This document shows, in pieces, positions 1-64,000 of a stretch of 64,000 bases of DNA. How positions within the stretch are numbered: the stretch's first letter is position 1; each line of letters opens with the position of its first letter. The DNA comes from Octopus vulgaris. Taxonomy: Eukaryota. The stretch spans positions 45,694,001 through 45,758,000 of the forward strand of contig OX597819.1 in assembly GCA_951406725.2 (NCBI GenBank), written 5' to 3'. Position numbers and translations under genes: made by a program. Below the pieces are notes generated by a model, which did not search any database, was not told where the DNA came from, and was given only the letters and a program-made list of their open reading frames with translations.

Positions 1-412
1 TCTATTTCTAAGGCATCCAGCGACTATGTAGAGAGTATCTTTAGACAGAGGCAGAAAAGGAAACCAATACTTTTGAACTGTGTTAGGATCGTGAGCCCTG
101 GAATATGTTTACATTTCAGAACATACAGTTATTATAAGTGAGAAAGTTTTAGAAGCATAACGACTGTATGTTCTGAAACTGTAACTTTCTCAAATAAAGT
201 ACACTTCATATTCAACGCTCTGAGGAAGTTGACGTGGTACTCAACAAATATTTCACCACATCTTATAGCACAAGTCTCTACACAAATATATTTGCCTATA
301 GAATCAAACGCTTGTGTACTAGTTAACAAAAACAGAAAAGATAAAACGCATAAACGCACATACGTATATCCTCTCTTTCCCCTCCTCTACAATACAAATG
401 TAGTTATAAATG

Positions 413-424
413 CACACACACACA

Positions 425-504
<80 letters not shown>

Positions 505-599
505 AGTTTGTATATATGCATACATGAATATATACATGTACGTATATACATATATATGTATGTCTTCGTATATAAATTTGTGTGTGTACATATATATAC

Positions 600-662
<63 letters not shown>

Positions 663-664
663 TG

Positions 665-702
<38 letters not shown>

Positions 703-812
703 TATATGAGTTTATGGATATATACCTATACCCACACATACAACACACCCGCAAAAGTACACACACATATACAAGTATACTAGGATATATGTATGTACAT
801 ACATACATACAC

Positions 813-849
<37 letters not shown>

Positions 850-880
850 AATGTATTCACACGCACACACACACACACAC
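413..880. repeat. compound (CA)n/(TA)n/(TG)n microsatellite
   Basis: Alternating dinucleotide arrays read directly; they explain the HT/YI/VC-rich ORFs at 229-974. Confidence 0.97.
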
Positions 881-1248
881 TCAATTCCTAATGACGTACA
901 TAAATGATAATCTGTACAGTTTATGTGTCACATTAGATGCGAATTTAGCTTTAAGCCAAACTTTGGCAGAATAGATTTGCTGGAGTTCTTTCTTTTTGTA
1001 TAATTTGTCATTTTACTTTACTAGCATAACGTTTTGCCTTTTGTTACTGTTGTTCATATTGTTGCTAATATTGTTGCTGTTATTGTTGTTTTTGTTGTTT
1101 TTCCTTCCTTAAGGCATCTCATTAATGCAAAGTTGCTTCTGTTTTCTTTTCATATTTATTTTCATTTCTCTTCACTTGCTTGGCTATGAATAGTTTTAAC
1201 TGTAATTTTGATCCACGTATCTTGAATGGCCATTGAAAATAACGGTGA

Positions 1249-1332
1249 GTTATTATTATTATTAACATTATTATTACAATATTACATTAATATCATGATT
1301 ATTATTATTATTATTATTTGTTATTATTATTA

Positions 1333-1398
<66 letters not shown>

Positions 1399-1436
1399 GA
1401 TTATTATTATTATTATTATCATTAATATTATTATTT
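1249..1436. repeat. (TTA)n microsatellite
   Basis: Long imperfect TTA run; source of the poly-Ile ORF. Confidence 0.97.
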
Positions 1437-1662
1437 TAAAATCAAAATAAAATTGATAATAAGGATTTCTTAATAATAAAAATAATGATGTAAAATTAAT
1501 ATTCATTAGTCATGCAAGTATGAATAAGATAGCTTTTCATAATGATATAGTGATGGTGATGATAAATAAAATACTTTAAAGCCATTATATCAATTTTCAT
1601 TACATATATTAATACTACATAAAAATAACATATATATATATATATTTATATATATATATATT

Positions 1663-1706
<44 letters not shown>

Positions 1707-1769
1707 AGTGTGTGTGTGTGTCTATATCTATTTATCAATCTATCTCTCCATTCCTCTCTCTCTCTCTCT

Positions 1770-1800
<31 letters not shown>

Positions 1801-2239
1801 TGTTACGTATATACATATATTTATGAAACCAAAATGCAATTTGTCTCTCGAATCACAGTTGATACCTATCATGAAATTGTAATTATAGATAAAATTTTGT
1901 CAAGAGTTCAACACTAGATAGTTTTACTTCGACATGAAGGGGTCGAGTAAAAGCCCTTTTCTACAACACACATATGCTCACTCAAAAGAACCGATACTCT
2001 CTCACGTTACAGAGACCAGTAGAAGTTCATTCTGACAGTCTAGTCTAAATTAGAGCTATGATAAATGTTTGACGATGTAATATCATTCGTGATGTTAGTT
2101 AAAATACGGAGGTCAAGGACACAATACAACAAGAATTTAATGTCATGAAGGAAAAACAATGTGACAAACGAATTAAAAAATATAAAAGAATAACATTTTG
2201 GAGATACTAAATTCAGTTATCACGCCAGTAGAATAACAA

Positions 2240-3198
2240 TGCATGGAAACTGAGCTACGGATAAATTTGGAGTGAAAACAGGAGTTCGACAGGGCTGTAT
2301 ACTTTCTCCCTTTTTTATTTCTACTAGTTATAGATTGTATTATGAAGGAAACTACGACTGAAAGCCAAACAGGCATTAAATAGACTGGTGCAGAAGCTCT
2401 AGAAGATCTTGACTTTGCAGATGATATAGCGCTGCTTTCACAAACATATAGCCAAATGCAAAATAAAACGTCAAATTTAGAAGCAATAGCTGCCAAACTA
2501 GGATTGAAAGTCAACCGAGACAAATCAAAAATTATGCGCGTTAATGAAGAAAATAGCGAACGTATTAAACTAGAAACCGGTGAACTAGAGGACGTAACCG
2601 AGTTTACGTATTTATGTAGTAAGATAACATTTTCAGGCGGTACCGACGAAGATATCAAGACGAGAATAAGTAAGGCAAGGACCGCTTTTCACCTGTTAAA
2701 AAACGTATGGAGCGCAAGTGTAATTTCAATAAAGAACAAAATAAGAATTTTTAACAGTAACGTAAAAGCGGTGTTATTGTTTGGGGCTGAGCCATGGCGA
2801 ACAACAGTTAAGTCAAATAAGCAAATACAATCATTCATCAACAGATGCTTGCGTAGTATATTTAAAATTAGATGGCCCGGACACATAAGCAATATGGCAA
2901 AGAACAAATGAAGTTTCGATTAGGGAGCAAATATTTAAGAAAAAATGGAAGTGGATTGGTAGCACAATTAGAAAAGACACACCAAATGTAGTGAAAAGTG
3001 CTTTACAGTGGAATCCGGATGGATATAGAAAGAAAGGTAGGCCTAAGATCTCGTGGTGTAGATCAACACAAAAGGAACTAGAGAAAGGGGGACATTCATG
3101 GCAGAGTATAAGTACAGAAGCGAAACATTATGCGACATGGAATTCAATTATAAGTAGTCTATACTCCGCGTTGGAGGGTTAAAGGCAGAAAAAAAAAA
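2240..3198 (+). mobile_element. 5'-truncated RTE-clade LINE, RT C-terminal half (decayed)
   Basis: Translates VKTGVRQGCILSPFLFLLVID..GIK*TG..LEDLDFADDIALLS..FTYL..RISKARTAF..VLLFGAEPW, then W(N)PDGYRKKGRPKISW. In-frame TAG at 2381, frameshifts after about 2890, A-rich tail at about 3189-3198. Confidence 0.92.
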
Positions 3199-3596
3199 GG
3201 ATAACAAGATTTTTCGCCATCAAACTTCCACTAAAATGTCAGTTTTGATATCAATATTATAACAATTCAGTGAAATAGTATACAATAACGACATGAGGGA
3301 ACAATGACGTAACATCTAAATAATTCTGAATGGAAATGTAGAGGAAAATAAGAGGAAAGCAAATTCGTGATAGAATATACCAAAGGAAAGGAAGAAAGAT
3401 AAACCTTACATAATAAAGACTATCGCTAAATAAACAAGACGCTCGACACTTTGTATCTGGGGATCAAATTCTCATTCATTTATGTACATAACATTTAAAA
3501 ATGCATGTGTAGGTGTATGTGTGAATGCATATGTATAAATGTTCCTGTGCATGTTTATGTACGTGTGCGCGTGCTCGTATACCGTGTGCTTCTGAA

Positions 3597-3598
3597 TA

Positions 3599-3661
<63 letters not shown>

Positions 3662-3712
3662 GGATGTGTGTGTATATATAACTGCATATGGGAAATTGGG
3701 AAATACAACTGC

Positions 3713-3743
<31 letters not shown>

Positions 3744-3928
3744 TATATTATATTTGGTATATATAAGAAGCTTGTCGTATACATATATATATATATATAT
3801 ACATATATATATACATGTGTGTGTGTGTGTATGTATATATCTATATATATTTATCATATATATTTGGTACATATAAGAAGCCTGTCGCATATATATACAT
3901 ATATGTGTATATATATATATATATATAC

Positions 3929-3972
<44 letters not shown>

Positions 3973-4030
3973 GTATATATGTATGTATGTATGTATGCAT
4001 GTATATATGTATGTATGTATTTATTTGTGT
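3597..4030. repeat. (TA)n/(TG)n/(TATG)n low-complexity block
   Basis: Direct reading. Confidence 0.93.
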
Positions 4031-4297
4031 GCCTGTGTTTGTCCTCCCACCATCGCTTGACAGCCGATGCTGGTGTGCTTATGATGCCGTAACTCTTTCA
4101 CTGATCTTCAGCCGATGGCCGACTGATTCATATGTATGAATGCGTGGCTATGTGGTAAGACCATTTCTCTCAAACACATGCTTCCAAATTCAGTCACACT
4201 CCGTAGCACCTTGGGCAAGAGTTTTCTGCTATAACTTCAGCCGACCTAAACATTGGGAGTGGATTTGATAGATATGAACTGATAGAAACGTGTCGTA

Positions 4298-4300
<3 letters not shown>
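4025..4300 (+). mobile_element. two diverged fragments of SINE family S1
   Basis: Match S1 motifs catcgcttgacagccgatgctggtgtg and gtggctatgtggtaaga...accttgggcaag seen intact at 21780. Confidence 0.7.
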
Positions 4301-4335
<35 letters not shown>

Positions 4336-4339
<4 letters not shown>

Positions 4340-4540
4340 TAATCGAAACAAGAAAACAAAAAGACAACAACGCAAGGATGTGGAACAAATAAAGTATTAT
4401 TGAACGCTCAGGAAAGAAGGGAAGAAGGAGGGTTTGACGTTTCGAGCGGAGCCCTTCGTCGGAAACATAGGAGGAGGAAAGATCCCGAGACGGGAGGACA
4501 GAGGAAAAAAAATCGCCGGTGGTATTCACGAGGTCACACA
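4336..4540 (-). mobile_element. hammerhead-bearing Penelope-like non-autonomous element, family A
   Basis: Reverse complement aligns with 8160-8360 and 62641-62846; 3' end (..gattaact) abuts (TA)n. Confidence 0.8.
4432..4466 (-). ncRNA. minimal type I hammerhead ribozyme motif (U4C variant)
   Basis: Minus strand GTTT-CCGACGA-A-GGGC-TCC-GCTC-GAAA-CG-TC-AAAC: stem I GTTT/AAAC, stem II, palindromic ACGT stem III, GUC triplet. Confidence 0.72.
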
Positions 4541-4764
4541 CTAAAAAGACGGAAGTGGTAAAAATGGAGGAAAATGTTTTTAAAAACAAGAGAGCTATAT
4601 CAAAGAAGGAATGGTAAAAAAGGTGTGCGAGATGACAAGTGTGTGTGTGAGTGTGTGCGTGTGTGTGTGTATGGTGGACAATGGCTAGTAGCAGGCAGTA
4701 GTAGAATTAAGGAGTGGTGTGGGGGTACCCTAGCAAGTCCGAAAGGCAGGTCAGAAACAGGGAG

Positions 4765-5440
4765 GTATGTGTGTGTGCGTGTATATGTATCGTGCGTATA
4801 TTTTGTTGTAGTATGTGTGTGTGTACGTGTGCGTTTTTTTGTGTGTATGGCGAGTAACTGTGCTTAACTTAGTGTATGCGTGCGTGTGTGCTTGTACGTG
4901 CGTGTGTGTGTATATATACGTGTATATAATTGTGTGCGTGTATGTATGTGGGTGCGTGTATGTATGGTTGTGTGCCGTATGGGATGTATGTGTGGGTTCA
5001 TTTGTGTGTGTGTGCGTGTGTATGTATGTGCGTGTAGTTGTGTGTGCGTGTATGTGTGCGTTTGTATGTGTGTGTGTGTAAGCGTAAATGGATGTATATG
5101 CGTGTATCTGTGGGGTTGTGGTTTTTTTCGCGCGTGTGCGTGTGTATGTGTGCGTATGTTTTGGTGTGCGTATGTATGTGTGTGTCTGTGCTTATATGTG
5201 TGTACGTATGTGTATGTGTGCGTGCGCGTGGAGGTATATATTGTGTGTATGTATATGTGTTGGTGTGTATGTGAATTAGTGTGTGTTTGTACGTGTGTAT
5301 GTGTGTGTGCGTGTATTGTATATATCTGTAAATGTGTGTGTACGTGCGTGGGAGTAAATGTATGTATGTATGTGCGTGTGTGTAGAAATGTAGGGGTTTA
5401 TATGTGTGTTTATATGTTTATAAGTGTGTATATATATGCA
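4765..5440. repeat. long degenerate (GT)/(GTAT)/(GC) array
   Basis: About 680 bp of imperfect GT repeat; source of the CVCV ORFs. Confidence 0.9.
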
Positions 5441-5506
5441 TGCAAGGACACACTTCGCAACTGAAAGATTGATGGAAAAGACTCTTGCGGTGCGGGCGCA
5501 TGCGAA

Positions 5507-5542
<36 letters not shown>

Positions 5543-5575
5543 CATACACACACACTTGCACACTCACACACACAC

Positions 5576-5625
<50 letters not shown>

Positions 5626-5627
<2 letters not shown>

Positions 5628-6130
5628 TTGATTCAACTTCTTTGGTACTCCCAGTTTCAGGAGTGATGCAAGTCTTCAGGCACTTTGAATTTGGATGAAA
5701 GAAGTTGATTATTATTACCGTAAGGTGGGTTGGGATTGGTCGAGGTACGTCACGTGGCGTCGTCGTTTGATGTTGGTATATCGGTATATTAACGACAACA
5801 GTTAGTTGATAAATACCGCGTGCTGAACAGGAAATCGACCGCGTGGTAGGCAGGGAATCGGTCGGGTTGTTGGAGGAGTAATAGGAAGGGGCAGTATGCG
5901 CAAGTATATAGTTGTATATGTGGGTGAGTGGACGCGGTCACATGGTTTAGTGTGCATGACTGTATTGATGCGATGACATACTGAATACCAACATCAAATC
6001 ACAGTACCACATGACCTTCCTCGACTAATCGCAGCCCACCATGCTCTAATAACAATCGACATCAATTTCCAAATGGCTGAAGACCAGCACCACGCTTAAA
6101 ACTCGGAGTACCAACGAATTACAATGAAAC
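5626..6130. repeat. diverged inverted repeat pair (5626-5779 / 5985-6130), each arm with a decayed hammerhead
   Basis: Reverse complement of the left arm aligns to the right arm (ataccaacatcaaa..cctcgac..cccacc..ctgaagac..aaact.ggagtacca). Confidence 0.78.
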
Positions 6131-6200
6131 TGTCTTGATCCATACATGTAACTCCCAATAAATTTGTTGAGTGCCCTTCTTTCGCTTGTTCACTCACTCG

Positions 6201-6259
<59 letters not shown>

Positions 6260-6272
6260 ATATATATATATA

Positions 6273-6620
6273 CGGTTAAGTAATTGAGATTCTAGTGAAT
6301 TCTAAAGAATTCACATGAATATGGGCCTTAACTAGGATGCACCGGATATCTATATGGTGTTAACCATACGACAAGTGGGGTGATTATAAATAGGAAAAAA
6401 AAATCAACAAGAATGGATTAAAATCTCGGTACGATCGTTTCGTACGAGGACATCTTTAATAAGCTACAAAAAATGCAGTGAATACAGATGGCTCGTACTC
6501 GTCAGCCGAAAAAATATCAGAGAATTCCCAAGCATCAAAATATATATATATTCATAATAAGATTAGCTCGTATACGAGTGGGTATATATTTGTAAAAAAT
6601 GAAGTTTGAAAATGCTGCTA
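6273..6620 (-). mobile_element. Penelope-like element 3' terminus
   Basis: Contains a canonical HHR; 3' end abuts the (TCTA)n/(TA)n array at 6201-6272; 5' boundary uncertain. Confidence 0.65.
6426..6509 (-). ncRNA. type I hammerhead ribozyme with intact core
   Basis: Minus strand TCGG-CTGACGA-GTACGAG-(long loop)-CTCGTAC-GAAA-CGATCG-TA-CCGA: all core positions canonical, 4-bp stem I, 7-bp stem II, palindromic stem III, GUA triplet. Confidence 0.88.
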
Positions 6621-6682
6621 TATTAGACAAATTTTAATTTTTAACATGTTTCGGTTCTTGAAATGACGAACCTTATCAAAAA

Positions 6683-6916
6683 TTATATATAATAAAGAGA
6701 GTTCATGCTATATGTTTAAAGAGTATGATGTAATAGTTCATAATTGTGACATATATTCAATAGAGTCAAATATAAAAAATTCATATATAATATTCAATAG
6801 AGTCAAATATAAAAAATTCATATATAATAAAAGGAGTCCATGCTATATGTTTAAAGAGTATGATGTAATAGTTCATAATTGTGACATACATTCAATAGAG
6901 TCAAATATAAAAAAAT
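6683..6916. repeat. local tandem duplication of about 100 bp with a nested 30-bp partial repeat
   Basis: catgctatatgtttaaagagtatgatgtaatagttcataattgtgacata.attcaatagagtcaaatataaaaaa occurs twice, nearly identical. Confidence 0.9.
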
Positions 6917-7119
6917 CATGCTCTTGAAAATGCGCGGAGTTCATTTTAGATTTTACCTTGTGTTCCAATGGGAGCAACAGTAATGATTTTTGGTTGGTGT
7001 CTGTTCGTATAATTTTGGTGAATTTTGTGATTGTTGGGTTTATATCAGCTCAGCTTAGCTGTGGTCACTTGCACTTTTCACTGACGTCATATAGTTCCAT
7101 ATATATATATATATATATA

Positions 7120-7502
7120 TGTTTATTCGGACGCATTTTGTGATGTCGGGCGCGAAAATATTTTAGGCTAAGCCCGAAAGCAATGAAGTCATAAAAGAAT
7201 CGTCCATAACTTGCAGTAAGCAACATTTATTAAAATAAAGGTATTCAGAACACAGAATAACATATAACAATAACAATTTGCAAACATATTTACATTCCCA
7301 TATAACTGTTAAGAACATCACCATTATTGTATTACGCATGCGTGGAAGTGTTTGTTCGACTAGGTGCTGCTGGCTTAATTACGCGCAACTTAAGTTAGAG
7401 AAGGGGTGCGTATTATATACAATGTTTAGGTTTGTCAGAGGTACAGCCCCCTAAAAATCTCCTCAGTATTTTACTCAAGGGCGGCTATACTCGAGGATTT
7501 AC

Positions 7503-7506
<4 letters not shown>
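7120..7506. mobile_element. partial pogo/Tc1-mariner-type non-autonomous DNA element (one end)
   Basis: Ends in gcggctatactcgaggatttacgg-TA, resembling CCGTA-type termini with a TA target; the matching left TIR is not seen. Confidence 0.5.
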
Positions 7507-7569
<63 letters not shown>

Positions 7570-8159
7570 ATATATATATTTATTATATATATATATATAT
7601 TTGTGTGTGTGTGTCTTTGGGCCTAAGCCTGTCCCCACCACCGTTTGATAACAGGTGTTGGTGTGTTTACATCCTTTTAACCTAGCGGTTCGGCAAAGAG
7701 GTTGATTCACTCGACAACAATTCTTCAAGGCGGTGCTCTACCTTGACGGAAACAAAAGATGTGTGTGTGTGCCTATGCATGCATGCATGTACTTATGCAT
7801 ACTTACATAGTATGTATGCATGTGTGTATGCATATGTATAAATGTATGTATGGATGTGCATCTCTATATGTGTGGACCCGTGTCTCCATATGTGTCCTTG
7901 TGTAGAGTAAAGTGTGTGTGTATATATGGTCATGTGTTTCAGTCTCCATTTCTGTATGTGTGCATGTCTGTTCATATAACTTTTATACCTATCCGTCTGT
8001 ATGCTGCTCTGTTTATTTTCATATCCATATGCTTATATACATACATGCATACATACATACATACATACATACATACATACATACATACATACATGCATGC
8101 ATACATCCATACATGCATGCATACATCCATACATCCATACATACATATATATATGTATC

Positions 8160-8360
8160 GCGTCTGTACCGTTGGCGAGTTTTTTCCTCGGTCTTCCTTT
8201 CTTTGGATCTTTCCTTTTCCTATGTCTCTGACGAAGAGCTCCGCTCGAAACATTAAACCCTTCTTCTTTCCTTCTCTCCTGAGCGTCCAATAATACTATA
8301 CTTGTTCCACGTCCTCTCGTTGTTGTGTTTTCTCTTTGTGTTTCCATGTTTGGATTAACT
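8160..8360 (+). mobile_element. hammerhead-bearing Penelope-like non-autonomous element, family A
   Basis: Homologous to 62641-62846 and 4336-4540; ends gtttggattaact followed by (TA)n. Confidence 0.82.
8224..8258 (+). ncRNA. minimal hammerhead ribozyme motif
   Basis: GTCT-CTGACGA-A-GAGC-TCC-GCTC-GAAA-CA-TT-AAAC; canonical CUGANGA and GAAA, perfect stem II; stems I and III each carry a mismatch. Confidence 0.7.
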
Positions 8361-8382
8361 ATATATATATATATATATATAT

Positions 8383-8795
8383 AAATTATTACATTATATA
8401 AAAGGGCTTAGTAAAATAAATTACTTTGCCACATACTGAACTCATTAGAAATAGCAGCCAAAAAAAACTTTTTTAAAACTATTTCTAATACTTAAAGAAA
8501 ATCTCTCTCATATATAGTGTTTGCTCAATTCAACTCACGAAAGTGAGTTGAATTGAGCAAACACTATATATGAGAGAGATTTTCTTTAAGTATTAGAAAT
8601 AGTTTTAAAAAAGTTTTTTTTTTTTTTTTTGGCTGCTATTTCTAATGAGTTCAGTATGTGGCAAAGTAATTTATTTTACTAAGCCCTTTTATATAATGTA
8701 ATAATTTGAATTCGCCTTAAATGGTCCCTTTGCATACTGAACACTTGGTGAAATTGATTAATAATTAATTAATTTTACCCTCAATTGTTGAAATT
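8383..8795. repeat. near-perfect 325-bp palindrome (arms 8383-8538 / 8543-8707, GAAA loop) plus 88-bp extension, flanked by (TA)n
   Basis: Arms are reverse complements apart from the lengths of homopolymer runs; centre ..ctcac GAAA gtgag.. Confidence 0.95.
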
Positions 8796-9793
8796 ATATA
8801 TATATATATATAGACACACACACACACACTCAGATGTGTGTTAGTGTGCGTGTGTGCTATTGGATAGAATCTTGATTTTATAAAACAGTAATCTTGAGTA
8901 AATTCATCGTTTGCTGATGATTGCCGTCGGATATGAAACTTTAGATATAAAAGCATGAAAGAAAAGTACGTCTACACACACAGATATACGTTAATACATG
9001 TACGTGCGTTAAAGTTGTGTGTGTGTGTGTGTGCATGTCTAGAAGCGTGAAAGCTTTAAAGTGAGATAAGATGTAAAGTACAACATTGATACTTACACAC
9101 GTTCGCTGAACGCCGTGTCAATGGGGTAAATATTTAAAGACAAACATTGACTAATCTCCTAATATTTCACTTGATTGATAAGACTTTTGTTATTTATTGT
9201 AGAATAAGCAAACCTTACGATCAACGCTTTTTTTTGACACTCGTGTAATTCGACTGATCATTGGTAAGTTTGTTCTGTGTGCTATATTGGCATGTGTGTG
9301 TGTGTGTGTGTACGTGTATGTGTGTGTGTATGTGTGTGTGTCTACTTTGCTTGTTTGTTTCTTTGTGTATGTGTACATAGATGTGTTTGTGCTGTGTGTA
9401 CGTGCGTATGTGTTGTTACGTGTGTACTGCATAAAAACGTACCTGTGTCTTCGTAATCTGTTTCTTTATGTATCTCTGTATCTGTATGTATGTATGTATG
9501 TATGTATATATTATTATGCATATACATATATACATTCATACATATATACATATATGTATGTATATACATGTATGGATATATATATATATATATGTAGGTA
9601 GGTATATATGTATGTACGTATATATATATATGAATGCGTCCATGTATGTCTGTCTTTCTGTCTACCTGGCTGTCTCTATCTATCTATCTATTTGTCTATC
9701 ATTTATTTGTATCTCCCTCTGCCTGTCTTTATCCGTCAATCTCTCTCTTTCTTACCAAAGATAACCCCCCACACACACACATATATATGTATG

Positions 9794-9854
<61 letters not shown>

Positions 9855-10849
9855 ATGTGTTAGACAGTAGATTTATTCACTTATAATAAATATATGAACG
9901 TATATATATATAGCGTCTTACCGTTTAAACATGCTATCTTTCTGTCGAATGTTTTAATTTATTTTACTAGTTGTCTACGTATTTCTCTTTCTCTCCAAGT
10001 ACTTGTTTTACATCTCAAAGTGTAAATATTTTGCAAATACCCGCTTATATTGGTTTCACCCCCACACACAAACATGAATGCACACGCACACATATATATA
10101 TACATACATATATATATATATATACATGTGTGCGTTTATATATATATATACATACGTGTGTGCGTGCGTGCGTATACACACACTCACACACACACACACA
10201 TGTGTATGCAAATATATAAGTATCTGACATTTACTTATATCCATCTCTTTCCCCTCTTCTTTTTCTCCCTATCTACCTATTTGCATAACCTTATCTTTGG
10301 CTCTGTGTGTGAAAGTTACACTGTGCAATAAGGCTTACACAGAAGCGTCTGCAAACAACCTCTTTACAGAATAAACTATTTTATGTACCGAAAGCAAGAC
10401 GGCAAGATAACCGAGACAAACATCTCTTCATTCGTAGATTACTCCCAATATTAGCGAAGAATCACTGTTTGGCATTGAAAATGCTGTGAGGTCCGTGGTA
10501 GACCCTGGCTGCAATACAAAGTGTTTGGTCTTTGACTCGGTGTCATGTCCACGTGTCCTTGTCTCGAGTTAAGTATAGAACTGTGCTAGAAATTTTAAAT
10601 TAGTAGGCACAGTAACAAGTCACTCCGATGTCAAATGTAATTATATTTATACACACTCATACGTATACTCAAACATAGAGACAGATGCATACACACACAC
10701 GTATATGTATGATAATTGCGACGTATATTATCCACTAAAACACACATAAGAAAATTTTAACTTTAGTTAATCATTTATTATTTCATGACCAAATTTTGAA
10801 CTTCAATTTGTAGGAAAGAACGTTCAGTAGCTATCAGACAATTAATTTA

Positions 10850-11413
10850 CACAGACATGCAGGAAGTAAATAGACACATTTAATTTGCAAAATTTCTGAT
10901 TTAAGCATATTAACATGTTTTCAGCAGTGTAGAATTTACAATGTAATTATTCTTTTTCATTCCAGGTGCCATTATATTAAACATTTGCAAAGAGTAATGT
11001 TTGCCATGTACAAAAAATTCAGCAGAATTGTCAGATTTTCAAAGAGGTCGTATTGTTGGGCAATCTGAGACTGGTCTTAGCCAGCGAAAAATTGCTGAAA
11101 ATCTTCAAATTTCTCTTGCTTCTCTTAATAGAATTATAGTGCAATTCAAAAGCAAAGGATAAGAATCAACAGATTCTCGTCCCGGCCGATCTGGTCCCTC
11201 GGAAAGGAAGCTTCGCTGTTTGAAGAGAATTGTGGATAACGAACCCCCTTCGAAGGCTTCTGACATTGCAAAACAGCTTGAAGTTAGTCCAAGAACGTGT
11301 GTTACATATCTGCATAAGCTTGGGTATTATGGACACCTCTCTTTCAACCAATTAATATCAAATAAAAGATTTTGAAAAATTAAAGGTGTCTGTTCACTTC
11401 CTGCATGCTTGTG
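10850..11413 (+). mobile_element. Tc1-like DNA transposon, internally deleted, with both TIRs and TA target duplication
   Basis: TA|CACAGACATGCAGGAAGTAAATAGACAC ... GTGTCTGTTCACTTCCTGCATGCTTGTG|TA. Confidence 0.9.
11001..11334 (+). pseudogene. Tc1 transposase N-terminal HTH remnant
   Basis: ELSDFQRGRIVGQSETGLSQRKIAENLQIS...SKG*...RPGR...VSPRTCVTYLHKLGYYG; internal stop; DDE domain absent. Confidence 0.88.
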
Positions 11414-12177
11414 TATATCGCCCCACTCTAACAACCTGATTCGCGTGCAGTGGCCTTCATAATTATCGCTCCAAGTGCTAAAGTTCCCAACCGCTGAGGA
11501 CCCATATGCTTACCATAGCACAAAACATCCTCATTAACACTAATATTTCTCTTTAAACAGAGAAAGTATTTTAAATTCAATCATTTGCTGATCCGCTCCT
11601 TTTCGAAACTAAGTTATATACACAATGAAATACGGTTCTTTTTTTATGATGGCTTTTGTCGCTACTATCAAGAATGTTTCATCAAGAAAACCAGTAATTA
11701 GTCTGATTAGCAAAGTCACAATCATCAGCTCGCATCAACAGCTGTCTTACAAGTGATTTTTGTCTAGATTTTGTCATTCGAACCGTAAACTTAACGATTT
11801 AAACTATTTTTTATGTATATCCCCCCCCAGCCGTACCCACGTTCATCTCTCATTTTCTTGCGACGCATAATGTGACTAGACTCAATGGAGTCGCACTCAC
11901 CAATCGTCCCTATGATCAATGTGGAGACCGACTTGCACAAAACAGACCCAACGTTTTCTCTGTGTAACTTAAAAGATACTAAAGAACTAAAGAAGTTAAG
12001 GTAGGGCTTGCACTCCGACCACCAAAACATCACATCAGCAATAATTACACAAAGCAGATACGTGGGCTAGAGGGTTTCCGCCTACGTAGTGCAAAGGTGT
12101 CATCCGTCAGGAGTAGGGCAATCACCAACAAATGATGGATGCAGTGGCATGCTGTTACAGCGCAATTCCCCCCCCCC

Positions 12178-12180
<3 letters not shown>

Positions 12181-12265
<85 letters not shown>
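12181..12265. repeat. (CTA)n microsatellite
   Basis: Perfect run. Confidence 0.97.
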
Positions 12266-12407
12266 AGTATAATAATCCTTTGAAATGTCTTACCTTGTTG
12301 CCGTTTCCTTCTCTGCAAGCATCAGGCTTGCTTTATACATGCAGTTCCAGAGTTAGCATACGTTATGCGCAAAAAAAACCATGAACCCATCCGCTTGATA
12401 AATACTT

Positions 12408-12492
12408 TACACACACAAACTCACACATACACACACACACACAAACACACACATACAGAAACACACACACATATACACATATTGTCTGTCTG

Positions 12493-12525
<33 letters not shown>

Positions 12526-12765
12526 GCCTCAGAGTATATGCATACACATACATACATACATACATACATACATAGACATATATGTATATATATATATCTA
12601 TATATATATATATCTGTGTGTGTGTATGTATGTATGTATCTATGTATATACGTATGCGTGTCTGTATATGTACATATGTATGTATGTATGTATGTATTTA
12701 TGTATGTATGTATATGTACATATGTATATACGCATGTGCGCGAGCGCTGTGCGTATACATGCACA
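12408..12765. repeat. compound (CA)/(TA)/(TATG) array
   Basis: Direct reading. Confidence 0.92.
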
Positions 12766-13543
12766 ATCCTATAGAGATCTACTCGTCATTTGAACAAACA
12801 GGCAAAAATACAGAAAGACGGATTGACAACCAGAGAAAAAAACATTGAGCCTGAGATCTTGGTAGAATATGTAATTAATTGAACACCAGTATTTAAGAGC
12901 GTCTGTATGGAAATTAAAAAAGCTACACGTAGTAAAATATTACTTCGTTAAGTTTTAAGCGCATACGTGTGAAGTTAACACTCCACATCCAAAAACTCAT
13001 AGGGCTCCCCCTTCCAATTCGGACGACATTAACGTTCGTTGCTCTTAGCTGCACCTGCAATACTTCTCTCATATTTTGTTTCAAATGCGCTTATGTAAAA
13101 CCCAAGAAAACACACCCATACACTCATGTACATCCGCACACACTCAGAAACATATATGTGTGTATGTGTGTTTGTCTGTATGTGTGTGTGTTTGTGTGTG
13201 TGTGAGAGAGAGTGTGTAGGTGTGAATCCGTCTGGGTGCGTGTGTGAGTGTGTAGATAAATACACATACATGCATAGGGGGTACATATACGCGCTGTGTG
13301 TGTATTCATATACTTATGCACGCACATAGACACTGAAGACCCACCCAGGCTCCACTTCACGCACTGAATAACCTGATAACAGAAAAGTCAACATCAAACA
13401 ACCCAACCACCCAGCCACCCTCATATCACAGACAATAACGCTTTTACATTAAAGAAAGAAGACATTTTCATTGGATTACACACATACAAACACACACAAA
13501 CTCGCATCTTAACAGCACACAACACACATTCACACGAAACGAG

Positions 13544-13544
<1 letters not shown>

Positions 13545-13640
<96 letters not shown>
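13545..13640. repeat. (TA)n then (TG)n microsatellite
   Basis: About 40 perfect TG units. Confidence 0.97.
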
Positions 13641-13642
<2 letters not shown>

Positions 13643-13680
13643 GGAGTAATGCATCATAATGTATGCTTATATACATGCAC

Positions 13681-13733
<53 letters not shown>

Positions 13734-14208
13734 TACATTTACACAGATAGATAGATATATGTGTCTATGTATCATAATGTATGCTTAAATACATATATAT
13801 ATACATTTACACAGATATATAGATATATGTGTGTATGTATAGCAATCTGTCTCTATACCTAGCTGTTTCTATCTCTCTCCCTCCTTCTCTCTCCCTCCCT
13901 CTCTCTCTCTTCCTCCATCTCTCTCACTCTCTAACTCTGACTCCGTGCATGTGTATGTGATTTTAAGGTCGTGTGCCCCAGTGGTTACAATGCTGCACTC
14001 ACGATTGAGAGATAGTGAGTTCCATTTCTGGGCTGGGCGATACGATATGCTCTTCTTCTACATCACTTCAACTCACGTTGCCGCGCGGTCACCTCGACAC
14101 GTGGCACAAAGTGTACCTCTTCGGGCATCGTTGATTTCTTGAGACAACTAGCTAGTATTCGGCTCACGCATTCGATCCCTATAAACAAATCGACTGTCCA
14201 GGTTGTGG

Positions 14209-14857
14209 AACGCAGGCGTGGTTGTGTGGTAAGAAGCCTGTTTCCCAAACGCATGGTTCCTGGTTCAGTCCCACAGCGTGGCACCTTGGACAACTGCTTC
14301 TACAATATAGCCAACCAAAGCTTTGTGTATGGATTTGGTAGACAGAAACTGGAAGAAGCCCGTCATATATGTATGTGTGTGTGTGTTTGTTATTTCTTTA
14401 TTGCCCACAAGGGGCAAAGCAAAGAGAAGACAAACAAGGTCAAACAAAGGGACTAAGTCGATTAAATCGACCCCAGTGCGTAGCCGGTACTTAATTTATC
14501 GACCCCGGAAGGATGAAAGGCAAAGTTGACCTCGGCGGAATTTGAACTCAGAACGTAACTGCAGGCGAAATGCCGCTAAGCATTTCGCCCGGCGTGCTAA
14601 CGTTTCTGCCAGCTCGCCACCTTGTTGTGTGTATGTGTTTGTGTCTGTGTATGTCTCCCATCAACGCTTGGACAACCGGTACTAGTGTCTTTACATCTCC
14701 GTAAGCTAGCGGATCGGCAAATCACACCCGCAGCATAAGTACTAAAAAAAAAAGACAACAAAACATATTTCTGTCCTAAGGATGACTTGTTGACTAAATT
14801 AGGCGGTGCTTCAAAATGGCCGCAGTTAAATGACTGAAACACGTAAAAGATAGAAAG
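14209..14857 (+). mobile_element. SINE S1 interrupted by a SINE S2 copy
   Basis: S1 head and body 14209-14390 resume at about 14625 with the S1 3' half ending tgactgaaacacgtaaaaga. Confidence 0.85.
14391..14623 (-). mobile_element. tRNA-derived SINE S2 nested in the central microsatellite of S1
   Basis: Minus strand aaggtggcgagctggcagaaacgttagcacgccgggcgaaatgc...gagttcaaattcc (B box). Confidence 0.88.
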
Positions 14858-15124
14858 ACAAACCGTTTATCCCTCGTCCACTAAACGTGATGCCATGTAT
14901 ATAAGAAGTCTTAATCGATTGCACGCTAGACGTAATGCTTGGTAGTATTTCTTCCAGCTCTTTACGTTCGCCAGAGGTCGATTTTGTCTTGCCTTCTTTT
15001 ATGATTAACAAAGTAAATACCAGCTTTAGGGGTTGAGAAAGTTGGTTGGCCCACTCCCCAAAATTCCACACCTTGTGTCTGTTACAGAGTTTTATATATA
15101 TAACTATATGTATATCTATTTATC

Positions 15125-15155
<31 letters not shown>

Positions 15156-15211
15156 CTATCTATTTATCTCTCACTCTCTCTCTCTCTCTCTCCCTCTCTC
15201 TCTCTCTCTCT

Positions 15212-15268
<57 letters not shown>

Positions 15269-15350
15269 TGTATGTATGTATGTGTATACGCAAGCATATG
15301 TGAGTGAGTGTGTGTATGTGTGTGTGTGTGTAAGCATTTATTTTGTTATC

Positions 15351-15681
15351 CTTTTATTTTTGTTTACTTGTTTCAGTCATTTGACGATGGCCATGCTGGA
15401 GCATCGCCTTGAAAGATTTTAGGCCCGCAAATCAACCGCAGAATTTCTTTTTTAAGCCTGGTACTTATTCGATCAGTGTCTTTTGCCGAATGGCTAAGTT
15501 ACGGGGACGTGAATAGACCAACACTGTTTATCAAGTGGTAATGGGGGCGGGGACGAACACCGACACAAAGACACACACACACACACACATATTTATTCGA
15601 TGGGCTTCTTTCAGTTTCCATCTACCAAAACCACTCACAACGCTTTAGTCAACCTGAGGTTATTATAGAAGAAACTTGCAC
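15351..15681 (-). mobile_element. SINE S1, 5'-truncated
   Basis: tttacttgtttcagtcatttgac..ggccatgctggagca..gggcttctttcagtttcc. Confidence 0.82.
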
Positions 15682-15839
15682 GTAGATGAACCACGGGTAC
15701 TTTTTAGATACCTTACCGTTTGCAATTCTCATCAGTTGATGTGCGTCAGATGGTGTGTTTCACTGCGCAAATAAGGTATTAGTGTCAGTCAAAGAGAATT
15801 TATTGATTTAAAGCAGAAAGATGAAGAATTATTGGTTTG

Positions 15840-15985
15840 CAAATTTTGGTACAAGGCCAGCAATTTCTGAGAAAGGATTTAATAAATTACATCCACCCCA
15901 GTGTTCAACTGGTACTTGTTTGATCAACCCCTAAAAGATGAAAGACAAAGTTGATCCCGGCAGCTTTTGAATGGTGAGGAATTTT
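15840..15985 (-). mobile_element. SINE S2 fragment
   Basis: caaggccagcaattt..ccccagtgttcaactggtactt..gatgaaagacaaagttga; similar diverged S2 pieces at about 14930-15085, 21000-21185 and 26165-26355. Confidence 0.7.
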
Positions 15986-16732
15986 TTTTTTTTTTTAGAT
16001 ACATTGTACTACAACTATACCAAGACGTGGTTTCAATTCCCAGTCCATTTAACATTGTTCCAGTCCGCTGATCAGAGAATAAGTGCCAGTCACATCTGGA
16101 GGCTACTGCTCATTCTTATCGGTAAAGCTGACAATTTTGTGGCAGAAACATTATTCTGTTGTTCAGAATCTCACAACAAAAGTACACAGACTTTCTTCAC
16201 ATGATTAAATACAAGACGTCAAGATTTGCTGGCAATAAACAAAGTAATATCAAAGATAAACAGCTGCGTGCAAGATGAGAACATAAGACTAAAGAATTAT
16301 TCTGTCAATGATGTTGATATCATCATTCATCATTCCGATTGTCGATAAACTATATATCAGTCAACAACTAGAGGCATTACGCGTCCTCTACGTCACTGTG
16401 CAGTTATATCTGTGAATCTTAGCAGAGTATCAGAACAAAGACATATACATGTACGGTGATACGTTGGTATATGTATATATTAAATGTTACTAGCGGGACT
16501 CGTGACTATTTCGCGGAATTAATGGTAAACTTATTGGGTTATTTTGGAAAACTTTATCCAAAATACCTGAAAGCGTAGTCTGTGTTGCATTTGTATCAAA
16601 ATATAGTCGCTCGTCGGCTAATCATTGAAAAGTAAAGGAAATTGGAATACGAGGATTACTTAATGTACTTTATATATAAACTTTATATATTTTATGCGCA
16701 ATTTTAATAGACGTGATACACAACACTCTCCC

Positions 16733-16772
<40 letters not shown>

Positions 16773-19027
16773 CGCCTTACAATCTTTTTCTTTCTCCTTT
16801 CTCTTTCGCTCTTCGCTTTTCCCTTTAACTAATCACGTGAAAGCGTTAAAGATGGGCTAAATAACGGAGAAAGAAAATCAGTTTAAAAAAATTACATATT
16901 CCCTTCAACACCACCTCTTCCTCAAAACTCAAATTCCCCTCCCCTTTCCCTTCCCTTCCCGTCCCCTTCCCCTCCCTTATCTCCCATCCCCTTCCCTGCT
17001 TCTTCCTCCCCTTCCTTCTCCCTTCAGCTAATCACGTGGAAGCGTTACGGACAGGCTAAGTAACGGAGTAACAAGCAAAATTATTATAACATACTTCTAG
17101 GAATTTTTTTACATATTTTCACAATTTTAGTGATTGCCTTTTATTTTGACTTCTTAATTAGCCATAAGTAGACAGACATTCATTTATGTATGCATGCATG
17201 CATGGATGCATGCATGTATGTATGTATGTATGTATGTATGTATGCATGCATGCATGTATGTATGTATATATCCGGTATTCGCAAGTGAGACAATATTAAA
17301 TTAAAATAGAAATCTGTGTAATATCCGAAATATATTCAATGCATATATGGTTGATAGGCCAGTTATTGCAGTATTCGTCCTGAGATAACATCTCTTATAG
17401 ACATGGTTAGTTAAAAACACAACAAATATGGGAGAGAAACAAAACATTTCTCCAGCAGCGGCCAGCGAGAACGATACATGCGTTTCAGTGATTTCGGGCC
17501 TTTTCAGTGACGGGTAATCGCAGCTAGTCAGATTCCTGGACAAGAATTCATTGTTTCTGTCATCTAAGTCCTAATAACTTTCCTTAATAATTAATGCTTT
17601 CAAACAACTTGCAGGAGCAAGTGCTACCAGTTGAAAGCTCCGCATACTAGATACTAGCAAGTTTGTGGAGTCATCAGGAAAGAATGCGCGCCGTTTCGGG
17701 GACTTCCTCTCGACGGTATCATTGCGCACCGGCCCCACCTCACTGAAGTGAGGCCACGCTTGCTCGACCAACTGGTTATTAGGTTTCTCACAATATTTTA
17801 TTTTCCTAGCTATAGCACATAGTCTCTTTTAAACCAAAGCTATTGATTTGCCTTCACCACTGTTGTCTAGATATCATTCATGGTGGTACTTGCTTTACGA
17901 TAAATTAGACCTAGCGATGAGAACAGTCGACTCATAATGTGTCCAACGAATCCTCTACATCCGCCTTCGATTGAAAAATGCCTTGCTTTCCACCGTACGT
18001 CTTCACATTCCTCGAGGAGATTTTCATAACGGTCGAGTCAAGCGGCGTCCGTGTTATCTTCATTCAGAACCGTTAACTTGACTAGATTTACCACATCCTT
18101 TCTTTCTCATAATATGATAATATCCGGTTTCTTTGCAACTGAAACGGGAAAGACTCTTTGGAATCCTGGTAAACTTGCAGCCACCTCCAAATAGCCGTTC
18201 CACTTTTCATCGCTCACAGGAAGTTTCTTCTTCTTCAAACGGACCTGCTGTCCTGAACGTACGAAGTAAATGAAATCTCTGGTCGGTTTCTTCAGTGATT
18301 TTGTAGGATGTCAAATTGATTCGAAATAATAGAACCATTTCTTTATCAAGCATAATTCAAAATTTTACTAGTTAAATCTTTTAGTGATTTATTATACCTT
18401 TTTTATACGCCATTTTCATATATCTAGACATATTGCTTTATCTGGTCGTATTTCTGACGTAGCAGAATATCTTCTATATCTTAATGATTATTTTAATTTT
18501 TAAATAACAATGAACTCGTTGAAGTATCTTTTACCTCGCCTCATCCCAATTTAGAAATATGTTATTGACATTGCTATCTTGTTGCTATTTAACCGCCGTT
18601 ACAGTTGTTGTTACTAATGAATTATCAATTCATCAGTTGCAAAGAAGATAACAATGATCAGGATTAAGATGATGAAGGGTATAATTATATTATGTTCGTG
18701 GTGATGATAACGACGATGATGATTATGATCTTCATCATCATTTTCGTCATCAAAAAACCACCACCACTACCACCACCATCGCCGTCGTCGTCATCATGAC
18801 TAACATGTTCATGGCGATTGTCTCTATATATTTTTTAGTACCCATTAAAACAGTGAATAATTATATATATTTCCAACTATCTCTCTCTTACTCTTTCTCT
18901 CTCTCTCTCTTTCTCTTCTCTCACTCCTCTCTCTCTCTATCGTGTTTCTCTGTCTTTCTCTCTTCCTCTTTCATTCTCTCTCTTTCTCTCTCTCTCTTTC
19001 TCTCTCTCTCTTTCTCTTCTCTCACTC

Positions 19028-19061
<34 letters not shown>

Positions 19062-19754
19062 ATCTATCTCTATCTCTCTCTCTTCCTGTCGAAGTAGGCA
19101 TAACTATCGCAAGAAAGACATGTATACAGAAACAGAATTAAACTGTTAGAAATTAATATACAAATAAACAAATAGATAAATAAAATTCGAAAAATTAAAA
19201 ATTTAATAGTTGTGTTTTAAAATAGGGAAACGTCAGTTTATGCGAAGATTATTCATAAAATTTTAAAAAATTATATTATCAATTATGACGAATACCGCGT
19301 TGCCAAATAATAGTATTCTATATAAAATTATTGTATGAATTAACCAGATTTATTAATTAGCTAAAATATTATAATTTGTGCATTTTAAGACATCTGATCT
19401 AATGCATTTGTGTACATTAGCATGTTTATTCAGATTCTGGATTTCAACATGATTCCATGTCATGAAATTCGTACTTTATTATCATGCGTCGGTTTTATAA
19501 GGAAAACGAGAAAAGCGAGGTAGTAAAGTGTATGTCTTTTGAAAGAAAACTGGTAAAAAAGGAATAAACTTTAAGATGAATTATTTAAACTGGAAATGGG
19601 AAACATATCAAATAAAGATTTGGTTCTCTGAAGCGTTATATCTTCCTTATCGTGGATATGCTTACAGAATATAATAGTGAAAACTGCATCTCTATAATCA
19701 TTCATAATTAAACACACATACACATACACGCATACGCACTCGCACACGCACGCG

Positions 19755-19875
19755 AACATATCACGTGATCGTAATCAACCAGACTAACGGATGTTGCCAT
19801 ACATCGCTGGTCACAATGCTCTTTGTATCGTTTCAGATTTCCAATGATGCCAGTCCGATGCCTAGGTGAGTAGGT
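19755..19875 (-). mobile_element. SINE-like 3' module, homologous to 37605-37725 (+)
   Basis: Shared cattgtgaccagcgatgt..gcaacatc and terminal tcacgtga in opposite orientations. Confidence 0.7.
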
Positions 19876-20002
19876 GTATATCTGTGTGAGTGTGTGTATG
19901 TGTGTGCGTGTAGATATATGTATGCATATCTGTGTGTCTATCTGTGTATAAAGATATACATGCATATATATGTAGCTATATATATATATATATATATATA
20001 TA

Positions 20003-20296
<294 letters not shown>

Positions 20297-20312
20297 ATAT
20301 GTGTGTGTGTGT

Positions 20313-20690
20313 GGAGGCGCAATGGCCCAGTGGCTGGGGCAACAGACACGCGGTTGTTGGATCGCTGTTTCGATTCCGAGACCCGGCGTTGTCAGTGTTT
20401 TTTGAGCAAAAACACCCACAACGTTTGGAGGCTCCTGCAGTGGGGTGGCGAACCCTGCTCTACTCTTTCACCACAACTTCCTCTCACTCTTCCTTCCTGT
20501 TTCTATTGTACCTGTATTTAAAAGGGCCAGCGTTGTCTCACACTGTGTCACGCTGAATCTCTCCGAGAACTACGTTAAAGGTGTACTTGTCTGTGGAGTG
20601 CTCAGCCACTTGTTCGTTAATTTCACGAGCAAGCTGTTCCGTTGATCCGATCAACTGGAACTCTCGGTGTCGTAACCGACGGAGTGCCAC
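20313..20690 (+). mobile_element. tRNA-derived SINE S3, full length
   Basis: A box tggcccagtgg, B-box-like gtttcgattcc; tail ..gtcgtaaccgacggagtgccac shared with 30168-30415 and 27095-27208. Confidence 0.85.
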
Positions 20691-20713
20691 GATATATATA
20701 TATATATAAATAA

Positions 20714-20777
<64 letters not shown>

Positions 20778-21779
20778 GTATCTATGTATCTATGTATGTA
20801 TGTATGTACGTATGTATGTATGTATGGATCCTGTAGTAATTCGATTTTCGAACAACTCTGATCACGAATGAATAAATCGTGTTTCATATATATATATATA
20901 TACACACATAATGGGTAAACATTCCTTCTGATCAGAAAGCTAGTCCGTCGCCAGGTTATCCCTTTAGAGATGAGTAGACTGAGACAATGTGAAACGAACT
21001 GTTTTGCTCGAGAATACAAAGGGCTGCTCGGTTTTGAGGAAAGAAGAAGTTGATTACACGGAGCCCAGCGCTCTTCTGGTAAGATATTTTGTCGACCCTG
21101 AAAGAATAAAAAGCAAAGTTGATCTCGGCGACATTTGAATTGAGAATAGGAAATCTGGAAGAAATGCCGCTGAATATATTGTCCTCCATCACTACCCATG
21201 ATAAGCTACCTAATGATAAATAAAAAGGCAGTTATCAATACACTTGAATACTACAATAGGTTTATATGTGATATCTAAGGATAATATGAGGGAGCTGGTA
21301 GACATTACTATTTATCTGAACAACTAAATAAGACGCTACGAAGGTTACAGTTGCAATGGGTTTCATCACCATCGATAATTACTCGGCTTCCTTTGGGTTC
21401 GGAAGAAAATTAAAGCGTTCGTATTATGAGCTTATTTCTCTGTGCTCTGGAACTAAATACAAACATAAAACGATAAACAATTATGTCAGAAGAAAAAAAA
21501 TGTCTTTGAAGTTCTGTGATCTTTATATTAACCTCTTATATTGTATCTGGAGAGGAGAGAGAAACCCAAATTTCACCGTGGGAATTTTCAGTAAATAATA
21601 TTAGATGTTGCAACAGAATAAACCATAATTAAACACAAATTCCAACAGTTATTTATTTACAAATATATGTATTTCTTTAAAATTTAGTCTGTGAAGAATG
21701 ACTTTTTTTACGTCTCATATATATGTATATATATATACATATATATGTACATATGTATATATGTATATATGAAGGTATA

Positions 21780-22200
21780 GGCGCAGGAGTGGCTGTGTGG
21801 TAAGTAGCTTGCTAACCAACCACATGGTTCCGGGTTCAGTCCCACTGCGTGACATCTTGGGCAAGTGTCTTCTGCTATAGCCCCGGGCCGACCAATGCCT
21901 TGTGAGTGGATTTGGTAGACGGAAACTGAAAGAAGCCTGTCGTATATATGTATATATATATATATATATATAAGTGTGTGTGTATATGTTTGTGTCTGTG
22001 TTTGTTCCCCTAGCATTGCTTGACAACCGATGCTGGTGTGTTTACGTCCCCGTCACTTAGCGGTTCGGCAAAAGAGACCGATAGAATAAGTACTGGGCTT
22101 ACAAAGAATAAGTCCCGGGGTCGATTTGCTCGACTAAAGGCGGTGCTCCAGCATGGCCGCAGTCAAATGACTGAAACAAGTAAAAGAGAGAGTAAAAGAG
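21780..22200 (+). mobile_element. tRNA-derived SINE S1, intact reference copy
   Basis: GGCGCAGGAGTGGCTGTGTGGTAAG (A-box-like), GGTTCAGTCCC (B-box-like), central (TA)/(TG) microsatellite, tail tgactgaaacaagtaaaagag; more than 15 copies in the window. Confidence 0.93.
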
Positions 22201-22402
22201 TATGCATGCATGTATATATATATATGCGTGTATGTGTGTGATACATGAAAAAACTCAAACCATAGACTGAACATAACTATATATATATATACATATACAC
22301 ACATGTATATATATGTATATTTACGTGTATGTATATATATATACATGTATATATATATATTTATATATATACACATTTACATATACATACACACACACAC
22401 AC

Positions 22403-22442
<40 letters not shown>

Positions 22443-22946
22443 TCACACATACATATACGTTACTTAACATCTACACTTCTAAAAAGACATTTTATACCGA
22501 TTCACACCAGTTTTTTTCTCCATGTTTACCACTATATTTGACATCATGCAAAGGTGTTAATATTGCCATGGTTACCTCTTATTTTCTACGTAGTTTATTT
22601 GTCGTTAAATACTGTCTTCAAATGTTTATTCATAAAGTGATCGGAGGTTACTAAGTGCATCCCTTAACAGAATTCTTTTTTAAATAAGTTAACTTTCACC
22701 TACCCCGCCTCCACTCGCACTACACGGTTTTGCTTTTATGTACATATATGTGTAGATCCATTTGTACACTCACAGAGTATATAGAAATATATAGGCACAC
22801 GCAGATAGATCCACAGAAAGTAAACCGCACATGCGTACCTGCATACACTCATACATACGTAATCTGACACCTTGATATCGAAAAGCTCATATATATATAA
22901 TTTTCTCTGTTTGTATATAGATATATATATGTTTATATATATGTAT

Positions 22947-22977
<31 letters not shown>

Positions 22978-23105
22978 AATATATATATATGTAAGAATAT
23001 ATATATATCTATATATGTACAGTACACTCACATAATTGTACAAACACTTATATGTGTGTGCACGCGCGTATTTAAGCATACATGTTTGTGTGTGTATTGG
23101 TACTC

Positions 23106-23142
<37 letters not shown>

Positions 23143-23243
23143 GTATGTATGTATAGACACGTATTTACGTATTTATACATGTTTAAACACAGATAGACAT
23201 GCAGACATATACAGACATATAACATCTACGTGCATATAACTAC

Positions 23244-23308
<65 letters not shown>

Positions 23309-24099
23309 CGTACATATATATGCAGATATATGCATATATGTATAAACATACATATATATATATGCATATATAACTTAATCTTGGATCCTTATTAGTGGAT
23401 ATGAAATCGAATATTATTAGATACAACATTATTGGATATCATTGTATTGAATTCATTGATCGATAATTGCATTATGTTCGTCATTAGCTTGTTTTCTTCA
23501 CGTGTTGTTGTTGTTGCTATCATTGTTCTGGTTATTTTTGTTATTGTTGTCGTTGCCGTTGTTGCTGCTGCTGCTGCTGCTGTTGTTATTGTTGTTGTTA
23601 TTGTTGTTGCTCTTACAGTCGTCGTAGTAATCGCCAGTGTTATTACTGTTGTCTTATCTAAATACTGTCTGATAAAAAGCTAGAAAGGTCACCACCAGAT
23701 TGTATATAGTCATACGACTTTTCAATCAGAACCGATTTGAGTAGTCTCAAATCAGCTTTGATTTCGAAATCGTATCATCAAAGCCAATCTAGCCGTGACC
23801 TTTCCATCTTTCTATCAGACAGAATTTAGATAGCACTACATTATCAAATGTCTACTCCATCTTTTCATGACAGCAGTGTGAGATTTGTTGCATATTTGGC
23901 TGCTATTTCTAGGACGTAAATTTACCAGGTAGGAGCTGCTTCGTAAAGTCACTCAACTTGCCATATTGTTTTCCGTTGCGTTACCTGGCAATGGAATGAA
24001 TGATGCAATACCACTCTATAACTGAATCTCTGACAAATTGTCCGTTCATCCATAACCTAGCTGGAGCTATTAGTTAGGAATTTAATATGAGAGAATGCT

Positions 24100-24345
24100 G
24101 CTGATATTGCTGCTGCTGCTGCTGCTGTTATCCGTACTATTGTTATGCGGCTGTTGATGATGACGATGACGACGACGACGACGATGATGATGATGATGAT
24201 GATGATAATGATGATCATGACCATGATCATGATGATCATGATGATGACGATGACGATGATGATGATGATGATGATGATGATCGTGATGATCATGATGGTG
24301 GTGATGATGATGAATGATGATGATGATGACGATGATGGTGATGAT
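24100..24345. repeat. (GCT)n and (GAT)/(GAC)n trinucleotide array
   Basis: Direct reading. Confidence 0.95.
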
Positions 24346-24627
24346 TTTGTGGTTGTTGTTGATCTTTAGCCGCTGGTCAGTCCTGATTGAGCAAGCCTAT
24401 GACTAGAAGCGACTAGAAGCTTTCCAGCCGTGATCATCCCGACATCTTTTTTTAATGGTACGTATTTAGAAATATATTGCCTAATCATGCGTGTGCCTAT
24501 TCAAAACATTTGGATGGTATTTGAGTGAGATTTGGTTGCTATTTCTAGTACTTCAACGAACGGGAACAAGTTGTTACAGCCCTTGCTACTGCTGTTGATG
24601 ATGATGATGATGATGATGATGATAATA

Positions 24628-25034
24628 GGCGCAGGAGTGGCTGTGTGGTAAGTAGCTTGCTTACCAACCACATGGTTCCGGGTTCAGTCCCACTGCGTGG
24701 AACCTTGTCAAGTGTCTTCTACTATAGCCTCGGGCCGACCAAAGCCTTGTGAGTGGATTTGGTAGACGGAAATTGAAAGTAGTCCGTCGTAAATATGCAT
24801 ATATATGTATATGTATGTGTGTGTATATGTTTGTGTGCCGGTTTTTGTCCCCCCACCACCATCGCTTGACAACCGATGGTCGTGTGTTTGCGTCCCCGTA
24901 ACTTAGCGGTCCGGCAAAAGGACCCGATAGAATAAGTACTAGGCTTACAAAGAACGAGTCCTGGGGTCGACTTGCTCGACTAAAGGTGGTGCTCCAGCAT
25001 GGCCGCAGTCAAATGACTGAAACATGTAAAAGAG
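24628..25034 (+). mobile_element. SINE S1, intact, inserted in (GAT)n
   Basis: High identity to 21780-22200; GAT repeats on both sides. Confidence 0.93.
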
Positions 25035-26885
25035 TATGATGATGATGATGATGATGATGACGACGACGACGATGATGATAATAATACCGACGACGACAAT
25101 GGAGAATCTGATGGCCGTGGTGGTGATGATGGTGATGATGATGATCATGATGATCATGATTGTTATCATAGTGATGATGATGGCGATGATGATGATGATG
25201 ATGACAACGACGACGATAACTGCAAAGGATGACACTGACATTGTTGCCGCTGTTCTTGTTTTTGTTTTCTGTTACTGTTTAACTCTTGTTCTGGGTTGAA
25301 TTAAAAGATCTATAATGAAAAAGATCATGGCTATTGTCATCGCATGCTTGTATGCGTGTGCGTGTGAGATTCAGAGAGAGAGAGAAAAAGAGAGAGAAGC
25401 AAATAAAAATACAGTCAGAGGGCTAGTATGAGCATGCGCCTGTACCTAGCTCTTCGTCCAACCGCCTAGAATTTCTCTCAAGTTTACAGAGTTGTTAGTA
25501 TACAGCATACACTAACAAGAGAATTTCCTCTCGTATGACATCACTAAAATTATTCTGTAACTGTATAGCTAACTCTCGCAAACTCAGTTCACTTTTTGTA
25601 AATAGGCACCATGCGACGTTATTGAGAGAGCAATAAAATTAACGACCGTATGGTTTTAATTTGCATCACTGCTTTCAAATCCTCCCATGCGAAACTGTTA
25701 AAAAAACAACAACATTCAAACCTGCCGGGGGGTCTGTCTATTCCTATCGATGATAGGAGATCAACCAATAAATATAATACCATGTGATCAACCAGCCAGT
25801 AAGTATCTATCGTGAATGCTTTTGTCGTATGTCTTTCACGTTTAAACCACTGAGATGTCGTCGATCCATGTCGACTTGCTGAATCTTCTCGCTCGACAGT
25901 GACCTTAACCATTACGAATGTGTTAAATGAATGAAACAAAGCTCCGGTGGATTTGTCTTTCTTCCTCTCTATAATGCTTCACCTCTCAGAGAAGTGAGTC
26001 ACGTAATCAACTGGCTTTATGCTGTGTCTGTACGGCTTGTTGTCCCCCATGGGAACGTACACAATCCAACAATGCTAGCATTGGAAACATTCTTTCATTA
26101 TATATTAATTCCATTGTTAACAGCATACACAGCTGGGGGGCGTCTTTGTAATAAAGTTTTCTGATTTAAGCACTAGGCCAGCAATTTTGATGGGATGGGG
26201 GTTAGGTATTACTATCGACCCCAATACGTCACTGGTATGTTATTTTAACGATTTTTACAAATGAAAGGTAAAGATGACCTCTTCGGAAATGAATTCATAA
26301 TATAAGTCAGAAGGAAAATCTCAAGGCTCTGTCAGATACTCTAACGTTTCTACCAATAATCAGATTTATTTTCAATGTTTCTTAAAATGAACCGCGTCCT
26401 TTTAGAATACTATATTTGGACACATATGTTCTCATCGCAACTGCCCATCTCGAATAATTCACTTGCAGATCTCTGTTTACCAGAAGATTCAGTCTTAAAA
26501 AGTAAAAATATCTATCACGTGAATATGGATAGCGGCGATTATTTTAGTTATTCCATAAAATGGACCACCCAGCTTTTGTATTGTATTGCGACTGAATATC
26601 TCGCAAACATTTGCATCTTGAACGTAACTCCTGGGCAGAATTGGCAAGACACTGTTTGGCGTATCTCGTCGTCTTTTCAATACTTGGTACAGTCTATGTA
26701 ACGAACTTCCACTCTTTCCGTGTGGCCGATTTTATTTATAACCAAGTAATAGAATACACTTAGAGAAGATGATGCACAAAGAGATCGAGTTCCTGATGCT
26801 ATGATTTCGAAACGAACATCTTAATAATTCGGTTATACAAGCACCTCATCGGAAACTACCGTGTAGTCTAGTCGCAATCTAGACT

Positions 26886-27080
26886 TTAGCACGCCGGGCG
26901 AAATGCTTATTGGTATTTCGTCTACCGCTACGTTCTGAGTTCAAATTCCGCCGATGCCAACTTTGCCTTTCATTATTTCGGGGTCGCTAAATTAAGTACC
27001 AGTTGCGTACTGGGGTCGACTCATCGACTGGCCCCCTATCCCAAAATTTCGGGCCTTGTGTCTAGAGTAGAAAAGATTAT
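26886..27080 (+). mobile_element. SINE S2
   Basis: ttagcacgccgggcgaaatgc..gttctgagttcaaattccgcc..tactggggtcga..gggccttgtg. Confidence 0.85.
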
Positions 27081-27239
27081 TATTACAGTAGTCACTGGCA
27101 CATAGAAGGTACTTCGTTGGTTACGACGACGAGGAATTCAGTTGATATACGGAAGAGCCTGCTTGTGATATTAACGTGCATGTAGCTGAGCATTTCACAG
27201 ACACGAATGTGTGTATATGTGCATACATATGTATGAGTG

Positions 27240-27416
27240 GGAGGAGGTGAATGTGTGGTAAGAAGCTTGCTTCTCAGCCACATGGTTGCAAGTTCAGTCG
27301 TACTGCGTTGCACCATGGTCAAGTGCCTTCTCTTTTAACCTCCGGACGAACCAAAACTGTGGGTGGATGAGAACTGAAACAAGCCCGTCGAGTACGTAGG
27401 TGTGTGCGTATGTATA

Positions 27417-27447
<31 letters not shown>

Positions 27448-27665
27448 ATGCGCGTGTGTCTGTGTTGTCGCCCACCACCGCTTGACAACGGTAACTTATG
27501 TCTCTGTAACCTAGCGGTTCTGGAAAAGCGAACGATAGAATAAGTACCAAGCTTAGAAGTAAAACAAACAAAAAAGTCACTGAGGTCGATTCTTCAAAGC
27601 GGTGCCCCAACATGGCCGCAGACTAACGACCTGGAACACGTTTAAAAGATAAAGAAGGATAAAAG
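27240..27665 (+). mobile_element. SINE S1, diverged
   Basis: tgtggtaagaagcttgcttc..aagcccgtcg..gatagaataagtacc..catggccgcag. Confidence 0.8.
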
Positions 27666-27674
27666 TTCTGAATA

Positions 27675-28116
27675 GTCCTCCTCTTCCTTTCCTCTCCCTT
27701 CTACTCGTCTCTTCTCTCCCTTCTCCTCCTCTTCTCTCCCTTCTCCTCCTCTTCTCTCCCTTCTCCTCATCTTCTCTCCCTTTTCCTCCTCCCTATTCTC
27801 CTCCTCTTTCTCTCCCTTATCCCCCTACTCTCCCTTCCCTTCCTATTCTCTCCCTTTTCCTCCTCTTCTCTCCTTTTTCCTCTTCTTCTCTCCCTTTTCC
27901 GCTTCTTCTCTCCCTTTTCCTCCTCTTTATCTCCCTTCTCCTCCTCTCCCTTCTCCTCTTTCTCTTCTTCACCCTCCTACTCTCCCTCCTACTCTCCCTT
28001 CCCCTCCTCTTCTCTCTCTTTTCCGCCTCCTCTCCCTTTTCCTCCTCCTCTCCCTTCTCCTCTTCCTCCTCTTCACCCTCTTCCTATCCTCCTCTTCCTC
28101 CCCTCCTCTCTTTCCC
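27675..28116. repeat. polypyrimidine minisatellite, unit of about 20 bp (cttctctcccttctcctcct)
   Basis: About 440 bp almost purely C/T with a visible 20-nt period at the start. Confidence 0.92.
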
Positions 28117-28659
28117 AAATTAGACTTACAGACTTCCAGAGCATAATTTCATTACATGGCTATCTATCTATCTATCTACAAGTCTCACAATGTTTCCCGT
28201 TAGATTTTATTTTTTTTCTTCTTTCTTTTGTTTTTGTCTTTAATTGATTCAGAAATTTTATATCAAAAATCATTTTAGTGCTTAGTGGATGTTTTGTTGT
28301 TGCTATATTCGCCGCACTTATTATTGTTGCCGATACGGTCGATGTTGTCCTTGTTGCTGCTGTTGTTGTTGTTGTTGTTGTTGTCGTCGTTGTTGTTGTT
28401 GTTGTAGTTTGTTACTTTTGACATTGTCATGTGTTTTTTTCTGTCTGGTGATGTATTATTTATTTGTTTGCGCCGGTGGGGGAGGGGTGATGTGAGTAGG
28501 AGTGGGGTTAAATGTGGCGTGATGTGTGCTGCTAGTGAGGCGGGGGGGGGGGTAATTACTTCTTGATTGAGTCATTGTGATTGGGTAATTAGTTGTAGTT
28601 GCAGTTGTTGTTGTTGTTGTTGCGAGTTATTTTGCAAGCTGTTTATGCCGAAAATAACT

Positions 28660-28902
28660 GTAATGATGATGACCGTGGTATAGGGGATGATGACCGTGGT
28701 ATAGGGGATGATGACGAGCATGATGATGATCGTGATGATGATGATGTTGCTGCTGCTGATGCTGATGATGCTGATGATGATGTTGATGAAGATGAGGATA
28801 AGGATGATGATGGCGATGATATTGATGATGATGATGATGATGACGATGGCGATGATGATCACGATCATGATCATGGCGATGATGACGATGGTGATGATGA
28901 TA

Positions 28903-28938
<36 letters not shown>

Positions 28939-29057
28939 ATGATGATGACGATGGTGATCATGATCATGATCATGACCATGGCGATGATCATCATCATCAT
29001 GGCGATGATGACGATGGTGATGATGACGATGGTGATGATGATAATGATGATGAATAC

Positions 29058-29091
<34 letters not shown>

Positions 29092-29300
29092 ATGATGATG
29101 ACGATGGTAATCATGATCATGATGACGACGACGATGGTGATCATGATCAGGATCATGACCATAGCGATGATGATCATCATCATGGCGATGATGACGATGA
29201 TGATGATTATATATATGATGAATGTGATGATAATGACAATGATGACGACGACGACAACGACGGCGATGATGATGATAATGATGATGATGATGATGATATT
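28660..29300. repeat. long degenerate (GAT)n array with higher-order repeats
   Basis: GAT/GAC/CAT triplets; the block gattatgatgatgacgatggt..catgatcat recurs. Confidence 0.95.
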
Positions 29301-29674
29301 AACAATTATGTGGAGGAGGGGTAAGAGGTGTGCGATGGTTTGATAGTGACAGTAAAAAAAAAATGAAGGGTACGAATATGGAAGTGGTTTCGTTGCACGT
29401 GTTGGCTTCAAGCTCCATTTCATCTCTAAATGGAAAAAACATATGATTAAAGACATTCCAACCATGCCATCCATTTCATTCCCGCCTATATATTAGCCAT
29501 ATAATATCTATCACGGATTCCATTATCCAAATTTTTTAAAGACGTTAAACTATGTTAGAATAAGTCCTGCGGTCGATTTGTTCGACTAAAGGTAGTGCTC
29601 CAGCATGGCCGCAGTCAAGTGCCTGAAACAAGTAGAATAATAAAACAATATGTTAGGTGTGTTATAGAAGACAT

Positions 29675-29859
29675 TTCAGTTCTATATTTAAGAGATGGGG
29701 GATTATGTACATTATTTACATTATTTACATTTGACGGATATTTGTCTCCATCGGGTATTTTGTTAATACAACGTTTCGGATGATATACTCTCCAGCGTTC
29801 ATTAGGTGTCTTGGGGAAATTTCGAACCTGGGTTTTCATTCCTAAGGTATTTTTCGATG

Positions 29860-29894
<35 letters not shown>

Positions 29895-30027
29895 AATAAT
29901 AATAATAATAATAATATCATCATCATCATCATCATCATCATTATTATTCTTCAGGTCACTGCTTGGAATCGAACTAGAAACCTTGGAGTTAGTAGCCCGC
30001 GCTCTTATCTACTACGCCATATGCCCG
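29675..30027 (-). mobile_element. SINE S4: tRNA-like head + (AAT)n + hammerhead-bearing tail
   Basis: Minus strand cgggcatatggcgtagtagataagagcgcgggctactaac..gttcgattcc (A and B boxes), AAT repeat, then the HHR motif; homologous to both arms of 55684-56158. Confidence 0.85.
29765..29810 (-). ncRNA. minimal hammerhead motif (decayed) in SINE S4
   Basis: GACAC-CTAATGA-A-CGCTG-gagagtatat-CATCC-GAAA-CG-TT-GTATT; the three-copy consensus restores CTGATGA and GGCTG/CAGCC. Confidence 0.68.
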
Positions 30028-30167
30028 TGGTCATTTCGCTGCAATTTCTAGATGCTACATACCTCTAAAGGGGTTCCATCCTTGATTTGTTTTGCATGCT
30101 GTTGCAATTTTACTTATTTTACAAACGTTGTTTTTGTTGTTGTTGTTGCTATTGTTGTTGGTATAGT

Positions 30168-30415
30168 GAAGGCGCATAGCTTAGTGGTTAGGTCATTCGG
30201 CTCATGATCGTAATGCCACGAGTTCAATTCCCGAAGAACGTCGTATCTCCGAGCAAGACACTCCTTGAGCAAGACACGCTGAATCTCCCTGAAAACTCCG
30301 TTAAGGGTACAGGTGTCTGTGCAGTTCTCAGCCACTTGCACGTTAATTTCATGAGCAGCTTGTTCCGTTGAGTGGATCAACTGGAATACTCATCGTCGTA
30401 ACCGACGGAGTGCCA
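30168..30415 (+). mobile_element. SINE S3-related copy (internally shorter)
   Basis: tagcttagtggttagg, gagttcaattccc, tail gtcgtaaccgacggagtgcca. Confidence 0.8.
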
Positions 30416-30659
30416 GTGTAGTTGTTGTTAATTAAAAGTCACCACTAACCAAGGTAATTAATGACCAGAAGGCATCTAAGCACTGAGCATCCCATTTTTG
30501 TTCCCGATTTTTATATACAGGTAAACTAATATTACATTATTAAATGTATCCCTTTTTTTTAAGACGTTAGATTATAATTTAGAAGAGATTCAGTTTCCGT
30601 TTCTTTTTAACTCTCTGACATTGTGATCAATAGCTTGCTTCAGCTGATAATGTCATCAT

Positions 30660-30690
<31 letters not shown>

Positions 30691-30694
<4 letters not shown>

Positions 30695-30910
30695 AATGTA
30701 ATATGTGACAGTTATTCGGTAGCCATGATAAAACTCCGAGTTTCAGATGCCAGGGTGGAAATCCACGTCACCATCAACCCCGGCATCCGAAACTCGGAGT
30801 TTTATCGCGGCTAGCAAATAACTGTCACATACTACATTTACAGATAAATTCCTCAATTTACATAACATCGACGTCTCTTTCATTTTTTGTTGTCTTACCA
30901 TTTTTATCAA
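30691..30910. repeat. fold-back element: 66-bp inverted arms (30691-30756 / 30777-30842) plus 3' extension, between microsatellites
   Basis: tgtaaatgta..ataaaactccgagtttcagatgccagggt vs accccggcatccgaaactcggagttttat..tacatttaca. Confidence 0.92.
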
Positions 30911-30913
30911 TAT

Positions 30914-31000
<87 letters not shown>

Positions 31001-31097
31001 CAGATATATCATATATATATCATATATATATCATATATATATATATATACATATATATATGTGTATGTTTATGTGTGTATATATATATATATGCATG

Positions 31098-31134
<37 letters not shown>

Positions 31135-32299
31135 ATGTTTATGCATATATATATATATACATATATATATATACATATATATATATATATGCATGTATAT
31201 ATATATATATTTCTTTCGTATATGTATATATATATATGGTTTTTGCTATTGTTATCTTACGATTCGTAATGCACTATTATTCTGTTGGCCATCTGATATT
31301 TTTTATGATATAATTTTTTTTTCAGTATTCTTTTTTATTATTTTTTCTTATTAATTTTACGGCTGCATCTTTTTTGCCTGATTGCGAAACCTGTTAAGTA
31401 GCCAATTATTTCTATTATTGTCTGATGTGGCATTCATTTTGAAGTCCAACTAATTTTATTAGAAGTCCACTCTAAGTTATATTGTTATCAGCACTCCAGA
31501 GTGGAAATATAATAGTAATAGAATTGATTGTAAGCTAATGTTAACGTTTTTAATTTTCTATGAAACTATAAAAAGGTAACTAGAACTTAATATGCAGTGA
31601 AAAATTACTCGGTGAGCGGTTTTTTTTATCAGATCTGTCTTGTCAGAGCTAAGGAGCATGGCCCAAACGCTCAAAGGATGACAAACAATTCGATGGAGAT
31701 ATATAAAGAGACAACAAATCTATGGAGATAAATAAACCTGACAACAAATCTATAATTTGATTGTTGATAAATCGAACCAACGTCCGCGTGTTTACTAGAT
31801 TCTAAGTTAATACATACGGCTATCCACCAGAACTTAGATGGGAGGATACGTAGTGGTGCCAGCAGCTGCTGACGTAATGATATGATCAGTGGTATGTACT
31901 TTCTTGTGGAGCTATTCGTCTGTATTGTATAATATAATCACCTATTTTACGCATACATCTCATAATTTGTCGATGTTTTAGCAGACGTATATCACATAAA
32001 CAATCAGAACAAATAGTTGTGCGATGTAGGGGTTTCCAGATATAATTCAGCTAATAGCAGTATTTAAGAATGGTCGAAGCTTGAAAACACGTGTTTTATC
32101 TGTCATCCCTAACTTGATCGAAAAGTAAGACTGCAGAACAATCCACGACAACCTCCAATTCATGCAATACATTGTAGAAATATGTTTTATCAAATTAGGG
32201 GTTGGTAGATCCTAGGTTAATAGGGTTTCATTTGAAAGCTTTCGATATGACCAGCCACTGTCACCCGATAGCTGTCTAAAAAACAGCAGGTTTCATTTT

Positions 32300-32900
32300 A
32301 CTTTTGAAAGACTAGATCACTTCAAACTTCCGAAGCAGCTCACTCGTACGTCTAACTGGCCTTCTATCGGACACATTTGCAGAGTTTCACCGGTGCTTTC
32401 TTATGCTGCAGTATAGTTTTAGATCCCAAACCCTCCGTGGTTTTTTGTTGCTTTTCTCTTTTTAAGACTTCTGGGCACAAAGCTCTTAGCGTTTATTGCC
32501 ATATTTGTAGCACCAGGGTCTTTTGTCGTGACCTGTCCCACAGTAAGATTTTTCCTCAGGACCGTTATAAGAGACTAATCGGTGTTTGTTTCTGGCTTTT
32601 CGTGGTCATAGGATCTTTATGTAAACATTGGCTCCAGCTGACAGCAGATGCCCGAACGTTGTCGGTAGAGATCATTTATCTATATTGCACCGCCATAAAT
32701 CAGGGGTCGGAATTGTTATCGATGTTCTTCATAGTAACCCTCATTTTGTGGGACCAGGTTTTGTGCAGGTGTCTCTCAAACCATACGATTTCCTGTTTTG
32801 GTACTCTCCCCAGTTAGAACACCACATATTGCACGGTACATTCTCCTCTGTTTGAAGAGCTTTTCACTCCACCTACGTGTGTTGGCTGCCTCTAATTGCT
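32300..32900 (-). mobile_element. possible highly decayed L1/Tx1-like LINE fragment
   Basis: GC-richer block; minus strand gives KILLWD..KNHGGFGI reminiscent of post-RT FLW..GGLG motifs; many stops. Confidence 0.3.
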
Positions 32901-33659
32901 CCTTAATTGACACAAGTATATCACCCGTCACCTTGGAAAAGAAAAAATATTTTATCTTCGTTCTCTCTCAAGCCAGGTTAATAGATTAAAGCAGACAGGT
33001 GATCATTTAAGGAAAAAAAAATCAATGTAGATATATTGTAATTGCCTTCAGCAAAACATTTTATTTCCAAAGTTTTCTTATTTTAAAGTATACTTGTTAC
33101 TCTGATTTGACGAAGTTGTTATTGTTATTGTCATCATCGTCATCGCAGTTGTTGCTGTTTTATTTGTCAAATGTGTTCTCAGAAATCCTACATCATTATT
33201 TTCCGCAGTTTCCATAATTAGTAATTTTCTATGATCGGCTATAATGTATTTTAACTAACTATTTGAATAGGGAGCTGTTTTGCGTTTTTCAGTTCTTGTT
33301 CTCTGGGTAAGCAACACACACATCAGGATATTACGTTTGATTTAAATGTTTTACTGTGTGAGAAGATTGGAGAAGCCCTGCTGTTGTTGTACCCCGGTTC
33401 GGGACAGAACGTCCAATGGAAACTTCATGTACGATAGTATATTCTCAAAATTAGATAACCTTTGACCCACACCAAACAGAATGGAGAATCTGGAAGAGTT
33501 ATTTTGAAAACAAAACTAAACAGCTTAGCACAATACTTAAAAACAAGAAGGATACTGATGACGACAACGACGACGACGATGATGATGATGATGTTGAGGG
33601 TGATGATGATAATTATGATGATGATGATAGTAGTGGTGGTGGTGGTTTATCGGTGGTTT

Positions 33660-33866
33660 GAAAGTTTGGTGCAAGGCCAGCAAATTTTGCGGAGACGTTA
33701 AGTTGATTACATCGAACTCAGTGCGCTCTTGGTACTTATTTTATCGACCTCGAACGGAGGAAAGGCAAAGTCGACCTCAGCAGGATTTGAACTGAGAATG
33801 TAAAGGCGGACGAAACACCAATAAGCGTTTCTCCGGAATGCTTAGGATTCTGCCAGCTCGCTGCAT
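33660..33866 (-). mobile_element. SINE S2
   Basis: caaggccagcaaattt..ggtacttattttatcgacc..ggcaaagtcgacctc..ttctgccagctcgc. Confidence 0.82.
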
Positions 33867-33903
33867 TAATAATAATAATAATAATGATAATAATAATAAT
33901 AAT

Positions 33904-33966
<63 letters not shown>

Positions 33967-33968
<2 letters not shown>

Positions 33969-34451
33969 AACTACAAACCCGAAGGCATCATCGAAAATGA
34001 TAATGCAAAGATCCTATGGGATTTTATGATTCAGTGCAATCATGAGATAGAGAATAGGAAGCCAGACATAGTCTTAATTGGGAAAGAAAAAAATAATACT
34101 GGATCATCGATACAGCATGCTCAGCTGACAACAAACTATGCGATTAGGAAGAAAGAAAAGTCGATAGATATGACAGGTTAGCTTGGGAGTTTAAGCAGTT
34201 GTGGTCGGTGAAGAAGGTGGTAGTAGTACCAATAATGGTCGGAGTCCTGAGAACATTGATTAAAAATGCTGAGAAATATGTGGTACTAATAGGGGCTGCA
34301 ATAAGGGTGGAGTACTTGCAGAAAACAGCACTGGTTGGAACCGCTCGAATACTCCGGAAGGTGCTTGAAAAATAAGAGGTGTTACCTTAGTTCACTGGTA
34401 GTCAACAGCTGACACCGTAGTAATCTCCAGCGTTAGAAGCTGTGCAAAGGC
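33967..34451 (+). mobile_element. 5'-truncated R4/Dong-type non-LTR retrotransposon (restriction-like endonuclease C-terminus and 3' UTR)
   Basis: KPEGIIENDNAKILWDFMIQCNHEIENRKPDIVLI..WIID..RKVDRYDRL..VVVPIMVGVL..LQKTALVGTARILRKVLEK* (stop 34373-34375), with a frameshift and an internal stop; flanked on both sides by (AAT)n. Confidence 0.9.
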
Positions 34452-34481
34452 AATAATAATAATAATGATGATGATGATGAA

Positions 34482-35015
34482 TAAATGCCCTGATGCAGTA
34501 CTAGACAATGGCACTCATGGCTTCGGATCTTAACTGACTGGAATTGTTATCTTGTACATTGTTTTGACTTGGTATAAAAGATAGACTACAGTAAATATTC
34601 TGCTCATTATTACATATTTGCTTGTCACATGTTTGACCTTAACCAATTGAGCATGTCCTTTTGTGGCTGACGATATGTGCATCACTGATCACGAGTAGAA
34701 GTAGTAGGGGAGTTTCATAGCCACGTGTTGAGAGGAATTATTTGAATAATTCAACTCTGGAAACATGGATGTTTCGTTCAACATCCTTAAACAATCCATA
34801 TTCGAGGACCATTTGAGCGGGAAGGGCTAATCGACCTGAAGAAAATTCTAACTGCGAGGTCATGCGCTGTTTTTCTTGATATGAGATCACCATGTGACGC
34901 ACATATGTGATGCATGAGCTTGGTGTAACCTAATCAGACGGGTAGTCATGATGGGTATCCTGGGCTTCGTACATTATACCCGAGTGTCACATTGATTGTA
35001 TGCACTTCTCTCTCA
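34482..35015. repeat. unclassified interspersed repeat candidate between trinucleotide arrays
   Basis: Complex 530-bp block with sharp microsatellite boundaries and no ORF; single copy here, so repeat status rests on recall only. Confidence 0.4.
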
Positions 35016-35029
35016 ATACTACAACCCCT

Positions 35030-35072
35030 TCTACTTCTACTACTACAACAACAACAACTACTACTATTACTA

Positions 35073-35165
<93 letters not shown>

Positions 35166-35208
35166 ATACTAATACTAATACGACGACTACTACTACTACT
35201 ACTACTAC

Positions 35209-35262
<54 letters not shown>

Positions 35263-35277
35263 TAATAATAATAATAA
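35030..35277. repeat. (CTA)n then (AAT)n microsatellites
   Basis: Direct reading. Confidence 0.97.
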
Positions 35278-35506
35278 TCCTTTCATATGTAGGCACAAAG
35301 CCCGAAATACTGGGGAAGGGGGATAGTCAATCATATCGACTCCAGTACTTGACTGGTACTTAGTTTATCGACTCTGAAAGGATGAAAGGCAAAGTCGACA
35401 GCGGCGGAATTTGAACCCAGAACGTAGTGACAAAATTCTGTTAAGCAAAATGCCTAGCGGCTAGGCGTTCTGCACGACATGCTAATGCTTCTGCCAGCTC
35501 GCCGCC

Positions 35507-35508
<2 letters not shown>
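35278..35508 (-). mobile_element. SINE S2 within (AAT)n
   Basis: ggatgaaaggcaaagtcgac..ggaatttgaac..ttctgccagctcgccgcctt. Confidence 0.86.
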
Positions 35509-35570
<62 letters not shown>

Positions 35571-36361
35571 TGATGATGATGATGACGACGATGATGATGA
35601 TGATGATGATGATGATAGCAACAACAAAAACAACAACAGCAAGAACAATAACTCTTGATATGTTTCTATAACATTTCATCAATTCTGGTGAAGTTTTTAT
35701 TCTTTTTATTTTTTATATTTTCTACCTTCTCCAACAAAGTGAAATTTATTGCTATTCAATAAAACTTCTTACAAAACTCATCCAAAGGATATGAAAAATG
35801 AAATTAATGGGGGAAAAAAAAGAAGAAAACAGACATAAACACTTAACAAAAAATAATCACGTAATTATTGATTTGTTTTCGCGAACGACTTAGTGAAGAC
35901 GGTATGCTAGCGGCAAACCGGATCTTTATTTTTACAAGATACGAAGGTGAGAAGGGAGAGGCTGAATTTGTAACCTTTGTACGCTCTTCTCCCAGACTGG
36001 TGAGATGGTTATGGCTAATACATATCCTAGAAACCTGAAGGTCAATATATGGAGGACATTGTGTGTAGGAGAGTAACTGTTCTGGGTTTGCTTCCAATGT
36101 TTGAAACAGAATGAACTTGGACAAAAAACACTCGATGAACTTCTACGTGGTTGATCGATCTGCTTTAAAGAGAAGCTAAATATCCTTAAAATTAGTGCTT
36201 AAGTTCTCTTTTTCCTTTTTGGAATATATTGGATTGAATGGTGTTGTTCAGGGAATCAACTATTGAAAAGAGAAGATATAAAGAAAGTACTGACCGAAAG
36301 GATTTCGGATATCCTATATCACACGATCATGTGCTGTCCTGGGGCTAAACAGCAAACACCC

Positions 36362-36658
36362 ACATACATACATACATACATACATACATACATACATACA
36401 TACATACATACATACATACATACGTGCATGCATACATGCATACATACATACATACACACACACATACATACATACATACATACATACATGCATACATACA
36501 TACATACATACATATACACATACATACATGCATACATACATACATATATACATACATATACACATACATACATACATACATACACACATACATACATACA
36601 TACGTACATACATACATACATACATATACACACATATATACATACATACATACATACA

Positions 36659-36692
<34 letters not shown>

Positions 36693-36736
36693 CATGCATG
36701 CATGCATACATACATGCATGCATGCATACATACATA
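36362..36736. repeat. (TACA)n tetranucleotide array
   Basis: Direct reading; source of the HTYI/MYVC ORFs. Confidence 0.97.
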
Positions 36737-36930
36737 GGTACCGAACCATCTCAAGTGTAACTGTCCGAAATGGTCGTGACTTCTAGTACTTGACTGAAGA
36801 AAGAAAGCCAAGAACGCCCCATGCTTTTTTGCCTGTCCTTCTAATTGTTGTTTCTCTTGTCTGCCTTTGTGTCGTCTATCAGTTCGGACGTTTTAATGTC
36901 CTCTATTGCGTTTTTGTTCCATTTTAATAT
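36737..36930 (+). mobile_element. diverged relative of the 44480-44970 element
   Basis: ctcaagtgtaactgtccgaaat..ttgactgaagaaagaaa..gcgtttttgttccatttt aligns with ctcgagtataaccagccgaaat..tcgactgagaaaagaaa..gcgttcttgtcccatttt. Confidence 0.6.
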
Positions 36931-37350
36931 TTATATAGACATACATACATATGTAAATATATATTTATGTATATTTAATTTATTATCAGGATACCAGATA
37001 GTACAAGCATTGCTATAAATAAAAGTCAAAGAGTAAATAGAACAGCCATCTCATCAACAGGAAGTAAAAATCACAAATTATACACCAGCGTGTATAAGTG
37101 TTAATTGTGGTTTTTAAGTCGTTGCGAGTTTTATTTCTAGCTATGCTGGTCTTCTAACCTGATTATAAATCAATAATTTTACCTTCTTTTTTTATGCTTG
37201 CTAGCCTCTTGTAGTATTATTCTTTACTACTAATAATATCTTTATATACTTTTATAATTTTATTCACTTCCATCATTTTTTAATTTGCGGCTGCATTCAA
37301 ATGGTCAACACACACATGGGGATACGAGTATCTTTATCGCTCGGCAGTAA

Positions 37351-37408
37351 TACTTCCTGATAAGAACTACGTATTTATCACAGGGTTCGAAATCACGTGA
37401 TATTAGTA
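37351..37408 (+). ncRNA. decayed type I hammerhead motif
   Basis: CTGATAA-GAAC-(loop)-GTTC-GAAA-TCACGTGA-TA; G8A change, palindromic stem III, imperfect stem I (tact/agta). Confidence 0.55.
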
Positions 37409-37721
37409 CATCTGAAAATTCATTTGCGAATTTTACTCGCTATCGGTAAGTTGGTTTTTCTATTTACTCGTTTCTATTTACTCAGCAGTGTGTACAAGTG
37501 TTAACTGTGGCTTTTGAGTCGTTTTGACTCTTGAATTAATATTTTTAACTGTATGGTTATTCTATGTTTCCTAGCCACTATATACATATATATATCTTTC
37601 TTCTGTTTGCCTCCTCGCTTAGCCAGCGGGGTGGCGTCGTTCGAAGGCTAAAACAATGCGAACGCATTGTGACCAGCGATGTGTAGCAACATCTGATGGC
37701 TGGTCGGTCACGTGATCACGT

Positions 37722-37770
<49 letters not shown>

Positions 37771-37939
37771 AAATATTAGGGAATATTGGACAGCCATGAA
37801 ACGATCGTAGTGTTATACTAATTATCTTTTTTTAATAATTTTGATATATATTTAAAATAATATAAATTAATTAATCTTATGTATTGGCTTAAGTCTTTCA
37901 TTGTATGATTTGCCTAATAGTGGTTTTATCTCTAATTTA

Positions 37940-38014
<75 letters not shown>

Positions 38015-38017
<3 letters not shown>

Positions 38018-38300
38018 GCAAGCATGGCTATGTGGTAAGAAGCTTGTTTTCCAACCACGTGCTTCCGGTAGCAGTCCCATTTCATGACAAGTTGGGCTAG
38101 TGCTTTTTACTAAAGCTACGGGCCGACCAAAACCTTGTGAGTGGATTTGGTAGATGGATATAGAAAGAAACCTGTCCTGTGCTTATATGTGTGTGTGCAT
38201 GTGTGCGTATGTGGGTATGCGTCTTTGTATCTGTATTTGTCCCCACCCCCGATGTTGTTGTGTTTACATTTCCGTAACTTACCGATTTAAATCTCAAGAG
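38015..38300 (+). mobile_element. SINE S1, diverged
   Basis: tggctatgtggtaagaagcttg..gggccgaccaaaaccttgtgagtggatttggtaga. Confidence 0.8.
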
Positions 38301-39056
38301 AACCTTCACCGAATAGTTGTTATTTTGATCGAACTTCCCTTCTGAGCTCCAGATCCTTTTGCCCAAGTATAGAGTAGTCAATCTACGTTGTCTAATCAGT
38401 TCTTTCCTCCGACAAAATATAACGCACTGTACTATTTGATGGAAAATTAGCAGCTATTTCTAGCTTTTCGAAAGACTGCATAGAGCCACGTTGTAGTGGA
38501 CTGAGATATTATAAAGTTATTTCAAGTAGTAAAAGTAGAGGTGATTTAGTTTTGAGCATCTTAGATTGTATATGCCACTGTGTTCTTAGCATTCAAACAA
38601 GCTAGTACATTAAGCGATAGAAAAAACACACTAGACTTAATAAACATAATACTACACCGCACTTAATAAACGAAATCAATGCATAAGATGTATTAATACA
38701 TGATCTAAATGCCCACCAGTCATAAAGCCACTGATTAAACAAATTCATATAATAAAATACAAGATGCATTGTGCCTAATCTGAAAACAACACTAATAATA
38801 TATTACTGTATATAAACCAAAAGCCACCAAGTCTGTTGAAATGCTGCGAATGACCAATGAGATGTATACCATAGGTTTTAAATTTGAAAATTGTGAGTAT
38901 AAATTTTACATTGGTCAAACAAGCGCAGAGCCTTCTGTCTGGTTTATTATGCATATGCAATAATAAGCAATAGTAATGCATTCAATCACAAAATAGAACG
39001 CTACTCGAATAACTAACACTATCAACTTTTTTAAAATAGCTCGGAAAAGTATTACG

Positions 39057-39428
39057 TCTTTACTTGATTCAGTCATTTGACTGTGGTCAAGCAGGAGCAC
39101 CGCCTTTAGTCGAGCAAATCGACCCCAGGACTTATTCTTTGTAAGCCTAGTACTTATTTCTATCTGCTTCTTTTGCCGAAGCGCTAAATTACGGGGACGT
39201 AAACACACCAGCATCGGTTGTCAAGCGATGTTGGGGGGACAAACACACACACACACAAATATATATATATATACATATACATACATACGAGGGGCTTCTT
39301 TCAGTTTCTGTCTACCAAATCCACTCACAAGTCTTTGGTTGGCCCGAGGCTATAGTAGAACAGTGGGACTGAACCCGGAACCATGTGATTGGTAAGCAAG
39401 CTACTTACCACACAGTCGCTCCTGCGCC
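39057..39428 (-). mobile_element. SINE S1 with small internal deletion
   Basis: Ends cctgcgcc; lacks the gacacttgcccaaggtgccacg segment. Confidence 0.9.
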
Positions 39429-39493
39429 TATTGACTACACAATATAAATTAAACATCAATAAATCATTAACGCATATTATTAGTAAAAAGAAA

Positions 39494-39690
39494 CGGCGGC
39501 TTGCAGCCAGAATTGTCACCGCCGAATAAAATGCTTGACGGTACTTCTTCCGGCACTTCACGTTCCGAGTTCAAATGCCGCCGTGGTCAACTTCGCGTTT
39601 TATCCTTTGGGGCCGGATGAGCATTGGTGGTCGATGTAATCATCTTCCCTGTCATTAAAATTTACTTGCTTTATACGATAATCTACTACA
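39494..39690 (+). mobile_element. SINE S2, diverged
   Basis: cgttccgagttcaaatgccgccgtggtcaacttcg. Confidence 0.65.
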
Positions 39691-39860
39691 ATAAAACCCT
39701 TGTGTTTTTCTCCGTCACAGTATATGACTGAGAAAGGAAGGGATGATGGCAAACTTGGTAGAGGGATGATGGAAATTGTATGGTGAAAGAAAAAAATCAA
39801 ACAGCGTTTCAGCTCTGTGTGAGTGTATGTGTGTATGTAAAAGGGAGGTATGTGAATGTG

Positions 39861-39911
<51 letters not shown>

Positions 39912-41629
39912 GTGTGTGTGTCTGCAATGGAATTGGGATGGTGAACATTCAACGCTGAAAAAAATTGAAACAGCGTTTCAATTCTGGGTGAGTACATGTG
40001 TGTATGTGAGTGCGTGTACAAGGGAAATAGGTGAATGTTTATATGTATGAAGCAGCATTTTTTAAGTAATTAACGATGATTGATGTCACATCTCAAAATA
40101 CAACCACTAGATAAACATTGCAAAGTGTATTAATTTGAATTACCATCCATATTTTATGTTTTGTCCTCGTTTATATACAAAATACCACTATTAGCCACCA
40201 TTTTTTACGTCACGGGGCTAGCTAGTTAGAAATGATTAATAAAGAAAAAACATTTCCTCATTGATGAAAGACATTTAGATTCAGTATGGACAGTTCAAAT
40301 AGAGGGACACCGCGAAAATTCTACTGCGCGATATCATTAATACAATGGCAATAATGCGAGTTACCATGAATCTCTACAGCTAGGTGATAGGACGGTGAGT
40401 TTCCGGAGACTTACTTTGACAAGGTAGGAAATTATATTGTTCCAAAACAAACTGTAAAATTGTAAATGACATATGAATGTGAACGTGAAAAATACTTTTT
40501 AGATAGATAAATGCTCTTTTAAATTTAACATGTTCAAAAGATGAGATTTTTCCACACTCTCTCCCTTCTCATATATGCACACACGCGCACGCGCGCACAT
40601 ACACACATTTTCCATACTTAATTTTTTTTTCTTTTCACGATCTCTTTTGATCGGAGTTCGACCTCTTCTTTTTTTTTCTTTCGTCATATTCCCAAAAAGA
40701 AAAGCACTACTTCGTATTTTGTCCCTTCTGTGTTCAGCCCTACGTGGCCAATAAAGAAATCTATATGTGTGCGTAATATCGTGCAAAATGCGTTGTATAA
40801 CCAGTATAACTATATCATTGTTCTCCATGTTTATATACACCCTGCTCCATTTTTCATCTGTATGTTGTGGAAACAACAGCAATCTATGGATGAAACTTAA
40901 TTCCAGTACTGAGTTCTTCACTTCAGATACAGGCAGATGGAATTAACGCTCTTTAATCCAAATTACAACGATTGTTTCCGTGCATTGGCATCACATGTTT
41001 GTTGCTGAACGCATCATATATTACACATATTATACATAACTATGATGGCATATGGTAGCCAATAACTTTAGAGGTGCTTTGGATTGTACGTTAGAAGGTT
41101 ATTACCTAGATGATATTAAATCCATATATGTATGTATACACACACACACACACACTCATATATATATATATATCAGCTATACTGTAATTTATTCAATTAA
41201 TGCGTTATGTATCTCACGCATTTGCAATTATTCATTATTAACATCAGTAGGTTTGGAATTCATTAATTTGAGACATCCAACAATAAAACGGTCTTTACCT
41301 GAATTTCCTTCGCTAATTTCATTAGCGGAGTATACTGAGGTGGTAACGTGGTTACGGGATTATCAACGGCGTGCGTTAACCAAACTTTAATGAGGTAATC
41401 CTCTTGTTGGTTTTTATAAGCAGAACCGGGAAATCATTTCTCATATATGTACGAGTCCTAGGATTTATACATGGCAAACAGGAATCATAAATATTGCAGA
41501 TTCACAGAAACGCAATGATGCAATAATCAGTCGCAGGTACACGCATATGCACATGCTCGTACCTTTGAAATATGCATGCATATATTCATACATACATATA
41601 TACAGACAGATATCTTGCTTGTTAGATCA

Positions 41630-42075
<446 letters not shown>

Positions 42076-42459
42076 ACAGAGCCCATTAGATACAAACCCA
42101 CAATTACACACGCAAACACGCTCACAAATACACTTATACACTCTCTAATGGCATACAATATCTTTTGAAGACTCTGCAGTGCAACATGTGATATAAAAAA
42201 TGTTCTTAGTCTAACTCTGAAGGAATGGTCTTATGGTGCTGAATGTTTTACGACTTCAAGTTAAATTTATGAGAGCCAATATCTGTAAATTATACTTCTC
42301 TAACTCTCGGATGATATATCTTGTATATATAATATTTTCTTTATATTCCGATTCAAATGTTCAAAGCAGCAAATACACGAAAATCAAACACTATGAGACT
42401 AATATGTATATATGTGTCTGAAGGTCTCTGTAGGATATCTATACACACACACACACACA

Positions 42460-42491
<32 letters not shown>

Positions 42492-42538
42492 TACACACAC
42501 ACACTCACACATATATATATATACATATATATATATAC

Positions 42539-42569
<31 letters not shown>

Positions 42570-42589
42570 CATAGAGACATGCATAAATG

Positions 42590-42632
<43 letters not shown>

Positions 42633-42759
42633 ATATATATCCATACACATATTTATGCATATATATGTGTGTGTATACTTATCTGTATTTATCTTTACTC
42701 CTATTTCTTGCTCTTACTCATTTTTCCTCTCTTTCTCTCTCCCTCTTTCAGCTAATACA

Positions 42760-42911
<152 letters not shown>

Positions 42912-43226
42912 TATATCATTAAGAAAATCAAATCAAACGAAACTATTCAAAGACTGTTTCGGCAGTTATGGGAAACATCCGCTTTCATATTCTGTATTTA
43001 ATGGTTTGGCGTTTAAAACATGTGTTCCAAAATACGCTAATTTACATTTCAACAGTATTGTCCGAATGTTTTCTTACATTTATCACGAGGATTTGTGCGA
43101 GGATATGTGTTTCTTAGTAAATCACAGAAAGTTTGGCTCTCTATGTAGAATAAATTTAAAAACAGCTAGTTCGACGCTTTAACCGCAAATACATGGCATA
43201 AGTTCTTGTCAATAATACGCAGCTCA

Positions 43227-43318
43227 AAGGCGGCGAGATGGCAGATTCGTTACAGCGCTGGGCGAAATGCTTAGCGATATTTCATCCGCATTCACGTTCT
43301 GAGTTCAAATTCCGCCGT
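43227..43318 (+). mobile_element. SINE S2 head, followed by (TATG)n
   Basis: aaggcggcgagatggcaga..gttctgagttcaaattccgcc. Confidence 0.8.
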
Positions 43319-43457
43319 GTATGTATGTATGTATGTATGTATGTATGTATGTATGTATGTATGTATGTATGTATGTACGTACGTATGTATGTATGTATGT
43401 ATGTATGTATGTATGTATGTATGTATGTATGTATGTATGTATGTATGTATGTATGTG

Positions 43458-43722
43458 TGAAAGAAGGCTTGATAATGCAAAGGTGTTTTAGAGATGTTTA
43501 TTGACTTGACCGGTTTCACTTTTTAAGAAGATTATCAGAAGTAAAATGTAAAGCTTTGTATAAGCTCTGTTGTGTTAAGCACTGGTTATCACAAAAGTAT
43601 TAAAATACAGTTATATAGTATTTGATAAATAAGAAAATGTTAAAAACAGTTTACAAGAAAGTATTCAAGAAAGAGACTAGAATAAGTATTTTGAGTTCAA
43701 TAAAAATCATGTTTGTTTGGTA

Positions 43723-43772
<50 letters not shown>

Positions 43773-44058
43773 TGAAGGAAATATATTTAAGAATTTACAA
43801 AAAAATGGAGAGGAATAACTGACCTGTCTGTCTGACATTTTCTGTCTAGTGCGTAGCTACTTTCTTGTAAACTGTTTTTGACATTTTGTTATCATTATCA
43901 AATCTGTATAACCGTATTTTAATACTTTTTGGATAACCAGTACTTAACAGAACAAAGCTTTACATTTTACTTTTGATAATCTTTTTTTCTAAAATAGTGA
44001 AACCGGTCAAGTCAATAAACATCTCTAAAAGACCTTTGGATTTTCGAAGCTTCTTTCA
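43458..44058. repeat. inverted pair of about 200-bp hammerhead-bearing elements (43458-43663 minus, 43858-44058 plus)
   Basis: Arms align as reverse complements; each has ACTT-(C/T)TGATAA..GAAA-CCGG-TC-AAGT (43504-43542 minus; 43969-44012 plus). Confidence 0.88.
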
Positions 44059-44150
44059 TATATATTCTCACTCGTGCGGTACCTTACGACTTTACTTTGT
44101 TATACATAAATATATACATACATAAATACATGCATATATATATTTATTTA

Positions 44151-44207
<57 letters not shown>

Positions 44208-44211
<4 letters not shown>

Positions 44212-44431
44212 TTTTATTCTTTTACTTGTTTCAGTAATTTGACTGCAGCCATGCTGGGGCCCCTCATTTAGTGTCAAGCAAATCGACCCCAGGACTTATT
44301 CTTTGTAGGCCTAGTATTGATACTATCGATTTCTTTAGCCGAACCGCTTAGTTACGGGAACGTAGTCACACCAGCATCAGTAGTCAAGCGATGTTGGGGG
44401 GATAATTATAGACACACACACACATGCGTAC

Positions 44432-44482
<51 letters not shown>

Positions 44483-44973
44483 AAATGGGACAAGCACGCT
44501 AAACATCCAGACAGTTAGGTGAAACAAGAAAGGGACTATAAAACATCTAGATAGACGATACAAAAAAACAATGGTCATTCGGAGTTTTCTTTCCTCAGTC
44601 GAGTTCTAGATAATCTTTGCAATTTCAGCTGGTTATACTCGAGATTGCTCCAATATGGCCAGCCCCAAGGGAAAACTAAGCTAAGAGCATTACATTCCTT
44701 GGAAGAAAGCAGCGAATGTATACGAAAGCAAGGACGGAAAAACGGAGTAAGTTACACAAATACAAATAACAGGACATAACAACAGACCAGATTGGAGCAA
44801 TCTCGAGTATAACCAGCCGAAATTCCAAAGATAATCTGGAGCTCGACTGAGAAAAGAAAACTCCGAATGAGCCGTCCTTGTTTTCTGTGTATCGTCTCTC
44901 TGGATGTTTTGTTGTCCGTTTCTTGTATCACGTAATTCACGCGATGTTTTGCGTTCTTGTCCCATTTTGTACG

Positions 44974-45038
<65 letters not shown>

Positions 45039-45253
45039 CGGCGTACGTACGCTTTGGTCTTTTATATGAATGTATATATGTATATATATATATACATACG
45101 ACGAGCTTCTTTCAGTTTCCCTCTTCCAAATCCACTCACAAGGCTTTGGTCGGCTCGAGGCTATATTAAAAGACACTTGCCCGAGGTGCCGCGCAGTGGG
45201 ACTGACTCCGGAACCATGTGACTGGTAAGAAAACTACTCACCACATGGCCACT
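44208..45253 (-). mobile_element. SINE S1 split by an inverted-pair insertion in its central microsatellite
   Basis: 3' half 44208-44420 and 5' half 45095-45253 are colinear with S1. Confidence 0.82.
44480..44970. repeat. outward-facing inverted pair (44480-44658 / 44787-44970) between (TA)n arrays
   Basis: acaaaatgggacaag..gttatactcgagattgctccaat vs attggagcaatctcgagtataac..cttgtcccattttgt. Confidence 0.9.
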
Positions 45254-45639
45254 TCTATATAAACGTATAGCATAGAAGGAATGTTGGGAATAAGCGACGG
45301 ACGTTTGGACAAATGTTATAGGTTACAAAGTGCAGACAAAATATCGAAAGTTAGACAAAATATATACTAACATGCAAGATATGTATAAATCGTGCGCAGT
45401 GAACTGCACGCTAATGAAAAGAAAACGAAAAATGCCTAGGCTAACACTCAGAAAGAAATAGGAACGAGAAAAGAAACAAGGGAAGAAGTTATATCTGTTT
45501 AAACCACAAGAGTACGTTTCGACTACAAACACTATAAACACATATGTGAGCGTACGTGCGTGTTTGTGTGGGCGGGGGTTGAATAGGTGTGTGCTGATAT
45601 ATGTTTAAAAAGGATTGTTGATACAGTCAAAATATTTGA

Positions 45640-46709
45640 AGGAAGATATTAATCCACACATTATTAATAATATAAAAATATCCTAAAAAATATAAGAAAA
45701 TGACACACCTTTTGGAAAGAAATTTCCGTATTGTGTAAACACTTTAGCTGTTTACAGTCTTTCAAACATTTGTGTTACGGGAAAACCGTAGAATGGCATT
45801 TATTTTTAGGATTGATGTTTACTATCTCCGGTTGTTTTTGAATTTAGAATTCTTATAACGTGATCTTCTTTTGCCTTTCGTAGTTCAGGATTTCGTATTA
45901 TTTTGAAACAAGCAATTATTTTGGATTTTTCATTCGGATCATTAATTGTTGCTTATGTATCCTGACCCAATATACTAGATTTTATCATGCTTAAACGATA
46001 AAATTCTCATTACATTTTGGTTACCCGGTGCACTAAATGTGATTCTTTTTTTGTCTTGTATTTCATTTTTGCCCTCAAGATCCTGAGTCTTTTGTTTCTG
46101 CCTATTTCGTACGTGTCACAATGAAGATCTATGCATTTTCATCCCTCCGTTATTTATTCTGATGTGAATTTTGCCATTGTAAACACTCTCTTAAAATTTC
46201 GTGGCGATCTTCAGTGATTCTTGAATTATTTCTCTGGGATTTGATGATTATTGAAGGATTGGTAAGTATCGTTGAACCGAAAATAAAATGTTGTTTCATA
46301 GTATTATGGGCGACTACAAATGGACAATTTATGCCTTTAATTTTGTCTTCACCCTCATTGTGAGTGGATCTTCGTACGAAATATACTGGGTTCTTTTTTT
46401 CCCTTCGTCAGATAATGATTTAATTCATTTTGCGTGTATTTTCGTTCCTGAAGGATATTTCTTTTGGTTTTAACATGGTGTATCTTGTCTATGTGTGTCC
46501 GCGACTATTGACTATATATATTTTTGCAATGTTAAATTAGTGGTTCCCTTTAATAAGGGATAGGCAACACGATCTAAAACTGGTGTTCGTCTTTGTACTT
46601 GTAATAAAGATCGGCTGTTAAAGTTTCATTTTCTTTAATTATCAGAATGTCTAACAAAAGACGTTTTCCTACCCTTCATACTCATTATGAATTGGATCGA
46701 CTCATGAAT

Positions 46710-46747
<38 letters not shown>

Positions 46748-47165
46748 TTTCTTTCTCTCTTTTACTTGTTTCAATCATCTGACTGTGGCCATCCTGGAGC
46801 ACCACCTTTAGTCGAGCACATCGACCCCAGGACTTATTCTTTGTAAGCCTAGTACTTATTCTATCGGTCACTTTTGCCGAACTGCTAAGTTACGGGGACG
46901 TAAACACACCAGCATATATACGACGGGCTTCTTTCAGTTTTCGTCTACCAAATCCACTCATAAGGCTTTGGTCGGCCCGAGGCTATAGTAGAAGACACTT
47001 GCCAAAAGTGCCACGCAATGGGACTGAACCCGGAACCATGTGGTTGTTAAGCAAGCTACTTACCACACAGCCACTCCTACGCTTCTGTAATGTCTTACTT
47101 CTGTTTCAAAATATGAGCCAGTCGTCCTAAGACCCAATTTTCTTTTAAATAAAATTTGTAATGCT
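45640..47165 (-). mobile_element. decayed Penelope-like retroelement ORF (RT motifs 5-7, thumb, GIY-YIG region), interrupted by SINE S1
   Basis: Minus strand with frameshifts: ENWVL/DDWLIF*NRS (about 47090-47145), SIHESIQFIM, LLDILIIKENETLTADLYYK, FNIAK, PFVVAHN, YIG, MPFY, in the order expected for PLE ORFs. Confidence 0.72.
46745..47082 (-). mobile_element. SINE S1 lacking the central microsatellite segment
   Basis: aaacacaccagcat joined directly to atatacgacgggcttc. Confidence 0.92.
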
Positions 47166-47219
47166 GATTAAAAGTAATGCCAGAGCTTGAACTAATTAAT
47201 AATTGGAAGTTGCATACAA

Positions 47220-48396
47220 CCGCGTGGATTCGTGGTTAGAGTATTCGACTCACGACCATCAGGTCGTGAGTTCTATTCCCGGTAGCGCGTGGTCTCCTTG
47301 CGCAATACACTTTATTTGATGTTGCTCCATTTCATTCACCTGGTAAATGGATTTGGTAGACGGAAACTGAAAGAAGCCCGTCGTATATATATGTATGTGT
47401 GTGTGTGTGTTTGTCCCCCAACATCGCTTGAGAACCGATGCCGGTGTGTTTACGCCTCCGTAACTTAGCGGTTCGGCAAAAGTGACCAATAGAATAAGTA
47501 CGGGGAAACGCTCACAGCCTCTAACAATATCAGAGACCTGGGTGTAATTGTTGATGACGATCTCAGCTGGAGTGCACACATCAACAAGAAGGTCGATATA
47601 GCTCGTAGGATGAGTTCCTGGATCTTAAGAACTTTCCGGTCCAGAGAACAAGGTGTCATCATACCACTTTTTTCCTCCTTTGTACGGCTACACCTTGAAT
47701 ACTGCTGCCCACTGTGGTCTCCTCACACAAGACAAAACATCTCCAGAATTGAGTCACCCCAGAGGGCTCTCACTAAACAAATTGAAGGCATGGCTGCTCT
47801 CGATTATTGGGATCGCCTTAAAGCCTTGAAACTTTACTCCCTCCAGCGTCGCCGTGAGCGGTACATTATTTGTACGATGTGGAAAATATACCGCCAACTT
47901 TGCCCAAACGACCTAAACATTAGCTTCAAGGTTCATCCAAGACTTGGACCACGGGCTATACGTCCCCTGCCAAATTCAAGATCCCAACATACACGTACAC
48001 TGCAACATAATTTCTTTTCCTCAACAGGCCCTGCCCTATTTAACATTGTCCCGAAGGAGATCAAAGAGGAAAAGGATCCCATCAACTTCAAACAGAGTAT
48101 GGATAGATTCCTTCAAAGAATACCAGATAAGCCACCCATAATTGGATACAACTCACCCAACAAGAACTCACTACTTGAACAAAACTTGACTTAAACAGGA
48201 TTCGAATAATCCTATCAGGTGGTGCTATTAAGTTAGACATGGCCTGGACCAATCTCTGGTCGAAACATATCTAAGTTTTATCTAAGTTTTACTAGGCTTA
48301 CAAAGAATAAGTCCTGGAGCCGATTTGCTCGACGAAAGGCGGTGCTCCAGAATGGCCACAGTCAAATGACTGAAACAAGTAAAAGAGTAAAAAAGA

Positions 48397-48398
<2 letters not shown>
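47220..48398 (+). mobile_element. chimeric SINE (S3-type head, S1 body) interrupted by a CR1-type LINE
   Basis: S1 consensus agaataagtactaggcttacaaag is split at 47501/48290. Confidence 0.8.
47502..48290 (+). mobile_element. 5'-truncated CR1-group LINE, uninterrupted ORF2 C-terminus (47502-48194) and 3' UTR
   Basis: RDLGVIVDDDLSWSAHI..LEYCCPLWSPH..IESPQRALTK..YWDRLKALKLYSLQRRRERY; 3' stem-loop GACCA-atctc-TGGTC and tandem tail (ATCTAAGTTTT)x2. Confidence 0.93.
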
Positions 48399-48448
<50 letters not shown>

Positions 48449-48478
48449 GCACACAATATATTATAATATTATATATAC

Positions 48479-48518
<40 letters not shown>

Positions 48519-49134
48519 ATACATAGCTTGATAGCTACCCAACTATAGATATAGATATACAGAAATATAGGTATATATATAATACATTTATGTGTCTATG
48601 TGTGTATGTATGTATATATATATATCTGTATGTTTGTGCATGTGTGAGTCTGTGCAACATTTGTAGCTATTATGGTCTATGATCATGAATACCCCTTTAT
48701 CATACACATTACCATCAAGCTTCTAAATATCTGTCATGCCACTGGATGATAATTGGTGTACTGGTTGACCTGCTGTGGAGCGTGTTACGGTTCCAGACCA
48801 TTGCATTTGTCACTTAGACCTCAAGAACATTCAACGCATGCAACGCATTTGAATCAAAGGAGCTATGCTTCCGTAGCGAATTAACTACAATGTGTACATG
48901 TCTGCGTGTGTGAGTGTTGTGTACGTGTTTGTGTGTGCATGTGTATGTGTTGTGTGTGAGTGTTTTGTGTGTGAGTGTGTGTATGAGTGTGTGCTAGAAA
49001 TATCAAAACACCGCCACAACTAGACATACAAATATGCTGAAAAATTCACACGAATGCACGCCCCCACACATATGAGCGCCCAAATACTTCCAACTGCGTT
49101 ACATCCATACATGCAGAAACATGAACAAAGACGC

Positions 49135-49458
<324 letters not shown>

Positions 49459-50277
49459 TTTACACAAACACCCACGAAGGTATATACAGAGATTTGAGAA
49501 AAATATTAGTCGATAGTTGCCCGTGTTGTGTTTATGTGAGTTTGCAAATAGTTTTTAGGGATATGCTCGTATACATCTCTATCAGCTGGAAACGCTGCCT
49601 TCAAAAACCAACATCTTCGAACACTAGTAGTAACATCCCCAGCAGGAATATTCCTTTTTGAACCTTAAGTCTACGCGGCTACTATGCTATGCCCATTATT
49701 TCAATCGTCATCATCATCACCAGTACAAGCACCTGCATTACCACTATCTAATTAATGCATAACTCCTCATAAAATTTACATTCTCATCTACTCTGATCTT
49801 TTTTTTTATTACTTTCCTCCCTTTGGTATCTATTAACTAGCTGTTCTTGTGTATCAAGATTTTGTTTATTTGTTTTCTGTCTTTTTTTTTATTTCTTGGT
49901 GGCCCTCTCGTCATGTTTGTAATGGCGGCGCGACGAGCTATGAGAGTACTAGAAATGGTATTGATGCTCCCGATGTTGCTGCTGATGCAGTAGGGAAAGA
50001 TGCTTTTTTTTCTTTTCTCTAATATGGAATATTTTCTTTTCCATTTTATTTGTACAGTTGCATCTGTTTCTATTCTGTTTGTTGTTTATGCTTTAGATTT
50101 CGTTTCATGACGACTGTTTCGTTCCACTTACTTCGCTCTTACCATTAGGAAATATTTGAACGACTTCACACAGCTGAAGCATTTCCTCTGATGTCAAAAC
50201 GACTAATTCCCCATTGATACATACCATTACTTATGAACCTTCAATCAGAACATGCAGAAATCTAAAGTTCAACTATA

Positions 50278-50326
<49 letters not shown>

Positions 50327-51029
50327 TATCTACCGTTAGTGTGGTATGAATAGCAATTATACTAATCGGTATATGTAGGTATGACAGGGCAGTTGAGCAA
50401 GTGTTATTACAGACTGGAAATTAGCTAGGAGATGGCTGGTTCGCATCGTATCATCATGAAGGATTAATTTCTCTAGCCAAGACTCTTGTAAATTTAACAG
50501 TTCACTTAAATGAGTTTAGAAACTCGTAGATAAAACATTGGATCTGTAAAGCTGCTAATTGTTTCGTTATCTTGTTGTGTTGAGCACAAAAAATACGTTT
50601 GTTATTATGTCTAGGCAAAGTTGAATTCTACCAAACTATAGATAGCCTTGTTTATTGTAACTGAAAACTCACATATTTGCATGAGTATCAAAAATAATTA
50701 AGTGAACAAAATATCGGAAAGTCAGTAGTGTGATATCAGTATATATAATTAAAACGAACTTAGCATTCATTGTGAACCAAGTTGGGCCATGTGTATAGAA
50801 ATTTGAACACAACTGTATATGAACCAGCTCCATCGTAAACTTGCATCAGTTACATAAGTTTTGCAAGAGCAAAAAGATAAAGTCTCCTCGTGAAAAACGA
50901 AGCATAAACCTGTATGTTTCTAAGTAAATTTCAGATGACTAACAATGGTTTAGTAAATCATATGCTAACACATGAGTTATAAACTTCAGGAATCGAACAT
51001 ATATTCATCACAAATCCTCACTGACTGAC

Positions 51030-51254
51030 GATTTATCTACATCAAGGCGCAGTTGCTACATTCTAACTGCCCCCGCGATAAGTGAAAATCAGCGAAGTAG
51101 AAACAGTATTGTATGGCATATTTTTTTAATTATTTTTATAATTTGTATGTATTTATCTTATTATAAATGCAAAACAATACCACGGAGAAATCGACGAAAG
51201 CTTAAATAATAAGGCGTGATTGGTGAACCGCATTATGGCGAGGGATTAACGTAT
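51030..51254. mobile_element. decayed pogo/Tigger-like MITE
   Basis: Right end gaaccgcattatggcgagggattaacg-TA and internal cccgcgataagtgaaaatcagcgaagt resemble this class; left TIR eroded. Confidence 0.45.
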
Positions 51255-51824
51255 ATAGAAAAATGAAAACAAATTTAGTCTTTAAAGTTGTATTGATAAT
51301 AAAATTTCAGAAGAAATTACCGTAGCATCGCAATCTACTAACCAAAAAGGGAACATTTTTCTGGTTGGCTTCCTCATTAAAAAAAGTAACAGCTAAATAA
51401 ATCTCTTTTGTTCATTGACGATATTTTTTCTTGGATTACGAAAGTATAAACTTGGAAAGGACGTGATATTTAAGCGACAAATCTAAGAGAGCCTATACTT
51501 CTTGCTAATATTCGTCTCATACTCTAGTTTATGTGAAACGTACCTGTGTATAAACGTGTCGAGGTACGCTAGACCAGCAATTTGGAGGTCGCTTATGAGG
51601 TCATCAGAAAGGAAATATTTCTCGAGGAGATTAATGCTGAACAGTAGTACATTCTCTTTACTTGAGGTAACACGTATGATGTTTTTCCTTCTTTCTTCCT
51701 TTTTTTCGAAGACACATTGAATTCGACCAGTTCGCTTAAACGAGTTTAAAAATTTGTTGGTCTAACAATGGATCTGTGAAGCAGTTAATTGTCTCATTAG
51801 CTTGCTTTACGGAATTGAGAACCC

Positions 51825-51868
<44 letters not shown>

Positions 51869-52263
51869 TTGATGAGTAGCGAAAATGACTATGTAGTCTA
51901 AGTACCGGAAAGCCAGCTAAGCGCTATCAGTAAATATAATAAAAACACTTGATTGCTGTCTTTTCTGATTTGATGCCTCTTCTCCGATTGTCAACTGTTC
52001 CGGTGAAAAATTCTAATTGAAGTCAGAATCTTGTGACTATGGAAGATATATATTCTATATACTAGTCATTATCCCAAGCGTCTGCATCAATCTTGGCACG
52101 ATAAATGCATTGTGTAATATTGTTTGATATAATAGGAAAGCTTCAGCTGCTAGTGTTTAAATTTTGGTATAATATTCTTTGTCAATCAATCTATCATTGT
52201 TCACATTATCTGATATGCTTCCATTGATATCTAGGTATTTGTAGCAATCGATATCTAATATAG

Positions 52264-52937
52264 GTGGATATCGATGCAAAGAAATTGTATAACATCTTGA
52301 GAAATTGTATGCTGAGCATCAAGACCAAGATCCGTACATTTGGTTGCTGTTTCTGGCCAGTGTTAATATATAGAAGTGAAGTATGGTTTGTAACATCAGA
52401 AATGAAAAGGTGTTTGGAGGGCTGTGAATTCTTAAGGAGAATAATGAGGATAGCATGGACAGACAAATTGTCTAACGAAGAAGTGATCCCGGCTGCGGTA
52501 AATAGGAAACTGTTTCGTGAGATAAGAGCTAAACAGCTGAGGTTTCTTGGTCGTGTAATTATGAAAGAGGGTCTGGAAAATTTAACGATGACCGGAAAGA
52601 CTGAAGGGGAAAAGAAGCAGAGGAAGGATAAGAGTGACATGTATGTGAAGCTTGAACTGGTTTTGAAGAAAAAGGCATTGAACATCAGGAAATGGAACTG
52701 TTTTCAGAAGAACAAAGAACAGAGAATTGTGGCAGGACACGATCGCCTATGTACTACGGTCTGGACATGGCACCCTAGCGAAGAAGAAATAGAAGAAGAA
52801 GAAGAAGAAGAAGAAGAAGAAGAAGAAGAAGAAGAAGAAGAAGAAGAAGAAGAAGAAGAAGAAGAAGAAGAAGAAGAAGAAGAAGAAGAAGAAGAAGAAG
52901 AAGAAGAAGAAGAAGAAGAAGAAGAAGAAGAAGAAGA
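52264..52937 (+). mobile_element. RTE-clade LINE 3' end with (GAA)n tail
   Basis: TKIRTFGCCFWPVLIYRSEVW..FLRRIMRIAWTDKLSNEEV..QLRFLGRVIMKEGLENLTMTGKTEG, then about 50 GAA units (52780-52937). Confidence 0.88.
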
Positions 52938-52939
52938 AT

Positions 52940-54480
52940 TCTATCAAAATGTCTTATGTGAGACTCAGTGTGGCTTCCGTTGCGGTGGAAACACTGTGGA
53001 CATGATATGTCTTCGACAAATTCAGGGAAACTACATGGAGCAGAACATGTCCAGGAGCAGAACATGTCCAGGTATGCAGTGTTCACAGAGTTCACAAAGG
53101 CTCTCAAGTACAATATCCCATAATGGACTTTCTGTTGTTCTTAAGAAATATCGTTGCCCCCGAAGTTCCCTATACGAAGGAATGCACGCATTTGTAATAC
53201 AAGATAGCAATATCTCAAGCAAGTTTGTGGTGACAAATAGATTTAGACAAGGGTGCATTAGTCTCCCTCTATCTTGCAGCAGTGTTGGAAGTTGCCTTTG
53301 AGGGTATGATACAGATCTGTTTAATGTTGCACAATATAAAGCTAAGAAGCGCAGTACGAGGGTCCTAGCGTGAGAGATGCTGCTGGCTGATGATATTATG
53401 CTGGTTGCCTACAGCGCTGGATATACGCAGAAACGGGTAGATAACTTTGCCAGAGCTACACTACTGTTCAGTTTAAAGATTAACTTCAGAAAAGAGTAAT
53501 ACCTTTACCGGAATGTGGGGAACCTAACAGATCCTGTAAAAGAAGAAAACATCACTATTAGACAGGAAAAGGCTGACCCAGTGCAAAACATTCAAATACC
53601 TTGGCAGGATAATTCACAAATGAACCAGGAAATCACATACAGAATGAGCAGAAGTAGTACTTCATTTGGCAAGCTACAGGGGAGGCTGTGGAAAAATAAG
53701 CATGTTTCTATATGTGTCAGTTATAATGTATATCTATGTGGAGGTGCAATGGCCCAGTGGTTAGGGCAGCGGACTCGCGGTTGGCGGATCGTGGTTTCGA
53801 TTCCCAGATCGGGCGTTGTGTGTGTTTATTGAGTGAAAACACCTAAAGCTCCACGAGGCTACGGTAGGGGTTGGTGGCGACCCCTGTTGTACTCTTTCGC
53901 CCCAACTTTCTCTCACTCTTTCTTCCTGTTTCTTGAGTAATGCTGCGATGGACTGGCCTCCCATCCAGCTGGTGGGAACACATACGCCATAGAAACCGAG
54001 AAACCGGGCCCATGAACCTGACTGGGCTTGAAACGGGCGAAAAGAAAGAATATCAATCTATACTAGTTTCTTCTTTGCTGTATGGAGCTGAAACCTGCCT
54101 GGACAGTCTATGAGGCTCAACCAGTCAAGTTACATGCATATATGGTGAGACAGCTGCGACAAATTATAACTATTTTGAAAGATCAGGGATGAAGTGATCC
54201 TATGGTGTGCGCTGTTCTGCCTACTATGATGGAAATCCTCATTGATTGAAGTTTATGTTGCATGACTCAAATAAACAGGATAGTCAAGAACAGGCTCGCC
54301 AGACATATTGTCTACTCCTAACTATACCATGGAAGACATGGACTGTGATTCAAAGATACAAAAGAGAAAAACACAGAAGGAATATGAAATGGAAACGATT
54401 TGATCATAATATATGACAAAATCAAACGAAAACCCGATCAGTATGGAAAAAGTTTATCAAGTCATGCCAAAGCCATGAAC
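52940..54480 (+). mobile_element. decayed RTE/BovB-like LINE RT region, interrupted by SINE S3
   Basis: ETQCGFR..TVDMI.LRQIQ, RQGC, EMLLADD, FSLKIN, FKYLG, SFGKLQGRLWKN, SLLYGAET; multiple frameshifts. Confidence 0.88.
53740..54050 (+). mobile_element. SINE S3 head and body with alternative 3' tail
   Basis: ggaggtgcaatggcccagtggttaggg..gtttcgattccc..ctctcactctttcttcctgtttct as at 20313, then gcgatggactggc..ccatagaaacc. Confidence 0.87.
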
Positions 54481-54649
54481 AATTAAAGTCGGGACTTCTA
54501 ATCGCAAATGATATGTGTATGAAATAGCCAGCTATGTATCCTACTTAATGCACACAAACAACGAGTAGCCATATTAAAAAAAAAGCAAAAATACTCGCCC
54601 TCAACGCGTAGATCAATATATACGTATGGACGTATTTTTTAAATTTATT

Positions 54650-54914
54650 CCTTTTTATTTGTTTCTGTCATTTGACTGCGGCCATGCTGGAGCACTGCCT
54701 TTAGTCGAACAACTCGACCCCAGGACTTGTTCTTTTGTAAGCCTACTACTTATTCCATCGGCTTTGTTTTGCCGAACAGCTAAGTTATAGGTACGTAAAC
54801 ACACCAACATCAGTTGTCAAGCGTTCGTATGGGGGACAAACGCAGAAGCTCAAACATATACATACATACATACATACATACATACATACATACGTATATA
54901 CATACGTACATACA

Positions 54915-54973
<59 letters not shown>

Positions 54974-55129
54974 TTCTGGTTCCTTTAAGTTTTCGTCCAG
55001 TAAATCCAATCACAAGGGTTTAGTTGGCCCGAGGCTATAGTCGGAGACACTTGCTCAAAGTGCCACGCAGTGAGACTGAACCCGGGACCATGTGGTTGGG
55101 AAGCATGCTACTCACCACACAGCCACACC
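54650..55129 (-). mobile_element. SINE S1 with expanded (TACA)/(TA) centre
   Basis: Colinear with 21780-22200. Confidence 0.88.
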
Positions 55130-55161
55130 TATGTATGCATGTATAAATATATCTAGAGATC

Positions 55162-55312
55162 AAGGCGGCGAGCTCGCAGGATCATTAGCACACCGTGCGA
55201 AATGCTTGGTAAGCATTTCGTCTGTCTTTACGTTCAGAGTTCAAATTCCGCTGGGATTGACTGCACTCGCTCCACCCCTAAATTCCAGGCCTTGTGCCTA
55301 GTGTCGAAAGAA
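55162..55312 (+). mobile_element. SINE S2, internally deleted
   Basis: aaggcggcgagctcgcagga..gttcagagttcaaattccg..ggccttgtgcct. Confidence 0.78.
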
Positions 55313-55683
55313 ATATATCTAGGAAGCAAGGCAGACAACAGGCAGAAAAAACAAGAATATGAGTGTCTATGCATGTATCTCTATGTATACTTTTATGCAC
55401 ACATACACACATATATACATGTGTATGTGTGTATGTATATCTGTAAGCACATACCTTCACCCGCTTTGATTCTGCTCAATAATATATCTTCAGTTTATTA
55501 CACTTAAAGTAATACATATATTTATACTAATATTTTAACGATTTTATGTTTTCAATCTGTTGACCTTCTCTCCTGTTCTGATCAATTGAATGGCTATATC
55601 TTTTGTTAACTGTACCGAGAGCATGTTAGCTTATATTTGCGTGAAAGCTAGTGGCATTCTTTATCGATTGCAAGTATTATTAC

Positions 55684-55944
55684 TTTATTTACATTATTTA
55701 TATTATTTACATTTGACGGATATTTGTCCTCCTCTTGGTCAACACAAAGTTTCGGCTGATATACCCTCAGGTGTTTGGGGAAATTTCGAACCTGGGTTCT
55801 CATTTCTTAGGTATTTTTCGATGTTGCTATTATTGTTATTATTATTATTATTAAGGTCACTGCCTGAAATCGAACTCGGAATCTTGTGGTTCGCAGCCCG
55901 CGCCCTTAACCACTAAGCCATATGGCAGTGACCTTAACAATAAT

Positions 55945-55994
<50 letters not shown>

Positions 55995-56158
55995 CAACAA
56001 CATTGAAAAATACCTTAGGAATGAGAACCCAGGTTCGAAATTTCCCCAAGACACTTGATGCTGGCTGGAGGGCATATCAGCCGGAGGACAAATATCCGTC
56101 AAATATAAATAATGTAAATAATGTACGTGACTCCTCATCTCTTAAATATAGAACTGAA
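55684..56158. mobile_element. head-to-head pair of SINE S4 (copy with tRNA head on minus 55684-55923; 5'-truncated copy on plus 55924-56158)
   Basis: Both arms match 29675-30027; junction gccatatggc (55917-55926). Confidence 0.9.
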
Positions 56159-56179
56159 TTATTGTTACATTACAAAGTT

Positions 56180-56420
56180 AAGGCTGCGAGCTGGCAGAAT
56201 CGTTAGCACGCCGGGCGAAATGCTTAGTAGTATTTCGTTTGCCTTCACGTTCTGAGTTCAAATTCCACTCGACTTTGCCTTTCGTCCTTTCAGAGTATAT
56301 AAATTAATTACCAGTGATACATTGGAGTCGATGTAATCTACTAGTCCCCTCCCCGAGAATTTCAGACCTTTAGTAGAAGGGATTATTACATTGCAGAATT
56401 CAGGCCTTTAGTAGAAGAGA
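56180..56420 (+). mobile_element. SINE S2
   Basis: aaggctgcgagctggcagaatcgttagcacgccgggcgaaatgc..gagttcaaattcc. Confidence 0.86.
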
Positions 56421-56737
56421 CGATTAGATTACAATGTTATCGCCCGTTCTGTTGTAAAAGAATAGGCCGCAAAGGGAAGTAGATATCCGTGGGATTCGGA
56501 TTGTGATCGAAACGAATCGAAAGATAATAATGCTGTAAAGATATTTTTTCGATGCCTTAACGATTTTACCAATCCGTTATTATTAGCTCGCTAATGATAA
56601 CTTTTTTTTTAGTTTCCCTTATTATTAGAAGATCTGAAATTTGTGGGAAGGAGTTTACTATACTCCTGAACTCGTACTCATTTTTCCGTCCCTGAAAGGA
56701 CGACAGACAAGGTCGAGAACAGCGAAATTTGAACATA

Positions 56738-57156
56738 GGCAAAGGAGCGGCTGTGTGGTAAGTAGCTTGCTTACCAACCACATGGTTCCAGGTTCAGTCC
56801 CACTGCATGGCACCTTGGGTAAGTGTCTTCAACTATAGTCTCGGGCCGACCAAAGCCTTGTGAGTGGATTTGGTAGACGGAAACTGAAAGAAGCCTGTTG
56901 TATATATGTATATATATATGTATGTGTGTGTGTATATGTTTGTGTGTCCGTGTTTATCCTACCAACATCGCTTGACACCGATGCTGGTGAGTTTACGTCT
57001 CCGTAACCAAGCGGTTCGGCGAAATAGACGGATAGAATAAGTACTAGGCTTACAAAGAATAAGTACTGGTGTCGATTTGCTCGACTAAAGGCGGTGCTCC
57101 AGCATAGCCGCAGTCAAATGATTGAAACAAGTAAAAGAGTAGAGACAGAGAGAGAG
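56738..57156 (+). mobile_element. SINE S1, intact, flanked by an 80-bp direct repeat
   Basis: Flanks 56659-56738 and 57157-57236 align without gaps. Confidence 0.92.
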
Positions 57157-57254
57157 TATACTCCTGAACACGTACTCATTTTTCCACCCCTGAAAAGATG
57201 ACAGACAAAGTCGACCGCAGCGAAATTTGAACATAGAGGTTCAAGCCTGAAGAA

Positions 57255-57305
<51 letters not shown>

Positions 57306-57319
57306 CATATACATATATA

Positions 57320-57372
57320 TGTGGTGGTGATGGTGGTAATGATGATGATGTTAACGACGACGATGACAATGG

Positions 57373-57416
<44 letters not shown>

Positions 57417-57948
57417 GCGATGACGATGACGACGATAATGATGATGATGTTGATTATGATAAACATTGATGAAGATGCTGCTGCTGCTGCTGATGATGGT
57501 GATGATTACGACTTCGACTATGACGATGATGATGATGATGATGATGATGGTGATGGATAGTAAGTATGGTGAGGATAACGCCGACGACGACGCCGCTGAC
57601 CATCGTGATGGTGACGACGACAACGACGACAACGATGGCAATTATGGTGGTGATGATGATGATGGTTCTAGTGATACAGCTGGATGATATCGATGACGAT
57701 CAATGAGGGTTATCAAGAGAGGGAGAAAAAAAATCATGCGAATGCTGACGCTTACTGTTTCTATGTTATTTTATTTATTTATTTATTTATTTAATGCTGC
57801 TGCAGTTCCTGCTGTTGTTGCTGCTGCAACCCTTTGTGCTGCTGCTGTTACAAACTACTATATTGCTGCCGGCGATGGCGATGGCGATGATAATAATTAT
57901 GACCTCCCACCACCATCAACACCGCCGCCGCTGCTGCTGCTGCTGCTG

Positions 57949-57990
<42 letters not shown>

Positions 57991-58272
57991 GCGCCGCTGC
58001 CACTGCCGCCGCCGTTGCTACTGCTGGTGCTGTTGCTGCTGCCGCTGCCGCTGCTGTTGCTACTACTTATTTTGCTGCCTGCCATTGTGGAAATTGTGAC
58101 TGTAGGTCAAATATCTGCTGTCGCTAATGTTGTTGCTCTTGTTGTTATTGTGACTTAATGATACTGACTGCTGCCGTTGAGGCATGATGAGATAATAAAT
58201 ATACTTGTGAACAGCCTCTGTGCTTGCTATAGTCTTTGTTCTCTACGGTAATGGCGGTGTTGATGACGATGG

Positions 58273-58305
<33 letters not shown>

Positions 58306-58340
58306 GGATGATGATGATGAGGCTGATGATGATGACGCTA
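57320..58340. repeat. (GAT)n, (GCT)n and (CTA)n trinucleotide-rich low-complexity region
   Basis: Direct reading. Confidence 0.88.
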
Positions 58341-58407
58341 TCATGGCTTCGACGATGGGGATCAAGATTTTTTTTGTCCATCTTTTTGGTTATGTTGAAG
58401 ATGATAA

Positions 58408-58553
58408 TTAGCTTGCTTACCAGCCACATGGTTCCGGGTTCAGTCCCACAGCGTGGCACCTTGGACAGTTTGTCTGCTACTATAGCTTCGGGCAGACCAA
58501 AGACTTGACTTGTGAGTGGATTTGCTAGACGGAAACTGTAAGAAGCCCATCGG

Positions 58554-58600
<47 letters not shown>

Positions 58601-58801
58601 TGTATGTATGTATGTATGTATGCATGTATGTATGTATGTATGTGTGTGTATATGTTTGTGTGTCTGTGTTTGCCCCCCCCCCCCAACATCGTGTTTTTAC
58701 TTCCCCGTAACTTAGCGATTCGGCAAAAGAGACGATAGAATAAGTACTACGCTTACAAAGGATAAGTCCTGGCCGCAATCAAATGACTGAAACAGGTAAA
58801 A

Positions 58802-58803
<2 letters not shown>
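58408..58803 (+). mobile_element. SINE S1, truncated and deleted
   Basis: tagcttgcttaccagccacatggttccgggttcagtcc..aaatgactgaaacaggtaaa; a further minus-strand S1 piece lies at 59180-59303. Confidence 0.85.
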
Positions 58804-58847
<44 letters not shown>

Positions 58848-59486
58848 TGGTGGTGGTGGTGGTGGTTGTATTGGTAATGGTGGTTGTGGTAGTGGTGGTG
58901 GTGGTGCTCCTACTGATGATAATGACGATGATGATTGTGATGATAATGATGATGCTGATGATGGTGACGGTGATGTAGCGTTGCTTGTAATTTTGACAAT
59001 GGCAGTGGTGATGGGTATGACAGCAGTGGTGGTGGTAGTGGTGGTGGTGGTGGTGGCGGTGGTGGTCACAATGACGATGATGACGATGATAACGATGATG
59101 ATGATGATACTGGTAATGGTGATGTCTGTGATCATGAAATAATGCTTTTAAGTGCAGGACAGAAATCGCTTTCCGTATTCCAAATCCACTCACAAGGCTT
59201 TGGTCGGCCCGAGGCTATAGCAGAAGACACGTGACCTAGATGCTATGCAGTGGAACTGAACCTGGATGTATGTGGTTGGGAAGTAAGTTACCTATTGCCA
59301 CACTTATATATATATAAAGTAAAAGTGATAACTTCTGCCTTTAGTGACGTATATAGATATATAATATAAATAATATATAAATATATAAATATATACATAC
59401 ATATATGCACATACCTAAATATATATGTATATATACACACATATATGTACATACCTAAATATATATGTATATATACATGCATATAT

Positions 59487-59800
59487 GGGCGCACGACATC
59501 CAAGAAACGTGAACAAAAAGAAAAGCGAGAGCATAAAAACATAGAAGACGAACATTTTTTCGAATAAGGAAAGAAACAAATAGACAAACGAAACAGGCAA
59601 CATAAAGAACATTCCCTTCATCAGTTGTCCCCTGTTTTATCTACTCCGCATTTCGAAGGTAGGGACAATACGCGACTTCGTTAGAACAGTCTTTTCCGCA
59701 AGCAAATTAAATAAAATTTGGGATGTTTTGCGGAGGGTTAAAGTGGTAACAAAAACAGGACAGTGAGAACAAAACAGTAAAAACAAACGGTGATATATGC
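59487..59800 (-). mobile_element. probable Penelope-like terminal fragment with hammerhead core motifs
   Basis: Abuts a TA-rich array, has a pyrimidine-rich 3' tail like the other elements, and contains CTGATGA and GAAA motifs. Confidence 0.5.
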
Positions 59801-60101
59801 AGTAAAAGTGAAAACTTCTGCCTTTAGTGACGTATATATATATAGGCAATTATGCCGATAAACAAATTAGATGCCTCAAATTTATTAAGTATATTTAATA
59901 TATCTAATATATTTGATGTGTATAATTTGTTCATCCGTATAATTCCCTCTATGCCCGCCCAGCTGGATCTCTCTACTAGCATCGCTTTACCTTGTGGATT
60001 GATCTCCTGTAAAGACGTCAGTGTTTAAGTCTGAATCTTTTGAGCGGTACTAAGTACTTTCTAGACTGAGAACGCTTAGCTCTCATCTGTGAACTATATA
60101 C

Positions 60102-60215
<114 letters not shown>

Positions 60216-60815
60216 GTGCTCGCACACACACATACACATAGACAAGCAAAAACACCTCAAACCGTTTTCGGAAAATAAATGCACAGTTATCTGCGGAATG
60301 TTCTAAGAAATGTAAATGACACGAACTGACGCGATGTTATTTAGATGTTATTTTCAGCCCTCAACGCACAAACAAATAAACTTAGCTTTTGATTAGGATA
60401 GAGATAAGAAAACATAAATATTACGGTGAAATAGTACGTGTCTTGCTAGAAATAGGACCCAGTACACCTCCAACTGTCCCCAAAAACTGTTTTCGGAAAA
60501 TACGTACACGGTTATCTGCAGAATGGTCAAATTAATTTAGATGACGTGAAAAACAGCGGTCAACGTACAAACAATGAAACAAACAAACTTGTCTTTTTAT
60601 AAGGATAGAGATATATAATATATATCATATCATTTCGACCAGGGTCAAATATTCCTGACAGTCTCTCAACGATTCACAATTTTCTATTGCTGGTAATAGC
60701 TGTTCCTTAGTTAGGTTTGTATCGTTTGAGAGTTGATAGACCAATGTTCGAATAGGTTTTCATCGTGAGTTGGCTCTCACAATAGCAGATTGTGTAAAAA
60801 TATAATTTCCAGATA

Positions 60816-61210
60816 GGTGCAGGAGTGACTGTGTGGTAAGTAGCTTGCTTACCAACCACATCGTTCCGGGTTCAGTCCCACTGTGTGGCACCTTGGGCAA
60901 GTGTCTTCTACTATAGCCTCGGGCCGACCAAAGCCTTGATAGTGGATTTGGTAGATGGAAACTGAAAGAAGCCCGTCGTGTATATATATATGTGTGTGTG
61001 TCTGTGTTTGTTCCCCCACCATCGCTTGGCAACCGATGTTGGTTATGTTTACGTCCCCGTCCTCAACGGTTCGGGAAAAGAGACCGACAGAATAAGTACT
61101 AGGCTTACAAAGAATTAAGTACTGGGGTCGATTTGTTCGACTAAAGGCGTTGCTCCAGCTTGGCCGCAGACAGCTGACTGGAACAAGTAAAAGAAGAATA
61201 AAAGAAAGAA
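60816..61210 (+). mobile_element. SINE S1, intact
   Basis: High identity to 21780-22200. Confidence 0.92.
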
Positions 61211-62594
61211 GCTGAAACGTGTTATTAAGAAATGTATAATGATATGTCTTTAATGGTGGACTATATCAGAGCCAACGATAAGAGCATTTAATGAAAAAAA
61301 TACAAGACATTGAGTGAAACGTGTAATTATGTAAACTCCACCGACCTGCAATAATCGAGCAACATATATCAGATAATATCATTTATAAATTCCTTAAATT
61401 GGAATTAAATCTACGGAACGTCGAATTTTAAAGTTTGTAAATGACATTGCCGGATATAGCTTTTCCTACATGTTTTGGTGGGTGGGGTTTGTCATTGTGG
61501 TGTTGTTAACATACAATTTGCTCAATGCCTTGTATTTTCCATCTGAAGCGCTTGCATCCACAAGTTACTATAATTCAAGCGAATGATGAATCCGATAATT
61601 TCCCTGCTTTTGAAGATTTGGCTCGTTGTCAAGCTAAAAATCCTCAACTAGATTAAATGAACATGGCATTTAGTTATATCGTGATTAGTGTAGAAATAAT
61701 CCAGTCCACTCGTCGATTTCGATGTTAAAGCAATGACATACACGATTAATTGGACGTTCATTCAGTTAACCTGTGCAATGGCTAAATACTTCGCAGGTGC
61801 ATGCACTTTTAATGTTATCTTCAAACAGAGTCAGCGTGACACAAGTTTTCACAAGTCTATGATCTCCAGTAAGCAATACTCTTCATGATACGTATGGTCT
61901 CATATATAAGTAATCCTCTTTTTAAGGCATCCGTACTGAAACTACGACATTGCAACATCCACAGCAGCATAAATTCGGTTTCATGCACTCTAAGTAAAAT
62001 TCTTTGCTTTACGACTTCGCGCATATTCTTCACAAATGGCGTTGTAAAAATTAAAGTACTACTCGCCCGACCACCGATATTTATCGGTCTGACTATGTGC
62101 AATTTTTAAGTTCTCAAGAGAAATGTATGCATGCACTAGTGCTTCTCAGAGAAATATATTTATTTTACGTCAGACTGCTTTAGCTGAGTTTTATTTAAGA
62201 AGCACAGCCAAATCTGTATGTGATATTTCTATAGAACTTTGTTTAAAAAGTCATCTATCGATCCATCATTTCGGTAATTTTTCGTGGCCAACTCTGATTA
62301 ACAACGATATGAAGCGCTATTAGTTTCATTAAAAAAATGTCCACAGTATCCTAAACAACAGTTACTGCGCTTCCAGCATCAAAGGTATATCTCATTCTAT
62401 GCAGCAAGATCACAATAGAACTGAAAATAATATAACCAAACATCATTTAAAAATTTGACGCAAAACATAATGAGGAATATTAAATAATGTTAACAATCGT
62501 TTTGGTTAGTTAAAACTTTCCTGTTTAAACAAAGTTTATTAAAAAGTGTAAAATAGTCCCTTATTATTCATACATACATATATACATACATGCT

Positions 62595-62640
<46 letters not shown>

Positions 62641-62645
<5 letters not shown>

Positions 62646-62842
62646 CCTCGTGTGTACCGTTGGCGATTGTTTTCCTCTGTCTTCCCTTCTCTGGATCTTT
62701 CCTTCTCCTATGTTTCCGACGAAGAGCTCCGCTCGAAACGTTAAACCTTCCTTCTTTCCTTCTTTCCTGAGCGTCCAATAATATTATATTTGTTCCACGT
62801 CCTCGCGTTGTTGTGTTTTTTTGTGCTTTCTTGTTTGGATTA

Positions 62843-62846
<4 letters not shown>
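62641..62846 (+). mobile_element. hammerhead-bearing Penelope-like non-autonomous element, family A
   Basis: Homologous to 8160-8360; followed by (TA)n at 62847-62922. Confidence 0.83.
62712..62746 (+). ncRNA. minimal hammerhead motif (U4C variant)
   Basis: GTTT-CCGACGA-A-GAGC-TCC-GCTC-GAAA-CG-TT-AAAC. Confidence 0.7.
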
Positions 62847-62926
<80 letters not shown>

Positions 62927-63946
62927 TTTATTGAAATGGATAAATGAATTATCTCGTTACGGATTATTCAAAATTAAACCGATACCTGGGTAGCAAAAAT
63001 CACAACAGAAAAAACACGGTTGAGGTTACGACCATGGGGTGTCGCCACCGTGCCTTAGCGCGGATAATTGAAGTTTTATATATTTAGTGAAGGGAAGAAA
63101 TGGAGCTGAACGAAGATTCTACAAAATTCCTTTTTATTATTTTCTACACATGTTTCAAAGGCTGCAAATTCCCAATTCGGATTGAATAAGGAGACCATTT
63201 TGCAGCTTTCTCTCGGAAAATTCCTGGAATTTAAATCTCCAAACAAAAGCGCAGCAAGCTTTTCGATATATATTATATCTTTCATACATTATATCTTTCA
63301 TCTTCAACTTTTCTCAGTAATTTGACTGCAGGATAAAATCATGTAAGTGATAATATCAAGTGGCCAACATGCTATAAAAGCTTATATAATAATTATATAA
63401 GGGAACAGGAAAAAACCCTGCTCCAACATGTTGTAAGAATACGCCAAAAAATGTTAGAAATCACTTTTAGCTCCTGCTAAAAATACGGGTTGTAGACGGG
63501 CAAATGAAAGATACAAAAGAAAATTCCACAATCAATTGTGTATTGCTCCAATTTCGAAATTAAAGCGGTAAAATATCTTATTTCCCATCCTCAGCGCAAT
63601 GTTCAAAGAAACATTGTCACAAATATTCATACATACACCCACAAAACAAATTCGTACGACCATGTGCAAATATCCGCGCTTATGCTTCAAAATTAAATCA
63701 AATTTTTACTTTTAATTTCAGCCGCGTATTTTTTAAAACCGAAATAGCCTCAAAGCAATGCAGTTCCGATCCGTAGCATAAATATTTTATATATTTATAT
63801 AAACAAGGATAAAATCACGTAAATGATAATAGATAATATCAACTGGCCAACATACTCTAAAACTTTGTGTTTAAATTATACTACAATAATAATTTTGTAT
63901 ATACACTATACAATTATATAAGGGAACATATATATTTATTTATATG

Positions 63947-64000
63947 AGAGAGCACATGGACTAGCGGCTAGGGTGTTGCATCTTTGAACAAAACACTTCA
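63947..64000 (+). mobile_element. S3-like SINE head at the window edge
   Basis: tggactagcggctagggtgttgca..ttgaacaaaacacttca. Confidence 0.5.

What the first reader, a model, noticed from the sequence alone, without database searches (positions are those of the whole stretch)
55684..56158. Hammerhead SINE inserted as an outward-facing inverted pair
Seen: an S4 copy retaining its tRNA head on minus is fused at that head to a 5'-truncated S4 copy on plus through the palindrome GCCATATGGC, so both outer ends are 3' ends. The two HHRs have complementary deletions: the left lost TGA plus the 5' strand of stem II, the right lost the GAAAC-stem III segment. Known: an inverted 5'-truncated second copy is a hallmark of PLE integration. 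Inference: structural support for PLE-type mobilisation of S4.
Basis: partly seen in the sequence, partly recalled or inferred. Interest (0 to 1): 0.72.

Follow-up and report, generated by a model that had tools for sequence, protein, structure and literature searches.

The report
Penelope end-repeat pair with tRNA promoter

Summary
The inverted pair is real (55685-56156), but 'S4' is not a SINE. It is the pseudo-LTR (pLTR) of a Penelope/Poseidon-type retrotransposon. Its head follows an RT/GIY-YIG ORF stop (28 of 30 loci), and its body encodes that ORF's N-terminus. In 1.6 Mb sampled blind, 13 of 26 units are head-to-head pairs, against 0-1.8% for three true SINE families. Pairs are single insertions: 23 of 33 have a target duplication around both arms, the arms share subfamily variants, and the 33-nt tail is never on both arms (0 of 59). 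Here, and in 22 of 31 one-tail pairs, the shorter arm carries the tail, which favours two RNA-primed cDNAs over DNA fold-back. The palindrome is a junction by-product. The 'complementary' hammerhead deletions are ordinary decay on opposite strands. Unusual: the pLTR opens with a tRNA-Arg-like block with intact A and B boxes, where 5' ends pile up about 20-fold. Pol III use is inferred; a hairpin stop is the rival. One distant Poseidon relative shows a different tRNA-like block in the same place. This scan reported the same family before on other DNA.

The parts
55685..56156 (.). Whole insertion: two head-to-head, 5'-truncated pLTR copies of a Penelope/Poseidon-type PLE
   Evidence: family context
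55685..55924 (-). Longer arm: head from +4, (AAT)n, body, ending at the inner 3' end without the tail
   Evidence: 8 of 74 head and 6 of 132 body positions differ from the family majority
55853..55924 (-). tRNA-like head (best match tRNA-Arg among 20 host tRNAs sampled)
   Evidence: family majority scores 18; 0 of 500 shuffles reach it
55910..55920 (-). A box (TGGCTTAGTGG)
   Evidence: sequence; fits the Pol III motif quoted in PMC8969392
55866..55877 (-). B box (GAGTTCGATTTC)
   Evidence: sequence
55801..55803 (-). Candidate ATG of the PLE ORF in the left arm; the family body reads as the ORF N-terminus
   Evidence: the start codon itself is inferred
55741..55775 (-). Remnant of the minimal type-I hammerhead, 11-nt deletion (dead)
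55917..55926 (.). Junction palindrome GCCATATGGC: head CATATG plus junction bases; 1-nt overlap at 55924
55924..56156 (+). Shorter arm: starts at head +64, (AAT)n, body, full tail
   Evidence: 11 of 161 body positions differ from the family majority
56050..56083 (+). Remnant of the hammerhead, followed by a 27-nt deletion; core substitutions (dead)
56125..56156 (+). About 33-nt PLE tail, on this arm only
   Evidence: concept from PMC8557442 and PMC11167929
55672..55684 (+). Candidate decayed target-site duplication, left copy (partner 56157-56169, 10 of 13 match; inconclusive)
   Evidence: flanks; one search score not significant for this locus
29675..30030 (-). Second, solo pLTR copy of the same family in this window

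Best explanation
[quoted passage not shown] Shown: the unit is ORF stop - 29 nt - tRNA-like head - (AAT)n - ORF start with hammerhead motif - tail. Shown: pairs are half of all units, carry a 9-15 bp duplication around the whole pair, have arms of one subfamily and never carry the tail twice. Inferred from the Anolis PAc biochemistry (both strands cut and extended, two internal RT start sites, predicted dimer): one cDNA starts at the tail end, the other about 33 nt inside, and they join at 0-5 nt of microhomology. Inferred, about 55%: RNA starting at the tRNA head supplies most templates, so short copies look like a SINE. Both hammerheads at this locus are dead.
For: Head directly after the GIY-YIG ORF end in 28 of 30 loci by BLAST, one being the query locus; the other 2 show a deleted head by eye. 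Upstream ORF gives RVT_1 hits (E 7e-7 and 1e-5, just under the Pfam cut-off) and is 38% identical over 95% to an 836-aa Anolis protein. Body runs on into the ORF start in L261 and in 4 of 4 further loci picked by that junction. It aligns to the N-terminus of homolog P0004: 47%, E 1e-35 for L261, E 1e-10 for a solo body. Blind sample of 160 stretches of 10 kb: 13 head-to-head and 0 tail-to-tail in 26 units; Fisher P below 1e-8 against each control family. Head-selected loci: 17 of 29 paired. Duplication score of 8 or more in 23 of 33 pairs against 1.7% in mismatched flanks. Tail on one arm with the other ending at the inner site in 31 of 59 pairs, on both in 0 of 59; on the shorter arm in 22 of 31. 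Diagnostic site concordant in 21 of 24 pairs, P 6e-4. 5' ends: 12 of 38 blind arms start at -8..+9, about 20 times the rate elsewhere.
Against: No copy that is both complete and intact was seen; the best has a 569-aa open frame. Pfam did not call GIY-YIG on this family's pieces (0 of 6; 0 of 2), so the endonuclease call rests on motif reading and homologs. Rfam calls neither tRNA nor hammerhead. A TGCCC-AC-GGGCA hairpin straddles +1 and could by itself stop RT there. T-run depletion is weak, and G runs are low too. 18 of 39 clean junctions have extra bases rather than microhomology. This locus's own target duplication is not significant.
Confidence: 0.88

Rival explanations
1. Same element and same single insertion, but the tRNA block is a passive captured relic. 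The element is transcribed by Pol II or by read-through, and 5' ends pile up at +1 because the small hairpin there stops RT or primes a fold-back. This is a rival only to the promoter step.
For: The hairpin lies exactly at the peak, and several junctions continue through it. A Pol II-like TATA/Inr motif is described in another pLTR (PMC3846280 passage). Kojima argues that Pol III is too poorly processive for autonomous elements (PMC10886601 passage). G runs are as depleted as T runs.
Against: A and B boxes match the Pol III motif in the family majority while the acceptor stem has decayed. No shared T-run of 4 or more in 1,664 well-covered nt (3.0 expected); 7 private runs against 55.7 expected in 31 kb of aligned copies. 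Other retroelement ORFs give 39 against 46.3 and related PLEs 357 against 268.8. A second PLE has A and B boxes in the same position.
Confidence: 0.4
2. The second arm is a DNA copy of the first: the cDNA folds back on itself (self-priming) and the endonuclease later trims the tail from one arm.
For: Palindromic junctions and short microhomologies (18 of 21 insertion-free clean junctions overlap by 2 nt or more). The arms are of one subfamily. Self-priming and EN-mediated resolution are proposed in PMC3846280 and PMC8557442 (passages).
Against: In 22 of 31 one-tail pairs, and at this locus, each arm holds sequence the other lacks: 5' extension on one, tail on the other. This needs an extra trimming step from the template arm. 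PAc RT starts at two sites that bracket the tail and extends both strands (PMC11167929).
Confidence: 0.25
3. S4 is an independent tRNA-SINE that borrowed a PLE 3' end and is mobilised in trans.
For: Most copies are short and many start at the head. Roughly 45,000 units, of which few reach the ORF (4 of 38 blind arms extend past -8).
Against: The head is a fixed part of ORF-bearing copies. 5' ends run continuously into the ORF (-16, -40, -51, -504). The body is the ORF's own N-terminus. The diagnostic variant was not tested separately in ORF-linked copies.
Confidence: 0.1
4. Two independent insertions, a fold-back/MITE element, or an assembly artefact.
For: A long near-palindrome.
Against: Arm lengths vary freely between loci. 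There are no tail-to-tail pairs. Duplications flank the whole pair. The arms differ by about 10%. Opposite-strand joints also appear in raw RNA reads of a species that holds the repeat.
Confidence: 0.02

Closest known systems
Penelope/Poseidon EN+ PLEs, e.g. PAc of Anolis carolinensis (PMC11167929, parts 1-2 of 4 read) and Pen2a_Av of Adineta vaga (PMC3846280, passages)
   Same: RT followed by a C-terminal GIY-YIG-type domain; pLTR that includes the ORF start and a minimal hammerhead; 30-40 nt tail on one end only; inverted 5'-truncated copy; 8-10 bp TSDs in Adineta.
   Different: The pLTR opens with a tRNA-like block with A and B boxes plus (AAT)n. Pen2a has a putative TATA/Inr motif instead. 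5' ends cluster at the tRNA start.
Helenus, Ajax and Cassandra TRIMs, 'TRIMp3' (PMC10886601, passages)
   Same: A small-RNA-derived Pol III promoter built into the terminal repeat of a retroelement, proposed to arise by SINE insertion.
   Different: Those are non-autonomous LTR elements of 0.3-1.3 kb. Here the repeat belongs to a protein-coding PLE of about 3 kb.
Schistosoma Sm-alpha/Sj-alpha hammerhead SINE-like elements (PMC6765202, passages)
   Same: Pol III-type promoter followed by a hammerhead in a short high-copy repeat.
   Different: Non-coding tandem repeats with canonical active ribozymes; no ORF linkage described in the passages read.
tRNA-derived SINEs (definition in PMC8969392, passage); the three control families here, recalled as octopus OK/OR1/OR2 types (recalled, not tested)
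   Same: tRNA-like head with A and B boxes, 100-500 nt, tens of thousands of copies.
   Different: S4 is contiguous with a coding element at both ends, has no simple-repeat 3' tail, and is paired head-to-head in 50% of units against under 2%.

Membership tests
EN+ PLE, Penelope/Poseidon type | Single ORF with PLE-type RT | tested here: met
   RVT_1 E 7e-7 and 1e-5, under the cut-off; 270 homologs including an 836-aa Anolis protein at 38%; 569-aa open copy
EN+ PLE, Penelope/Poseidon type | C-terminal GIY-YIG endonuclease | tested here: inconclusive
   Motif VY.IPC..G..YKGET at the ORF end; 5 of the 120 listed homologs carry PF01541; no Pfam hit on this family's own pieces
EN+ PLE, Penelope/Poseidon type | pLTR from partial tandems, including the ORF start | tested here: met
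   The same unit lies after the ORF stop and before/over the ORF start
EN+ PLE, Penelope/Poseidon type | Minimal type-I hammerhead in the pLTR | tested here: met
   Core CTGA(T/A)GA..GAAACGTT intact in 40 of 122 arms; stem II folds; no Rfam call; dead at this locus
EN+ PLE, Penelope/Poseidon type | Inverted 5'-truncated copy and one-sided 30-40 nt tail | tested here: met
EN+ PLE, Penelope/Poseidon type | Clade placement against named reference families | tested here: inconclusive
   RT tree groups it with unnamed P0001-P0006 (support 1.0); no Repbase references available; deep nodes weak
tRNA-SINE | tRNA-derived head with A and B boxes | tested here: met
   only 20 host tRNAs of 6 amino-acid types compared
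tRNA-SINE | Non-coding unit separate from its partner element | tested here: not met
   The head is part of ORF-bearing copies and the body is the ORF N-terminus
tRNA-SINE | Pol III transcription from the head | not testable with these tools
   Only unstranded reads were available; no start peak. Indirect: 5' end peak
Retrozyme / Sm-alpha type | Head-to-tail tandem non-coding repeats with canonical hammerheads | tested here: not met
   1 same-strand neighbour pair among 39 blind arms; minimal hammerhead; coding link
MITE / fold-back DNA element | Fixed-length terminal inverted repeats | tested here: not met
   Arm lengths vary freely and half of the units are single arms

The most novel reading that the evidence does not exclude
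A protein-coding Penelope element is transcribed end to end by RNA polymerase III from a captured tRNA-Arg promoter (no shared T-run terminator in the covered sense strand) and sheds tens of thousands of SINE-like copies of its own end. A distant Poseidon lineage (L284) captured a different tRNA-like block at the same pLTR position independently, so Pol III-driven pLTRs are a recurring strategy and a route by which hammerhead SINEs are born.
Probability: 0.3. Interest if true: 0.8.

Novelty: new variant of a known kind. Interest (0 to 1): 0.5.

Why it matters
The inverted pair is textbook PLE structure. Two things matter beyond it. First, a family of about 45,000 copies shows rules that bear on the unresolved PLE integration mechanism: one target duplication around the pair, arms of one subfamily, tail never on both arms and mostly on the shorter one. 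These rules favour two RNA-primed cDNAs and can be tested in the existing PAc in vitro system. Second, a tRNA-type promoter inside the end repeat of a coding retroelement blurs the line between SINE and autonomous element, and would mislead repeat annotation into calling it a SINE. If Pol III makes the coding RNA, it raises the question of how an uncapped retroelement RNA is translated.

Tried and rejected
Rfam scans of the window and of two copies gave no tRNA or hammerhead call, only microsatellite noise. ARAGORN found nothing at default settings; at a lowered threshold it gave an ill-formed fold. 'Complementary' hammerhead halves were rejected: opposite strands, common deletions, no excess in pairs. 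The palindrome as a target site or special signal was rejected. The two-arm query is biased toward pairs and was not used for frequencies; 26 of its loci were pooled into the tail, duplication and subfamily counts. Without them the tail counts are 20 one-tail, 2 no-tail, 0 both, and 16 of 20 on the shorter arm. A same-RNA model in which only one arm can enter the ORF fails: both arms extend past -10 in 7 listed pairs, one probably a self-match and two near-identical loci. T-run depletion in single copies was not significant. RNA: no RNA holder listed; three raw runs from one study of a coded organism were unstranded and showed no start or end peak, so no inference on transcription. A PDB sequence search gave only weak RT hits. 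The search for the recalled name 'Twhin' was irrelevant. Orthologous empty sites could not be inspected: no relatives are held for this genome. No structure or complex prediction was run.

Full report
Observation. The window is G000:C6:45694001-45758000 in a 2.8-Gb animal genome. Its repeats resemble octopus SINEs, which is my recollection and also the wording of earlier scan notes, not a test. The finding is a 472-bp insertion, 55685-56156. The minus arm has a tRNA-like head from +4 (+1 = first G of GGGCATA), (AAT)n and a body. The plus arm starts at +64. They overlap by one G, and the 10-bp palindrome is the head's own CATATG plus junction bases. The left hammerhead lost 11 nt and the right lost 27 nt plus core bases. 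Only the right, shorter arm has the last 33 nt or so. The pair folds as one hairpin (z -23).

What S4 is. Two head-selected loci had protein-coding sequence directly upstream of the head. Searching with that sequence gave 30 loci. In 28 the head follows by BLAST, one being the query locus, and the other two show a partly deleted head in the printout; the ORF stop lies 29 nt before +1. My notebook's '29 of 30' is corrected here. Upstream lies an RT with RVT_1 hits just under the cut-off, then a GIY-YIG-type motif that Pfam did not call. Homologs are 530-1,200-aa RT proteins, including an 836-aa Anolis protein at 38%; that it is PAc itself is my inference. At the other end, the S4 body runs straight into the ORF start in L261 and in four more loci picked by that junction. 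The body translates into the N-terminus of homolog P0004: 47% over 121 aa, E 1e-35; a solo body alone gives E 1e-10. That is the pLTR layout described for PAc, where the ORF starts in the hammerhead and two RT start sites bracket the tail (PMC11167929, parts 1-2 of 4), and for Pen2a_Av (PMC3846280, passages). S4 is therefore the pLTR of a Penelope/Poseidon-type PLE. Most copies are decayed; the best has a 569-aa open frame.

Is the pair typical? I fetched 160 stretches of 10 kb at preset positions. S4 gave 39 arms in 26 units: 13 head-to-head, 0 tail-to-tail. Three control SINE families run through the same pipeline gave 7 of 383 (5 tail-to-tail), 5 of 335 (4) and 0 of 71 (0), with Fisher P of 2e-9 or less. 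This extrapolates to about 45,000 units (30,000-63,000). Head-selected loci gave 17 of 29 and ORF-selected loci 13 of 29, the latter including one likely self-match and one neighbouring copy. The rule misses pairs whose arm starts in the (AAT)n tract, including this locus, so these are lower bounds.

One event or two? Of 33 pairs with both ends defined, 23 have a flanking duplication scoring 8 or more, mostly 9-15 bp, against 1.7% of mismatched flanks. This locus has only a 10-of-13 candidate. Arms share non-majority bases at 7.8 per kb against 3.2 in 2,000 permutations, none of which reached it (25 pairs). The T/A site in the hammerhead core agrees in 21 of 24 pairs (P 6e-4; 3 pairs with a gap dropped). 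Among 59 pairs the tail is on one arm with the other ending at the inner site in 31, on neither in 2, and on both in 0; 26 have an arm ending elsewhere. These pools include loci from the pair-biased first search; without them the counts are 20, 2 and 0.

Mechanism. In 22 of 31 one-tail pairs the tail is on the shorter arm, in 8 on the longer, and 1 is equal; a few junction calls are rough. Each arm then holds sequence the other lacks, as here. The simplest reading is that both 3' ends of a staggered cut prime RT on element RNA, one at each start site, and the cDNAs meet head to head. Of 39 clean junctions, 21 have no extra bases and 18 of these overlap by 2-5 nt; 20 of 59 were set aside as unclear. 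This is inferred from PAc, which cuts and extends both strands and is predicted to be a dimer. Fold-back with later trimming (PMC3846280 and PMC8557442, passages) remains possible. Both arms can reach deep into the ORF, so two RNAs or multi-tandem RNAs are needed.

Hammerheads. The family core fits the minimal PLE ribozyme with a palindromic stem III (PMC4209133, part 1 of 4). It is intact in 40 of 122 arms, and deletions of 5 nt or more hit 6 of 62 paired and 8 of 60 solo arms. Opposite-strand arms cannot complement in one RNA, so the deletions are decay.

The tRNA block. The family head best matches a host tRNA-Arg(TCG) among 20 tRNAs of six amino-acid types, fetched from 34 hits (score 18; maximum of 500 shuffles 13). 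A and B boxes fit the Pol III motif (PMC8969392 passage) while the cloverleaf has decayed. Of 38 blind arms, 12 start at -8..+9, 4 extend further and 22 start later, about a 20-fold higher stop rate at the head (ends entered by hand, one split copy merged). A small hairpin at the same spot is an equally placed alternative cause. No T-run of 4 or more is shared by copies over 1,664 nt (3.0 expected), and copies hold 7 against 55.7 expected, but G runs are low too (10 against 40.3) and single-copy shuffles were not significant. Sixteen other retroelement ORF stretches gave 39 against 46.3, and 65 related PLE loci 357 against 268.8, ten of them zero. This is weak support. RNA reads were unstranded and gave no start peak. 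I put Pol III initiation at the head at about 55%, and Pol III synthesis of the coding RNA at about 30%.

A second case. Of 37 relatives from metagenome contigs with sequence past the ORF end, one (L284) has A- and B-box motifs, an AAT-rich stretch, a hammerhead and the next ORF in the same order. Its head is unlike S4's, Rfam does not call it, and it falls outside this family's clade on an RT tree with weak deep support. Its unit has two T-runs, both just past the hammerhead (5.6 expected). It is a single contig and a lead only.

What is known. The inverted copy, tail and hammerhead are standard PLE features (PMC8557442 passages). The nearest precedents for the promoter are the non-autonomous Helenus, Ajax and Cassandra LTR elements (PMC10886601 passages) and the schistosome hammerhead SINEs (PMC6765202 passages). 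PMC7229834 and PMC6962438 (passages) added nothing. Nine searches showed no paper describing a tRNA-headed pLTR. Subscription journals, Repbase and Dfam were not searchable and I read no supplements, so the family may be deposited under another name. Earlier notes of this scan reach the same reading on other DNA of this genome and of another genome. I had recorded my reading before seeing them, and they are not independent support.

Verdict. New variant of a known kind; interest 0.5.

Noticed in passing
L284:2815-3030 (metagenome contig): Tandem Poseidon-type PLE outside this family's clade with a different tRNA-like A/B-box block ending in CCA between ORF stop and hammerhead; possible independent tRNA capture in a pLTR.
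   Followed up: partly
window 29675-30030 (-): Solo full pLTR copy of the same family, with head, tail and a mutated hammerhead.
   Followed up: partly
L032:1336-2682: Complex insertion with at least four pLTR arms and a 520-nt ORF end in nested inverted arrangement.
   Followed up: partly
L077:2047-2831: Five further tandem copies, about 150 nt apart, of the ORF end plus head start; looks like repeated template jumping.
   Followed up: no
L068, L070, L071 (G000:C1 7.9-9.1 Mb): Three near-identical (99%) ORF-bearing insertions within about 1 Mb, likely segmental duplication rather than recent transposition.
   Followed up: no
L058:1770-1850: A tRNA-Ala-like gene (by eye) lies about 200 nt downstream of a head-only copy.
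   Followed up: no
family body, positions about 240-260: A 9-nt GTAAATAAT unit varies in copy number at the inner 3' end, keeping the ORF frame; it coincides with the inner RT start region.
   Followed up: no
L153:5022-6182 (-): A second, divergent PLE family in this genome with a Pfam GIY-YIG hit; its pLTR was not examined.
   Followed up: no
window 54653-55133 (-), 56740-57136 (+), 55162-55310 and 56176-56400 (+): Copies of two of the control SINE families flank the finding; one begins 20 nt after the right arm.
   Followed up: partly
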